From assembly GCA_026388215.1 (NCBI GenBank), contig JAPLKF010000164.1, positions 1 to 53,848 on the forward strand: 53,848 bases of DNA, in the 5' to 3' direction. The notes beneath the pieces were generated by a model that was given only the letters and a program-made list of their open reading frames with translations, made no database searches and was not told the origin of the DNA. Numbering within the stretch: the first letter of the stretch is position 1; the number at the start of each line of letters is the position of its first letter. Of the stretch, positions 1 to 53,848 are shown piece after piece. Position numbers and translations under genes: made by a program. The stretch comes from Pseudomonadota bacterium (lineage in GTDB: Bacteria > Desulfobacterota > Syntrophorhabdia > Syntrophorhabdales > Syntrophorhabdaceae).

Positions 1-295
1 CCTTTCCTTTAAGTATGCCTTCCCCATCCCCTATGAATACCACCGATACCGTATGAAATCGGGGGTCCCTACCCGGTTTTGAGTAGGTGTGGAATTGTTC
101 AATTAATTTGACATCAAGAGAGGTCTCTTCTTTTGCTTCCCTTATTGCTGCCTCTTCGAGGGATTCATTTACTTCAACAAATCCTCCGGGCAGTGCCCAT
201 CCTGGAGGAGGGTTTTTCCGTTCAATGAGAACAATCCCACCCTTGTAACGGATGATAATGTCCACGGTGAGTAAGGGGGTTTTTATAGTATTCAA
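1..295 (-). CDS. NUDIX hydrolase (3' end runs off the window)
   Basis: Absent from the ORF track because it is edge-truncated. My minus-strand translation reads ...[83 protein letters not shown]..., which contains a Nudix box (GGx5Ex7REx2EExG). Start is uncertain: TTG at 295 or GTG at 265. Confidence 0.7.
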
Positions 296-314
296 TGCCG
301 CCCTTTTATATCTT

Positions 315-375
315 AAGGATTCGAGGGTTCAAGTGACGTTCTCTCGACCCCTCGAATCCTTGAATCCTTTTTTTT
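315..375 (+). repeat. Palindromic 'word' element: 13-bp perfect stem (AAGGATTCGAGGG / CCCTCGAATCCTT) followed by GAATCC and a T8 run
   Basis: Read directly: 315-327 pairs with 349-361, with a T-run at 368-375. It is built from GGATTC/GGGTTC/TCAAG words also seen at 9934-9994 and 18097-18152. It lies in a divergent intergenic region, so it is not an obvious terminator for any gene. Confidence 0.6.
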
Positions 376-409
376 CACTGTATATTTACAACAACATACC
401 ATTTATGTT

Positions 410-1162
410 ATGCATTGTGCAATTATGGGTTTTGACATTATCATTGATAGTCACTCACACTGGGGACCATCAATGACAATGGGTACTGATGTGACAACGA
501 GGGAATTATTGCATCAGCAGGAGGAGTCAGGCATAACACATGTTGCTATCATCCCCTTTCCCTCCACGGCGATTTCAAGCAATGAAATAAACATAAGGCT
601 TCTAAATGAGACAAAGAAGATAAAAACATTTATCCCGTATCACTACATCAGAGAAGATTACGACAGGGAAGGCTTTGAACCCATACCTGATGCGTACTGC
701 GGTGGTAAGTGGCACTGGATGAGAGGGTGGCAGGATTCAGCCTCCAATTACAAAGTGCTTGAGGATAAGAAAATGCCGGAATTGATTGAAAAACTAAGAA
801 AGATTGGTAAGCCGATTATCTTTGAAGAGGAGTTCTCGTTTACGGAAAAATTTGTAGAGATGTTTGAAGGACTTACACTTATCATACCTCATCTTGGCAT
901 GCTCGGTGGAAATCCCATGGATTTCCTCAAGAGTTTCAAGAATAAGGAGTTTATTCATTTCGATACAGCCCTTGCACAGCAGAGTACAATTCTAAAATTC
1001 ATCGAAACCATAGGCTCTGAAAGGGTGTTATTCGGTTCCGATGTTCCTTTTAGTTACATGAAGGGCGAACTATCAAAAGTTCTCACCCTGTCTATCCCAT
1101 ACGAAGACAAAGAAAAGGTTCTTTTCAAGAATTTCATCAGGCTTACAAATTTCAAGGTGTAG
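410..1162 (+). CDS. Metal-dependent amidohydrolase-fold (TIM-barrel) hydrolase
   Basis: ORF track. N-terminal IIDSHSHWG (HxH metal motif) and ...LFGSDVPF... near the C-terminus fit the amidohydrolase_2 pattern. ATG at 425 (MGFDIIID) is an alternative start. Confidence 0.55.
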   Translation: MHCAIMGFDIIIDSHSHWGPSMTMGTDVTTRELLHQQEESGITHVAIIPFPSTAISSNEINIRLLNETKKIKTFIPYHYIREDYDREGFEPIPDAYCGGKWHWMRGWQDSASNYKVLEDKKMPELIEKLRKIGKPIIFEEEFSFTEKFVEMFEGLTLIIPHLGMLGGNPMDFLKSFKNKEFIHFDTALAQQSTILKFIETIGSERVLFGSDVPFSYMKGELSKVLTLSIPYEDKEKVLFKNFIRLTNFKV

Positions 1163-1261
1163 TATCCCGTCCTTTTTTATATCCATCTGATGCCACTTCA
1201 CAATGAACCCCCAGAGATGTATTCCTTACAAACCGTCACTTTTTAAATTAAGTTTGCCTTA

Positions 1262-2020
1262 TTATAATATCAACTTCTGAGGGTCTACCTCTTCCCTTAA
1301 AATTCTTAGTTCTTCGGCTGATGGTGGTAATGCTTCAACTGCCCTCGAGATATCTATCGTGAAGCCAGTATTCTCAATGATTCTGTCAATGGTGATACCC
1401 GGATAGTATTCGGCAAGATACATTTCTTTTGTTTCCTCATCAAATTTCATAACGCAGAGGTTTGTCACGACTGCAAATGCTCCACCTCTCTGCAAGCCGA
1501 GTCTTTTCCTTGAATCTCCACCCTTATACCAGCCCACGCTTGTCAGATAGTCAAGTTTATCAACGAATCTCCTCTTTTCGTGCTGCATGAAGGTGATTAC
1601 GCCGGAGGCGAATGATGAAACATCACATGCCCCGCCGCTTCCGGAGAACCTTGTTTTCGGTCTATGGTAATCCCCGATGACCGTTGTGTTGAGATTTCCA
1701 TACTTGTCAATCTGGGCTGCCCCAAGAAATGCAACCGTATGGAATTTTCTGTGCCCGACTATTGAAAAGGCATCTATCAAACCTGAATTTAAACAAGTCC
1801 CGCTCATTACCCTTGAATCTGATACAGCCATGGGTATTTCTTCAAGGGATGGATCAACCCCGCCTGTTTCAAAGAAGACAACCGCCTTCGGCGCATAAAT
1901 CCTTTTTGCTGCTGTAGCCGCAAGTATCGACACCCCTGTCCCTGCAAACACAATGTCACCGTCTTTAATGAATCTGCCTGCGCTTATTGCCTTCATTTCG
2001 TTGTCTGTATATTGAGTCAT
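1262..2020 (-). CDS. Family I CoA-transferase, beta subunit (GctB/AtoA-like)
   Basis: ORF track. Contains ...VVFFETGGV... (catalytic-type ExG) and ...SGSGGACDV.... It starts 14 nt after the stop of the alpha-subunit gene, on the same strand. Confidence 0.75.
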   Translation of the reverse strand: MTQYTDNEMKAISAGRFIKDGDIVFAGTGVSILAATAAKRIYAPKAVVFFETGGVDPSLEEIPMAVSDSRVMSGTCLNSGLIDAFSIVGHRKFHTVAFLGAAQIDKYGNLNTTVIGDYHRPKTRFSGSGGACDVSSFASGVITFMQHEKRRFVDKLDYLTSVGWYKGGDSRKRLGLQRGGAFAVVTNLCVMKFDEETKEMYLAEYYPGITIDRIIENTGFTIDISRAVEALPPSAEELRILREEVDPQKLIL

Positions 2021-2034
2021 CTTTGTATCCTCCC

Positions 2035-3012
2035 TTATTTCCTATCAAGACCAGGGGCATAACCCAATACAGGATTTGCCTTAATTCTCGAAAGTGCCGT
2101 CCAGCCGATCTTTTCAAGGTATTCCTCGTGGCTTGAAACCCCGTATGCCCACTCGTCAAGATATTTTTTGAAGAGGGCTTCATCTTCCGCTACCTTTTTA
2201 TAGAGATTTAGGTGTTTCGGGTCATAATCATAAAATGCATAACATGCTGTTGGATGAGCACCATACGGGACCCTTACAATCGCATCGACAAAAAAAGGTG
2301 GGAGCGAGTTCTGGTCAGGGTCAAGCCTGATAAATGACCGGGGCACAATTTCCTCGCATGTGACAATGACTATATCTGCTGATTTTGCCTGTTCTATATC
2401 GGTAAAGGTAAGACCTTTTATCCTTACCGTGCCGTCTTCTCCCACATATTGTGCGTGTATGAGTGCTACGTCAGGTGTGAGGGCGGGAAGTAGCACTACT
2501 TTATCCTCAACGCCATTAAAAGGATTATCTATCACGACATACTTCCTCGATGCGACCTTCCGTTCTTTCCTGATCTTTTTTGAAAATCCCTCAAGGTTGA
2601 TGAGGTCTGAGCCGAGACCTGACTTTGTCGGTATAAATGGTATTCCCAGAGCACCGGCTAAAAATCGTAAGCTCATCTGATAGTTGGAATAATCTTCAAA
2701 CTCAATTTCTCCCCTCTGGATAGCCTTTTTGAATCGAATACAGGTGGGGGCATACCTCCCGTTACCACCATAGGCTATCTCTAACCTCTTCACGCAGCCA
2801 GCACCAATCAAAACATCGAGTGCCTGACCATGAGAATGGCACACAAGATGTAAGTCTTTGAGCCCCTGTCTTATGATTTCGTATGCAATTGCCATGGGAT
2901 TTCTCGCTATGGTAAATCCTCCGAGAACAATCTGGCTGCCATTTTTAATATATCTCTTCACAGCTTCTTTTGGGGTCATCAACTTGTCAGCTATTTCAGG
3001 ATATGCGCTCAT
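2035..3012 (-). CDS. Family I CoA-transferase, alpha subunit (GctA/AtoD-like)
   Basis: ORF track. Length, ...GSQIVLGGFTIARNPMA... and pairing with the beta subunit fit the two-subunit glutaconate/3-oxoacid CoA-transferase layout. Confidence 0.75.
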   Translation of the reverse strand: MSAYPEIADKLMTPKEAVKRYIKNGSQIVLGGFTIARNPMAIAYEIIRQGLKDLHLVCHSHGQALDVLIGAGCVKRLEIAYGGNGRYAPTCIRFKKAIQRGEIEFEDYSNYQMSLRFLAGALGIPFIPTKSGLGSDLINLEGFSKKIRKERKVASRKYVVIDNPFNGVEDKVVLLPALTPDVALIHAQYVGEDGTVRIKGLTFTDIEQAKSADIVIVTCEEIVPRSFIRLDPDQNSLPPFFVDAIVRVPYGAHPTACYAFYDYDPKHLNLYKKVAEDEALFKKYLDEWAYGVSSHEEYLEKIGWTALSRIKANPVLGYAPGLDRK

Positions 3013-3203
3013 TTAATTTTCTCCTTTATCTCTGTCTATATATTATTTTGTATGCTGCAAAACTCTGAATTTCAGTCAATATATTGCTTTCACCATTCAT
3101 TGTTGTCAAGCTTTTTATACATGTCAGCTGATAGTGTTATAGGTAATGAAACGCAGGTTTTTGATTTAGTGATTCAGGTTATTGAGGGGGGGCAAGAAAA
3201 GGG

Positions 3204-3233
3204 TTGACAACGAATATATCATTGCCATAAGAT
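3204..3233 (+). promoter_or_regulatory. Candidate sigma70-type promoter for the TAXI-TRAP genes
   Basis: TTGACA at 3204-3209, a 16-nt spacer, then CATAAG at 3226-3231, about 70 nt upstream of the 3301 start. Pattern match only. Confidence 0.3.
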
Positions 3234-3300
3234 GAAAGTGGCATGTTAGTTGATTTTTTGTACAGGTATTTTAACTAATTTCTTTATAAGGAGGTAAGGA

Positions 3301-4314
3301 ATGGATTTTGACCGTTTATTTGAAAAGGATAAGGAACTGAGAAGGCGTGATTTTCTTAAATTGACCGGTGCCCTTGGTGGTGCCATGCTTCTTGGTAATA
3401 CAGGCAAAGTTTTTGCCCAGGCAAAAAAGAGAATATCTATAGCCACTGGAGGCATGGGCGGTGTTTATTTCGTAATAGGGGGAGGAATGGCCAGCATCCT
3501 GACAAAATATGCCGGAGTGGAAGCTGCTGCTGAAGTAACATCGGCCTCTGTTGATAATTGTAAGCTCATCGGCGCAAAAAAATCTGATACGGGCTTAATC
3601 ATGGCCGACACGGGATATGATGCGTATAAAGGTATAGGAAACTTTAAAGGCAGACCGATTCCCTTAAGGACATTGACAGTTTTGTATCCAAATTTAATGC
3701 ATGTGGTGACCCTTGAAGGAAAGGGCATTAAAAAAGTGGCTGATTTAAAAGGGAAGAGGGTATCTACTGGTTCCCCTGGAAGCGGAACCGAGGTAAAGGC
3801 ATTAAGGGTTCTCGAGGCGGCTGGGATTAACCATGAAAAGGACATAAAGAAGGATAGGCTTGGCGCAGGCGAGTCGGCAGGTGCATTGAAGGATGGCAAA
3901 ATTGATGCATATTTTTGGGATGGTGGTGTTCCCACGTCATCAGTCCTTGACCTTGCTTCCTCACCAGGAATCAAAATGGTACTCATCTCTCATGAGGATC
4001 TTGTCCCCAAGATGATAGAGAAATACGGACCTGTCTATTATAAATCAATTATTCCCAAGAAGGCTTATACTGGCATGGACCATGACATACAGGTAGCTTG
4101 TGTTGCTAATATACTCGTTTGTCATCAGGATATGGATGACACGTTAGCATATAATATTGTGAAAACAATACTTGAACATTTAAAGGAACTGGTAGCAATC
4201 CACAAGGAAGCCTTAAATATAAACCTTAAAGATGGTGGAAGCAGCAAGGCTGTTCCATACCACAAAGGTGCAGCAAAGTACTTTAAAGAAAAAGGAATCA
4301 GCGTCCCGGTTTAA
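3301..4314 (+). CDS. TAXI-family TRAP transporter solute-binding protein (Tat signal)
   Basis: Twin-arginine signal RRRDFLKLTGALGG. The mature part (...GGMGGVYFVIGGGMA...) resembles TAXI receptors, and the fused TRAP permease follows directly. Confidence 0.8.
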   Translation: MDFDRLFEKDKELRRRDFLKLTGALGGAMLLGNTGKVFAQAKKRISIATGGMGGVYFVIGGGMASILTKYAGVEAAAEVTSASVDNCKLIGAKKSDTGLIMADTGYDAYKGIGNFKGRPIPLRTLTVLYPNLMHVVTLEGKGIKKVADLKGKRVSTGSPGSGTEVKALRVLEAAGINHEKDIKKDRLGAGESAGALKDGKIDAYFWDGGVPTSSVLDLASSPGIKMVLISHEDLVPKMIEKYGPVYYKSIIPKKAYTGMDHDIQVACVANILVCHQDMDDTLAYNIVKTILEHLKELVAIHKEALNINLKDGGSSKAVPYHKGAAKYFKEKGISVPV

Positions 4315-4328
4315 AATGGTCAACATGG

Positions 4329-4363
4329 CACAGGAGCGTGAAATACCTCCTGTGTCTTTTTTT
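4329..4363 (+). terminator. Rho-independent hairpin between receptor and permease genes (intra-operon attenuator/terminator)
   Basis: CACAGGAG (4329-4336) pairs with CTCCTGTG (4347-4354), followed by TCTTTTTTT. Confidence 0.55.
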
Positions 4364-4477
4364 GTTTTTAATATAAGTTTCCTTATAAGAAGTCAGGTAT
4401 TGATTATTGGTGACAGTGGACCTTGAGACTAGGTCCATTTATTGCTATATTACAGGAATTCTCTGTGGAGGTAAGTT

Positions 4478-6463
4478 ATGGAAGACAAAGAAGAACATGT
4501 GGTAGATAAGGCAGCTGGAGAGTTAACCGAGGAACAGAAGAAAAAGTTAGAAGAAATTATAGAGGAAGAGGAAGGGGTTACCCGAAAGGTAACCGGTTTC
4601 TGGAATATTGTTATCACTGTGTTGGCAGTGGCAATGTCGGCATTTGCCATATATACTACGGTGAGACCTGTAACAACCCAGATTGTACGGGGCGTTTTTG
4701 TTGCCTTTTTACTTGCCCTTTCCTTTTTGTATTACCCGATGGCTAAAAAATACAAGGGAAAGATAAACTTAGTTGATATCATCTTGGCCCTGGCAGGGCT
4801 CGCATGTATCGCATATATGCTCATCGACTTTGAGGACTTCATATATCGGGCAGTCACCCCTGAGTTATGGGATAAGATCTTCGGGGTCCTATTCATACTC
4901 CTCGTATTGGAAGCTACCCGGAGAAGTTCGGGCTGGATCATGCCCATCGCATGCATTGCTTTCCTTATATATGCATATATAGGACCGTGGATTCCTGCCC
5001 CCTGGACACACAGGGGATATGATATAGAACGTATTATTGGTCATATGTATATGACATTGGAAGGCATATTCGGTGTTCCTATTGATGTCTCTTCAACAAT
5101 AATCATTATGTTCTGTATTTTCGGGGCTTTTCTTTCTGTATCAGGGGCAGGTAAATTTTACGTTGATTTTGCCTTCACCGCCATGGGGCACAAACCTGCA
5201 GCTGCAGGACGTTCAGTGGTAGTAACATCCTATTTTCTTGCTATGGCATCTGGTTCTGGGGTTGCCAATACTGTGGCAATCGGTTCTGTTGCATACCCGA
5301 TGCTCAAGAAGGCAGGATATGACAGGGATAACGCTGGCGGTTTTCTTGCTGCTGGTGGTATGGGGGCAATAACAACCCCACCGGTTATGGGTGCTGCGGC
5401 ATTCCTTATTGCTGAGTTTTTGAAAATCAGTTATGTTGATGTCATATTGCTTGCCCTAATACCTGCAGCGCTTTACTACTGGGGGCTTTTCGTCATGGTT
5501 GAATTCGACGCGAAAAAATTTGGCTTGAAAGCTGTCAAATTTGAAAAGAAATACACATTAATACAGCTCACTAAAATGTACGGTTTCCATTTTCTTCCCC
5601 TTATTGCCATAGTGGTTTTTCTGGTGAAGGGTTTTACCCCCCAGTTATCGGTCCTTGCTGCTGTTTTGACATGTTTCTTAGTATCATTTATCAGAAAAGA
5701 TACACGATTCACAGTACCGAAGGTTATCCAGGCCCTTAAGGAAGGTTCAGTGAATGTACTAAACGTTGCTGCTATCTGTGCATCGGCAGGTCTTATCGTC
5801 GGGACGGTAAGCCTAACAGGACTTGGCCTGAAGCTGTCAACAATTATTATCGGTTATGCTGGTGGAAACTTAATAATCACTGCGGTGTTTGCAGCTATCA
5901 TTCTATGGATTATAGGATTAGCTGTTCCAATCACCGCAACATATATTATTTCTGCGGTCATCGTAGCCCCTGCACTTACCCAGCTCGGGGTTCCGGAATA
6001 TGCAGCCCATATGTTCATCTTTTATTATGCCCTTCTCTCAGAGGTATCTCCACCAACCGCCCTGTCACCGTTTGCAGCAGCAGCAATCACAGGGGGTGAT
6101 CCATATAAAACTACAATGATGGCATGGAAATATGCGATAACAGCCTTCCTTCTTCCGTTTATCTTTGTTTTACTACCAGCAGGAAGGGCTTTGCTGCTGC
6201 ATTGGGAAGGTATTAGCATAACTGCAGGAATCTGGACTATTTTTACTGCATTTCTTGGGATAGGTATGCTTGCATCTGGTTGCTCTGGCTGGTTATTGAA
6301 AAGGTCGAATATTCTCGAACGTGTGATAACCATAATAGGTGCTTTAGGATTAGTGTATCCTCATAACTTAGGGGATGTTATCGGTTTTGTTTGCCTTGCT
6401 CTTGTAATTATTATGCAGAAAATGAGAAAAGGGGGTACAGGACCGGTTCAGGCAACAGCTTGA
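4478..6463 (+). CDS. TRAP transporter fused permease (TAXI-associated DctQM-type)
   Basis: A 661-aa polytopic membrane protein immediately downstream of the TAXI receptor. The acidic N-terminal tail followed by many TM segments is typical of fused TAXI-TRAP permeases. Confidence 0.8.
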   Translation: MEDKEEHVVDKAAGELTEEQKKKLEEIIEEEEGVTRKVTGFWNIVITVLAVAMSAFAIYTTVRPVTTQIVRGVFVAFLLALSFLYYPMAKKYKGKINLVDIILALAGLACIAYMLIDFEDFIYRAVTPELWDKIFGVLFILLVLEATRRSSGWIMPIACIAFLIYAYIGPWIPAPWTHRGYDIERIIGHMYMTLEGIFGVPIDVSSTIIIMFCIFGAFLSVSGAGKFYVDFAFTAMGHKPAAAGRSVVVTSYFLAMASGSGVANTVAIGSVAYPMLKKAGYDRDNAGGFLAAGGMGAITTPPVMGAAAFLIAEFLKISYVDVILLALIPAALYYWGLFVMVEFDAKKFGLKAVKFEKKYTLIQLTKMYGFHFLPLIAIVVFLVKGFTPQLSVLAAVLTCFLVSFIRKDTRFTVPKVIQALKEGSVNVLNVAAICASAGLIVGTVSLTGLGLKLSTIIIGYAGGNLIITAVFAAIILWIIGLAVPITATYIISAVIVAPALTQLGVPEYAAHMFIFYYALLSEVSPPTALSPFAAAAITGGDPYKTTMMAWKYAITAFLLPFIFVLLPAGRALLLHWEGISITAGIWTIFTAFLGIGMLASGCSGWLLKRSNILERVITIIGALGLVYPHNLGDVIGFVCLALVIIMQKMRKGGTGPVQATA

Positions 6464-6574
6464 GATCCTTGAGGGACGAGGAACGATGCTGGATACCTGA
6501 TAATGGATTGATGAAAGAAGCAATAAAGTTTGTAGGGCAGGCCCTTGCCTGTCAACATAAGGAGTGAGAAAAAA

Positions 6575-6603
6575 AGAGCCAGCATAATCTGCTGGCTCTT
6601 TTA
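6575..6603. terminator. Bidirectional rho-independent terminator between convergent genes
   Basis: AGAGCCAGCA (6575-6584) pairs with TGCTGGCTCT (6590-6599), flanked by an A-run upstream and a T-run downstream. It sits between the permease stop (6463) and the activase stop (6621). Confidence 0.6.
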
Positions 6604-6620
6604 GTTTCAGGATGTTTTTT

Positions 6621-7397
6621 TTAAGCTTTTTCGAGGGCGAGTATGGCTGCGCCGAGTGCACCTATAATCTGGGGTTCAACGTAAATTTTTAATGGGGTGT
6701 TCATGACCTTCTCGAGTGCTTTTACAACACCGATGTTTTTTGCAACACCGCCAGCCATTATTGCCTCTTTTTCAACACCACCCAGTCTGTTTATCAAACC
6801 CATGGTTCTGTCAGCTATAGCCCTGTGGATACCATAAAGGATATCTTCCAGTTCTTCTCCTTCACTTACAAGGGAAATAACCTCTGATTCTGCGAAAACG
6901 GTGCATATACTGCTTATCGTTAAATCTTTCTTGTGACCTAATGATATGTCACCTATCTTGTCAAGGTCCACATTCAGTGCCTTTGCCATTACTTCGAGGA
7001 ATCTGCCTGTGCCAGCTGCACATTTATCATTCATCTCGAATTCAACAACGCGCCCTTTTTCGTTAACCCTTATTACCTTGGTATCCTGCCCGCCAATGTC
7101 AATGATTGTCCTTGCATCAGGAAACAGATAGTTCACACCTTTTGCGAGGCATGTAATTTCTGTAACAGATTCTTTTGCAAAGGCAGCCCTTTTTCTCCCG
7201 CAGCCGGTTGAAATTGTATATGATATATCGGATGCATCCTTTCCTGGATATGCAAGAACCTTTTCAAGGGCAATTTCAGCAGTCTTTCTTGAATCAGCTC
7301 CAGTCTGGAGTATTGTATAACCGACAATACCCATCTCTTTATCAAAGAGGAGGGCTTCTGTTGTAATAGAACCTATATCAATCCCTGCGACTAACAT
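6621..7397 (-). CDS. BcrAD/BadFG/HgdC-family ATPase (2-hydroxyacyl-CoA dehydratase / benzoyl-CoA reductase-type activase)
   Basis: MLVAGIDIGS..., DKCAAGTGRFLE and SSICTVFAESEV (the two cluster-ligand Cys contexts of HgdC-like activators). 258 aa. Confidence 0.8.
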   Translation of the reverse strand: MLVAGIDIGSITTEALLFDKEMGIVGYTILQTGADSRKTAEIALEKVLAYPGKDASDISYTISTGCGRKRAAFAKESVTEITCLAKGVNYLFPDARTIIDIGGQDTKVIRVNEKGRVVEFEMNDKCAAGTGRFLEVMAKALNVDLDKIGDISLGHKKDLTISSICTVFAESEVISLVSEGEELEDILYGIHRAIADRTMGLINRLGGVEKEAIMAGGVAKNIGVVKALEKVMNTPLKIYVEPQIIGALGAAILALEKA

Positions 7398-7412
7398 ATC
7401 ATTACCACTCTT

Positions 7413-7628
7413 CTATTCTATAATGGCAAGCACAGTGTCTGCCTCAACTTCCTGGCCTGCAGATACCATTATCTCTTTAATCACACCACCTGCTGGTGCA
7501 ACGATGGGCATTTCCATCTTCATTGCTTCAAGGGTTACTATCTGATCATCTTCATTGACTGTGTCTCCAACCTTAACACTAACAGTTACTATTTTTCCAA
7601 CCATCGGAACCGTTACTTCTGTAGCCAT
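7413..7628 (-). CDS. Biotin carboxyl-carrier (biotinyl/lipoyl domain) protein
   Basis: A 71-aa stand-alone domain with the EAMKM biotinylation motif. Confidence 0.8.
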   Translation of the reverse strand: MATEVTVPMVGKIVTVSVKVGDTVNEDDQIVTLEAMKMEMPIVAPAGGVIKEIMVSAGQEVEADTVLAIIE

Positions 7629-7654
7629 ATATATACCTCCTTAAAATTTGCTAT

Positions 7655-8812
7655 TTAAGCCTTCCTGTAACCCAGGGCAAACTGGGCAATTATCATCTTC
7701 TGAATGTTTGAAGTACCTTCAACAATCTGGTAGGATTTTGCGTCTCTCAGATATCTTTCTACAGGATACTCTGAAGAGAATCCGTAGGAACCGAATATCT
7801 TTACTGCTTCAGAGGCGCAGAAATTTGCAGATTCAGCAGCATAGTATTTTGCCATGGAGGTCTCAAGGGTGTTGTTCATCCCCTGGTCTTTCTGCCATGC
7901 AGCCCTTAAGACAAGCAGCTTCGCTGCTTCATGTTCAACATACATCCTTCCAATCTGTTCCTGTATCATCTGGAACTGGCCTATGGGCTGGCCGAACTGT
8001 TCCCTCTCATTAGCGTATTTTACAGCTTCCTCAATACAACTCTGTGCCACACCTACTGCCCTTGAAGCAGAGCTTAACCTTGTAAAATTAAGCATGGTCA
8101 TACAGATTGCAAAACCCTGACCAAGTTTTCCAACAAGGGCACTCTTCGGTATTTTTGCCTCTTCAAAGAATATCTCGCCTGTAGGAGCGCAGAATAACCC
8201 TAGCTTCGTAGTAATAGCCCTCTGGACGATGCCGGGGGTTTTGAAATCGACGAAGAAGGCAGACATACCTTTATGTTTTGCAGCCTTGTCCGTCATGGCA
8301 TAAACAATACCGCAATCACAGTATGGTACACCTGATATCCATGTTTTTGTGCCGTTAAGGATGAAACCATCATCAACTCCTACTGCTGTTGTCTTCATGC
8401 TGGCAACATCGGAGCCTGAATTTGGCTCTGTGATGGCAAAGCAACCACCACTTGTTCCTGCGATTAATCCTGGCAGAAACTGTTCCTTTAATTCATCGCT
8501 TCCGAACTTCAGAAGAGCTGACTGGGGACCATTCATCTGGAGGTTGAAGGGGAGACCCCAGGATGGGCTTACTCTGGCAACCTCAATTGCCATAAGGGTT
8601 GCTGCCATATTACCCTCTTCAAGCTCAAGCCCGCCGAATTTTTCAGGGGCCAGACAGGCAAACATTCCCTGATCACCCATCTTCTTCATAATTTCCGGAC
8701 GGTATTTGTGTTCCTTTTCGTCTTCTTCCATTGTAGGTTTAATATTCTTTACAGCAAAGTCATAGGCCATTTTACGCATTGATTCTAATTCCTCAGATAT
8801 CTTGAAATCCAT
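7655..8812 (-). CDS. Acyl-CoA dehydrogenase (short-chain/glutaryl-CoA class; substrate not assignable)
   Basis: 385 aa with ...GCFAITEPNSGSD... and ...YQIVEGTSNIQ... (catalytic Glu context), both typical ACAD signatures. Confidence 0.85.
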   Translation of the reverse strand: MDFKISEELESMRKMAYDFAVKNIKPTMEEDEKEHKYRPEIMKKMGDQGMFACLAPEKFGGLELEEGNMAATLMAIEVARVSPSWGLPFNLQMNGPQSALLKFGSDELKEQFLPGLIAGTSGGCFAITEPNSGSDVASMKTTAVGVDDGFILNGTKTWISGVPYCDCGIVYAMTDKAAKHKGMSAFFVDFKTPGIVQRAITTKLGLFCAPTGEIFFEEAKIPKSALVGKLGQGFAICMTMLNFTRLSSASRAVGVAQSCIEEAVKYANEREQFGQPIGQFQMIQEQIGRMYVEHEAAKLLVLRAAWQKDQGMNNTLETSMAKYYAAESANFCASEAVKIFGSYGFSSEYPVERYLRDAKSYQIVEGTSNIQKMIIAQFALGYRKA

Positions 8813-9022
8813 ATTTTTCTCTCCTTTCCTTCAGAATGTGAAACTATTAACAAACTATATTAACAAAGCAGGTTTTTCATGTCAAGCTTATTTTTATAAA
8901 ATGTGGATGATACATGATGAGGGCAGAAAGCAGAAAGAAAGCAATATAAAGTTATTGCAGGATAGGCAAGGCTTTGATATAATAACCTCCAGGTTTTATA
9001 TCCAATCCAAATAGGAGTATCA

Positions 9023-9964
9023 TTGATTTTTAATGGAACCGGACTGGTGAAAGATGGTTTGTATGTTACTGGTTTTGCATGGTCACCTACCTATCTTTTG
9101 GTGGCAGAACAGCCGGTTCTTTTCGAGGCTGGTTTTTGCTGCATGGGCAGGATATACGAGAGGGATATTAGAAGGATATTAGCCCTGAAAAGCCCTGAAA
9201 TACTCTTTTTAACCCATGTTCATTATGACCATTGCGGTGCCGCATCATATTTCAAAAAGGTCTTTCCAGGCCTAAAAATAGCTGCTTCAAGAAGGGCTGC
9301 TGAGATTATAAAACGCCCAAATGCCCAAAAACTGATGATTTCCTTAAGCCAGAATGCAATCCATTTGATAGCTCCCATGGAAGGGATTGATGAAGGCATG
9401 TTAATAGGGGAACCGTTTGAACCCTTTGAGGTGGACATGATCCTTAAAGAAGGGCAAATAATCAACCTAAAAAAGAATCTAAGTGTTCAGGTCTTTGCAG
9501 CCCCTGGTCACACCAGAGACATGTTTAGTTATTACATACCCGAAAGAAAGATGCTTATTGCAACAGAGACTGCTGGCTGCCTCGGTCAGACGGGGCATAT
9601 TGTGAGCGATTTCCTGGTTGACTATGATGGGTATATGGCTTCGCTCAAGCGTCTTGCTGCTTTAGACGTAGAAGTTTTGTGTCAGGGGCACCATTTTGTT
9701 TTCGTTGGTAAATCAGTAAAAGACTTCTTTGCCCGGTCAATTGACGCAGCTGAAGATTTTAAGGTTAAGGTGGAAAGACTTTTACGGGTTGAGGGAGGGT
9801 CTATAGACCGGGTTGTTAATCTTATCAAGGCTGAAGAATATGACACAAATCCTGGTCCTAAGCAACCAGAACCAGCATACTTGATCAACCTTAAGACCAG
9901 GGTAACTCACTTAGCAGAACGGCTTCAGTGGCAAAAGGGGTCAAGGGGTCTAGGGGCCAGGTAA
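9023..9964 (+). CDS. MBL-fold metallo-hydrolase
   Basis: THVHYDHCG (HxHxDH). TTG start 5 nt after AGGAG. The last ~9 codons (...GSRGLGAR) are encoded by the repeat element at 9934-9961. Confidence 0.65.
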   Translation: MIFNGTGLVKDGLYVTGFAWSPTYLLVAEQPVLFEAGFCCMGRIYERDIRRILALKSPEILFLTHVHYDHCGAASYFKKVFPGLKIAASRRAAEIIKRPNAQKLMISLSQNAIHLIAPMEGIDEGMLIGEPFEPFEVDMILKEGQIINLKKNLSVQVFAAPGHTRDMFSYYIPERKMLIATETAGCLGQTGHIVSDFLVDYDGYMASLKRLAALDVEVLCQGHHFVFVGKSVKDFFARSIDAAEDFKVKVERLLRVEGGSIDRVVNLIKAEEYDTNPGPKQPEPAYLINLKTRVTHLAERLQWQKGSRGLGAR

Positions 9965-9994
9965 AAACACTCAAATCCTTGAATCCTCGAACCC
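9934..9994. repeat. Octamer-word imperfect palindrome (GGGGTCAA GGGGTCTA GGGGCCAG ... TCAAATCC TTGAATCC TCGAACCC)
   Basis: Read directly. The two arms (9937-9961 and 9970-9994) pair imperfectly with periodic mismatches and are followed by TTTAAATTCTTTTT. Same word family as 315-375 and 18097-18152. Confidence 0.5.
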
Positions 9995-10100
9995 TTTAAA
10001 TTCTTTTTCCTTTATCAAAAATATTTGACATATTGAATATAAAATAGTTAGATATACAGCATGTGAATTTTTTAATTTTTAACAAATTAGGAGGGATAAT

Positions 10101-10961
10101 ATGGATATAAAGACAATCGGAATTTTGGGGGCAGGCGTTATGGGAAACGGGATTGCCCAGGTAGCTGCTCAGGCAGGCTATAATGTCGTGATGAGGGATA
10201 TTGAAGACAGATTTGTTGAAGGTGGTATGAAGAATATCGACAGGTTTCTTTCAAAGAGTGTTGAAAAGGGAAAGATGACGGCAGACGAAAAAGGTGCAAT
10301 CATGGGAAGAATTAAGGGAACAACCAAGATGGAAGACCTGAAGGATGTGGATTTTGTTGTTGAGGTTGTTCTTGAAGTAATGGATATAAAGAAAAAGGTG
10401 TTTAAAGAATTGGATGAGCTTACAAGAAAAGACGTAATACTCTCATCAAATACATCTTCCATGTCTATCACAGAGATTGCAACTGCTACAAATAGTCCCG
10501 AAAGGGTTGTGGGTATGCATTTTTTTAATCCTGTCCCGCTTATGAGGCTCGTTGAAGTTATTAGGGGTTTCAAGACAAACGATGAGACAGTTGCGGTAAC
10601 AATGGACCTATCAAAAAAAATGGGCAAGGAGCCCGTGGAAGTAAAGGTCGACATTGCAGGCTTTTTGGTAAACAGGCTAATGGTTCCACACTTCGTCGAA
10701 GCGATAAGGCTTTACGAAGCGGGTATTGCATCGAAAGAGGATATCGATAAGGCTGCAAAGCTTGGTCTCAACTATCCGATGGGTCCCTTTGAACTGATGG
10801 ACCTGACAGGGCTTGATATCAATCTCCACGTTATGGATTATTTTTACGAAGCATTAAATAAAGAACTCAAATGGGTATCACCCCTGCCGCTCAGAAACTT
10901 GGTGAAAGCAGGCCTCCTTGGCAGGAAAACAGGCAAAGGATGGTACGATTACACCAAATAA
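10101..10961 (+). CDS. hbd: 3-hydroxybutyryl/3-hydroxyacyl-CoA dehydrogenase
   Basis: GAGVMGNGIAQ Rossmann motif and 286 aa, with the NAD-binding plus C-terminal domain pattern of Hbd/FadB-type enzymes. Good RBS (AGGAGGG). Confidence 0.85.
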   Translation: MDIKTIGILGAGVMGNGIAQVAAQAGYNVVMRDIEDRFVEGGMKNIDRFLSKSVEKGKMTADEKGAIMGRIKGTTKMEDLKDVDFVVEVVLEVMDIKKKVFKELDELTRKDVILSSNTSSMSITEIATATNSPERVVGMHFFNPVPLMRLVEVIRGFKTNDETVAVTMDLSKKMGKEPVEVKVDIAGFLVNRLMVPHFVEAIRLYEAGIASKEDIDKAAKLGLNYPMGPFELMDLTGLDINLHVMDYFYEALNKELKWVSPLPLRNLVKAGLLGRKTGKGWYDYTK

Positions 10962-10983
10962 GGAGAATGTAAGGAGGCCGTAT

Positions 10984-11781
10984 ATGGGCTATGAAACTTT
11001 GATAATCGAGAGAGAAGCACCTGTTGGCATCATCAAGCTTGATAGACCTCCAGTAAATCCCTTGAGTGTGAAATCATATCTGGAACTCTATGATGCGATC
11101 TGTGAATTTGAAAGGGATGATGAAATTGGTGCAATTATTATAACAGGCAGTGGTGAAAAGGCCTTTGCAGCAGGTCTCGATGTAAAGGATGTAATAGGCA
11201 AGTCTGCAGTAGAAACTCTCGATTTCTTATGGAGTGCCCCGAGGAGAACCTTTGATAAACTTACAAGTATTGAAAAACCAACAATCGCTGCAGTTTTTGG
11301 GCTTGCCCTCGGTGGTGGTTGTGAGGTTGCCCTATGTTGTGACATCAGGATTGCATCTGATGATGCGATATTCGGTGTGCCTGAGATAAACCTTGGTATT
11401 ATGCCAGGATCAGGGGCAACCCAGAGGCTTCCAAGGCTTATCGGGGTTGCGAAGGCAAAGGAGATGCTTTTTACAGGAGATAATGTGAATGCGGCAGAAG
11501 CCTATCGTATAGGCCTTGTTAATAAGGTTGTACCAAAAGCTATATTGTTGGAAGAAGCGAAAGCATTTGCAAAAAAACTGGCATCTAAACCGAAAGCAGC
11601 CTTTGCTCTTATAAAGAGGTGTGTTGATAATGGGCTCAATATGGACCTTGCATCTGGTCTCACGTTGGAAATGGATTCCTTTTCGATTGCCTTTACATCA
11701 GAAGATGGCAGAGAAGGTATAAATGCCTTTGTAGAAAAGAGAAAACCCAACTATAAGGGTAAAAATAGAGGAATTAATTAA
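10984..11781 (+). CDS. Enoyl-CoA hydratase (crotonase)
   Basis: Crotonase-fold motifs ...ITGSGEKAFAAGLDV..., ...GGGCEVALCCDIR... and ...PEINLGIMPGSGATQRL.... ATG 10984, preceded by AAGGAGG, is preferred over the track start at 10918. Confidence 0.85.
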   Translation: MGYETLIIEREAPVGIIKLDRPPVNPLSVKSYLELYDAICEFERDDEIGAIIITGSGEKAFAAGLDVKDVIGKSAVETLDFLWSAPRRTFDKLTSIEKPTIAAVFGLALGGGCEVALCCDIRIASDDAIFGVPEINLGIMPGSGATQRLPRLIGVAKAKEMLFTGDNVNAAEAYRIGLVNKVVPKAILLEEAKAFAKKLASKPKAAFALIKRCVDNGLNMDLASGLTLEMDSFSIAFTSEDGREGINAFVEKRKPNYKGKNRGIN

Positions 11782-11797
11782 CGTTAAGGAGGATTGT

Positions 11798-11878
11798 ATG
11801 GCAAGAAATGTAGTAATATTAGCCGGTGGCCAATACAAACTTAAGAATACATGTTTGACTGGACCTTTTGCAGTTTAA
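11798..11878 (+). pseudogene. 26-codon remnant resembling the 5' end of a thiolase-type gene
   Basis: AAGGAGG then ATG at 11798, giving MARNVVILAGGQYKLKNTCLTGPFAV*. The first ~12 residues resemble M..VaIvG.GQtkf N-termini of SCP-x/thiolase-like proteins. It lies in A+T-rich DNA just before the G+C-rich thiolase. Confidence 0.3.
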
Positions 11879-11906
11879 ATAAACTAAATTGGAAGGAGGT
11901 AGTTTT

Positions 11907-13118
11907 ATGAAGACTTTTACAAAGGCGTATATCCCTTACAACGGCTACTACTCGAGTCCCTTCAGCCGCTGGCAGGGGAGCATGCAGAATGAAAACTCGA
12001 TTGAGTTAGGGGCAAAGACGGCAAGGAGATGGTTTCTCGAGAAGAAGAAAATCGATCCCAGCATCATCGACTACCTGTATTTCGGGATTACCATCCATCA
12101 GCACCACCTGTTTTACAGCCACAACTGGGCTGCCGGCATACTGACAGACAACAAGAAAAACGTGCCCGGCCTCATGATCAACCAGGCCTGCACAACGTCC
12201 ACCACGATTCTCAATCTCGCTGCTCTTGCCATAGAGCAAGGCGCTTTTGATGTGGCTTTTTGCCTGATGGCTGATCGCTGCTCCAACGGGGCTCACACTG
12301 TGTGGCCCAACCCCATGGGTCCTGGGGGCGAGGTAATCAGCGAAAACTGGTTGATGGACAACTTCAGCAGCGATCCCAACGTATTTCCGCCCCTCAAGAT
12401 GGTGCAGACCGCTGAGAACGTAGCCAAAGAAGCAGGGATCACCAAGGAGGAGTGTGACGCAGTAGTCTTAAGACGCTACGAGCAGTACCAGATGGCCCTG
12501 GCCAATAACCGGGCCTTCCAGAAGCGCTACATGTTTCCCGCAGAGGTAAGGGTCTCCAAGAAGAAGACCATGCTGGTAGAGCTGGACGAGGGCGTGACCC
12601 CCACCACGGCAGAAGGTCTGGCCAAGCTCGGCCCGGCTGAAAAGGGAGGTGTCCACAGCTTCGGCGCCCAGACATTCCCTGCCGACGGTAACTGCGGCTT
12701 CATCGTCACTAACCGGGATAAGGCCAAGGAACTGAGCGCGAATCCGGGTGTGGAGATCCAGATCGTTTCCTACGGTTTTTCTCGTGTCAACCCGGGCTTC
12801 ATGGCCGCAGCGCCTGTACCGGCCGCCCAGATGGCCCTTGCCAACGCGGGTCTGAAAATCACGGACATGAAGGCCATCAAGAGCCATAACCCCTTTGCCA
12901 CGAATGACCTCAACTTTGCTAAGAAGATGAGCATCGATGTGATGAAAATGAACAACTACGGAAGCTCCCTGATATACGGGCATCCCCAGGCTCCGACAGC
13001 AGGCAGGATCATTGCCGAGATGCTCGAAGAGATGGTGGATCTCGGCGGCGGCTACTGCCTCTGGACCGGCTGCGCTGCCGGCGATACGGGTGCCTCCATA
13101 ATCTTCAAAGTCGGCTGA
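11907..13118 (+). CDS. Thiolase-family acetyl-CoA C-acyltransferase (G+C-rich, compositionally foreign)
   Basis: ...INQACTTSTT... (active-site Cys context), ...YGHPQAPTAGRI... and ...GCAAGDTGASIIFK... fit the thiolase fold. ATG 11907 after GGAAGGAGG. Codon usage is strongly G/C-ending, unlike the flanking genes. Confidence 0.8.
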   Translation: MKTFTKAYIPYNGYYSSPFSRWQGSMQNENSIELGAKTARRWFLEKKKIDPSIIDYLYFGITIHQHHLFYSHNWAAGILTDNKKNVPGLMINQACTTSTTILNLAALAIEQGAFDVAFCLMADRCSNGAHTVWPNPMGPGGEVISENWLMDNFSSDPNVFPPLKMVQTAENVAKEAGITKEECDAVVLRRYEQYQMALANNRAFQKRYMFPAEVRVSKKKTMLVELDEGVTPTTAEGLAKLGPAEKGGVHSFGAQTFPADGNCGFIVTNRDKAKELSANPGVEIQIVSYGFSRVNPGFMAAAPVPAAQMALANAGLKITDMKAIKSHNPFATNDLNFAKKMSIDVMKMNNYGSSLIYGHPQAPTAGRIIAEMLEEMVDLGGGYCLWTGCAAGDTGASIIFKVG

Positions 13119-13132
13119 GATATATAAAATCC

Positions 13133-13200
13133 AAGGAGCCGGATGTCCGGCTCCTTGTTAGTTCTTCGGGCCGTTCCTCTCCCTAAGGAACGGCCTTTTT
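13133..13200 (+). terminator. Two tandem hairpins, the second a canonical rho-independent terminator
   Basis: AAGGAGCCGG/CCGGCTCCTT (13133-13156), then GGCCGTTCC/GGAACGGCC (13169-13195) followed by TTTTT. Confidence 0.65.
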
Positions 13201-13293
13201 CATCCTGCACCGGAGTGACGAGGTACAGTTGGCTGTATTCGAAGTTCCTCCAATCCCCATCGAGAAAGGAAAGGCGAGCACAACAATGGCTTA

Positions 13294-13331
13294 GAGGGCA
13301 TTCTTTGCCTTCGAGCGGGCATTCCCCGCTC
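13294..13331 (-). terminator. Twin G+C-rich hairpins immediately downstream of the pagL-like stop
   Basis: GAGGGCA/TGCCTTC (13294-13312) and GAGCGGG/CCCGCTC (13313-13331). No clear U-run on the minus strand, so function is uncertain. Confidence 0.35.
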
Positions 13332-13335
13332 CACC

Positions 13336-13869
13336 TTAAAAGCTTATACCTATATTTATTATATTTGCATTAATTGACCTGTTGGGTGATGCCAACCCAG
13401 CATTTGAGTAATGTCTGAATCTGTTTTCAACGAAGTATTTATTCCATTTATAGCCTATTCCTCCCTGAAGCATGAAAAGCAGGTGGGTATCCTGTTCCAT
13501 GAACCCTATTGTTGTATATGAGGCACCCATTGCCAGTGTTCCAAAAAGTCCTTTTTTAGTGTCCTTATTCAAATAAAATCTCAATCCCACTGTCATACCT
13601 AAGTCAAGTCCATCCGTAGGTCTGTTTACGTAAGCGAGGAATGGTTCAAGAAGAAGATTTGTTCTACTGGATAAAGATTTTTCACGTGAATAGGCTAACT
13701 GAAAAAAATCATAATATCCATTTGTACCCCTTAGCTTGCCTATCCCTTGATTGCCATTAAATGCTCCAAAACCGTACCCCACCGAAATGTTGTTATTTTG
13801 GGCATGCCCAAAAAGAGGAATAAATATAAAAGATAAAAACAATACGAATATTGAAATCCACTTTTGCAT
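13336..13869 (-). CDS. Lipid A deacylase PagL-like / acyloxyacyl hydrolase outer-membrane protein
   Basis: Signal peptide MQKWISIFVLFLSFIFIPLFGHA, a beta-barrel-like alternating sequence, and ...RFRHYSNAGLASPNRSINA... (HxSN motif of the PagL family). ATG 13869 is preferred over the track start at 13995. Confidence 0.6.
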   Translation of the reverse strand: MQKWISIFVLFLSFIFIPLFGHAQNNNISVGYGFGAFNGNQGIGKLRGTNGYYDFFQLAYSREKSLSSRTNLLLEPFLAYVNRPTDGLDLGMTVGLRFYLNKDTKKGLFGTLAMGASYTTIGFMEQDTHLLFMLQGGIGYKWNKYFVENRFRHYSNAGLASPNRSINANIINIGISF

Positions 13870-13957
13870 ACGAACCCCCATAGTGAAATGTGAAAAGTTT
13901 TTTATACATGCCAATAGTTGTTTAACATAAGCAAAAAATGTTGTAAAATCTTTTTTT

Positions 13958-14575
13958 ATGAATAGAGTAATTTTTGCGATATTTTTTTCTTTCATATTTT
14001 TTTTTACAAACCTTTCATATGGGAAAGAATATATAGTGAAAAAGGTTATTGATGGCGATACGATTCAACTTGAAACAGGTGAAACCGTAAGATATATAGG
14101 GATTGATGCCCCGGAATTATTTCCAAAGGATGGGGGAGCTGAGTTTTATGCAAGGGAAGCAGCAAAATATAACAAAAGGCTTGTTTTTTTGAAGAAGGTG
14201 AGGCTTGAATTTGATGTTGAAAAAAAAGACAACTATGGAAGGTTGCTTGCATATGTATTTGTAAAAAATGTGTTTGTGAACGCAGAGCTTGTAAAACACG
14301 GTTATGCAAAAGCGATGGTCAAACCTCCAAATACAAAATATAGGGATATGCTTTTGAGTTATCAACAAAAGGCGATGGAAGAGGAAAGAGGCGTGTGGCA
14401 AGAAAAAAAGAAGGATACAGAGTCGTATTATATTGGAAATAAGAGGACTTACACCCTTCATAGACCGTCATGCATTTATGCAGGCAAGATTCCTGAAAAA
14501 AACAGAATAGTTTTCAGAAGTCGTATTGATGCGATAAAAATAGGGTATAGCCCTTGTAAGTATTGTAAACCATGA
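13958..14575 (+). CDS. Secreted staphylococcal-nuclease (thermonuclease) homologue with C-terminal Cys-rich zinc-ribbon-like tail
   Basis: Signal peptide, then ...VIDGDTI...RYIGIDAPE...YGRLLAYV... SNase motifs. The tail HRPSC...GYSPCKYCKP resembles an Ada-type metal-binding motif. Confidence 0.75.
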   Translation: MNRVIFAIFFSFIFFFTNLSYGKEYIVKKVIDGDTIQLETGETVRYIGIDAPELFPKDGGAEFYAREAAKYNKRLVFLKKVRLEFDVEKKDNYGRLLAYVFVKNVFVNAELVKHGYAKAMVKPPNTKYRDMLLSYQQKAMEEERGVWQEKKKDTESYYIGNKRTYTLHRPSCIYAGKIPEKNRIVFRSRIDAIKIGYSPCKYCKP

Positions 14576-16089
14576 TTGAAGAATATATTACATACTGGGG
14601 TTTAAAACAACATCCATTTCTGTTAGCACCTGACAGTAAAATGATGTGTGTAACGGGACAGTATTATGAATGTCTGGAAAGGTTAAAGTACGCAATAAAT
14701 ACAAACAAAGGCGGTGTCCTTGTTGTATCTGAAGACGCCGGACTTGGAAAAACAACTATCCTTTTAAAACTTATCGATGAGATGAGAGAAGAATATGGGG
14801 ATGCCTTCAGGTATGCCTTTATTGATCATCCCACGTTGACTTCTTCCCAGATGATTGCTCACATAACCCAATGCATAACTGACTCACCACCGGATGATGA
14901 TAAATTAAAAAATCTCATGGTTCTTAAAAATACTTTGACGGAGGTAAAAGAGCGCGGGGGAAAGAACATTATAATTGTTGATGAAGGGCAGATGTTGTGT
15001 GAGGCAAAAGATGTGTTACAGGAATTGAGAACATTAATAAATCTTATGCATAACAATGAATATCTCCATACATTTATTCTCTCAGGACAAAGGGCATTAT
15101 GGAATACAATCAAAGGTATGCCTGAATTCTGGCAAAGACTACCTGTAAGATATTATTTTATCCCCTTACGGGTTGAGGAAACAAAGGAACTTGTAAAATA
15201 TAGGCTTAAGAAGGCAGGACTTGATGAAGGAAGGGAAATTTTTGCAAATGATGCCTTAGAGATTATACACAGATATTCTATGGGTTCACCAAGAACAATT
15301 ATTGCCCTTTCAGACCTTTCATTACTTGTTGGTTTTACCAATCATGCAAAGAAGATTAGCTTTAAAGAGGTTTCAAAGGCAATAAATGCTATGTCTGGAA
15401 AGGGGGAAGGTCTTCCTTATGTGACAGAGGAACGACATAAGGAAAGGGAGCCATCTTTAAAAAGCTTTGCCAATGTTGAGAGGAGCAGTGATGTTATTAA
15501 AGGCAAGAGGCATGTTGAACGTAATGTAGATAGTATCAAGGGTAGCTCAGAAAAACAGAAAACACAAATGCAGAGCTACTTAAGACCTGTTTACGCTGTA
15601 CTGGCAATTGTTTTTGTCATTGTTGCGGGGACCATAGGGTATTATTATACCTTCCAAGGAATGAAAGATAGTGGCATAGTGGTAGTGAAGAAAGAAATTG
15701 AGAAACAGCCACAGGAGAGCAAGGTAGAGAAAAACATAGGTATTGAGAAGGTTGAGAAAGCAGATACAACGTTAAGCAAGGATAGTGAACCGGTGGTAGC
15801 AAAGAAAGAAGATGTAAAACAACCTCAGGAAGAAGAAGTCCAGAAGGATACGGATATTAAAAAGGCAGACCTACCAACGAAAGAAGCGATAGTGAGTAAA
15901 ATAGCAGCGAATATAAGAATTAGTCCTGATATTAGATCCCCGAGAATCGCTATGCTTTTCAGAGGGGAAACAGTGAAGATATTGAGTCATAAGACAGATA
16001 GAGACGGGATGAAATGGTATAAAATCCATTTGTATGGAAACAGGGAAGGCTGGATTGCGGATAGTGTGGTGACAGTCAGACAGCAGTGA
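14572..16089 (+). CDS. ExeA/GspA-like AAA (AAA_22) ATPase with TM segment, K/E-rich repeat linker and SH3b-like C-terminal domain
   Basis: Walker A GLGKTT, Walker B IIIVDEGQ, an ExeA-like N-terminus (YWGLKQHPF), TM YAVLAIVFVIVAGTIGYYY, and a C-terminal ...MKWYKIHLYGNREGWIADSVV. ATGA overlap with the nuclease gene. Confidence 0.65.
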   Translation: MIEEYITYWGLKQHPFLLAPDSKMMCVTGQYYECLERLKYAINTNKGGVLVVSEDAGLGKTTILLKLIDEMREEYGDAFRYAFIDHPTLTSSQMIAHITQCITDSPPDDDKLKNLMVLKNTLTEVKERGGKNIIIVDEGQMLCEAKDVLQELRTLINLMHNNEYLHTFILSGQRALWNTIKGMPEFWQRLPVRYYFIPLRVEETKELVKYRLKKAGLDEGREIFANDALEIIHRYSMGSPRTIIALSDLSLLVGFTNHAKKISFKEVSKAINAMSGKGEGLPYVTEERHKEREPSLKSFANVERSSDVIKGKRHVERNVDSIKGSSEKQKTQMQSYLRPVYAVLAIVFVIVAGTIGYYYTFQGMKDSGIVVVKKEIEKQPQESKVEKNIGIEKVEKADTTLSKDSEPVVAKKEDVKQPQEEEVQKDTDIKKADLPTKEAIVSKIAANIRISPDIRSPRIAMLFRGETVKILSHKTDRDGMKWYKIHLYGNREGWIADSVVTVRQQ

Positions 16090-16093
16090 CAGC

Positions 16094-16137
16094 AGTAAGG
16101 AGTAGGAAGTAAGGAGTAAGCAGTTACTGCCTACTTC
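16094..16137. repeat. Heptamer-word element (AGTAAGG AGTAGGA AGTAAGG AGTAAGC AGTTACT) with GCAGT-T-ACTGC palindrome
   Basis: Read directly. It fills the 51-nt gap between the convergent stops at 16089 and 16141 and is probably a terminator hairpin. Confidence 0.5.
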
Positions 16138-16140
16138 ATT

Positions 16141-18036
16141 TTAGCTTCTCAAGATTCTCTTATCTCCTATCCTGATAGTCAGTTTTATTTTATCAAGATA
16201 TTCAAGAAGGGGTATCATATATTTTCTTGACAGGTCCAGTGTGGATTTGAAATCAGAAGGTGTCATCTCCTTGTTTTGCCTCAGGTAGCCCATTACCTTT
16301 TCTTTTAGATTTTCTATAACATCCCTGTGGAAATACATATCTCCTTTCACTTTTATTATTTTACCTTCGTACACAAGTCTTTCTATAATATCCCTCAGGT
16401 GGTCTTCATTTTGGTTTAATTCTTTTGATAAATCCTTTAAGGTTGGTGGAGTAAAACCGTATTCGTATAGTTTTTTGATGATATCATTTTCAAATATTTC
16501 TATGCTTCTGTCCTTTGTCCCGTTTATTTTTTTTACCCTGACCTTATCCTTTTCTACTTCCACGCTGCCCTCGTTTATGCATTCTTCCAGGGCTGTCTGG
16601 AACACAAGAGGCTCTACTTTTGGCAGTCTTGTTCGTAATTCTTCTTTTGAGATACCTATTTTCAGGGGGTTCTTTGTATGAAAATCAAAGAGCAGTTTTT
16701 GTAACATCCTTTTGTAGTCTTTAAATTTATTCATATGGATAATAGCTCTTCCAATGGGTTTTACTCTGTTAGATTGTTTTAACATCTCTAATATCCTGTT
16801 GATGGATATCCCCTCATTACCTAAAAGTATGGGCAATCTGTTTTCTTTAATGCCTTCGAACCCACCCTTTATAATGTGATATTCCGCCTTATCTTCTGGT
16901 GTCCCATCTGTGAGCAGTTTATATGTTGCATCCAGATGCTCAGCGTTTCTTTTGTGTTTTGTTGGCATAATATCGAGGATTTTCCCGCCGCCAATAGTCT
17001 GTATGGCATACGAACCCCTTAAGATATATCTGTCGCCAGGCAGGGCTACAATTGGTTCTAAAAATACAAATTGGGTGAACACTTCCTCACCTGGTTCCAC
17101 AGCATCTTTGTTGAGCAATATGAGTCTTGCCTCCTCCTGCGTTGTCGCTATATGGAATCTCAAAATGCTCCCATTTTTGATAGGCTTAAAAGGCAGTCTT
17201 AAATATTTGAAGGTTGTATCTATTCTATTTGTGAGTGCCAGTGTATCAGGTCTGCCTATGATAGTTCCCCTCTCCAGTTCTTGTTTTTCTATGCCCTGGA
17301 GGTTCAGTGCAACCCTTTGACCTGCAATGGCTTCTTCTACATCCTCATGATAGACCTGGATATTTCTTATCCGTGTCTTCTTTGACAGAGGATATATCTC
17401 AATCTCCTCACCTATCTTTATATGGCCGGAGATACATGTCCCTGTGACAATAGTGCCAAGACCTTTTAATGTAAATACCCTGTCAACCGGCAACCTGAAT
17501 ATGCCTTCCTTTGACCTTTCCTGTAATGCTATTGCCACATCCCTTATGGATTCTCTCAGAGTATCGATATTCTCACCTGTAGTTGATGAGACAGGTATTA
17601 CAGGAGCTCCTTCAAGCGCTCTCCCTTTAAGGAAATCTTTTATATCTTCCCTTACAAGTTCTATCATTTCATCTTCAACAAGGTCTTTTTTGGTAATTGC
17701 GACGATACCCCTTTTTAACCCGAGTATCTCGCATATATCGATATGTTCCTTTGTCTGAGGCATTACACCTTCGTCTGCTGCAACAACAAGAAGCACCATA
17801 TCAATACCCCATGCCCCGGCTACCATGTGCCTTACGAAGCGTTCGTGTCCTGGAACATCCACTATCCCTATAAGTAAATCATCGCCAAATTTATGATGTG
17901 CAAAGCCGAGTTCTGTGGTGATACCCCTTTCCTTTTCTTCCTTCAATCTGTCACAGTCAATGCCCGTGAGGGCTTTTATCAGGGTGGTTTTCCCATGGTC
18001 AATATGTCCGGCAGTGCCGATAACAATCTTTTTCAT
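16141..18036 (-). CDS. selB: Selenocysteine-specific translation elongation factor SelB
   Basis: GTPase motifs [10 protein letters not shown] and [10 protein letters not shown]-Tu-like domains, and a long C-terminal winged-helix extension (631 aa from ATG 18036, [11 protein letters not shown]). Confidence 0.85.
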
Positions 18037-18096
18037 TGGCAACCTAACTATACAATATTTTACCGGGATGCTCAAACAGCTTGTATTTCAAGAAAG

Positions 18097-18152
18097 GGTT
18101 CAAGGAGCCAAGGGGTCAAGGGTTCAAGTGGTCAAGGAGTCAAGGGGTCGGA
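18097..18152. repeat. Tandem octamer array, ~7 units of NGGTCAAG (minus strand CTTGACCN)
   Basis: GGTTCAAG GAGCCAAG GGGTCAAG GGTTCAAG TGGTCAAG GAGTCAAG GGGTCGGA, read directly. It lies 61-116 nt upstream of the selB start. Confidence 0.6.
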
Positions 18153-18370
18153 GTAGGGGACGTTCGTGAAATGTTGTTTGACAGATTGTGAAATATGTAG
18201 ATATATTAACACATTAGCATAAAATATAATGTTATCTGAAATAGGGAATCCTAAGTGCATAACGAGTGATGATATTGAGATTGCCAGACATTTTTATGAA
18301 GGACATTGCTGTTAATGAACCGTCTTAAGATTCAAGGCAAGTTAAGAGTACTGAAAGAGGGAGGAGCGCT

Positions 18371-19783
18371 ATGATGAAAAGAAGTGCGACAATGGTCAGG
18401 AAAATTATTCTTTCTCTCTTTTTCTTTCTTCTCGCCATAAATGGTGGGGTTTTGGCGAAAGGTATGGCGGAAGAAAGCGGCCTGGGTCCACAGTCGACAC
18501 AGGCCATCGGCGAAAAGAGCGTCCTGATGGTTGTTGTCCGGTTTCCTGATGCAACACCGATAACACCAATCGAGGTGGTAAAGAGAAGAGTTGTGGCAGG
18601 ACTCGGCTCGTATGTGGACGAGCAGTCGTATGGGCTCGCCTCTATAAAGGCCGATTTCAGGGGATATGTTATGCTTCCCGATTCACTTGCTGACTACAAG
18701 ATAAGCCCATATAATTTTCGTGTGGACAAAGCAAGAATACGCAAGCTTATTGAAGACACCATGACAGCCATCGAGAAGGAGATTGATTTTTCCGTTTACG
18801 ACCACATATTGATAATACCGGCGGTGCATACCATGCCAGGCAAGGGATACGGAATGATCTGCTACTGTGCCAATCCCGGTATGCTTTCAGGTGTTACAAA
18901 GAGATATGTTCCCCGGTATGAAACCCTGAAAACAGCAGGCGGTAAAGAGTTTAGGGGCGGGATTTTTGTAGGAACAGAGAATGCAAACCTCGGTATGTTT
19001 GCCCATGACTACTTCCATGCCCTCGGTGGAATACATGACGGCAAGCGACTCGCGCCCTGACTATACGATTATGAGCGTCAGTCTGACGCTTCTGCCGGGC
19101 TTCCCTCCTTCGAGCATCATGCAACCTATATGGGCCCCTGGGACATCATGTCACAGCACTTTGTAAGACAGGGGGAACCGCCTCCGGGTCTTTCGTCTTT
19201 CACGAAGATACGCCTCGGCTGGATTAAGGCACATCAGGTCCGAACTGCGAAACCGGGTGAGACCTCATACGCCTTCCTTTCGCCTTTATCGAAGGGAGGT
19301 GAACTCCTTGTCGTCAAGATACCGTTAGATGATGGGACGTACTATCTCGTGGAAAACAGGCAACCTATCGGATTCGATAAGATGCTTCCAGATTCGGGAA
19401 TCCTCATTCTGAAAGTTTATCCTCAGGCCGCTGAAGGGTATGGCACAGTGGAGGTTAAGAGTGCCAGCGGCTCACGCAATTTTGCCAATGCAACATACAA
19501 GCTAAAAGTGAATAACCGGAACATCTTTATTGACAAAAGGCACAACATCGCCATAATGCCCCTCTGGAAGGAGAAAGACAATCTTGGCGTGCTGATCACA
19601 AGGCCAGACTATAGCGAAGGGGCGCTCAATGCTGCACGGGCAATACAAACGCTAATGAATCAAAACGCAGCGACATCTGATAGCGAGAAGGAGGCTACGA
19701 TTCATGAGGCTATTATGGCCTTCAAGAGTAAAGACTTTGAAAAGAGCTACGCCATTGCGAAAAGGAGACTCGAAGGCCGGTAG
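18371..19783 (+). CDS. Secreted metzincin/M6-like peptidase-domain protein with in-frame UGA (candidate selenocysteine) at 19058-19060
   Basis: Track ORFs 18371..19060 and 19130..19783 share a frame, and the only intervening stop is TGA. The N-terminus is a signal peptide, followed by HDYFHALGGIH (HxxxHxxGxxH) and then ...AP-[UGA]-LYDYE...GPWDIMSQ. It could alternatively be a pseudogene. Confidence 0.5.
19073..19091 (+). promoter_or_regulatory. SECIS-like hairpin 12 nt downstream of the UGA
   Basis: GAGCGUCA-GUC-UGACGCUU: 7 Watson-Crick pairs plus a G-U, with loop G and U at +24/+25 counted from the U of UGA. Confidence 0.45.
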
Positions 19784-20025
19784 ATGTCGCTTGTCATCAT
19801 ATTTATTTGTGAATCTCCAGAGAGAAAACTAAAAAACAGAGATAAGGTACGTGAGAGAGGGGAATGTGGTTAACACACAATTTTCGGATTGCACTGAAGA
19901 ACCATATAAAAATAATTGCTTTACAATTTCATAAATGTTTTTTATTTATATAGAAGCTTTAAGAGGGAGGGGAGTCATGCGGAATGGGGAAGACAGGAAG
20001 GACCTTTAAAAGGAGGAATTGGGGC

Positions 20026-20124
20026 ATGAAAAAGGTTGTATTGCTGTCCATAATGTTTTTTGCATTTTTTTTACTGGATAGTTATTCCTTAATTCTTCAT
20101 TATATTCATTGCAGGCATACATGA
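20026..20124 (+). CDS. 32-aa hydrophobic micro-ORF, translationally coupled to the next gene
   Basis: AAAAGGAGG RBS, then ATG 20026, giving MKKVVLLSIMFFAFFLLDSYSLILHYIHCRHT*. Its TGA overlaps ATG 20121 (ATGA). It falls below the ORF-track length cutoff. Confidence 0.3.
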   Translation: MKKVVLLSIMFFAFFLLDSYSLILHYIHCRHT

Positions 20125-21167
20125 ATATCCATGATTTTGCTGAAAGTAAGGGGCTGTCATTAAGACGGGTAATGGACTTTACTACAGGTTCTAACCCCTT
20201 GGGTCCGTCAAATAAAGCAAAACATGCAATAAGAAAGTGCATTAAAAATCTTGACCACTACCCTGACGAAAAGACAAGGTATTTGAGAAGGTATATATGC
20301 AAGAAAGAATCCATAGGAGATGAATATATAGTTTTTGGTCATGGTTCAACCCATCTCATAGGTGCCATACTCCAGGTGGTCAAACCAAAGGTGGCATGCA
20401 TCACTTCCCCTTTTTCTTATAAAACTGAAGATATCCTCAACAGGTATGATGTAAGGATAAAACCCTTTCCCCTAAATAAAGAGAGTGGTTTTTCCCTTGA
20501 TATAGAGAAGTTTCTTCAGAGCATTGAAGGGGCTGATATTGTTATAATTTCAAATCCTCACAATATCACAGGGACAGTAATCCCTGTGGAAGATATTGAC
20601 TATCTTATAGAAGCGATGGACAGAATCAATAAAATATTTATTATCGATGAGACGTATAGAGAATTTACTAAACTTGTGTCTCCAGTGAGACATGTTGTCC
20701 GGGCCAGTAATACTCTTATTGTGAGAACATTTTCGACATTCCATGCATTAGCAGGACTACATATAGGTTATATGATAGGTTCGACCAAACTTATTCAAAA
20801 AATCAGAAACGTTCTTGGCCTCCCGCAAATAAACTCCATAGCGCCTTATGCTGCTCTGGCCTCGCTGAAAGACACAGGTTATAAAAAGAGAACCCTGAAA
20901 TTCATTGAACAGGAAAAGGGGTACATCCTAAAAAAACTATCGGATATTCAGGGATTGAAAGTATTTGATACACCGTGTAATTTTTTATTACTGGAGATAG
21001 AAAGAAAGGAAAACCCGAACTTTAAAGACTTATTTCTAAAACACAATATTTTGATTGATGAATACACAGGTGAAAGGGATGAGCACTTTATAAGACTACC
21101 AATTAAGAGGCACAAATTTAACGCCTCTTTCATAAAGACATTAAAGAAGATTATGGAGGCATTGTGA
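20121..21167 (+). CDS. Class I/II aminotransferase-fold protein (HisC/CobD-like) lacking the PLP-binding lysine
   Basis: ...ISNPHNITG..., ...IIDETY... and ...RTFSTFHALAGLHIGY... align to the HisC-type motifs NPxNPTG, DEAY and RTFSKxxxLAGLRxGY, but Thr (ACA, 20736-20738) replaces the Schiff-base Lys. Confidence 0.65.
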   Translation: MNIHDFAESKGLSLRRVMDFTTGSNPLGPSNKAKHAIRKCIKNLDHYPDEKTRYLRRYICKKESIGDEYIVFGHGSTHLIGAILQVVKPKVACITSPFSYKTEDILNRYDVRIKPFPLNKESGFSLDIEKFLQSIEGADIVIISNPHNITGTVIPVEDIDYLIEAMDRINKIFIIDETYREFTKLVSPVRHVVRASNTLIVRTFSTFHALAGLHIGYMIGSTKLIQKIRNVLGLPQINSIAPYAALASLKDTGYKKRTLKFIEQEKGYILKKLSDIQGLKVFDTPCNFLLLEIERKENPNFKDLFLKHNILIDEYTGERDEHFIRLPIKRHKFNASFIKTLKKIMEAL

Positions 21168-21178
21168 ACAGATTGAAA

Positions 21179-22720
21179 ATGAAGAAGCTCCAGCGGTTCC
21201 TGTTTTGCTTTCTGTTGTTGTTTTGTTTTTTTGTTTCAACTGTATACAGTCAAGAGCAGGAGATAAGAATTCTCCATCTTAACGATTTCCACGGTTTAGC
21301 AGCAGCCTATAAGGCCTTTGGTTCGGATGAAATGGTTGGAGGCATTTCTTACCTTGCATGGCTGGCAGACAGACTTAGAAATGAAAAACCAACCCTTTTT
21401 CTTGCAGCTGGTGACATGATTCAGGGTAATAACTGGGCAAACCTTTTTAAGGGAAAGTCAGTTATTGAGCTAATGAATGAGATGGGATTTGATACCATGG
21501 TTGTGGGTAACCACGAATTTGATTTTGGGCAGAATGTTCTTAAGGAAAGAATTTCAGAAGCAAAGTTTCCATTCCTTGGGGCGAACGTCGAGGGGTTAGA
21601 TAAGCTTAACCCTTACATAATAAAAGAACTGGAAGGAGTCAGGATAGCCATAATCGGAATTGTGACAGAGGATACACCGATATTAACACATCCTGATAAC
21701 GTAAGAGGTTTGAAGTTTTTATCTCCTGTTGAAACGGTAGAAAAATATACAAAGGAACTGAGAGACAGGGTCGATATTATTATCGTCCTTTCCCACATTG
21801 GTTTTGATGCAGACATGATGCTTGCGAATAAGGTGAAGGGCATAGATGTAATTGTTGGTGGTCATTCCCATACAAAAACAGGAAGGCATATGCTAATCGG
21901 GAAAACCATTATAGTGCAGGCATGGGAGCATGGAATGGTACTCGGGGTCCTAGATCTCAAGGTAAAGGATGGAAAGATAATAGAAGCAGATAGTCATCTT
22001 GAGGAAATAAAACCGAAGCTCCTTAAAAAGAGTGACGCTGTTTCATCTATCGTCGAGAAATATACAGGAGAAATGAATACTATTATGGGTAAGACCGTTT
22101 GCGAAACGGAAAATGAGTTTGATGGAGAAAATGTCAGGGAAAGAGAAACAAATCTTGGCAACCTCATAGCCGACATCATGAGGCAGACATCGGGGGCTGA
22201 ACTGGCGATTATCAATGGAGGTGCAATAAGAGCAAGCATCGGAAAAGGGCAAGTAAAGGTCAATGATATTTATTCTGCTTTGCCTTTCGATAATTATATA
22301 GTTGCAATGAAACTCACAGGAAAACAGATTAAAGATACGCTGGAGCATGGTGTGTCAGCACTGGAGGAAAGGGCAGGCAGATTTCCTCAGGTCTCAGGTG
22401 TTGCATTCAGTTACAGCCGATCTGCTGAAAAGGGTTCAAGGGTCAAGGATATTTTTATTGATGGCAAACCAATAGAGCCCGATAGGGATTATGTTGTAGC
22501 CACCAGTGACTTCTTAGCAGCGGGTGGTGACGGTTACAGGGCTTTTGGAGAAGCCATAAGGGTGTCGAATGATTTTTCAGTAATCGGAGGGACAATAAAA
22601 AGCAATAATCTCGTATACACTGATCCAGGAAAATGGTTGAGGGATGTAGTTGTTGAATATTTAAAAGCTAAAAATAAGATTTTATCGATTGTTGAAGGCA
22701 GAATTAAGGAAATAGATTAA
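21179..22720 (+). CDS. Secreted bifunctional metallophosphatase / 5'-nucleotidase (UshA-like)
   Basis: Signal peptide MKKLQRFLFCFLLLFCFFVSTVYS. Motifs ILHLNDFHG, GDMIQGN and GNHEFD, plus a C-terminal 5'-nucleotidase domain (...DFLAAGGDGY...). Confidence 0.8.
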   Translation: MKKLQRFLFCFLLLFCFFVSTVYSQEQEIRILHLNDFHGLAAAYKAFGSDEMVGGISYLAWLADRLRNEKPTLFLAAGDMIQGNNWANLFKGKSVIELMNEMGFDTMVVGNHEFDFGQNVLKERISEAKFPFLGANVEGLDKLNPYIIKELEGVRIAIIGIVTEDTPILTHPDNVRGLKFLSPVETVEKYTKELRDRVDIIIVLSHIGFDADMMLANKVKGIDVIVGGHSHTKTGRHMLIGKTIIVQAWEHGMVLGVLDLKVKDGKIIEADSHLEEIKPKLLKKSDAVSSIVEKYTGEMNTIMGKTVCETENEFDGENVRERETNLGNLIADIMRQTSGAELAIINGGAIRASIGKGQVKVNDIYSALPFDNYIVAMKLTGKQIKDTLEHGVSALEERAGRFPQVSGVAFSYSRSAEKGSRVKDIFIDGKPIEPDRDYVVATSDFLAAGGDGYRAFGEAIRVSNDFSVIGGTIKSNNLVYTDPGKWLRDVVVEYLKAKNKILSIVEGRIKEID

Positions 22721-22721
22721 A

Positions 22722-22904
22722 ATGATATTGTATGTGAACGATATACAGATAAATGTTCTTCAAGGGATGACGATTATGCATGCCCTCATCCATACAGGGC
22801 TTTTAGAACAGGTAGTATCTGGAAGGAAGGTATATGATGAATGGGGTAACGAGGTTGGATTGGATGGCGCATTATCAGAAGGCATAAAAATTTATGTGAG
22901 GTAA
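22722..22904 (+). CDS. Small hypothetical protein (60 aa)
   Basis: ORF track. ATG lies 1 nt after the nucleotidase stop, so it is probably co-translated. No family recognised. Confidence 0.4.
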   Translation: MILYVNDIQINVLQGMTIMHALIHTGLLEQVVSGRKVYDEWGNEVGLDGALSEGIKIYVR

Positions 22905-22980
22905 TATTTGATGATAGATAAATTTCTACTCTCTTTCATACGCAAGGGCTTGCATGGGTTTTCAAGCCAGTGAATAGTGT

Positions 22981-24102
22981 TTATATCCTGTGAATAGGGA
23001 AGATATTTTCCTTTATAAATTGCACTACCTTTTGTGCCTGGGCAAAACACAACTCCTTATCAATCCCGTTTAAAATAAACAATGGATCATCAAGGCGGTC
23101 TGCTTCCGGCCCGTACATCATTCCACCTATTGTGCCAGCATGCTGGTCTTCAGGCTCAAGGCCGTTAAATGTAGCCCATGCAAGTGTCCAGAGTGCTGCT
23201 GTTTTGTATATATTATATCCGCCAGCACCCATTGCCAATATCTTCGGAGAGATTTTGTTGATTATCCTGATAATGCTTTTGTAGCCATTACTGGTGAGGT
23301 TGAGGTGTGCGAGGGGGTCATCTTTGTGGGTATCGCATCCAATTTCTGCAAAAACTATATCGGGTTTGAAGCATTCTACGAGAGGTGGTACAATTGATTC
23401 AAAGGCGAATAGATATATCTCGTCATCTGTTCCTTCACGGAGTGGGACGTTTACGTTGTAGCCTTTGCCTTCCTGAATACCCATTTCATTCTCGAAACCA
23501 GAACCTGGATAGAGTGTTTCTCCTGATTCGTGGAGTGATATTGTCAGGACCAGGTTGCTGTCGTAAAAGGCGTTCTGAACGCCATTCCCATGGTGGGCAT
23601 CTATATCAATGTAAGCAATTCTCTGCCCTTTTTTTATAAGGTCTGTAATCGTAACTGCAATATCGTTGATGTAGCAAAATCCCTCTGCGTGACCGCTCCC
23701 TGCATGGTGGAATCCTCCAATAGGGTTGAATACAAACCTTGCTTCGTTATTAAAAAGCATCATAGCTCCGTTGTAAGTTCCTCCCGTTGCAAGAAGAGAA
23801 AGTTGATACATGGACTTGAATAAAGGGTTATCGCCTGTTCCAAGCCCTGCATGGAGCATTTCGATGGTGAATTCACCTTTCTCGCCTTTCTTAAGGAGAT
23901 CGATGTAGTTTTTGTCATGGAATAGATATAAGATTTCTTCTTGTAGGGGGTTCGGTTCTGTTATCTTTTGATTTTTCTTGTAGATTAAAGAATACCTGTT
24001 TAGAAGTTCGAGAAGTATCTTTGCCCTCACAGGTTTTAAGGGATGGGAAGGGTTATATTCAGAATTTGTAAGTTCGTCTGAATGCATTAATACATTTAAC
24101 AT
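22981..24102 (-). CDS. Histone deacetylase-family deacetylase (AcuC/acetylpolyamine amidohydrolase-like)
   Basis: ...GGFHHAGSGHAEGFCYIND... and ...DIDAHHGNGVQ... are classic HDAC class I/II motifs. Confidence 0.8.
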   Translation of the reverse strand: MLNVLMHSDELTNSEYNPSHPLKPVRAKILLELLNRYSLIYKKNQKITEPNPLQEEILYLFHDKNYIDLLKKGEKGEFTIEMLHAGLGTGDNPLFKSMYQLSLLATGGTYNGAMMLFNNEARFVFNPIGGFHHAGSGHAEGFCYINDIAVTITDLIKKGQRIAYIDIDAHHGNGVQNAFYDSNLVLTISLHESGETLYPGSGFENEMGIQEGKGYNVNVPLREGTDDEIYLFAFESIVPPLVECFKPDIVFAEIGCDTHKDDPLAHLNLTSNGYKSIIRIINKISPKILAMGAGGYNIYKTAALWTLAWATFNGLEPEDQHAGTIGGMMYGPEADRLDDPLFILNGIDKELCFAQAQKVVQFIKENIFPIHRI

Positions 24103-24261
24103 AGCGTCCCTGTGTTTCCATTATAGCACAATGGTAAATTTTATTTTATATGACGTCAGACTCACAATATTTAGGTCTATTTCTCAAATATATGTCTGTA
24201 CCTTTTTTTAATACCATATTTGTTCTAAAAGATAATCTATTTTATAGAGGCATGATTTTAA

Positions 24262-24333
24262 CTAACGTGTGAGGCATAGACGAAGCCCCACGTTCCGCGG
24301 GATTCATGGATCCTCCGTTTGTGTCAGCGTTAG
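24262..24333. repeat. attC/REP-like imperfect palindrome, copy A (AACTAAC ... GTTAGTT)
   Basis: CTAACGTGTGAGGCATAGACGAAGCCCCACGTTCCGCGGGATTCATGGATCCTCCGTTTGTGTCAGCGTTAG. The ends are a 7-bp inverted repeat. It is homologous to copy B on the other side of hicBA. Confidence 0.5.
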
Positions 24334-24361
24334 TTGGGGTTGCGGGTAATACACAACGAGT

Positions 24362-24562
24362 TCATTGCTTATTTTCAACTGCCTTAAGTACTTGTTTAAC
24401 TATTTTGGGATGCAAAATTTTACCGGTATGAAATGGAACAACTATCCTCTTGTCCTCTTTCAGGTATATCCTGTGGCTCCCTTTGCTTCTAATCAGTTCA
24501 AAGCCAGCCTTCAATAACATAGTTTCTGCTTCCGGTGGTGTAAGTCGTGGTAGTTTAGGCAA
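24362..24562 (-). CDS. hicA: Type II toxin HicA (mRNA interferase)
   Basis: 66 aa. ...LLKAGFELIRSKGSHRIYLKEDKRIVVPFHTGKILHPKIVKQVLK... fits the HicA/YcfA pattern, and it overlaps hicB by 8 nt. Confidence 0.8.
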   Translation of the reverse strand: MPKLPRLTPPEAETMLLKAGFELIRSKGSHRIYLKEDKRIVVPFHTGKILHPKIVKQVLKAVENKQ

Positions 24563-24779
24563 CTTGCACCTGTAATGTCGTTGTTAAAATTTCCTTGCTC
24601 AGACATTCCTTTATCTCGTCCTCTGATAACGTTTCCAAGTAGAGTTCAATAGCCTCCTTAATGTTTGCAATAGCCTCTTCCAGTGAATCCCCCTGTGATT
24701 GACATCCTTCAAGTTCGGGGGCATAGGTATAATAACCATACTCATCTTTTTCAATAACAATACTTACTTTATATGACAT
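24555..24779 (-). CDS. hicB: Type II antitoxin HicB
   Basis: 74 aa. MSYKVSIVIEKDEYGYYTYAPELEGCQSQGDSLEEAIANIKEAIELYLE is a typical HicB N-terminal domain. Confidence 0.8.
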   Translation of the reverse strand: MSYKVSIVIEKDEYGYYTYAPELEGCQSQGDSLEEAIANIKEAIELYLETLSEDEIKECLSKEILTTTLQVQVA

Positions 24780-24884
24780 TTTGCACCCTCCTTCTTATTG
24801 CCATAATAATAACAGATTTAACAGTCTGAAACAAATAAGTATTTGATTCTCCAAAAGTTTTTGTTACATGCCTGCATTAAGCGG

Positions 24885-24963
24885 CTAACGTGTACAGCAC
24901 AGACGAATCCCCTTGTTCCGCGTGACTGGACGGGGTTTTTGTGTTCTCCATTTGTGCCGTTGA
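24885..24963. repeat. attC/REP-like imperfect palindrome, copy B
   Basis: CTAACGTGTACAGCACAGACGAATCCCCTTGTTCCGCGTGACTGGACGGGGTTTTTGTGTTCTCCATTTGTGCCGTTGA. It shares with copy A the blocks CTAACGTGT, AGACGAA, CCCC..GTTCCGCG and TCTCC.TTTGTG.C.GTT. Confidence 0.5.
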
Positions 24964-25047
24964 TACCTATCGTTTCGTGCAAAATGTTATATTTCAAAGC
25001 CTGAACTTCCCATTTAAAAAATCAAGTTAAAAATAGAGAATATTTTT

Positions 25048-26253
25048 TCAGGCAGCCTTCTTTTTAACCTCCTTGTAAATATAGTTACGATCCTCTGTTA
25101 ACATCTTAAATATCACTTTTATCAACTGTCTGGCAAGGCACCGCAGGGCATGGTTATGATCTTTTCCTTCAGCCCTCTTTTTTTCATAATAGGCTTTGGA
25201 TTCCTGCACATATCGTATCGTGCAGCCGGCAATTTCAATCATAGTTGCCTTACATATTTTATTTGCCTTGTATACAGCTTTTGTCTTTTTCTTTTTACCT
25301 GAGTCGTTATCAATGCAGGCTACTCCACAGTACACCGCAAGCTGGCTTTCCCTGTTGAATCTTCTGATATCCCCTATCTCTCCTGCCAGTCTGCTTGAGA
25401 GTTTTGTCCCTACTCCCATAATGCTTTTTAATTGCATCACCTCTGCACTCTTTTCTCCTGTCTCTTCCAGCTCCCTGTCTAACATCTCAATCTCTTCTTT
25501 GAGATCCAATATACGTCGACAACATGATGATATAATCGCTTTGTAAATGTCTGTCAACTCCTCGACATACTGTATATTCCGAAGCCCTTCCAAGATTGAG
25601 ATGGCTGTTTTCTTCCCTATTGTTTCTATTTTCAGTAGCGCGCCCATGGTGATCTTTTTATATCTGCTGAAATCAGGGTATTTCTTCAGAAGCTGTAACA
25701 GCTTTTTGCTGTCTGTATCTCCGTACTCCAATATGTCGGGACATACCTCAAGCAGCCTTTTCCTCAGCCGGTTCTGTATCCTGACTTTCTCATCTATCAG
25801 GCTCTGTTGATGCCTTGAGAGTATCCTGAGCTTTTCATGGACTGCCGGCGTTTTCTCCACTGTTATGAACGCCTTTTCTTCTTCAGTATCCACATGGTCT
25901 TTCAATTTCAACATCTTTGCAAGCATCTTTGCGTCTCTCCGGTCGTTGCGCCATTCTGCTCCGAATACATCACGAAACCGTCTTAATTTCAAATTGTCCA
26001 CATTGTACAGTTTAAATCCGTTCTCCATGAGTATCCGGTCAAAGGGCGCACCATACCCGTTCTTCCCTTCTATCGCAAAGATTATTTCCCCTTGATGCTG
26101 TTCCTCGATTCCCTTGAATTCCCCGATCGCTTCGCGAAATTCACTAAACCTGTGCGCTACCTTCCGATCATATAATATCTTCCCGGTATCATCCATAATT
26201 ATGACGTGATGGTTTTCGCTCCCTATGTCGATTCCTCCAGACAACCTCTTCAT
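25048..26253 (-). CDS. IS110-family (DEDD) transposase/recombinase
   Basis: N-terminal GGIDIGS...AIEG...VDN...NDRRDA (DEDD pattern) and C-terminal ...LKSIMGVGTKLSSRLAGEIGDIRRFNRESQLAVYCGVACIDNDSGKKK... (the Transposase_20 pattern). Confidence 0.85.
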   Translation of the reverse strand: MKRLSGGIDIGSENHHVIIMDDTGKILYDRKVAHRFSEFREAIGEFKGIEEQHQGEIIFAIEGKNGYGAPFDRILMENGFKLYNVDNLKLRRFRDVFGAEWRNDRRDAKMLAKMLKLKDHVDTEEEKAFITVEKTPAVHEKLRILSRHQQSLIDEKVRIQNRLRKRLLEVCPDILEYGDTDSKKLLQLLKKYPDFSRYKKITMGALLKIETIGKKTAISILEGLRNIQYVEELTDIYKAIISSCCRRILDLKEEIEMLDRELEETGEKSAEVMQLKSIMGVGTKLSSRLAGEIGDIRRFNRESQLAVYCGVACIDNDSGKKKKTKAVYKANKICKATMIEIAGCTIRYVQESKAYYEKKRAEGKDHNHALRCLARQLIKVIFKMLTEDRNYIYKEVKKKAA

Positions 26254-26500
26254 CCTCTTATCCTCCTTTGTGTGTTTGATAGTCTATGGCTCTGCCAATA
26301 CCGTTTGTCCCGTCTATAATAGCCACTTAACGGCATCTTCCCATTGGACAGGGTACTGGCCGGGAGCATCCGGCAGTTCAGGTCGAGTCACTTTGACGGA
26401 CCCCATTAGCCACAGATACTCCCGCTGCCACTCTGCTTATCTTATTACATAAAGAAGGCTCTTTGTCTTATTCCCTATTCTTCTCTTTTTCTATTATAGA
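26254..26500 (-). ncRNA. Candidate IS110 bridge (seeker) RNA region in the left-end non-coding segment
   Basis: By analogy only. IS110-subgroup elements encode a structured guide RNA in the non-coding end upstream of the recombinase. This segment has several local stems (e.g. CCGG...CCGG around 26350-26380) and no ORF. Confidence 0.3.
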
Positions 26501-26529
26501 CCCCATTGGTTTGCAAGGCCTGTTGACAT

Positions 26530-27702
26530 TTAAGCATATTCGCTCTTCACATGCTGGATGAAATAATCTAACCCTGAAACAGTTACGCCTTCTTTCATCA
26601 GGTATGATTCATCTACAGGAGCAATAATCCATGCTTTTTGAATATTCATATCTTCAAGGGCATTCCAGAGCCCTTTTGTCACTGTTGGAGCTTTCGACGA
26701 TTTAAACTCAACGGCAATCTTTTTTCTGCCTCTTATTAGAATCAGGTCGATTTCATTACCCGATGATGTCCTGTAAAAAAAACTTTTCCAGCCCGCTAAT
26801 TCAGCCAATATGTTCTCAAGTGCAAAACCTTCCCAGGAGGCTCCAAAAACCGGATGCCCCAGCAACTCATTAAAATCAAATATTTCCAGCAAACTATGAA
26901 GTAACCCTGAGTCCCGGATATAAACCTTAGGTGATTTGATAATTCTTTTTTTTACATTCACTTCATAGGGTTGGAGAGTACGGATTATAAATGTCTGTTC
27001 AAGGAGGTCAATGTAATTCCTGATAGTGTGATAAGAAACTCCTAACGCATCGCCAAGCTTGGAGCTATTCAAAAGCTGCCCCTGGTTATGTGCACACATT
27101 GTTAAAAACCTGCGAAGCTTAAGGGCAGGTATATTTATCCCCAGTTGCGGAATATCCCTTTCAACAAAGGTACGGATAAAATTCTCTCTCCATCTATTGC
27201 TCAGGTTGTCATCAATAGATAGAAAGCTGTCAGGGTATCCTCCACGAAACCAATATTGTGTGATATTGTATTGCGGTAAATCCCTGATTTCCGATATAAC
27301 AAAAGGGGTCAATTCAATAAAAGAGATTCTTCCTGCTAAAGACTCAGAACTCTGCCGGATCAGGTCTCTGGAAGCAGAACCCAGAATGAGGATCTGGCCA
27401 TTTCTTCTATTCCGGTCTACAATGCTCCTGAGCACTGGAAAAAGGTCCTGTCTAAACTGAATTTCATCAAGACAGACAGTTTTATTTTTGTTAACATCAA
27501 AAAAGAGTTCGGGATCATCAAGCTTTCTAAGATCAGAGGGGCTTTCAAGGTCAAGATAGATAAAATTCTCTATTTTTTCTTTCAACATTTTTGCAAGTGT
27601 AGACTTTCCGCACTGACGGGAGCCAAGAATAGCAACAACTGGAAAAGAACGAAGGTCTTCCAAAATAGTGAATTCAGAGTTTCTTTTAATTAAAGTTTGC
27701 AT
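26530..27702 (-). CDS. AAA+ ATPase of the AAA_14/DUF4143 (COG1373) type
   Basis: Walker A GSRQCGKST, Walker B VCLDEIQ, then ...YWFRGGYP... and a C-terminal DUF4143-like region (...IRDSGLLHSLL...). Confidence 0.7.
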   Translation of the reverse strand: MQTLIKRNSEFTILEDLRSFPVVAILGSRQCGKSTLAKMLKEKIENFIYLDLESPSDLRKLDDPELFFDVNKNKTVCLDEIQFRQDLFPVLRSIVDRNRRNGQILILGSASRDLIRQSSESLAGRISFIELTPFVISEIRDLPQYNITQYWFRGGYPDSFLSIDDNLSNRWRENFIRTFVERDIPQLGINIPALKLRRFLTMCAHNQGQLLNSSKLGDALGVSYHTIRNYIDLLEQTFIIRTLQPYEVNVKKRIIKSPKVYIRDSGLLHSLLEIFDFNELLGHPVFGASWEGFALENILAELAGWKSFFYRTSSGNEIDLILIRGRKKIAVEFKSSKAPTVTKGLWNALEDMNIQKAWIIAPVDESYLMKEGVTVSGLDYFIQHVKSEYA

Positions 27703-27752
27703 ATTAGAATTATAACTTCTATTTTACAAACTTTCAAGTTTTTTTGCAGGTT

Positions 27753-28036
27753 ATACCAAGTTGCGATTAGTCGAACACTGTAGTTATCCAGGAAGCCGTC
27801 TCCTCCATTCGCTTGCTCAACATTTCTACCCTTTCTAAGGCTTGCTTCACTCTCATTCGTAAACTTGCTCGACCCATTTCATGGGTACCCCTCGCTTCGG
27901 ACATACTCATGAGCCCCTTTCAGGGGACATTTCGCTTCGCCGAGAAGGGACTACAAAATGTTTCGATGCTCATTCCAGAGAAGCCTTCCTTCCGGACAAT
28001 TCTCTATTCGGTGGCTATTAGATCGCAACTTGGTAT
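27753..28036. repeat. 284-bp element bounded by a perfect 15-bp inverted repeat (ATACCAAGTTGCGAT / ATCGCAACTTGGTAT)
   Basis: The arms are at 27753-27767 and 28022-28036. The interior carries three short hairpins (CCTTtctAAGG, ACCCAtttcaTGGGT, CCCCtttcaGGGG) and about six spaced copies of a TCGCTTSS-like motif. It is either a MITE or a structured RNA; unresolved. Confidence 0.5.
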
Positions 28037-28185
28037 TACTAACGAAAATAAGAGACGAAGGGCGAGGAATGAATAAAGACCGAAAGATAATGTACAAAAA
28101 ACAGGGAAACGGAGATTGGGGAAGCGGTGAGAAGGAGAAAGAGAGAAAGACGAACCCCGAACTCTGAACTTAAACGACAACCTGT

Positions 28186-28770
28186 TCACTCGTAACTCCT
28201 GAGCAGCGCCACTACCTTCCCGATAACTTCTAATCTTTTCCCATCCTTTTCTTTGATAATCAAGGGTTCCATGTCTTTATTCGCAGGCAGAAGCATAACT
28301 TCACCGTTATTCCGTTTGAACCTCTTTACAAGAACCTCCCCGTCAATCACACACGCTATAATATCTCCATCTCTCACGACCTTCTGGGGCTTCACAACCA
28401 CTATGTCTTTGTCTCTTATTCCATCTTCTACCATACTAGCGCCTTTTACTTTCAGGAAAAGGTGCTCAGCATTGAGGAACTTATCAAGCTCAATATAGTC
28501 CTCTATATTTAAGGGCGCCATAGGGCTTCCTGCTGAGATTTCTCCGATGACAGGAAGCTGAATGTTCCTTAATATTCGTAGCCCCCTTCTCTTCCCTTTA
28601 TCCCTTTTTATATATCCTTTCTTTTCGAGGGCCACAATGTGGTCAAATACGGTTCTTACAGATTGTATCTTGAAAAAGGACGCAATCTCTCTTAATGTTG
28701 GAGGGTATCCATTCTTGAGCACCCCACTCTGTATATACCTCAGTACCTCAGATTGTCTTTTTGTCAGCAC
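28186..28770 (-). CDS. lexA: LexA repressor (S24 self-cleaving)
   Basis: N-terminal wHTH (LTKRQSEVLRYI...GYPPTLREIA), a catalytic Ser in ...KGASMVEDGI... and a Lys in ...VLVKRF.... 194 aa. Confidence 0.85.
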   Translation of the reverse strand: MLTKRQSEVLRYIQSGVLKNGYPPTLREIASFFKIQSVRTVFDHIVALEKKGYIKRDKGKRRGLRILRNIQLPVIGEISAGSPMAPLNIEDYIELDKFLNAEHLFLKVKGASMVEDGIRDKDIVVVKPQKVVRDGDIIACVIDGEVLVKRFKRNNGEVMLLPANKDMEPLIIKEKDGKRLEVIGKVVALLRSYE

Positions 28771-28793
28771 TGTTAACTCCCTGCGGGATAATT

Positions 28794-28866
28794 ATGAATG
28801 TAGAATGTAGAATGAAGAATTTTAATATCTTTCCATTTTTAATTCTTAATTTTTTATTCTTCATTG
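28794..28866. repeat. Heptamer-word palindrome (GAATGTA GAATGTA GAATGAA GAATT ... AATTCTT ... ATTCTTCATT)
   Basis: Read directly. The arms at 28794-28821 and 28841-28866 fill the gap between the phosphorylase stop (28870) and the lexA start (28770). Confidence 0.5.
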
Positions 28867-28869
28867 TCT

Positions 28870-29616
28870 TTAGCATACCGCCTCTTTTAGCATAAAATCT
28901 GATAACTTTCTTACCCCTTCCTTAAATGGTTTTGCAAAGAAACCGCTCTTCCAGCTTCCATCTCTGAATAAATCAGATATAACCAAAAGTGCAATACCTT
29001 TCAACCCTCTGTATTTGCATACCGCATAAAAGGAAGCTACTTCCATCTCTACGGCAGAAATACCCATCTTTCTGTACTTTTTAATTTTGCTCTGCGTTTC
29101 TCTATAAAGTGCATCACAACTCCAGACAGTGCCCTCGAAAAAGCCCCATTCTTTTATGCAATACTTCCATACTTCAAACCAGTCTGAATAAACAAAGGCC
29201 TCCCTGTCTTTTAAGTAATGATAAGAAATACCATCCTCCCTTAAGGCACCTCTTACGAGAATAACATTCCCTATTTCTAAGTAGCTATCTATGCCCCCGC
29301 AATAACCCCATAAGACAAATTCCTTAACACCGAAGGTAGAAAGTTCTTCAACTGTAGCAGCAATATTCGGGCCACCTAAGTAAGACCTGATTATAACAGT
29401 ATTGCTTTTCTCAATCCTGTATATGGGTCTGAAATGGGACCATGCACCTATCATGTTACCTTTTGATTTATTCAGTATAGATTTAAGGTCCCCTGTATTG
29501 AATGTGATTATTACCCTTTCCGGAAGAGAAAGCTCCTCCCTCTTTTTTCCTGTAAACGTTGACACAATATCAGCGGGGGTTAGAAGTGGTGGGGAGGGAT
29601 CAAAAAACCTTTTCAA
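28870..29616 (-). CDS. Nucleoside phosphorylase family 1 (PNP_UDP_1) protein
   Basis: ...YLGGPNIAATVEEL..., ...ISAVEMEVASFYAVC... (the EME motif context of DeoD/Udp-type phosphorylases). 248 aa. Confidence 0.65.
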   Translation of the reverse strand: MKRFFDPSPPLLTPADIVSTFTGKKREELSLPERVIITFNTGDLKSILNKSKGNMIGAWSHFRPIYRIEKSNTVIIRSYLGGPNIAATVEELSTFGVKEFVLWGYCGGIDSYLEIGNVILVRGALREDGISYHYLKDREAFVYSDWFEVWKYCIKEWGFFEGTVWSCDALYRETQSKIKKYRKMGISAVEMEVASFYAVCKYRGLKGIALLVISDLFRDGSWKSGFFAKPFKEGVRKLSDFMLKEAVC

Positions 29617-30091
29617 TAAATCTTCTCTTCAGCTTTCTATATGTTTCATCAAGGTGTTCAGAGATTACCCTAATCTCACCCACTACAGGCATAAAGTTTG
29701 TGTCGCCAAACCATCGCGGGACAATGTGTATATGAATGTGTTCTTCAAGCCCGGCACCGGCTGCTCTCCCCACATTAATGCCTATATTCAATCCATCAAC
29801 CCTGAACTCTTCCTTGAAAATATCCACCATGATTTTTACAAGCTTCATCATGTCGAGGGATTCCTCATCAATCAATTCCTCAAGCAATCCTACGTGTCTC
29901 ACAGGAACCACCATAACGTGGCCATTTGTATACGGGAACCTGTTCATAACAACAAATGCCTTTCCCATCCTTCCTATTACAAGCGCCCTTTCATCATCAT
30001 CTTTATCAACACAGAGAAAACATTTGTTATCCCTCTTATTAATAGAGCCTGTAATATATTCAATCCTCCATGGCGCCCATATTCTATCCAT
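29600..30091 (-). CDS. HIT-family nucleotide hydrolase/transferase
   Basis: Histidine triad EHIHIHIVPRW. The N-terminus MDRIWAPWRIEYI is typical of the Ap4A-phosphorylase-like HIT subgroup. ATG 30091 is preferred over the track start at 30136. Confidence 0.8.
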   Translation of the reverse strand: MDRIWAPWRIEYITGSINKRDNKCFLCVDKDDDERALVIGRMGKAFVVMNRFPYTNGHVMVVPVRHVGLLEELIDEESLDMMKLVKIMVDIFKEEFRVDGLNIGINVGRAAGAGLEEHIHIHIVPRWFGDTNFMPVVGEIRVISEHLDETYRKLKRRFIEKVF

Positions 30092-30092
30092 A

Positions 30093-30605
30093 TTAATCCC
30101 TCGAAAATACGTAATCTTTCCAGTATTCTGGAACAACCTTTACACCGATGTGAAGCATGAGCATATAAAAACTATTTGGTCTTGAAGGTCTTTTTCTTGG
30201 ATACATATCCACTTCATCCGGGAGTTTATCGCTCTTTCTAAGATTACAATGTATGCATGAGGTGACGATATTTGACCACTCTGTTACCCCGCCCCTTGAT
30301 TTAGGAACTATGTGGTCACAGGTGAGACCTTTGGGGTCAAACCTCTTTCCACAATACTGACAGGTATAGTCATCCCTTAAAAATATATTCCTTCTTGAAA
30401 ACTTCACACTCATATGATTATTACGAACGAGCCTTAAGAGCCTCATAACAGCAGGCTGCCTGATGCTTATGGAAACGCCCCTTATTTCTCTCTCATACTC
30501 TCTTAAGACCTCAACCTTTCCGAGAAACATAAGGGTTACGGCTTTCTTCCATGACAGCACGCTTAATGGTTCAAATGTTGTATTCAAAAGAAGGGTTCTA
30601 TCCAT
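30093..30605 (-). CDS. HNH endonuclease (McrA-like, ~170 aa)
   Basis: CQYCGKRF...CDHIVPKSRGGVTEWSNIVTSCIHCNLRK is an HNH motif with zinc-ligand Cys pairs. Confidence 0.8.
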   Translation of the reverse strand: MDRTLLLNTTFEPLSVLSWKKAVTLMFLGKVEVLREYEREIRGVSISIRQPAVMRLLRLVRNNHMSVKFSRRNIFLRDDYTCQYCGKRFDPKGLTCDHIVPKSRGGVTEWSNIVTSCIHCNLRKSDKLPDEVDMYPRKRPSRPNSFYMLMLHIGVKVVPEYWKDYVFSRD

Positions 30606-30815
30606 AAATCTTTTGAAAATTAACGTTTTTTTGCCTGATTGTCAAGGTTTTTCAAATAGTTATAGACTGATAAGCCGATGGCTGATAATCCATAAAGACA
30701 TGACCTTACCCACCTGCTTATAACAGCTGAAAAATTTTACTTTTTTCTGGTCTTACAGGTTATATGTATGATATTAAAAAATGTGTATAATAAATTTAAT
30801 AAAAGGGGTGAGGAT

Positions 30816-31256
30816 ATGCCTGTTCAAGGTGACGATGATAAACAAGGGAAAGGCGGGGAAGAATTTTGGAAACCCTTAGAGAATCAAGAGAAGATTAAAG
30901 AAAATGGGGGGATTAAAGGTATGTTAAAAAACCTGCCAACGACGACAATAATTCTTGTTCTGTTGATTGTGATTGTCGGTGCAGTGGTTGTTTCCATGGC
31001 GTTAAAGGTTTCAACACTTAAGGCAGAGATAAGTGAAATTAAAGGATTGAAAACACAGATAACGGCGATTGAAGCCAAACTGGGGGAGATTAATAAGGAT
31101 AGAGACAGAATAAAAAATGATTTAACCCAGGTCAGAGGGGATTTAGAAACCTTTAAGGCCCAGAAGGCACAGGCTGAGGCAGCGCTCCAGAAACAAATTA
31201 CAGCCAGAAAAAGGGCTGCTGCTCAAAAATCGGTTCCAAGGGACAAAAGGCCTTAA
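30816..31256 (+). CDS. Single-pass membrane protein with coiled-coil ectodomain (hypothetical)
   Basis: ATG 30816 after AGGGGTGAGG. TM TTIILVLLIVIVGAVVVSMAL, then heptad-like KAEISEIKGLKTQITAIEAKLGEINKDRDRIKNDL.... Confidence 0.45.
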   Translation: MPVQGDDDKQGKGGEEFWKPLENQEKIKENGGIKGMLKNLPTTTIILVLLIVIVGAVVVSMALKVSTLKAEISEIKGLKTQITAIEAKLGEINKDRDRIKNDLTQVRGDLETFKAQKAQAEAALQKQITARKRAAAQKSVPRDKRP

Positions 31257-31276
31257 CCCTTAAAAAGGAGGGGATA

Positions 31277-31759
31277 ATGAATATTTTTGAAGCCGCTGAT
31301 ATCTTTCAGTTTGCCATCAGAATAGAAGAGAACGGTGAAATATTTTATCATAGGGCGGCCCTTATCGCAGACGATAAAAACATAGCAGATATATTTAATC
31401 ATCTTGCCGATGAAGAGATAATACACAAAAGAATATTTCAGGATCTATTGTCAAAAGTAGACGTGCACAGACAACCGGAAAGTTATAAGGGAGAATATAT
31501 TGCGTACCTTCGTGACTATATAGACAATAAGGCTGTTTTTACAAAGGAGGTAAGGGACAGTGAATTATCAAACGTTCATGACACCCTGTCAGCAATCAAC
31601 TTTGCCATGCAGAGGGAGTTAGACTCTGTTCTTTATTACCAGGAAATAAAGCAGTTTGTACTGGAAAAACAGCACGGTTTGATAGACAAAATCATTGAGG
31701 AAGAAAGGGAACATTTCTCGAAGCTCTCGACCATTAAGAAAAGCTACACAGAAAAGTAG
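31277..31759 (+). CDS. Ferritin-like/rubrerythrin-type diiron four-helix-bundle protein
   Basis: ...FAIRIEENGEIFY..., ...LADEEIIHKRIF..., ...AMQRELDSVLYY... and ...EEEREHFSKL are ExxH-type pairs typical of rubrerythrin-like domains. No rubredoxin tail. Confidence 0.6.
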   Translation: MNIFEAADIFQFAIRIEENGEIFYHRAALIADDKNIADIFNHLADEEIIHKRIFQDLLSKVDVHRQPESYKGEYIAYLRDYIDNKAVFTKEVRDSELSNVHDTLSAINFAMQRELDSVLYYQEIKQFVLEKQHGLIDKIIEEEREHFSKLSTIKKSYTEK

Positions 31760-31765
31760 ATTCTT

Positions 31766-32173
31766 TTATGGACACACATTATCGCGTAAGGCACCTATCA
31801 TAACCCCTGATGGAATATAACTTGCTGGCGGATTGTCTTTGATGTCTTCGTGTCTTATTGGTGCGTCTTTTTTTGTACTGTCTTCGGTATTGGATAGGAT
31901 AGTGATAGTATATTTTCTGGAAGAACAGTTTATCTCGAATTGTAATTTAGACCTTTCTTGTTCTTCTCCATCACGTATCTTCTCCACTGTCTTTTGCCAG
32001 ACCCTGACAATATTTTTTTCAGGACGTTCAATACTTTCTTTATCAAAAAGATATTCTTCTCCTGATTCAGCTTTGTAAAACAACTTCCACTCTGCCCCTT
32101 CTGATATTGAATAGCCAGCAGTAATGAACAGTCCAGCAAAAATAATGACCAGCATCTTTTGAAAAAAACTCAT
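31766..32173 (-). CDS. Exported hypothetical protein
   Basis: ORF track, with ATG 32173 preferred. Signal/TM MSFFQKMLVIIFAGLFITAGYS. No firm family. Confidence 0.4.
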   Translation of the reverse strand: MSFFQKMLVIIFAGLFITAGYSISEGAEWKLFYKAESGEEYLFDKESIERPEKNIVRVWQKTVEKIRDGEEQERSKLQFEINCSSRKYTITILSNTEDSTKKDAPIRHEDIKDNPPASYIPSGVMIGALRDNVCP

Positions 32174-32180
32174 TTGAGGG

Positions 32181-32783
32181 TTACTTTCCACCTTGTTCCT
32201 GTCTTTTTTGCTCCATGTAGCTTACAACCCGGAGAAGTCCTTTTCCCTTTGCAATATCAAAGGCTGTTTTATTCTCTTTATTTGCCGCAGTCAGGTCTGC
32301 ACCTTTATTTATCAGGATATTGGCCATGCCTACGTACTTGTTTGAACAGGCACACATAAGGGGGGTATTATTGGCGCTATCCCTGGCATTTATATCAGCA
32401 CCGTACTCTATCAATAAGCTTGCTATCTCTATATGCCCATTTTTGCATGCATTCATAAGCAGGCTATCACCACTACTGTCCCTTACATTCACATCAACAC
32501 CTCTGGCAGTCAATAATCTAACTGTTCCTGTATGACCATTCCAGCAGGCATATACAAGAGGTGTATTGCCAAGTTTATTCATTGCATTTACATTGGCTCC
32601 ACTATCTATCAATAACCTTGCTGTGTCCGTAAAACCGTTCATGCAGGCATACATAAGGGGGGTAGAGCCGTTGTTATCGGCAGCATTTACATCGGCGCCC
32701 TTATCTATAAATAGTCTTACATTATCAATATCGCCTTTCTCACAGGCCTTAAACAAAAGTTCTGTGAATTGACTGCCCGTCAT
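32181..32783 (-). CDS. Ankyrin-repeat protein (about five repeats)
   Basis: Repeated G.TPLM.AC..GH...V.LLI..GADVNA units are readable directly in the translation. Confidence 0.8.
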   Translation of the reverse strand: MTGSQFTELLFKACEKGDIDNVRLFIDKGADVNAADNNGSTPLMYACMNGFTDTARLLIDSGANVNAMNKLGNTPLVYACWNGHTGTVRLLTARGVDVNVRDSSGDSLLMNACKNGHIEIASLLIEYGADINARDSANNTPLMCACSNKYVGMANILINKGADLTAANKENKTAFDIAKGKGLLRVVSYMEQKRQEQGGK

Positions 32784-32833
32784 AAATTATATTATACCAT
32801 GAATAGATTAAATAGAAAAATCGAAAAATTTCT

Positions 32834-33217
32834 TCAAGCCTCAAGGAGGCTGTGATACCAGGGAAAATGTATCATAAGTTTGTCTTCTATATCGTTCAGT
32901 ATCAACTGTGCCAGTTCCACCGGTTTATTAGCCTTTTCAAATCCCTCTGAACTAAATCCTCCTTCGTTTTCCCCTAATATCAGAAAATTCCTAATTCTTG
33001 CCGGTCTCCAGGTTAACATTGCCTTTACGGTTTCTGCTACTATGTCCTCTACTTCGATTTTTCCTTTTTCAATTCCCCAGAGCGCCAGTTGGGCGATATA
33101 AGGTGACATAGGATCAGGCCTTTCCCCTGCCTTCTCGAGCATCTCCTTTGCCTTTTGGCTGACCGGCAGTCTATTCAATCTTTTCATCTCTTCCTGCAAC
33201 CTTTTTTCTTTTTGCAA
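32834..33217 (-). CDS. Hypothetical protein
   Basis: ORF track only, with a TTG start (ATG alternative at 33187). No recognisable motif. Confidence 0.35.
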   Translation of the reverse strand: MQKEKRLQEEMKRLNRLPVSQKAKEMLEKAGERPDPMSPYIAQLALWGIEKGKIEVEDIVAETVKAMLTWRPARIRNFLILGENEGGFSSEGFEKANKPVELAQLILNDIEDKLMIHFPWYHSLLEA

Positions 33218-33338
33218 TCAAGACCTTGCCATTTTTCTTAATGACAAAAGCGGTAACTATTATGGAGTCAGAACCCTTAGCCTTAAGTCACGGCTACCTT
33301 TTATTCCTCCATGGAGATACTGTTTGGTGGTCTGGACG

Positions 33339-33848
33339 TTAAAGAAATTGCTCAAATCGCTCCTTTTTTGCCTTGCATATAGGACAGACTTCAGGAGGTT
33401 GCTCCCTGGCGCATAAATAGCCACAGACCTTGCATCTCCATAGAGGATAAGGAAGTGTACCAGGACCTTTAAGCAGGGGTTCTGCCTTCTTCCCTCTTTC
33501 TTCAGGCGAGGGCCTCCTTTCAGGAATTGACGTTATCTTCTTTTCCCCCTTGAGGCCAGACAGGGATACATACAGGGCACAGTAGCAGACGCCATGTTCA
33601 TTTAAATCGAGGTCACGGTAATCGCAAGGGCATATAATATCAACATCTTCCAGCCTATTGTTAGATGCCAGCCTGCAGGGGCATGCATAGTATCCATACC
33701 TCCTTTGATTTAAAAGCAGGCCTCTGACGAGTTCTTTTGCGAAGTCTATATCAGGATTGAGATGGTATCCCGATGCTTCAGCATCTTTCGATAACCTATC
33801 GTAGAGGCTTTTCACCTCTTCCACACTAAGAGGTTTATCATTACTCAT
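33339..33848 (-). CDS. Ferredoxin:thioredoxin-reductase catalytic-subunit-like protein fused to a rubredoxin-type zinc/iron ribbon
   Basis: FTRc Cys pattern ...CPCRLASN...IICPCDYR...HGVCYCALY..., plus a C-terminal ...WRCKVCGY...CPICKAKK... (CxxC...CxxC). Confidence 0.7.
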
Positions 33849-34120
33849 AATCCAGCTGCCTCCCTTATCTTCTTTTCATCATAACCAACTATACATTTCT
33901 CTCCATTTATTACAATCGAGGGAAATGAACAGCTCGGATTCCATCGTTTGATTTCCTGTATGGTTTTTTGCCTTTCCTCACCTTTTAGGGCGTCCACATC
34001 CACATAATCATAGCCCACGCCGAGGTCTTGAAGAAAGGCCTTTGTTTTTTTACACCAGACGCATGTGCTCAGTGTATAGATAATTATATTTCCCCTGTCA
34101 CTCCCATCAACATGTTTCAT
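33845..34120 (-). CDS. Glutaredoxin/NrdH-like thioredoxin-fold protein
   Basis: 91 aa with active-site CVWC in ...[19 protein letters not shown].... 4-nt overlap with the FTR-like gene. Confidence 0.7.
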
Positions 34121-34171
34121 AGCCCTAACATCACCCCCTATCGTTCTGTTCTATATTGAATGTTTGTTTAA

Positions 34172-34579
34172 CTATTGCCAGCCAATTGGCTCGTAACCCT
34201 TTTCTCTGAGACAGCGGTACACAAAGTTTTTATAAACCGGAGTTGGTTTTGATGCCCTGGATACTCCATGTATAAGTCCTGATGCTGCACCTGCTGCTAC
34301 ACCCACTCCTGCACCTCTACCCAGATTGCCAGTCACAGCACCTGCTGCTCCTCCAATAACCGCACCAGCCGCTCCACCAGCCGCTGTGCTTTTCGCAGCC
34401 TCCAGACCAGCATCAGATTTAACGTATTCATCGGCCTTACTTTCGCATTCTTCAATATCCCTTTGAGCCTTTTCTTCCCCTACCATTTTAAGATATGCAT
34501 TAGGGTAAAGGACAGGTCCCTGGGATGCACAACCTGTCAAAAGGAGAATGGTGATTAATATAAGAAATCTTTTCATCAT
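34172..34579 (-). CDS. Glycine-zipper lipoprotein
   Basis: Lipobox LLTGC after MMKRFLILITILL, and Gly/Ala zipper ...AAGGAAGAVIGGAAGAVTGNLGRGAGVGVAAGAASG.... Confidence 0.6.
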   Translation of the reverse strand: MMKRFLILITILLLTGCASQGPVLYPNAYLKMVGEEKAQRDIEECESKADEYVKSDAGLEAAKSTAAGGAAGAVIGGAAGAVTGNLGRGAGVGVAAGAASGLIHGVSRASKPTPVYKNFVYRCLREKGYEPIGWQ

Positions 34580-34640
34580 GTTATTCCCCACATCCAATTT
34601 TAACCGTTTGCATGGAAATATTCAAGGTTATCCCTTTTTC

Positions 34641-35840
34641 CTAATATTTGAACATACCATCTTCATAGATAGTTATCTTTTTTCCAGAAGCAAGGCGGGC
34701 AGTCACCCTCTTCTTTTCCGTGTTGACAAAATCCCAGTGAAGGGCTGAATCGTTAAACCCCATCTCCTTTTTTATCTTTTTTGTCATCTCAGCCGGGTTC
34801 CCATCATACGTGTCGCTGTAAGAGGCTCCCAGGGCGATATGGCAGTTTCCAAAATTACCGCCATGGTTTTCATCAAAGAGTGTGTCTGCCATAAATCTAT
34901 CAATCCTTGAGAATCGTTTATCCGTGAGTGAAAATTCTCCGACCCTTGATGCCCCCCTATCCATGGATAGCTGTTTTACGACAAAATCCTCCCTTTTCTC
35001 TGCCGTAATTTTCACCACCGATCCTTTTTTAAATGTGAGGTGCACCCCCTCAACATAGTTTCCGCTCCGGAAAGAGGGGAGATTCGCATAGTACGTCCCT
35101 TCAGTTCCCCGCCAGTCAGGGGAGAGAAAGATCTCAAAGCTCGGGATGTTATGTCCGGAGATACCCACCCATTTTCTCTTATTTCCCAATGTAATCTTTA
35201 AATCGAAGTTCCGGGACTCTATATGGAGGTATTTTACCTCAAGGCTATTCAACCATTTCTTGATGTTACCCACATGCCTATAGATTGAGTTCCATTCCAG
35301 AACCGGATTATCCCTGTCAAGATAACAGGCCCTTACAATCTGTTCCGTGTACCCTTTCAGGGTTATCTTTGCCTCTTTGGCCAGTTCAGGGGTAGGAAGT
35401 GTACAGAGTGTCCAGCTATAGAGCCCTTTCTCCTCGCGGGCATCCAGGATATCGCGGAGAGGCTTTCTAAAAATTAGGACCTTTCCGATTTTCACCGGGT
35501 CTATGTCCTTGAGATGGGTGAGGAATTCCGGGGCACGGAGAAAAACCCTTCCGCTTAAATTCTCGCAGAGCTCTTTCTCCCCCGGTGCCTGGAAGATGAG
35601 CTGCCTTCCATTGGCCTTTTTATAGAAGTTGTGTTCCATACCAGAGGTCAGGCCCATTCGCTGGATAGGATTCATCCCCATATCAAGGATTCTGTCATAC
35701 AGGATTTCAGCGAGTTTGATGGCAGCGGGGTCATATTGCAGAAGGATAATATCGTTCTTCTTAAACTTACCCTTTCTTGCCGTTTTAAGTCCCCAGAGAA
35801 GTACATCTGCGTATTTATCGAGCTTAATATCTGTGAGCAT
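34641..35840 (-). CDS. M29-family aminopeptidase (AmpS/PepS/aminopeptidase T-like)
   Basis: ...RGASRVGEFSLTD..., ...DTLFDENHGGNFGNCHIALGASY... and ...NDSALHWDF... match the conserved C-terminal blocks of Thermus aminopeptidase T as I recall them. Confidence 0.75.
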   Translation of the reverse strand: MLTDIKLDKYADVLLWGLKTARKGKFKKNDIILLQYDPAAIKLAEILYDRILDMGMNPIQRMGLTSGMEHNFYKKANGRQLIFQAPGEKELCENLSGRVFLRAPEFLTHLKDIDPVKIGKVLIFRKPLRDILDAREEKGLYSWTLCTLPTPELAKEAKITLKGYTEQIVRACYLDRDNPVLEWNSIYRHVGNIKKWLNSLEVKYLHIESRNFDLKITLGNKRKWVGISGHNIPSFEIFLSPDWRGTEGTYYANLPSFRSGNYVEGVHLTFKKGSVVKITAEKREDFVVKQLSMDRGASRVGEFSLTDKRFSRIDRFMADTLFDENHGGNFGNCHIALGASYSDTYDGNPAEMTKKIKKEMGFNDSALHWDFVNTEKKRVTARLASGKKITIYEDGMFKY

Positions 35841-36002
35841 TGTACTCGTCCTCCTTGCATTCTATTTATATCAGACCTTTCCCCTTTCTTCAACCTGTGG
35901 TCCAAAAAAGTTATGGGATTCCCCTGCCTTGACGGAAAAAGAATAATGGGTTAGTCTTACATAGAAGTTAGAGGTAAACCCGTTCTTTTTAAGGAGGGTA
36001 GG

Positions 36003-37583
36003 GTGTTAGACCAAAATGCACTCCATGTCCTTAAGAAAAGGTATTTTATCAAGGACGAAAAGGGTAATCCAATAGAAACCCCTGAAGGGTTCTTTGCGCG
36101 GGTTGCAGGTTCCATTGCCCGGGCAGAGGAGAATTACAGGGAAGGACAGCGCGAAAAGATGGGAGAAGCCTTTTATCAGATGCTCTTAAATCTTGAATTT
36201 CTTCCCAACTCACCAGCACTTATGAATGCGGGCAGGGAACTCGGACAGCTTGCTGCCTGCTTTGTTCTGCCCGTTGAGGATTCCCTTGATTCCATATTTG
36301 ATTCGGTAAAACGGACGGCCAAGATTCATCAGTCAGGCGGTGGAACAGGGTTCTCATTCTCTAAACTAAGACCAAAAGATGACATTGTGGCTTCTACCAT
36401 GGGTGTTGCAAGCGGACCTGTATCCTTCATCAGGATCTTTAACATGGCAACGGAGGTGATAAAGCAGGGTGGCACAAGAAGGGGTGCAAATATGGGTATG
36501 CTCCGGATAGACCATCCTGATATAGAAGAGTTTGTAACAGTGAAAAGAGACCCGAGGGAGCTTGTCAACTTTAACCTTTCCGTTGCGGTGAGCGATGCAT
36601 TTATGAAGGCCTATAAGTCGGATAGTGAATTCCCCCTTATAAGCCCGAGAACAGAAAAGGTTGTAAAGAAGGTACGGGCCCGTGAGCTTTTCAGGCTCAT
36701 TGCGGAATCAGCATGGGATTCAGGTGAACCAGGCGTGATATTTATTGACACGATAAATAGATTTAACCCCACACCTCATATCGGAGAGATTGAGGCAACA
36801 AACCCCTGCGGTGAACAACCACTGCTGCCGTATGAATCGTGTTGCCTTGGCTCAATTAACCTCTCAAGGATGGTAAAGGATAATGCGATTGACTGGGAAA
36901 GACTGAAGGAGCTTACCCACCTTGGGGTTAGATTCCTTGACAATGTGATTGATGTAAATAAATATCCCCTCCCGGAGATTGAAAAGATAACAAAGGGTAA
37001 CAGAAAGATAGGCCTCGGTGTGATGGGATTTGCCCACATGTTGATCAAACTGGGAATACCTTATGACTCGCAAGATGCAGAGAAAATTGGTGGCCAGGTA
37101 ATGGATTTTATTCAGAGGGAGTCAAAAATAGCTTCAAAGGCACTTGCCGATGAGAGAGGTCCTTTCCCAAATTACAGGGGAAGCATGTGGGAAAAGAACA
37201 ACCTTTTACAGCGAAACGCCACGACAACAACGATCGCACCCACAGGCACCCTGAGTATTATTGCAGGCACTTCAAGTGGTATTGAGCCCATCTATGACAT
37301 CACGTATACAAGGATCCTCTTCGGTGATATACAGGTTGAGATTACTGACCCTCTCTATGCAAAGATGAAAGGGAGGCAGGGCGAATCTGAGAAGATAGTC
37401 AAGCTTTTCAGGAAGGCGTACCAGATTTCCCCATTTGATCACTTAAAAATCCAGAGGGCCTTTCAAAACCACGTTGACAATGCAGTTTCAAAAACAATAA
37501 ACCTTCCCGAGAGCGCCACACCCGAAACAATACTCAATATTTACCTCGAGGCGCACCCTCATCAATCCTCAGTCTTTTTCTAA
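36003..37583 (+). pseudogene. nrdJ: Class II (adenosylcobalamin) ribonucleotide reductase NrdJ, 3'-truncated
   Basis: Typical N-terminus (LDQNALHVLKKRYF...), NPCGEQPL active-site block, TTTIAPTGTLS and SKTINLP. After ...IYLEA (about 37553) the expected WKxGxKGxTVYRDGSR block is missing, and the frame ends in HPHQSSVFF*. Confidence 0.55.
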
Positions 37584-37960
37584 TTTTTCAATTTCATTGT
37601 ATCGTCAAGCCAATCAAGGATACGTTCATTAGAGATCACATTGGCCCCGATCTGGCAGTGTTCTTCCGCCCCTTCCTTTTCTGTAAAGAGTATAAAGTCC
37701 TTCGGGCATGTGAGGGCATTATACAACTGTATAGCCTGACCAGGCATATCCTTGTCCTCCTCTGAATCAGTAAGCGAGCATACGGCACCTGATTTTGTCC
37801 GCTATACCTTTCATCGTATAGGCGCGGGTCATAAGGAGCCATTCGTTCGGTGAGGCTGCCTGGAACGTAAACATTCCGTTTCCGATACTCCATCGAAGAG
37901 AAGGATTTTTCTTCATCTCAATATAGAGCGATTTATCAATTTCTTCCGAACCCTCTTTTG
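37580..37960 (-). pseudogene. Alpha/beta-hydrolase C-terminal fragment, 5'-truncated and frameshifted
   Basis: Two minus-strand frames together read ...KNPSLRWSIGNGMFTFQAASPNEWLLMTRAYTMKGIADKIRC / (shift about 37780) / SLTDSEEDKDMPGQAIQLYNALTCPKDFILFTEKEGAEEHCQIGANVISNERILDWLDDTMKLKN*. This is the usual C-terminal ...G..D...P...LY.AL...K....EGA.H... block of DLH/prolyl-oligopeptidase-type hydrolases. Confidence 0.5.
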
Positions 37961-37962
37961 TA

Positions 37963-39222
37963 TCAAGGGATTTCTCTTCCTCCTCCGTGAGGAGATGCCC
38001 CTCGCCGGCCCTTAATGCTCGCTGCAATGAACCACATCATTGAGAGCACCTGTAGCGCGAGCATCAGACCAAAGCCTACCTGGTAGGCAACCGGCTCATA
38101 ACCTCTATCGGTAGCGGGAGACCACAGATTGATCACCTCACCAATACCCCACTGCCCGCCAAAAGCTACCACAAATACCATCACATTTAGGCCCGTGTTT
38201 ACCCTTCCAGCAAGATTCTCCGGAAAACTCTGGGACAGGAATGCATATGTGATTATACTCGTGGTCCCAAAGAATCCAAATAGTATCCAAATAGACAATG
38301 TGAAAGGCGTCCATTGCAGGATAATCAGTGCCTGAACAACCATGAACACACTCATACCGGAAACGGCCACATGTAAGGGTTTTATCCCCAATCTGCTCAG
38401 GCATTCTACCACGGGCCCCAGCAGGGCGAAGCCAAAAAGCACCGCCGTAGCAATAGATAAAAGTCCATTGGCAACATTCATCCGATCTAAACCTGCCACG
38501 TCCCGCAGCCAAGGCCCTGCCCACAAGGTTTGTATGGCGAGAAATGTGGCTTGGGACATCGCAGCCCAGGGCGCGATTCGCCAAAAAACAGGGCTTGTAA
38601 ACACCTTGACGATGCCGCGTAACTGACCCTTCAGGTTGGCGTCCGCTCCTTCAGCCTTCCGATCCGGGACCACAAAAAGTATGGTGGCAGCTGTTGCCAG
38701 GGTGAGCACCGCTAACACCGTGAATATACCTCGCCAGTCTGTGACCTGCAAAGCTGCCTCTACGGGTGCAGTACCCGCAAGTGCACCAATCCCCCCCCCC
38801 GCCATTTGAATGCCATTTATAAGGTGTAATCGTTCTCTGGGGAACCAGATCACATAGGCTGTGAAGGCTGCCATCAAACAGGACGAGACGCCAAAACCGA
38901 TAAGGGCACGACCGACGATGAGGCCCCGGACGCTTTCCGCTCTTGCAAAGACAAAGGCTCCGATCGCGGCAAAAACCAGGAGGCAAGCCTCGGTTTTTCG
39001 TGGCCCGAAACGATCAAGCAGCACTCCCAGGGGGAGCTGAAAAGCGGCGAAAGTGAGGAAATAGACAGAAGTGAGAAGACCCAGATCTGCAGGATTTAGG
39101 CCTAGGTCTGCCACCAGATTAGGGGCAATGACCGCATTAACGACTCGATAAAAGTAGGAGATAAAGTACCCTATGGCAAAAGGTAGAAAGATACGTAGCA
39201 GGTATGCGCGTGAAGTAGTCAA
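37963..39222 (-). CDS. MFS transporter
   Basis: 419 aa with about 12 TM segments and ...LPLGVLLDRFGPRK... (MFS loop 2-3 motif). TTG start after AAAGGTGAG. G+C-rich. Confidence 0.8.
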   Translation of the reverse strand: MTTSRAYLLRIFLPFAIGYFISYFYRVVNAVIAPNLVADLGLNPADLGLLTSVYFLTFAAFQLPLGVLLDRFGPRKTEACLLVFAAIGAFVFARAESVRGLIVGRALIGFGVSSCLMAAFTAYVIWFPRERLHLINGIQMAGGGIGALAGTAPVEAALQVTDWRGIFTVLAVLTLATAATILFVVPDRKAEGADANLKGQLRGIVKVFTSPVFWRIAPWAAMSQATFLAIQTLWAGPWLRDVAGLDRMNVANGLLSIATAVLFGFALLGPVVECLSRLGIKPLHVAVSGMSVFMVVQALIILQWTPFTLSIWILFGFFGTTSIITYAFLSQSFPENLAGRVNTGLNVMVFVVAFGGQWGIGEVINLWSPATDRGYEPVAYQVGFGLMLALQVLSMMWFIAASIKGRRGASPHGGGREIP

Positions 39223-39276
39223 TAGCTCACCTTTTAGTATTTCGGGTATTTTAACATCCTTCTTAACTCTACACCG

Positions 39277-39323
39277 CCGGTTACGAAAAACTCCTGTTAC
39301 CTAAAATTCCCTGTTACCTAAAA
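39277..39323 (+). promoter_or_regulatory. Three direct repeats (CCKGTTACSWAAAA) at 16-17-nt spacing abutting the -35 box
   Basis: CCGGTTACGAAAAA (39277), CCTGTTACCTAAAA (39293) and CCTGTTACCTAAAA (39310). The last two are identical. Confidence 0.45.
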
Positions 39324-39330
39324 AATTCTC

Positions 39331-39358
39331 TTGACAAGAATACAAGTTAATATATAAC
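39331..39358 (+). promoter_or_regulatory. Candidate sigma70 promoter of the iclR-led operon
   Basis: TTGACA (39331-39336), a 16-nt spacer, then TATAAC (39353-39358), about 70 nt upstream of ATG 39429. Confidence 0.4.
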
Positions 39359-39428
39359 ATAATTTCTATAATATGACACATAGATATTACAATGTGAAAC
39401 TTTTTAATGAAACTGAAGAGATCTTCCT

Positions 39429-40229
39429 ATGAAAAATTCCAGAACGTATCAAATTAAGGTGTTGGATAAGGTGCTACAAATACTGGGCCTTTTTGATGAG
39501 AAAGGGAAGGAGTTAAAGGCCTCGGAACTCCACGAGAAACTGGGTCTTAATAAATCCACAACCTTTCGCATTTTGAACACATTAGCAGAGGCTGACTATC
39601 TTGAGAGAGATCCTCGCTCCCGTAAGTATCGCTTAGGGTTCAAGCTTTATTTCTTGGGCTCATTGATCGAAGGCCCCAATGAAATTCGCAAAATAGCTCG
39701 TCCGTTCTTGGAGGATCTACTACATAAATGTGAAGAAACCGTCCACCTCACGGTCCTTCATCATGGGGAAGCCCTTTACCTGGACAAGATTGACGGAAAG
39801 AGGTCCGTCCGCGTTGTATCCCGGGTCGGCATGAGACTCCCGGCTCACTGCTCAGGGGTGGGCAAAGTATTGCTTGCCGCTCTTCCAATAGAGTCCTTAG
39901 ATAGGATTATCAAAGAAAAAGGCTTGAGTCGGTTGACAGACAATACCATTACTAACGAGAAAAGCTTAAAGGCTCAACTAGCCAGGGTTCGAAAGCAAGG
40001 TTACGCCATTGATAATGAAGAGATCGAAATCGGACTGAAGTGCATTGCGGCTCCAATAACAGATTCAAAAGGTAACATAATTGCAGCTATCAGTGTAGCA
40101 GGACCCAAAGACCGGCTCAAGGAAGAAGCGACAATAATCCCACTTGTCATGGATACAGCAGCGGGCATTTCAAGGGCCCTAAAGGAAAGAGGCTTCGAAG
40201 CGGCATTTTTGTGTTCAGAAGCCAGATAG
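39429..40229 (+). CDS. IclR-family transcriptional regulator
   Basis: N-terminal wHTH ...VLDKVLQILGLF...LKASELHEKLGLNKSTTFRILNTLAEADYLERD... and a C-terminal IclR effector domain (...GLKCIAAPI...AAISVAGP...). Confidence 0.85.
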   Translation: MKNSRTYQIKVLDKVLQILGLFDEKGKELKASELHEKLGLNKSTTFRILNTLAEADYLERDPRSRKYRLGFKLYFLGSLIEGPNEIRKIARPFLEDLLHKCEETVHLTVLHHGEALYLDKIDGKRSVRVVSRVGMRLPAHCSGVGKVLLAALPIESLDRIIKEKGLSRLTDNTITNEKSLKAQLARVRKQGYAIDNEEIEIGLKCIAAPITDSKGNIIAAISVAGPKDRLKEEATIIPLVMDTAAGISRALKERGFEAAFLCSEAR

Positions 40230-40240
40230 GAGAGTTGGAA

Positions 40241-42262
40241 ATGAAAAGAGTAACCACCAAAGCGGCGTATGACTACAGTAAGTGCACAGGATGCCACACC
40301 TGTACCTATGTGTGCCCTTTCTTCGTCGTAACTAATCCCGTTGACCGTCCGTTGGAAAAGGACCAGACTCCTCCCTGTAGCAACGAGTGCCTCGCCTTTA
40401 ATGATGTTGAAGGTTTTATCGATCTTGCCGGAGAGGGAAAATTCTTCGAAGCTTGGAAACTCATTAAACAGAATAATCCTTTCCCATCCATAACCGGTAG
40501 GGTCTGTTATGCCCATTGTGAAGCAGGCTGTAATCGGGGGGGCTTCGATGAGCCGATCGCCATCAGTACTATCGAACGTTTCCTGGGTGACATGGCGTAC
40601 CAACGTGGCTGGAAATTGCCTATTCCGGAGACGCACAAAGAGGAACGGGTCGCTATCATCGGATCAGGGCCTGCGGGCCTGTCGTGTGCCTATCACTTGT
40701 CCCTCTTGGGATACCGACCTGTGGTTTTTGATGAAAGGCAAGCCGCCGGCGGAATGCTTCGGGTGGGCATACCCGAATATCGCTTACCCATAGCGATCCT
40801 TGATCGGGAGATCCAGGACATTGAGGAAATGGGGATTGAGATTCAGCTCGGACGAAAAATGGGTAGAGACTTTTCTTTTGAGGACCTCCAAAAGAAGTAT
40901 GACGCCCTGTTTGTAGCAATTGGAAGCCCGCAAAGCAGACCCCTGAATGTTCCCGGAGAAAATCTGCCGCAAGTTCTTCACGGACTGGCGTTTCTGGAGG
41001 AAGTGAAGTGCGGAAGGGCTCCGGCAATAGGCCCGCGCGTTGCCGTGATCGGGGGCGGAAATACTGCTATTGATGCTGCCCGGTCCGCTCTGCGGCTGGG
41101 AGCAGAGGTAACCTTGATCTATCGTCGATCCCGGGAAGAAATGCCGGCGAACTCAGAGGAAGTTATAGCTGCAGAGCAGGAAGGGGTGCGGATCAACTTC
41201 TTACAGACTCCGGTTGGCTTCGCTCCCCGTAACGGCGGAGTGGTCATGAGAGGAGTGCGCATGCAGCTCGGGGAACAGGATGAGACAGGTCGAAGGCGAC
41301 CCTCCCAGGTCCCCGGTTCTGATTTTGACATGGAATTCGACCACGTCATATTAGCGATTGGCGAAGGTCCTGATGCCGCTGTTGTTCCGAAAGAAATCTC
41401 CGACAGTGATGGGAAAGTAAAGGCGGACAACCGGGGATTGACAGGCATTAAAAAGGTGTTCAGCGGCGGAGATGTGGTGACAGGTCCCGCCTTCGTTTCC
41501 AAGGCCATTGGTATGGGCAAACGTGCAGCACAATCTGTTGAGGATCACCTTCAGAAGGGTTATCCCCGGACGGACCGGAATATCAAGGTCATCCTTCTCA
41601 AAGACATGAACATCGATTATTTCGATCGACAGTCCAGGGCTCCAGTGCCTCATCTAAGCTGGTCAGATGCGCGAAAGAGTTTTACCGAGGTCAAGGGGGG
41701 ATTGTCAGAACAATTGGTGCTTACTGAGGCATCTCGATGCCTTCACTGCGCGGTTCCGCCTGTTTATGATGAAAAGCGCTGCCTGGGGTGCAGCAATTGC
41801 GAGCAGCGCTGTCCCCACCAAGCCATTACGATGGTCCGCCGAGATGAGCCATTCGTGGTGGGTGTTGACATGGCTACGGTAGATGCAGGGCGTGTGCGCG
41901 AACTTTGCAGGAAAGCGCGGTTTAATCCTGAACAAATCGTCTGTTACTGCACGGAAACACGTGCCGAGGAAATTGCCGCAGCGATCCTGAAAGGGGCCGA
42001 CAGCCCGGCGGCGATAGGGGCTATGACCGGCGCCGGTTCGGGCTGCTCTGTAGAGTGCATCCAGCCAATGCTTCGGTTTTTGGAGGCTGCCGGAATCGCT
42101 GTCATCCCTCCCAAAGGGACGCAATGGTACGGAAGAACGACGACGGCCTGGGAGATTTCCAAGAAGATAACTGAAAAGCCGTCCTACCAAAAATTCCACT
42201 TTAAAGACGATCTCAATCTCCTGAATCGAGTTGTAGAAAAAGAAGAAAGGAGGAAGCCATGA
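40241..42262 (+). CDS. GltD/SudA/PreT-family NAD(P)H-dependent FAD/FeS oxidoreductase with extra ferredoxin and BFD-like domains
   Basis: N-terminal CTGCHTCTYVCP. Two dinucleotide motifs, VAIIGSGPAGLSCAY and VAVIGGGNTAIDAAR. A C-terminal CLGCSNCEQRCP, and a CYC...CSVEC pattern (41942-42058) resembling BFD-type [2Fe-2S] domains. ATG 40241 after AGGAGAG. Confidence 0.75.
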   Translation: MKRVTTKAAYDYSKCTGCHTCTYVCPFFVVTNPVDRPLEKDQTPPCSNECLAFNDVEGFIDLAGEGKFFEAWKLIKQNNPFPSITGRVCYAHCEAGCNRGGFDEPIAISTIERFLGDMAYQRGWKLPIPETHKEERVAIIGSGPAGLSCAYHLSLLGYRPVVFDERQAAGGMLRVGIPEYRLPIAILDREIQDIEEMGIEIQLGRKMGRDFSFEDLQKKYDALFVAIGSPQSRPLNVPGENLPQVLHGLAFLEEVKCGRAPAIGPRVAVIGGGNTAIDAARSALRLGAEVTLIYRRSREEMPANSEEVIAAEQEGVRINFLQTPVGFAPRNGGVVMRGVRMQLGEQDETGRRRPSQVPGSDFDMEFDHVILAIGEGPDAAVVPKEISDSDGKVKADNRGLTGIKKVFSGGDVVTGPAFVSKAIGMGKRAAQSVEDHLQKGYPRTDRNIKVILLKDMNIDYFDRQSRAPVPHLSWSDARKSFTEVKGGLSEQLVLTEASRCLHCAVPPVYDEKRCLGCSNCEQRCPHQAITMVRRDEPFVVGVDMATVDAGRVRELCRKARFNPEQIVCYCTETRAEEIAAAILKGADSPAAIGAMTGAGSGCSVECIQPMLRFLEAAGIAVIPPKGTQWYGRTTTAWEISKKITEKPSYQKFHFKDDLNLLNRVVEKEERRKP

Positions 42263-43704
42263 GAAGTGGACCTATTCAGCCCGCCGGGCTCAGGAAATCT
42301 CAATACGGTGTGGATCCGGCCCTTGTCAAGAAACGGGGCGCAGAACTGCCAGGGGTGGTCTCTGTGCTCATAACCGATCTCTTTCCCGACCTTCCACAAA
42401 CCATTTATCCAGGAAAGGAAGGAGTTTCTGCTATACGCCAAGAAACTGAATCGGCACTGGCCAAGGTGGACTTGAGCCGCATAAAACGCGGGCAGACTGT
42501 GAATGTTCTTGCATCGCATCATGGGTTCACCATCCTTGGTGGGGAGCCGTATGCAGAAATGATCCGGACCATCAAAGACGTCGTCGCAAGCCGCACCGGT
42601 GCACAGGTTCGGCTGAGAGCCGGTGTTGGATTGCGGTTTCGCGAGACTGAGGAATATATTAGATCCTTTGGCCTCGACACGCACTTTCAAGGTCAAGCCA
42701 TAGGCATGGCCCCTATCGACCGCGGAGTTGCCATTGAGACCGAAATCGGGACTCTTTATGGACTAAACAAGGCCTATGATGCTGACTGGATTATACATGC
42801 TCATAATAGCGATGTCCGGGAGATTCATTTCCATCGTCAGGTGGATAGAGCCATAAAACCTTTTGCAATGTCCTATGCGAGAATTGAGACTCGCTCCACT
42901 TACCACCAAAACCTTGGGCCGCGGGGAGCGAACTTTGTGGCCCGGGCTATTTTCAATTCGGAATTTGTACAAAAGAAATTCGCCTTCGCGTGCTTCCTAA
43001 TCATGGCTCCGCACGGGGTTGTCAAGGTGGATGCAGATAATGATCTAGATGCTCTCGACCAAAGGGTGAACGTAGCAGGATTTAAGTACTATGGGAAAGT
43101 TCTCAATCTCTTTGGCGAGATTGATGCCTGCATTGCGGTGCTAGATTTTTCATGTCCCGTTTGCTATGTGTTTGCTGGAGGGGTAATTTACGCAAACTTC
43201 CTGGGAGCGAATCGTGATCTCTTTGATCTAGAAGAGACTCCCCTTCCCTCTTACACGTGGTATACCGAGGCCTTCTACAATCGAAAAGGCAGGCCTATGC
43301 TTTCAGAGATTCCCCCGGTGAATCCGGCAATAAAAATGGTGGTTCAAAATCACGCCTGGGGCGGATACCCCAGCAAATTTTTTGCCGAACATGTTCCAAC
43401 GATAGTTGTAGGCCGAGAGCAGGGCGATCTTTTCAACATGGATTCTCAAAACCTCAGGTACATGGAGCATGCTGTTACTGCGGATTCGCTAGAAAGCGCC
43501 ATGGATTTTGCTTACCGAGTTACAGGGACGGACCAGGTGATCATCTTTGACGGCGCTGCGGGCGGCTTCAACCTCAGCGCCTCACTTGCCAAGCGGCTTG
43601 AGAAAGCCGCTCCCGAGGTTAGCAGGCGAGTAGAGAAAGAGCTTCTGCCCAAATGGATAAGGCAGAGGGGAATCGATTCTGAGGTCCTTAGCATGCTGCC
43701 CTGA
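42259..43704 (+). CDS. Uncharacterised 481-aa protein (no family recognised)
   Basis: Long ORF with operon-like codon usage and an ATGA overlap with the reductase stop. Not LarA-like by motif comparison (no DxTR / GxHR blocks). Soluble, with no Cys clusters. Confidence 0.6.
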   Translation: MRSGPIQPAGLRKSQYGVDPALVKKRGAELPGVVSVLITDLFPDLPQTIYPGKEGVSAIRQETESALAKVDLSRIKRGQTVNVLASHHGFTILGGEPYAEMIRTIKDVVASRTGAQVRLRAGVGLRFRETEEYIRSFGLDTHFQGQAIGMAPIDRGVAIETEIGTLYGLNKAYDADWIIHAHNSDVREIHFHRQVDRAIKPFAMSYARIETRSTYHQNLGPRGANFVARAIFNSEFVQKKFAFACFLIMAPHGVVKVDADNDLDALDQRVNVAGFKYYGKVLNLFGEIDACIAVLDFSCPVCYVFAGGVIYANFLGANRDLFDLEETPLPSYTWYTEAFYNRKGRPMLSEIPPVNPAIKMVVQNHAWGGYPSKFFAEHVPTIVVGREQGDLFNMDSQNLRYMEHAVTADSLESAMDFAYRVTGTDQVIIFDGAAGGFNLSASLAKRLEKAAPEVSRRVEKELLPKWIRQRGIDSEVLSMLP

Positions 43705-43733
43705 GAACAAAAATTAGGAGGATTACGGTTAAC

Positions 43734-44630
43734 ATGAACAGTACGGGATATCTCCTTCAAACAGCGAAGTTGTTGGACCTCCGACGCGAGGAGGGCGGCT
43801 CCGTGTTTGAAGAAAAGGGAATGGACAGTAGCAACGACATCCGTGTGCAGATCTTCCGGGGTCACATGGCTCGTCGCATCACCGGCTGTATCGTGGTTGA
43901 AGCCGCAGGGGTTCTAAGCGGTATCCAGCGAGCCCGTCATCAGATGGAATTACTGGGGCTCTCTTTAGTCTCGGATTTGACGGACGGGACGCCTCTTGAC
44001 GAGGGACAGGAATTTGCCAGGGTAGTCGGAAATCCTCTTCAAATTGCACAGGCAGAAGAAAGAATAATTGGGGTCCTTTCAAAATCATCTGGAATTGCGA
44101 CAGCTGCCCGACAGGCTCGGCTCCTAGCTGGAAAAAGATGCCGTGTCGTCTCGGGTGGCTGGAAAAAGATGCCTTTGGAGATCAAAAACCAGGTCCGGCA
44201 AGCGCTACTCGATGGTGGCATAGATACCCGTATGTACGAAGATAACTTTGTATACTTGGACAAGAATTATGTCCGTATTTTCGGTGGAGTAGCGAAGGCC
44301 ATCCGTGCGGTGGCTTCGTTGGGGCGGGCTGTGGTAATTCAAGTCCGGGGGGAATTTGAACCTATACGCGATGAGGCTGTAAAGGCTGCTCAAATGGGTG
44401 CTTCCGTGGTGATGGTCGATACCGGTCGCTTGGATCACTTGACCCAGGTGATCCAAGCATTGAAAGACACTGGTTTACGTTCCAGAGTACGTATAGCCTT
44501 TGCCGGAAATATATCACTGTCGAATCTTGAGAATTTGACCCAGATGGACCTGGACGTTGTAGACATCGGATACGCTATTCTTGATGCCCGTTGCTTACGA
44601 ATGCGCTTTGATGTTGTTAAGGTGGAGTGA
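43734..44630 (+). CDS. Divergent type II phosphoribosyltransferase-fold protein (NadC/ModD-like)
   Basis: Collinear with E. coli NadC as recalled: AEERIIGVLSKSSGIATAAR ~ GERTALNFVQTLSGVASKVR; VVIQVRGEF...AAQMGASVVMVDTG ~ VEVEVENLEE...KAGADIIMLDN; IAFAGNISLSNL...DLDVVDIGYAIL ~ LEVSGNVTDKTL...GVDFISVGALT. However, DTRKT becomes SGGWKK. Confidence 0.6.
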   Translation: MNSTGYLLQTAKLLDLRREEGGSVFEEKGMDSSNDIRVQIFRGHMARRITGCIVVEAAGVLSGIQRARHQMELLGLSLVSDLTDGTPLDEGQEFARVVGNPLQIAQAEERIIGVLSKSSGIATAARQARLLAGKRCRVVSGGWKKMPLEIKNQVRQALLDGGIDTRMYEDNFVYLDKNYVRIFGGVAKAIRAVASLGRAVVIQVRGEFEPIRDEAVKAAQMGASVVMVDTGRLDHLTQVIQALKDTGLRSRVRIAFAGNISLSNLENLTQMDLDVVDIGYAILDARCLRMRFDVVKVE

Positions 44631-44642
44631 GAGAAAACTGTC

Positions 44643-45575
44643 ATGGAGTATGTCCTCTTTGAAAAAACGGAACTTTGGATTAGCCCGGTGAAATTGAGTG
44701 GGGTTGATCTGAGCATGTGCGCTCAGGTGGCTTCCCAAGTATTGGGACTCGAACCTGAAGAGATCATGGTTACAGATGTTCTCGATGATTGCCTCACACT
44801 AGACGTGTTAGTTCCAAAAATCAGAGCAGAACGGATCATAGCTCGTGAAAAGGCCCTGCTGGAGGCTCTGGCAACTATCCCTGGTGTAGGGATCACGGCA
44901 GATACGACGATCCACTCGTCCGGGATTTTGGGACTGATCAGTCTTGATGAAGCGACAGGGAAGAAAGTGTTGAAGAGATCCCGCGTCCTAGGTGCACAGA
45001 TTGCCGAAAGAATTCGAAAACGAGCCATAGTTTTTGCCACAGGGAAAGAAGTTCTCAATGGGCAAATCCAGGATACGAACACTCCATTCATAATCACAAA
45101 GCTGCGGTCGGAAGGCTACCATGTACTGAAAGGACCGATATTAGAAGACAGTACCACTGCAATTTCGAGAGCCTTTTATCGGGCAGCAGATGATGGCTAC
45201 GGAATTGTCATCACCACGGGCGGCATTGGGGCTGAAAGTAAGGATCAGACCCTGTCAGGCTTGTCTCAAGTGGACCCTCAGGCGCTCATGCCTTATATCC
45301 TCAAATTTGAGCAGGGCCAGGGCCGCCACGCGAAAGACGGTGTGCGCATTGGAGTGGGTGTCTTAGAGCAAACGCTGATTATTTGCCTTCCCGGTCCTCA
45401 TGATGAGGTTGCACTGGCTTGGCCCGCTTTGCTTGATGGCCTAAAAACTAACATGGGCAAAGAAGGCTTGGCTGACACTATAGCCGACGCATTGCGGCAC
45501 AAATTCCTTTCACGCACTGGTCACAACGCTCCGAGTCTTGGTCATCATTGTAAGGAGGGCTCGTATGGCTCTTAG
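44643..45575 (+). CDS. MoCF-biosynthesis/CinA-N-terminal-type (MoaB/MogA fold) domain protein with a ~125-aa unknown N-terminal domain
   Basis: ...AIVFATGKEVLNGQIQDTNTPFIITKLRSEGYHV... and ...IVITTGGIGAESKDQT... are MoCF_biosynth signatures. Confidence 0.6.
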   Translation: MEYVLFEKTELWISPVKLSGVDLSMCAQVASQVLGLEPEEIMVTDVLDDCLTLDVLVPKIRAERIIAREKALLEALATIPGVGITADTTIHSSGILGLISLDEATGKKVLKRSRVLGAQIAERIRKRAIVFATGKEVLNGQIQDTNTPFIITKLRSEGYHVLKGPILEDSTTAISRAFYRAADDGYGIVITTGGIGAESKDQTLSGLSQVDPQALMPYILKFEQGQGRHAKDGVRIGVGVLEQTLIICLPGPHDEVALAWPALLDGLKTNMGKEGLADTIADALRHKFLSRTGHNAPSLGHHCKEGSYGS

Positions 45576-46353
45576 CAAAATGGTACTTGAGGAGGCTGCT
45601 CAGAGACTTCTTGCTGCATCTCGTAACGTAGAGCCCATAGATCCGCTGACGGAAACTTATCCGGGGATCACTGTGGAAGAAGCCTACCGTATCCAACTCC
45701 GGGTCATGGATATGAAAAAATCGGCCGGACAGGTGGTGGTGGGTAAAAAGATCGGCTTAACCAGTCTGGCCATGCAGGCCATGCTTGGGGTCAAAGAACC
45801 TGATTACGGGCACATCCTGAACGGCATGGTGGTCATGGAAGGGGAGAAGATCCCCGTCGGCGAGCTCATCGCCCCGCGCATCGAAGGGGAAATCGCCTTT
45901 GTTCTGAAGGAAGATCTGAAGGGCCCGGGAGTGACCTTGACCGATGTCCTGCGGTGCAGCGAAGGGGTGATTCCGGCTTTCGAGATCATCGACAGCCGCA
46001 TCCGCGACTGGAAGATCAAGCTTCCCGACACTGTGGCGGATAATGCTTCGAGCGCCCGTATCGTTCTGGGTGGCGTTCTTACTGCCGCTCAGGCCATCGA
46101 CCTTCGGACCGTGGGAATGGTGATGGAAAAGAACGGAGAGGTCCTGGCCACGGCGGCCGGGGCGGCCGTGCTGGGCCATCCGGCTCAGGCAGTTGCTTGG
46201 CTGGCCAACAAGCTCTCTGCGTATGGGATCGTCCTTCGGAAAGGGGAGGTCGTCCTTTCGGGTTCCTTGACGGCCGCCGCACCGGTTGCGGCGGGAGATT
46301 TCTTCAGAGCCGATTTCGGATCCCTCGGGGATGTGAAAATCAAATTCATTTGA
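45565..46353 (+). CDS. FAH-family 2-oxopent-4-enoate (2-keto-4-pentenoate) hydratase / 4-oxalocrotonate decarboxylase-like
   Basis: ...AYRIQ...GKKIGLTS...MQ......PDYG.L... and ...EGEIAFVL... fit the MhpD/XylJ/XylI pattern. ATG 45565 after AAGGAGGG. Confidence 0.75.
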   Translation: MALSKMVLEEAAQRLLAASRNVEPIDPLTETYPGITVEEAYRIQLRVMDMKKSAGQVVVGKKIGLTSLAMQAMLGVKEPDYGHILNGMVVMEGEKIPVGELIAPRIEGEIAFVLKEDLKGPGVTLTDVLRCSEGVIPAFEIIDSRIRDWKIKLPDTVADNASSARIVLGGVLTAAQAIDLRTVGMVMEKNGEVLATAAGAAVLGHPAQAVAWLANKLSAYGIVLRKGEVVLSGSLTAAAPVAAGDFFRADFGSLGDVKIKFI

Positions 46354-46442
46354 TGTGAAGAGTAAGGTTATGGAAATTCATTCCGGGCTCCTCCACAGAA
46401 TTTGTGCTGAAGACAAGGGGGAAAAGAAGGAAATCATACATT

Positions 46443-46508
46443 TTATCAGTAGGGGGTGCAAAATGAAAGAACGTATTATCAGTAGGGGGTGCAAAATGAA
46501 AGAACGTA
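46443..46508 (+). repeat. Perfect 33-bp tandem duplication covering the RBS and start codon of the binding-protein gene
   Basis: TTATCAGTAGGGGGTGCAAAATGAAAGAACGTA occurs twice back to back (46443-46475 and 46476-46508). Confidence 0.9.
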
Positions 46509-47788
46509 GATATTTGCTGAAGTTGGCAGTTGTCCAAATTTTGTTTATGAGCCTGGCCGTTGGATTGATGGTCATGCCTTCGTCATCAGCGCTGGCTGCG
46601 GCCAAACCTGCGGAGTTGAAGATCGCGGTCGTACAGAGCCTGTCAGGTCCCGGAGTGCCTCACGATATATCCGCTGTCAACGCTGCCAAACTACTCATTG
46701 AGCAGTTTAATGCGGCGGGAGGGATAGACGGCGTCAAACTCAAAGGGATCTTTGTAGACGCAACGGGGTCTACGACTGACAAAGTTGTAGAGTTTCAACG
46801 TTTGGTCCAGGATGAAAAAGTGGATGTAGTTATCGGCTATACCTCAAGTTCTCAATGTCTGGCTATAGCACCGGCGGCGGATAGGCTAAAAACACTAACC
46901 ATCTTTCAGGTGTGTGCAAATTACCGCTTGTTCGAACAGCGGAATTATGAGTATGTCTTCAGAACGTCGGCGGACTCCGTGTCGGAAAATGTTGCTGCCG
47001 CGCTTTATGTACTCGAGATTAAACCCGACCTCAAGACCATCGCCGGAATGAATTACGACTACGCCTATGGGCGCGATTCCTGGGATATGTTCAAAAAGGC
47101 CGTCCTTAAGCTGAAACCAGATGTGAAGGTGGTCGGCGAGCTGTGGACGAAATTCCTCGCGACAGAGTACTCGGCAGAAGTGTCAAAGCTTCTCGCACTC
47201 AAACCTGATGTAATCCATACCGTAAACTGGGGCACTGGCCTGACCTCCTTTATCAAAGTTGCCAGCATGCGTGGCTTGTTTAAGCAGAGCTTGTTAGTGG
47301 CAACCACGGGGCTTCTGCACCAGGCGGAGATGTTACCCAAAGGTGTAGCGTTCTCCGGCCGCGGTTATCACCTTCAGTTTCCTGATCCAGACAAATTTGA
47401 GCCGAACCGGAAGTTTATTGAGAGTTACAAGGGCAAGTTCGGCGTAAATCCCGATTACCAAGGCCATTTCATGGCCCAAGCCATGTATGGTCTGAAGGCG
47501 GGAATTGAAAAGGCAATCAAAACTAAGGGGGGCAAGTGGCCAAGCACTGAAGAAATCGTTTTGGCAATGGAAAACCTACGATATGAAACCCCTCGCGGGG
47601 AGGTATTCATACAGAAAAATCATCAGGCTGTACATGAGAGCATGTGGGGCCTGACCACGGGTAAACTCCATCCCAAATACGGTTACCCACTACTGGATCA
47701 TTTTAGGGTGTACCCCACTGTTCAGGTGAACAATCCCCCCGAGACCAAGGCGGTCGAATGGATCGAAAGTTGGCCTAAGAAGAAATGA
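46496..47788 (+). CDS. ABC transporter substrate-binding protein, Leu/Ile/Val-binding (LivJ/K, Peripla_BP_6) family
   Basis: Signal peptide MKERRYLLKLAVVQILFMSLAVGLMVMPSSSALA, and a mature part typical of branched-chain/aromatic-acid binding proteins. An alternative in-frame start at 46463 comes from the duplication. Confidence 0.8.
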   Translation: MKERRYLLKLAVVQILFMSLAVGLMVMPSSSALAAAKPAELKIAVVQSLSGPGVPHDISAVNAAKLLIEQFNAAGGIDGVKLKGIFVDATGSTTDKVVEFQRLVQDEKVDVVIGYTSSSQCLAIAPAADRLKTLTIFQVCANYRLFEQRNYEYVFRTSADSVSENVAAALYVLEIKPDLKTIAGMNYDYAYGRDSWDMFKKAVLKLKPDVKVVGELWTKFLATEYSAEVSKLLALKPDVIHTVNWGTGLTSFIKVASMRGLFKQSLLVATTGLLHQAEMLPKGVAFSGRGYHLQFPDPDKFEPNRKFIESYKGKFGVNPDYQGHFMAQAMYGLKAGIEKAIKTKGGKWPSTEEIVLAMENLRYETPRGEVFIQKNHQAVHESMWGLTTGKLHPKYGYPLLDHFRVYPTVQVNNPPETKAVEWIESWPKKK

Positions 47789-47913
47789 TGCAGGGTGTAT
47801 AATCGCCAAAAGACTAACACGCGATTGGAGTCATCCGGGCCTATGTTTAGATTCCTACGTCCGGATGACTCATCAGGAAGTAAGCGTTTTGGGCTCATAT
47901 TAGGAGGATCACA

Positions 47914-48810
47914 ATGGACATTGTGGGCATTATCGTGCTGGATAGTGTGGTGTTTGCTTCTTGGCTATTTCTCGTATCAGCCGGCATCACCTTTATCTTC
48001 GGCGTACTGCACATCCTGAACGTTGCGCACGGAAGCATCTTTGCACTCGGTGCATACATGGGCGCCTGGCTTGCGGCTTGGTTCCTCGGCGGCCAATATC
48101 CCGTCTGGTTGAGCTTTCCGTTGCTAGTTGTCGGCGCCATACTCGTGGCCGTCACAGTTGGACCACTCATTGAACGCGTATTCTTGAAGCGCATCTACCA
48201 AGAAGAGGAGGCCATTCCCCTGCTGACCACGTTTGCCCTTTTCCTCATCCTAGAGGACGTGATTAAGTTGGTGTGGGGGATCGAGCCTCGTTTTGTGAAT
48301 GCCCCTTTTTCTATTATGGGACAGGTGAGGTTGTTCGGCATTTCCTATGCCGGATATCCATTCCTGCTGGTATGTATTTCGATTTTTTGCGCGGTCATAC
48401 TTTGGTTGGTAATTAACCGGACCCTTTTCGGTAGACAACTGATCTCTGTTATTGGTGACCGGGAGATCAGTTCCGCCATGGGTATCAATGTTCCGAGAAT
48501 CGATACGTTCGCCTTTACTTTAGGGTCATTTCTGGCGGCCCTCGGGGGTGCTTTCACCGCCCCTATGATTTCAGTAGAACCGGGTATGGGTATAGAGGTT
48601 ATAGTGTTGGCCTTTGCAGTGGTGGCCATTGGGGGGCTGGGTAGTATCGGCGGTGCGGCGATTGGCTGTCTCCTCGTGGGCTTCGCGCGGGTCGCCGCCG
48701 TTCAGTTCTATCCTGAGCTCGAGCTTTTTGTCATTTACACACTGATGGTCTTAGTGCTCATCTTTCGCCCCCACGGGTTCTTCGGAGGAATAGAGGTACG
48801 CCGAATATGA
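47914..48810 (+). CDS. Branched-chain-type ABC transporter permease (LivH-like)
   Basis: 298-aa polytopic protein with ...ILNVAHGS... and ...IGDREISSAMGINV... LivH signatures. RBS AGGAGG. Confidence 0.85.
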   Translation: MDIVGIIVLDSVVFASWLFLVSAGITFIFGVLHILNVAHGSIFALGAYMGAWLAAWFLGGQYPVWLSFPLLVVGAILVAVTVGPLIERVFLKRIYQEEEAIPLLTTFALFLILEDVIKLVWGIEPRFVNAPFSIMGQVRLFGISYAGYPFLLVCISIFCAVILWLVINRTLFGRQLISVIGDREISSAMGINVPRIDTFAFTLGSFLAALGGAFTAPMISVEPGMGIEVIVLAFAVVAIGGLGSIGGAAIGCLLVGFARVAAVQFYPELELFVIYTLMVLVLIFRPHGFFGGIEVRRI

Positions 48811-49772
48811 GACTACTAAAGAGATTCAAGGTCGGTTTTTCAGTAGCAATAATGACGGGCGTTGTCCTATTCGCTGTTGCTCCGCTCCTACTTCCAGACT
48901 GGATCATCTACGTACTGACTATGGCTTTAGCCAAAGGAATGGTGGCATTTGGGGTGGCCCTAGTTTTGCGTGGCGGGCTCATCTCCTTTGGGCACGGGCT
49001 TTACTATGCAGCCGGGGCTTACGCAGCAGCTTTTGCTGTGAACCGATGGAATATCAGGGAATCACTGATCTTAATTCCTCTTTGTGTACTGACAGGGGCT
49101 GCGCTGGCTGCTCTCGCGGGCATGTTTCTTAAGCGATATCGGGGGATATTCTTCGCCCTGCTCAGCCTGGCGTTTTCTATGATTTTGTATACGTTACTCT
49201 TTAAGTTTTACGATGTGACAGGGGGCACGGACGGAATGCACATTCCATCGGTCAAGATTCTTGGTATCCAGCCGGCGGCAGAGGGCTTTTTTTATATCTA
49301 CCACTACTATCTCACACTGATCCTGATGATTGGGGTGCTTTATATTGGCTGGCGTTTTATCTCTTCCCCGCTGGGTTACTTGATGCAAGCAGTACACGAC
49401 AATGAAATCCGTGTCGAATACATGGGGGCCTCCGTGGAGAGATCGATCTACCTTACCTATGTTTTCTCCGGCGCCCTGGGTGGACTGGGAGGGGGTTTAG
49501 TAGCGCTTGCTGTCAAGCATGTCTCACCAGAGTTCGCCTATTGGACGGCTTCTGCCGATTTTGTGTTCGTCGCAATCTTGGGGGGCACGGGTAGCGTCTT
49601 TGCGCCATTTCTTGGATCGATTGTGTTCGAGTTCGTGAAGAATTACGCCTTCAAGTTTTCGCCCAATACCTGGCAGATGACCTTAGGGGGGATATTACTG
49701 CTGATTATATTTTTCTTGCCACAAGGCCTTTGGAGCCTCGCTAAAACCATCAAGAGGAAGGAAATGCAATGA
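48807..49772 (+). CDS. Branched-chain-type ABC transporter permease (LivM-like)
   Basis: 321-aa polytopic protein with ...GLISFGHGLYYAAGAY... and ...AVHDNEIRVEYMG.... ATGA overlap with the previous gene. Confidence 0.85.
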   Translation: MRLLKRFKVGFSVAIMTGVVLFAVAPLLLPDWIIYVLTMALAKGMVAFGVALVLRGGLISFGHGLYYAAGAYAAAFAVNRWNIRESLILIPLCVLTGAALAALAGMFLKRYRGIFFALLSLAFSMILYTLLFKFYDVTGGTDGMHIPSVKILGIQPAAEGFFYIYHYYLTLILMIGVLYIGWRFISSPLGYLMQAVHDNEIRVEYMGASVERSIYLTYVFSGALGGLGGGLVALAVKHVSPEFAYWTASADFVFVAILGGTGSVFAPFLGSIVFEFVKNYAFKFSPNTWQMTLGGILLLIIFFLPQGLWSLAKTIKRKEMQ

Positions 49773-50515
49773 CATCTATCCTTGAAACAGTGAGCCTGCA
49801 CAAGAATTTCGGGATGGTCGTGGCCGCCCGTGACATCAACTTCAGCATCAGCAAAGGAGAGGTGGTAGGTATTATCGGTTCAAACGGGTCCGGCAAGACA
49901 ACCCTACTCAATCTGATCACCGGCTATGTAGAGCCAACGAGCGGTGAAATCCGTTTCCAAGGTAGAATTATTACCGGGTTTTCCCCAAGACGGTTGATTG
50001 CCTTGGGTATCGGCAGGTCCTTTCAGATACCGCAGCTTTACACCGGCCTCACAGTTCTCGAAAACATACTCATTGCGGTGGCTATTCGGTCGGGAAAGAG
50101 CTGGGATTTCTGGAATTCTCTTAATAGGGATTCGCGGATGGAAGAGACCTTTGGGGTCCTCAAACAGTTTGGCTTTGAAGACGATGCCAGGCAGGTGGTT
50201 GCCAACTTGCCCGAAGGTGGAAGAAAGCTCTTGGATGTGGCGCTATCCTTTGTTTTGAAGCCCAAGCTCTTGCTGATGGATGAGCCCACCAGTGGCGTGA
50301 GCCGGAAAGAGAAATTCGCGGTCATGGACACGCTACTCAACACACTCAAGGATGCAGGGGTAACAATAGTGTTTGTCGAGCACGACATGGACATCGTTGA
50401 GAGATATGCAGAGCGGGTACTGGTTTTCGACAATGGTGTAGTCATTGCTGATGGCACGGTGAATGCGGTCTTAGCCGATGCAACGGTCAGGCAAGCCATC
50501 TTAGGGGTTGAATAA
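49769..50515 (+). CDS. ABC transporter ATP-binding protein (LivG-like)
   Basis: Walker A GSNGSGKTT, a degenerate signature PEGGRKLLDVA, and Walker B LLLMDEPTSG. Confidence 0.85.
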   Translation: MTSILETVSLHKNFGMVVAARDINFSISKGEVVGIIGSNGSGKTTLLNLITGYVEPTSGEIRFQGRIITGFSPRRLIALGIGRSFQIPQLYTGLTVLENILIAVAIRSGKSWDFWNSLNRDSRMEETFGVLKQFGFEDDARQVVANLPEGGRKLLDVALSFVLKPKLLLMDEPTSGVSRKEKFAVMDTLLNTLKDAGVTIVFVEHDMDIVERYAERVLVFDNGVVIADGTVNAVLADATVRQAILGVE

Positions 50516-50517
50516 CA

Positions 50518-51186
50518 ATGCTGTGTGTCGAAAAGATTACTGTCAATATTAGCGCCTACACCATACTCCGGGGCTTAACTCTAAAGGTGCCCACCGGCGG
50601 TATCGTTGCACTGGTGGGACGAAACGGCGCTGGAAAGACCACAACCATGCGAAGCATCATGGGCCTTACGCCCGTGAGTGAGGGTAAGATCAGCCTTGAT
50701 GATCACAATTTACGGCCTTTACCATCTCATCAGAGGGCAAAGCTTGGTATAGGATACCTGCCGGAGGACCGCAGGCTGATCAATGCTCTGACAGTCGAAG
50801 ACAATCTTCTGGTCCCCGTTCAGGCCCTGGGTTTATCAGAGGCAGAGGCTGAGGCGCGATTAAAGAGTATCTACAGTCTGCTGCCAGAGGTTAGGGTGAT
50901 GGCGAATAGGAAAGCGGTGCAGTTAAGCGGTGGCCAACAAAAACTGGTTGCTCTAGCACGAAGTTTTGTGAACGGTAAGAAGCTTTTGTTACTTGATGAG
51001 CCTTTCGAAGGAATTTCTACGGCGCTTTCTCAAAAACTCGCACAGGTTATTCGTGAATTCCAAAATGCAGAGGAGGGGCTCTCCGTGCTTGTGGCCGAAT
51101 CTGACTTAAAGCGGGCGGCTATGCTGACCGATAGGGCCTATCTAATAGAGCGAGGGGAAGTGGATGAAGAAAGTTTCATAGGATAG
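50518..51186 (+). CDS. ABC transporter ATP-binding protein (LivF-like)
   Basis: Walker A GRNGAGKTT, signature LSGGQQK, and Walker B LLLLDEPFEG. Confidence 0.85.
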   Translation: MLCVEKITVNISAYTILRGLTLKVPTGGIVALVGRNGAGKTTTMRSIMGLTPVSEGKISLDDHNLRPLPSHQRAKLGIGYLPEDRRLINALTVEDNLLVPVQALGLSEAEAEARLKSIYSLLPEVRVMANRKAVQLSGGQQKLVALARSFVNGKKLLLLDEPFEGISTALSQKLAQVIREFQNAEEGLSVLVAESDLKRAAMLTDRAYLIERGEVDEESFIG

Positions 51187-51367
51187 GCAAATCCAAATTT
51201 TCTTTCGACGCCAATAATACGAACGAATTCATCTCTTGGCACGCAGTTGCTGCTTTTCGATAAGTTATTGCAGCCGAAGGAAGGAGGGCAACATGAGGGT
51301 ATTCGTGTCCACTATTGACATCAGGGGTCATTCGTAAGAATTGTGCACAAGAAAGGTGGGGATAAGC

Positions 51368-53245
51368 ATGAATAGTTCAAGAATTTTGTTAGGAAATGAG
51401 GCCATAGCGCGGGGTGCACTTAAGGCGGGCGTTGCCTATGCCGCAGGGTATCCAGGCACCCCCTCTTCAGAGATAATCGACTCATTGTCAAAGCACAAGG
51501 ACTCCTCAAGCCTCTATGTTGAATGGTCGGTGAACGAAAAGGTAGCGGCTGAAAGTGCTGCAGCTGCCGCTATTGCAGGGTTACGATCCATTACTCCAAT
51601 GAAGAACGCGGGGCTCAGCGTAGCGCTGGATTTTTTGACGCATTTGAGTATGACAGGCCTGGGGAACCGCAGGGGAGCCATGGTGGTCGTCGTTTGTGAC
51701 GACCCAGACGGACATTCAAGCGGAGACGAAACTGACTCCAGATGGCTGGCCAGGTTTAGCTATTCACCTCTCTTGGAGCCCACCAGTATTAGCGAAGCAA
51801 AAGAATTGATCGATTGGGCCTTTGATCTGTCGACTCGGTTCGCCTGTCATGTCATGTACAGAAGTTATACGCGGCTTTCGCATTCGAGCGCTCTCGTTGA
51901 ATTTGAAGATTTGCTTCGCGAACCTGTCCTTGCGCAAACGGATAATTCGACTTCCTTAAACCCGTATCTCGCAAGGCCCAAGCACGCTCAGGTCGTTGCG
52001 CGACTGGCGGAAATAAGAAAATACTTCGAGAAGGCCATGTTCAATTCCTATGAAGGCCCGGAGAATCCCGCACTAATCATAGTGAGCAGTGGCAACGGGT
52101 ACAGTTGTGCCCGAGATGCGATAGAGCTGCTTGGCTTGGAAGCCTTGGTAGGCATCCTGAAAATAGTCACACTTTGGCCTTTCCCGCTCGATACTGTGAT
52201 CCAGCACTTAAGCAGAGCGAGAGACGTACTCGTTGCTGAAGAGGTAGATCCCTTTGTTGAGGTGCACGTTAAAAGTGCTTTAGTTGAAAAGGGCCTCAGC
52301 AGGAAAGTTTATGGCCGGGAATCGGGGCATATTGATGCCTACGGCGAAATCACACCTGACCGGGTAGCCGAAGCGATTACCAGAATACTCAACGTCGGAA
52401 CTGATCTTCGTCAGAATGACTACCAAGTTCTTGTCACTGAACAGGCCGAACCTCTTATTAAGGAAAGGGAAGTAAGTTGGTGCGCCGGATGTCCCCACCG
52501 AGCTAGCTTCTGGGCACTAACTAAAGCAGTCAAGGCGGAACGCAGGGACATTTACGTCACCGGCGACATCGGATGTTACACCTTAGATGTTTTCCCCGGG
52601 GGCAAGGCGCAAATGAATGTGTTACATGCAATGGGATCTGGGGCTGGACTGGCTTCGGGGTTTGGGAAACTGAAGCAATTCGGCTACCATCAACCGGTTG
52701 TGTCGATTTGTGGTGACTCTACGTTCTTCCATGCTAGCATCCCTGCTGTAGTAAATGCAGTCCACAACAGATCAGAATTCCTGCTGATCATTTTGGACAA
52801 TCGCACCACAGCAATGACGGGATTCCAGCCCCACCCTGGAACGAATCTCAACGCTACAGGGGGGAGCGCAACCCCTGTTAGCTTGGAGAAGCTTTTCCGT
52901 TCAATCGGTTGCGATGTGACGGTTGCAGACCCATTCGATTCCAAAGACACTATCAAAACAATACGGAGGCTCTTAAGGGGCCAAGGGGTGCAAGTCCTCA
53001 TCCTTCGTCGCATGTGCGAACTGTTGCGGATGAGACAAGAAAAGATAAAACCGTATATGATCGCAATAAAGTCTGACCAGTGCAAAGGCGTAAAATGCGC
53101 CGTCTGCACCACGAGATTCGGATGTCCGGGCATTGTCTTGGATCCGACTACGGCTAAGGCGATGCTCAAACCGGAGATCTGCAGCGGGTGCGGCGTTTGT
53201 GCCGAAATCTGTCCTTCCAAGGCAATCGAGAGGAGGATGCCATGA
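51368..53245 (+). CDS. iorA: Indolepyruvate/arylpyruvate:ferredoxin oxidoreductase alpha subunit (IorA-type)
   Basis: ...AAGYPGTPSSEI..., TPP region ...GDIGCYT...GDSTFFH..., and C-terminal CxxC-type ferredoxin motifs (CKGVKCAVC..., CSGCGVCAEICP). ATG 51368 after AAAGGTGGGG. Confidence 0.8.
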   Translation: MNSSRILLGNEAIARGALKAGVAYAAGYPGTPSSEIIDSLSKHKDSSSLYVEWSVNEKVAAESAAAAAIAGLRSITPMKNAGLSVALDFLTHLSMTGLGNRRGAMVVVVCDDPDGHSSGDETDSRWLARFSYSPLLEPTSISEAKELIDWAFDLSTRFACHVMYRSYTRLSHSSALVEFEDLLREPVLAQTDNSTSLNPYLARPKHAQVVARLAEIRKYFEKAMFNSYEGPENPALIIVSSGNGYSCARDAIELLGLEALVGILKIVTLWPFPLDTVIQHLSRARDVLVAEEVDPFVEVHVKSALVEKGLSRKVYGRESGHIDAYGEITPDRVAEAITRILNVGTDLRQNDYQVLVTEQAEPLIKEREVSWCAGCPHRASFWALTKAVKAERRDIYVTGDIGCYTLDVFPGGKAQMNVLHAMGSGAGLASGFGKLKQFGYHQPVVSICGDSTFFHASIPAVVNAVHNRSEFLLIILDNRTTAMTGFQPHPGTNLNATGGSATPVSLEKLFRSIGCDVTVADPFDSKDTIKTIRRLLRGQGVQVLILRRMCELLRMRQEKIKPYMIAIKSDQCKGVKCAVCTTRFGCPGIVLDPTTAKAMLKPEICSGCGVCAEICPSKAIERRMP

Positions 53246-53848
53246 AACTAAAGGATCCTTTCAACATGGTAATTTGTGGTACCGGTGGTCAAGGCAATGT
53301 CCTTCTAGCCCGTCTTCTTGGCCAGATTTTTGCCACTAAGGGGTACAAAGTCATTGTTGGAGAAACGTTCGGTGCCGCGCAGCGTGGCGGATCGGTGTTT
53401 AGCGGGCTCAGGCTATCCCGGGTAAGAACGTACGGCCCCCTAATACCGAAATGGCGAGCACAAGTAGTCATTGGCCTTGAGCCGTTAGAATCGTTACGCA
53501 TGCTTAGTAGATTTGGGAACTCGGAAGTGGTGACGATAACGAATACCCTTCCGGTTTACCCGCTCACTGTGGGGGGTGGAAATCAAGGATATCCAGACTT
53601 GGGACAGGTCGAGAAGGCTATTCGAACACTTTCTCTTCGCGTATGGTTTGTCCCGGCTACGGATATTGCAGTTCAGCTCGGTTCTCCCATTATGACGAAT
53701 ATGGTCATGCTGGGAGCCCTGCTCGGGAGCAAAGTATTGCCGCTGGAATTTCAGGACGTCGAGCAAGGCGTTGCGAAAACAGGTAATACTGCGCAGGTTG
53801 GAGCTAATTTACGCGCCGTACAAGAGGGATATCGCTTTGTGACGCAAG
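53242..53848 (+). CDS. iorB: Indolepyruvate:ferredoxin oxidoreductase beta subunit (IorB-type), 3' end off window
   Basis: Absent from the ORF track because it is edge-truncated. ATG 53242 overlaps the iorA stop (ATGA). My translation MKLKDPFNMVICGTGGQGNVLLARLLGQIFATKGYKVIVGETFGAAQRGGSV... is the POR-gamma/IorB-type domain. Confidence 0.75.
   Translation, partial: MKLKDPFNMVICGTGGQGNVLLARLLGQIFATKGYKVIVGETFGAAQRGGSVFSGLRLSRVRTYGPLIPKWRAQVVIGLEPLESLRMLSRFGNSEVVTITNTLPVYPLTVGGGNQGYPDLGQVEKAIRTLSLRVWFVPATDIAVQLGSPIMTNMVMLGALLGSKVLPLEFQDVEQGVAKTGNTAQVGANLRAVQEGYRFVTQ

Follow-up and report, generated by a model that had tools for sequence, protein, structure and literature searches.

A probable selenoprotein family with an M6-type metalloprotease fold in Desulfobacterota-type anaerobes

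The window, i.e. the whole stretch of 53,848 nucleotides (54 kb) of DNA that was analysed, holds at 18371..19783 on the forward strand what we read as one selenoprotein gene whose product is an exported M6-fold metallohydrolase, a reading to which we give a probability of about 0.88. As judged from the comparison of homologous loci, the in-frame UGA at 19058-19060 very probably encodes selenocysteine (Sec). We are thus very probably dealing with an uncatalogued selenoprotein family of metalloprotease fold, in which selenium stands at the usual place of the third metal-binding residue.

Gene layout and the UGA codon across homologues

Two ORFs of the forward strand, 18371..19060 (229 aa) and 19130..19783 (217 aa), lie in the same frame, and the TGA at 19058-19060 is the sole stop between them. 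Reading through this codon yields 229 + 1 + 240 = 470 residues, a layout proposed in an earlier reading of the DNA made from the sequence alone and confirmed here. Public databases carry the two halves as separate hypothetical proteins. The features of the gene are as follows:

18371..19783, forward strand: complete gene of a putative selenoprotein, a secreted M6-like (thuringilysin-like) metzincin-fold protein of 470 codons, with Sec as residue 230
19058..19060, forward strand: in-frame UGA very probably read as selenocysteine (Sec230), homologous to the Asp that serves as third zinc ligand in HExxHxxGxxD, with Cys or TGA in homologues
18178..18207, forward strand: promoter-like site TTGACA-18-TATATT upstream of the gene, 11/12 matches, from a consensus scan only, which is not evidence of function
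18371..18460, forward strand: predicted Sec-type signal peptide, residues 1-30, ending ...GGVLA/KG, as judged by eye from the translation

Sequence inspection revealed a GGAGG Shine-Dalgarno ahead of 18371 and none ahead of 19130, and the consensus scan found no promoter-like site between 19060 and 19130. The N-terminus, MMKRSATMVRKIILSLFFFLLAINGGVLA followed by KG, resembles by eye a Sec-type signal peptide, and residues 1-34 are of low confidence in the AlphaFold model of a homologue, as expected of such a peptide. No other credible pair of ORFs split by a TGA was found within the window. A search for a conserved gene neighbourhood found none: over about 95 loci, neighbour clusters recur in 6 at most, and those that are larger consist of the gene itself or of antisense ORFs overlapping it.

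Alignment of the full-length Cys homologues, which are 460-480 aa long and up to 85% identical, places Cys opposite the UGA in 119/119 of them, the column that the sequence-only reading had singled out for checking. Among 100 distinct homologous DNA segments, metagenome loci included, the codon at this position is TGA in 75 and TGC or TGT in 25, and 27 of the 34 species-representative genomes containing the motif have TGA at the same codon. The proteins of the TGA-bearing loci are only 53-97% identical to that of the window, and the same TGA is present in assemblies of three independent projects, which shows that it is not an assembly error. Termination of the homologues at this point, a possibility raised earlier, was not observed, the frame remaining open for 229-255 codons beyond the TGA in 60/60 complete TGA loci. 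Purifying selection acts on both halves, with a dN/dS of about 0.17 downstream of the TGA and 0.15 upstream. At codons +1 to +4 after the UGA (L-Y-D-F/Y) the amino acids are kept and synonymous variation is free, Leu and Tyr each being found in 75/75 TGA loci and Asp in 73/75; the 23 codons from the UGA to Met260 are likewise conserved at the protein level, with synonymous variation free outside the hairpin described below. Taken with the pairing of TGA and Cys codons, this comparative evidence shows a single gene.

Close relatives repeatedly differ in having the Sec or the Cys form, and carriers include dozens of MAGs of Syntrophales, Desulfobacterales and related groups. The selenoprotein family is widespread in Desulfobacterota-type anaerobes; within the sampled clade, Sec seems to be both the original state and the commoner one, and to have been replaced by Cys repeatedly.

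The hairpin downstream of the UGA and its putative reader

Two features would serve the decoding of the UGA:

19073..19091, forward strand: bacterial SECIS hairpin with an 8-bp stem and a GUC loop, predicted from its fit to the bSECIS consensus and its comparative conservation
16141..18075 (likely start 18036), reverse strand: selB, selenocysteine-specific elongation factor and predicted trans-acting reader of the hairpin, assigned by TIGR00475 and its domains

The hairpin consists of the stem strands 19073-19080 (GAGCGUCA) and 19084-19091 (UGACGCUU), which form eight pairs, one of them G-U, around the loop GUC at 19081-19083. As already described from the sequence alone, it begins 12 nt after the UGA and its loop G lies at +24 (the U of UGA being +1); the loop is 20 nt from the UGA and the hairpin has an MFE of -10.0 kcal/mol. 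The bSECIS consensus calls for an apical loop of 3-9 nt, an upper stem of 4-16 bp, a G in the first two loop positions (G[G/U]), a UGA-to-loop distance of 16-37 nt and an MFE of at most -7.5 kcal/mol (PMC13188914). The element agrees with it in every term, having a 3-nt loop, an 8-bp stem, G then U, a distance of 20 nt and an MFE of -10.0 kcal/mol. Folding of the single 60-nt sequence against shuffles gave z = -0.10, so that on this sequence alone the hairpin is not beyond chance; it is the comparative evidence that puts the UGA and hairpin together far beyond chance.

The hairpin core CGUCAG(U/G)CUGACG is invariant in 75/75 TGA loci; 73 of these have the loop GUC and 2 have GGC, the sole loop variant and one that the consensus G[G/U] allows. 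Pair 18-32 of alignment A2 is GC in 64 sequences, UA in 3 and AU in 2, and is never unpaired; these compensatory changes from G-C to U-A and A-U each accompany amino-acid changes. Five of the eight stem pairs never vary, and the covariation evidence comes from two pairs only because most of the stem is invariant. Synonymous sites are frozen as well: in the TGA loci Arg is encoded by CGT in 75/75, Ser by TCT in 73/73 and Asp by GAC in 75/75, against 14/22, 12/25 and 18/25 for the same codons in Cys loci (Fisher p = 2e-6, 1e-9 and 3e-5, respectively, values that overstate independence, as shared ancestry links the loci). For an Arg lying four codons upstream, six different codons occur. The median MFE of the hairpin is -9.5 kcal/mol in TGA loci versus -3.7 kcal/mol in Cys loci (p = 2e-10), indicating its decay in the latter. 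By these comparisons the RNA structure is under selection beyond protein-coding needs, and the conservation that the sequence-only reading had left to be looked for is found in every TGA locus.

The element resembles SECIS elements of the E. coli fdhF type and those modelled by bSECISearch in being a coding-region stem-loop directly 3' of the UGA with a small G-U apical loop, and it shares with bacterial SECIS elements the spacing of 20 nt within 16-37 nt, an MFE below -7.5 kcal/mol and a SelB with C-terminal winged-helix domains. It differs from canonical SECIS in a sequence unrelated to any Rfam model. The loop measures 3 nt, which opening of the closing A-U pair would widen to 5 nt (AGUCU), and the hairpin lies within the codons of the conserved peptide ERQSDA, with which it co-evolves. 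Searches against Rfam gave no SECIS match, either over the whole window at gathering thresholds or over 18950-19250 at E <= 10, a null result that is uninformative because bacterial SECIS elements are diverse.

The selB gene is confirmed as the divergent neighbour noticed earlier. It matches TIGR00475 at E 2e-111 (373.5 bits against a cutoff of 242) and is intact, with the GTP_EFTU, SelB beta-barrel and winged-helix 2 and 3 domains all present; with the gene-caller ATG at 18036 (631 aa), it is separated from the putative selenoprotein gene by about 334 bp. Adjacency to selB was considered as a trait of the family and rejected, since tblastn found selB only on contigs of the same strain and at one further locus (L034), where it lies about 3.8 kb away. 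No tRNA genes, tRNA-Sec included, were found in the 54-kb window, nor any selA or selD among its scanned ORFs, so that selB alone attests the Sec trait there. In the proposed mechanism, SelB, encoded about 334 bp off on the other strand, would carry Sec-tRNA(Sec) and use its C-terminal winged-helix domains to bind the hairpin of the mRNA (19073-19091); with the GU-bearing apical loop placed 20 nt past it, the UGA would be recoded to selenocysteine during translation of a single gene.

Three other explanations of the UGA can be weighed against this reading. The TGA is one base from TGC or TGT, close relatives (L006, L049 and L053) have TGT with an otherwise identical hairpin, and the databases annotate two hypothetical proteins, all of which would fit a Cys codon mutated or mis-sequenced to TGA in a gene that is broken here; however, the same TGA recurs in 75 distinct segments of many lineages and in assemblies of three projects, the downstream frame is open in 60/60 complete loci at a dN/dS of 0.17, and a conserved RNA hairpin tracks the TGA state. 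Recurrent TGA, open frames and dN/dS effectively refute a pseudogene or error, whose probability we regard as negligible. Alternatively, translation could stop at the UGA and a second polypeptide start from the ATG at 19130, the two chains assembling into the domain. This ATG lies 69 nt after the stop and gene callers do give two ORFs, but the 23 codons in between vary synonymously while keeping their amino acids and correspond to the core LYD motif of the active site, 19130 is preceded neither by a Shine-Dalgarno nor, between 19060 and 19130, by a promoter-like site, and Met260 is a structural residue also found in unsplit Cys and Asp relatives (Y[MV]GxW) and replaced by Val in one TGA locus; a split gene is therefore extremely unlikely. 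The base following the UGA is C in 75/75 TGA loci, and UGA-C is a weak termination context, as would suit SECIS-independent read-through by a near-cognate tRNA (Trp, Cys or Arg); like a reassignment of UGA, this is nevertheless very unlikely, given that UGA is the normal stop of 15/34 long ORFs in the window, full-length family matches included, that the aligned residue is specifically Cys, that a hairpin fitting the bSECIS consensus is kept only where the codon is TGA, and that selB is present.

Fold and altered active site of the product

The active-site region comprises the following features:

19004..19018, forward strand: HDYFH zincin helix motif, with His212 and His216 as putative metal ligands and Asp213 replacing the catalytic Glu, from alignment
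19130..19153, forward strand: MGPWDIMS, which forms the metzincin Met-turn region (Met260); its ATG at 19130 encodes an internal Met and is no start codon
18860..18868, forward strand: invariant C-Y-C motif (Cys164, Cys166) in the GYGMICYCANPGM loop, found in 56/56 family members (C163/C165 of P0003)

The match to the M6 domain model TIGR03296 covers residues 53-346, across the UGA, with a score of 73.4 bits that is below the curated cutoff of 110.8; PF05547 is likewise below its curated cutoff (12.2 bits against 22). A Foldseek search with the AlphaFold model of a homologue (pLDDT 85.5, pTM 0.87) returned as top matches InhA2 of Bacillus anthracis, a member of family M6 (4yu6 and 4yu5; E 7e-13, probability 1.0, TMq 0.53). 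A narrow family profile searched against PDB sequences gave no match, and the link to InhA2 therefore needed the structure search and a broader profile. With the latter, InhA2 is matched at E 2.4e-27, and the helix motif, LGLPDxYD and the Met-turn GxWxLMS all line up. According to the model, the product has the catalytic-domain fold of M6 peptidases and metzincins; the M6/InhA-type pattern HExxHxLGLPDLYD...GxWxLMS, recognised from the letters alone, is borne out by the alignments.

Opposite the HDYFH motif, canonical relatives have HEFGH and the crystal construct of InhA2 has HAFGH. The Asp of HDYFH is invariant in the Sec/Cys family, the corresponding residue in the broad alignment being Glu in 34 sequences and Asp in 11. 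The column of the UGA aligns to the D of LGLPDLYD in canonical relatives; in the broad profile this column is Asp, which pairs with the D of LGLPD when InhA2 and snapalysin are aligned to the profile. Of the 45 sequences of the broad alignment, 36 have D at this column, 7 have C, and one each has H and Q; across the superfamily the residues are D, C, U and H, all metal ligands, plus the one Q. Following the assignment of the third zinc ligand (PMC12237041, PMC3890501), the alignments make Sec230 positionally homologous to the Asp which in HExxHxxGxxD is the third ligand of the zinc. The Sec/Cys column lies 14 residues after the second His, owing to an 8-residue insertion, and two residues beyond it stands a Tyr that is invariant in 45/45 sequences. 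In canonical relatives MGPWDIMS is matched by VGPWxLMS, and in InhA2 by EAWSLMS. Both the place of Sec at the third zinc ligand and the change of the catalytic Glu to Asp are observations beyond those of the earlier reading. The GYGMICYCANPGM loop is specific to the HDxxH subfamily; a strict coupling of its CxC motif to Sec/Cys230 was considered and set aside, as it is not clear-cut in relatives.

The product would then be a 470-residue exported protein with the metzincin fold of family M6 (immune inhibitor A / thuringilysin) and an altered active site, in which HExxH has become HDxxH, a beta-hairpin of 8 residues is inserted and Sec230 takes the place of the third zinc ligand, with the invariant Tyr and the Met-turn in place. 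As a working model, the product most likely acts as a secreted metallohydrolase, with His212, His216 and Sec230 holding its metal. A change of Glu to Asp at the catalytic position usually cripples zincin peptidases, and with this replacement the protein may be no peptidase, or may bind metal non-canonically.

It is also possible, although in our view doubtful, that Sec is inserted but does not bind metal, the zinc site having been lost in the HDxxH subfamily and Sec/Cys230 being redox-active or nucleophilic; a selenylsulfide with the invariant CxC, or a Sec/Cys-His-Asp triad on the old zincin scaffold, are possible forms of such a site. Sec serves redox catalysis in most known selenoproteins (PMC13188914), the catalytic Glu is Asp in all members, and C164 and C166 are invariant in a loop specific to the subfamily, all of which would suit this alternative. 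Against it, the retention of both His, the Gly turn, the Tyr and the Met-turn would be difficult to account for if there were no metal site, sister HDxxH proteins have at this place Asp or His, which are metal ligands and not redox residues, and the CxC motif is not strictly coupled to Cys230 in relatives.

Known systems and significance of the family

InhA2 (4yu5/4yu6) is the best structural match, and both proteins are secreted, export being predicted for the one described here. The latter differs from InhA2 by HDxxH instead of HExxH, Sec or Cys instead of Asp as third ligand, the 8-residue insertion between the Gly turn and this ligand, the extra GYGMICYCANPGM loop, and a much shorter chain (470 aa instead of about 750-800 aa), whose C-terminal region is also unlike. 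Hydrolysis at a His2-Cys site has a precedent in peptide deformylase, in which a Cys thiolate and both His of an HExxH helix coordinate the metal; that enzyme is of another fold and family, its Cys comes from a separate EGCLS motif and its Glu is kept. We know of no Sec forms of peptide deformylase. Sec is a first-shell ligand of the catalytic metal in FdhA and in [NiFeSe] hydrogenases (PMC13188914). Provided that the model holds, the present family would share the role of Sec as metal ligand with formate dehydrogenase (Mo/W) and [NiFeSe] hydrogenase (Ni); those two are cytoplasmic or Tat-exported redox enzymes with complex cofactors, whereas the sequence here predicts a zincin fold exported by the Sec pathway, with a mononuclear His2-X site that is presumably hydrolytic.

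An M6-type selenoprotein family is absent from both the 2026 catalogue of 119 prokaryotic families (PMC13188914) and the 2022 list (PMC9312934), in line with the sequence-only reading, which knew of no described selenoprotein family of this peptidase type. The sole peptidase-like family of the 2022 prokaryotic list is a trypsin-like serine protease from the GOS metagenome (PMC9312934, Table 1), which is absent from the 2026 table of 119 families (PMC13188914); it has another fold and catalytic class and is unrelated to M6.

The annotation of this gene as two "hypothetical proteins" is an error repeated in dozens of MAGs of Syntrophales, Desulfobacterales and related groups. The gene adds to the catalogue a family whose fold is hydrolytic and, unusually, not redox. 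The superfamily also offers a natural experiment at the third metal ligand of a metzincin, a site where homologues have Asp, His, Cys or Sec and whose change is coupled to that of the general-base Glu to Asp. Given the alternation of Sec and Cys among close relatives, the family is a clean system for the question of selenium versus sulfur in a metal-binding, extracytoplasmic context. A further-reaching proposal, to which we give even odds, is that these widespread exported proteins of anaerobic Desulfobacterota are the first Sec-ligated zincins, with a His-His-Sec metal and Asp in place of the general-base Glu, in which selenium is a first-shell ligand of a hydrolytic, non-redox metal centre and an ancestral Sec was lost to Cys about a dozen times. 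If true, the family may represent an adaptation of extracellular metalloenzymes to sulfidic, metal-limited habitats.

The in-frame UGA and its homologues

The open reading frames 18371..19060 and 19130..19783 lie in one frame, with the TGA at 19058-19060 as the sole intervening stop, and read-through gives a 470-residue product with a signal-peptide-like segment at its N-terminus. The sequence-only reading had described this arrangement correctly, proposing a selenocysteine (Sec) codon followed by a SECIS-like hairpin in a metzincin-like protein adjoining selB. We put the probability of Sec recoding at this UGA at about 0.9, on comparative grounds.

Features of the locus:
16141..18075, divergent: selB
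18371..19783 (+): fused gene of the predicted selenoprotein
19058-19060 (+): in-frame UGA, residue 230 (Sec230)
19073-19091 (+): hairpin

The exact N-terminal 229-aa fragment is encoded on contigs of three independent projects (Logan, JGI and ENA), all stopping at the same TGA, with DNA 1-3 positions off the window. A Shine-Dalgarno sequence (GGAGG) precedes 18371; none was found upstream of the ATG at 19130, nor any promoter-like site in 19060-19130, and the Met at 19130 is, in the alignment, an internal residue conserved also in unsplit relatives. Since UGA is the ordinary stop of 15 of the 34 long ORFs in the window, it is not reassigned.

The fused protein, used as query, had 375 matches; nearly all of the top 120 were full-length (about 460-480 aa), with identities of up to 85%. 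Cys in homologues had been named as support for Sec, and among these 120 all 119 sequences covering the UGA column in a MAFFT alignment carry it, within the motif ...HD[YF]FHALGG....KRL[AV]P-C-LYD[YF]ERQSDAS....YMGPWDIMS. Cys forms dominate the protein database only because gene callers cut the Sec forms in two: in a search of 1.84 billion representatives, many matches end at profile position 226 (...RLVP) or begin at 250 (MGPWD...), and cluster look-ups gave both halves of the Sec form the name "hypothetical protein". A DNA-level scan of species-representative genomes and metagenomes found the motif in 120 loci, corresponding to 100 distinct 210-nt segments, in which the homologous codon is TGA in 75, TGC in 15 and TGT in 10. 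TGA occurs in 27 of the 34 motif-containing species-representative genomes. Its carriers are MAGs labelled Syntrophaceae, Smithella, Syntrophorhabdaceae, Desulfobacteraceae, Desulfocapsaceae, Thermodesulfobacteriota and similar, whose proteins share just 53-97% identity with the window protein. Fitch parsimony, applied to a neighbour-joining tree (78 complete genes, no support values), gives Sec as the root state and 13 changes of state.

The region downstream of the TGA is, by these comparisons, very probably translated. The frame stays open for 229-255 codons past the TGA in all 60 TGA loci complete on both sides, and the median pairwise Nei-Gojobori dN/dS among TGA loci is 0.15 for the N-terminal and 0.17 for the C-terminal part. 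Of the four codons that directly follow the UGA, the first three specify L (75/75), Y (75/75) and D (73/75) and the fourth F or Y, with all synonymous alternatives used, which argues that the stretch is read as protein.

The hairpin as a candidate SECIS element

The hairpin recognised in the sequence-only reading, GAGCGUCA / GUC / UGACGCUU, has eight pairs including one G-U, and its stem begins 12 nt after the UGA. The published bacterial SECIS model has a loop of 3-9 nt, a stem of 4-16 bp, a UGA-to-loop distance of 16-37 nt and an MFE of at most -7.5 kcal/mol, with a G among the two leading loop nucleotides and, as a rule, G or U next (PMC13188914). The window hairpin agrees in every term (3-nt loop GUC, 8 bp, 20 nt, -10.0 kcal/mol). 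Taken alone it is unremarkable, the single-sequence fold of 60 nt giving z = -0.10 against dinucleotide shuffles and an Rfam search no SECIS match; the case therefore rests on comparison across genomes.

Throughout the 75 TGA segments the core CGUCAG(U/G)CUGACG is constant, and the sole loop variant, GUC to GGC in two loci, is an alternative permitted by the consensus. Synonymous sites within the hairpin are frozen in TGA loci, while in the same loci codons +1 to +4, +11 onward and those upstream vary freely, the Arg four codons upstream using six different codons.

Codon use in the hairpin, counted from the Sec codon; as the loci are related to one another, the Fisher p-values cannot be treated as independent
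Codon; TGA loci; Cys loci; Fisher p
Arg +6 = CGT; 75/75; 14/22; 2e-6
Gln +7 = CAG; 75/75; 24/25; (none given)
Ser +8 = TCT; 73/73; 12/25; 1e-9
Asp +9 = GAC; 75/75; 18/25; 3e-5

The hairpin has a median MFE of -9.5 kcal/mol in TGA loci against -3.7 kcal/mol in Cys loci (p = 2e-10, likewise not an independent probability). Five of the eight pairs are invariant; the covariation, though limited, is clean. Stem pair 18-32 (numbered by column of the RNA alignment) is G-C in 64 sequences, U-A in three and A-U in two, and never unpaired, and the swaps also alter the encoded residues (E to N with A to E; A to V). Pair 17-33 changes from A-U to U-A in two sequences, but is unpaired in 16. RNAalifold independently predicted the 6-bp core. 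From its conservation, the hairpin appears to behave as a SECIS element.

Four Cys loci (L006, L049, L053 and L095) have TGT or TGC at the Sec codon and the same hairpin as TGA loci. Very recent conversion from Sec to Cys is their apparent origin, in which case an intact hairpin is expected, and these loci could serve to date SECIS decay.

Genomic neighbourhood

The divergent neighbour is selB, as the sequence-only reading had it. It is complete (TIGR00475, E 2e-111, above cutoff), its domains being an EF-Tu GTPase, a beta-barrel and winged helices 2 and 3. Adjacency to selB as a property of the family was rejected: tblastn with the window SelB found it only on same-strain contigs and in the homologous locus L034, about 3.8 kb from the gene. 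No neighbouring gene recurs in more than six of about 95 loci, so that the selenoprotein gene appears to be a stand-alone unit. Neither selA, selD nor tRNA-Sec lies within the window, the rest of which encodes metabolism typical of a syntroph or sulfate-reducer, including a TRAP transporter, glutaryl-CoA dehydrogenase, thiolase, indolepyruvate:ferredoxin oxidoreductase, NrdJ and a GltD-like oxidoreductase.

Other features observed:
18094-18149, between selB and the selenoprotein gene: tandem array of about seven 8-nt units (consensus AAGGGGTC, 77% matches), just upstream of a promoter-like site at 18178-18207
21164-22720 (+), two genes downstream of the selenoprotein gene: UshA-like 5'-nucleotidase/phosphodiesterase with a signal peptide, sub-threshold to NF041198 'UshA-like (seleno)protein' (125 bits, cutoff 275) and free of in-frame TGA; presumably a non-Sec relative of this known selenoprotein family
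25048-26253 (-): IS110-family (RNA-guided) transposase (NF033542, E 9e-55); this mobile element lies some 5 kb away from the locus
36003-37583 (+): B12-dependent ribonucleotide reductase, 526 aa, matching a 759-position model only from about 12 to 480; it may be truncated, split or a short form
40211-43704 (+): GltD-like NAD(P)-binding Fe-S oxidoreductase with partial NF045663 'diclust_near_Sec' and YgfK selenate-reductase-subunit matches, followed by a 481-aa ORF lacking any NCBIfam match at E <= 1e-10

On the minus strand, long antisense ORFs reaching about 500 aa overlap the gene in some 60 related loci (e.g. L014:6871-8379), probably a by-product of codon composition and not genes.

Protein family and placement of Sec230

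Pfam gave only a sub-threshold M6 match to the window protein, and NCBIfam release 20 holds no model dedicated to its family. The proposed M6/InhA affinity was upheld by TIGR03296, which aligns with residues 53-346 in one stretch across the UGA (E 2.8e-20, but below cutoff), and by structure. An AlphaFold2 model of P0003, a full-length Cys homologue 83% identical to the window protein, built from a 56-sequence alignment (mean pLDDT 85.5, pTM 0.87), has as its best PDB matches 4yu6/4yu5, zymogen structures of Bacillus anthracis immune inhibitor A2 (E 7e-13, probability 1.0, TMq 0.53), followed by other metzincins (Amuc_1438, adamalysins/ADAMs, fragilysin).

Elements of the P0003 model:
residues 206-218: active-site helix of the catalytic domain
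residues 220-225: short beta-hairpin made by inserted residues
residues ~298-416: beta-sandwich domain
C-terminal: three-helix segment

The profile search of the 1.84 billion representatives yielded 5446 relatives at E <= 0.001, which form canonical (...AHEFGHxLGLPDLYDY...VGPWxLMS), intermediate (HExxH retained, with an 8-residue insertion, HE..H.LGG........PDLYD) and sister (HDLAHALGG........[VP]DLYD) groups. A 45-sequence alignment of the three has Asp 36, Cys 7, His 1 and Gln 1 in the residue-230 column, and Glu 34 and Asp 11 at the general-base position; both His, the Gly turn and the Met of the Met-turn are individually retained in at least 42 of the 45. The Tyr two residues past the Sec/Cys column is invariant, and a Tyr so placed can work as a "tyrosine switch" (PMC12237041). 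The profile matches InhA2 (E 2.4e-27), with HElgHaLGlpdLYD on HAFGHDLGLPDEYD and GpWdlMS on EAWSLMS, and also snapalysin (HETGHVLGLPDHY). Because its column aligns in register with their third-ligand motif (compare HEXXHXXGXXD; PMC3890501), Sec230 is positionally homologous to the third metal ligand.

We judge metal ligation by Sec230 itself slightly better than an even chance: every other element of the metal site is retained, and the residues in the column are nearly all ones that can act as ligands (D, H, C, U). The main functional rival has Sec acting in redox or as a nucleophile, as would suit the Glu-to-Asp change, invariant in the Sec/Cys family, and the subfamily-specific GYGMICYCANPGM loop; on the same two features, the chemistry may differ from that of a standard zinc peptidase.

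The sequence-only reading knew of no selenoprotein family of this peptidase type, and an M6- or zincin-like family is indeed absent from the 2022 list of 87 prokaryotic families (PMC9312934) and from the 119 families and subfamilies catalogued in 2026 (PMC13188914). Proteases go unmentioned in the papers on deep-Sep and BSepDB; the comparison covers these texts, and the BSepDB family table may hold an unpublished entry. Literature searches found no paper joining "M6 family" and "selenocysteine", and those with "metzincin" and "selenocysteine" returned papers on unrelated topics. Recoding here follows the usual bacterial mechanism, and the novelty lies in the family and in where Sec is placed.
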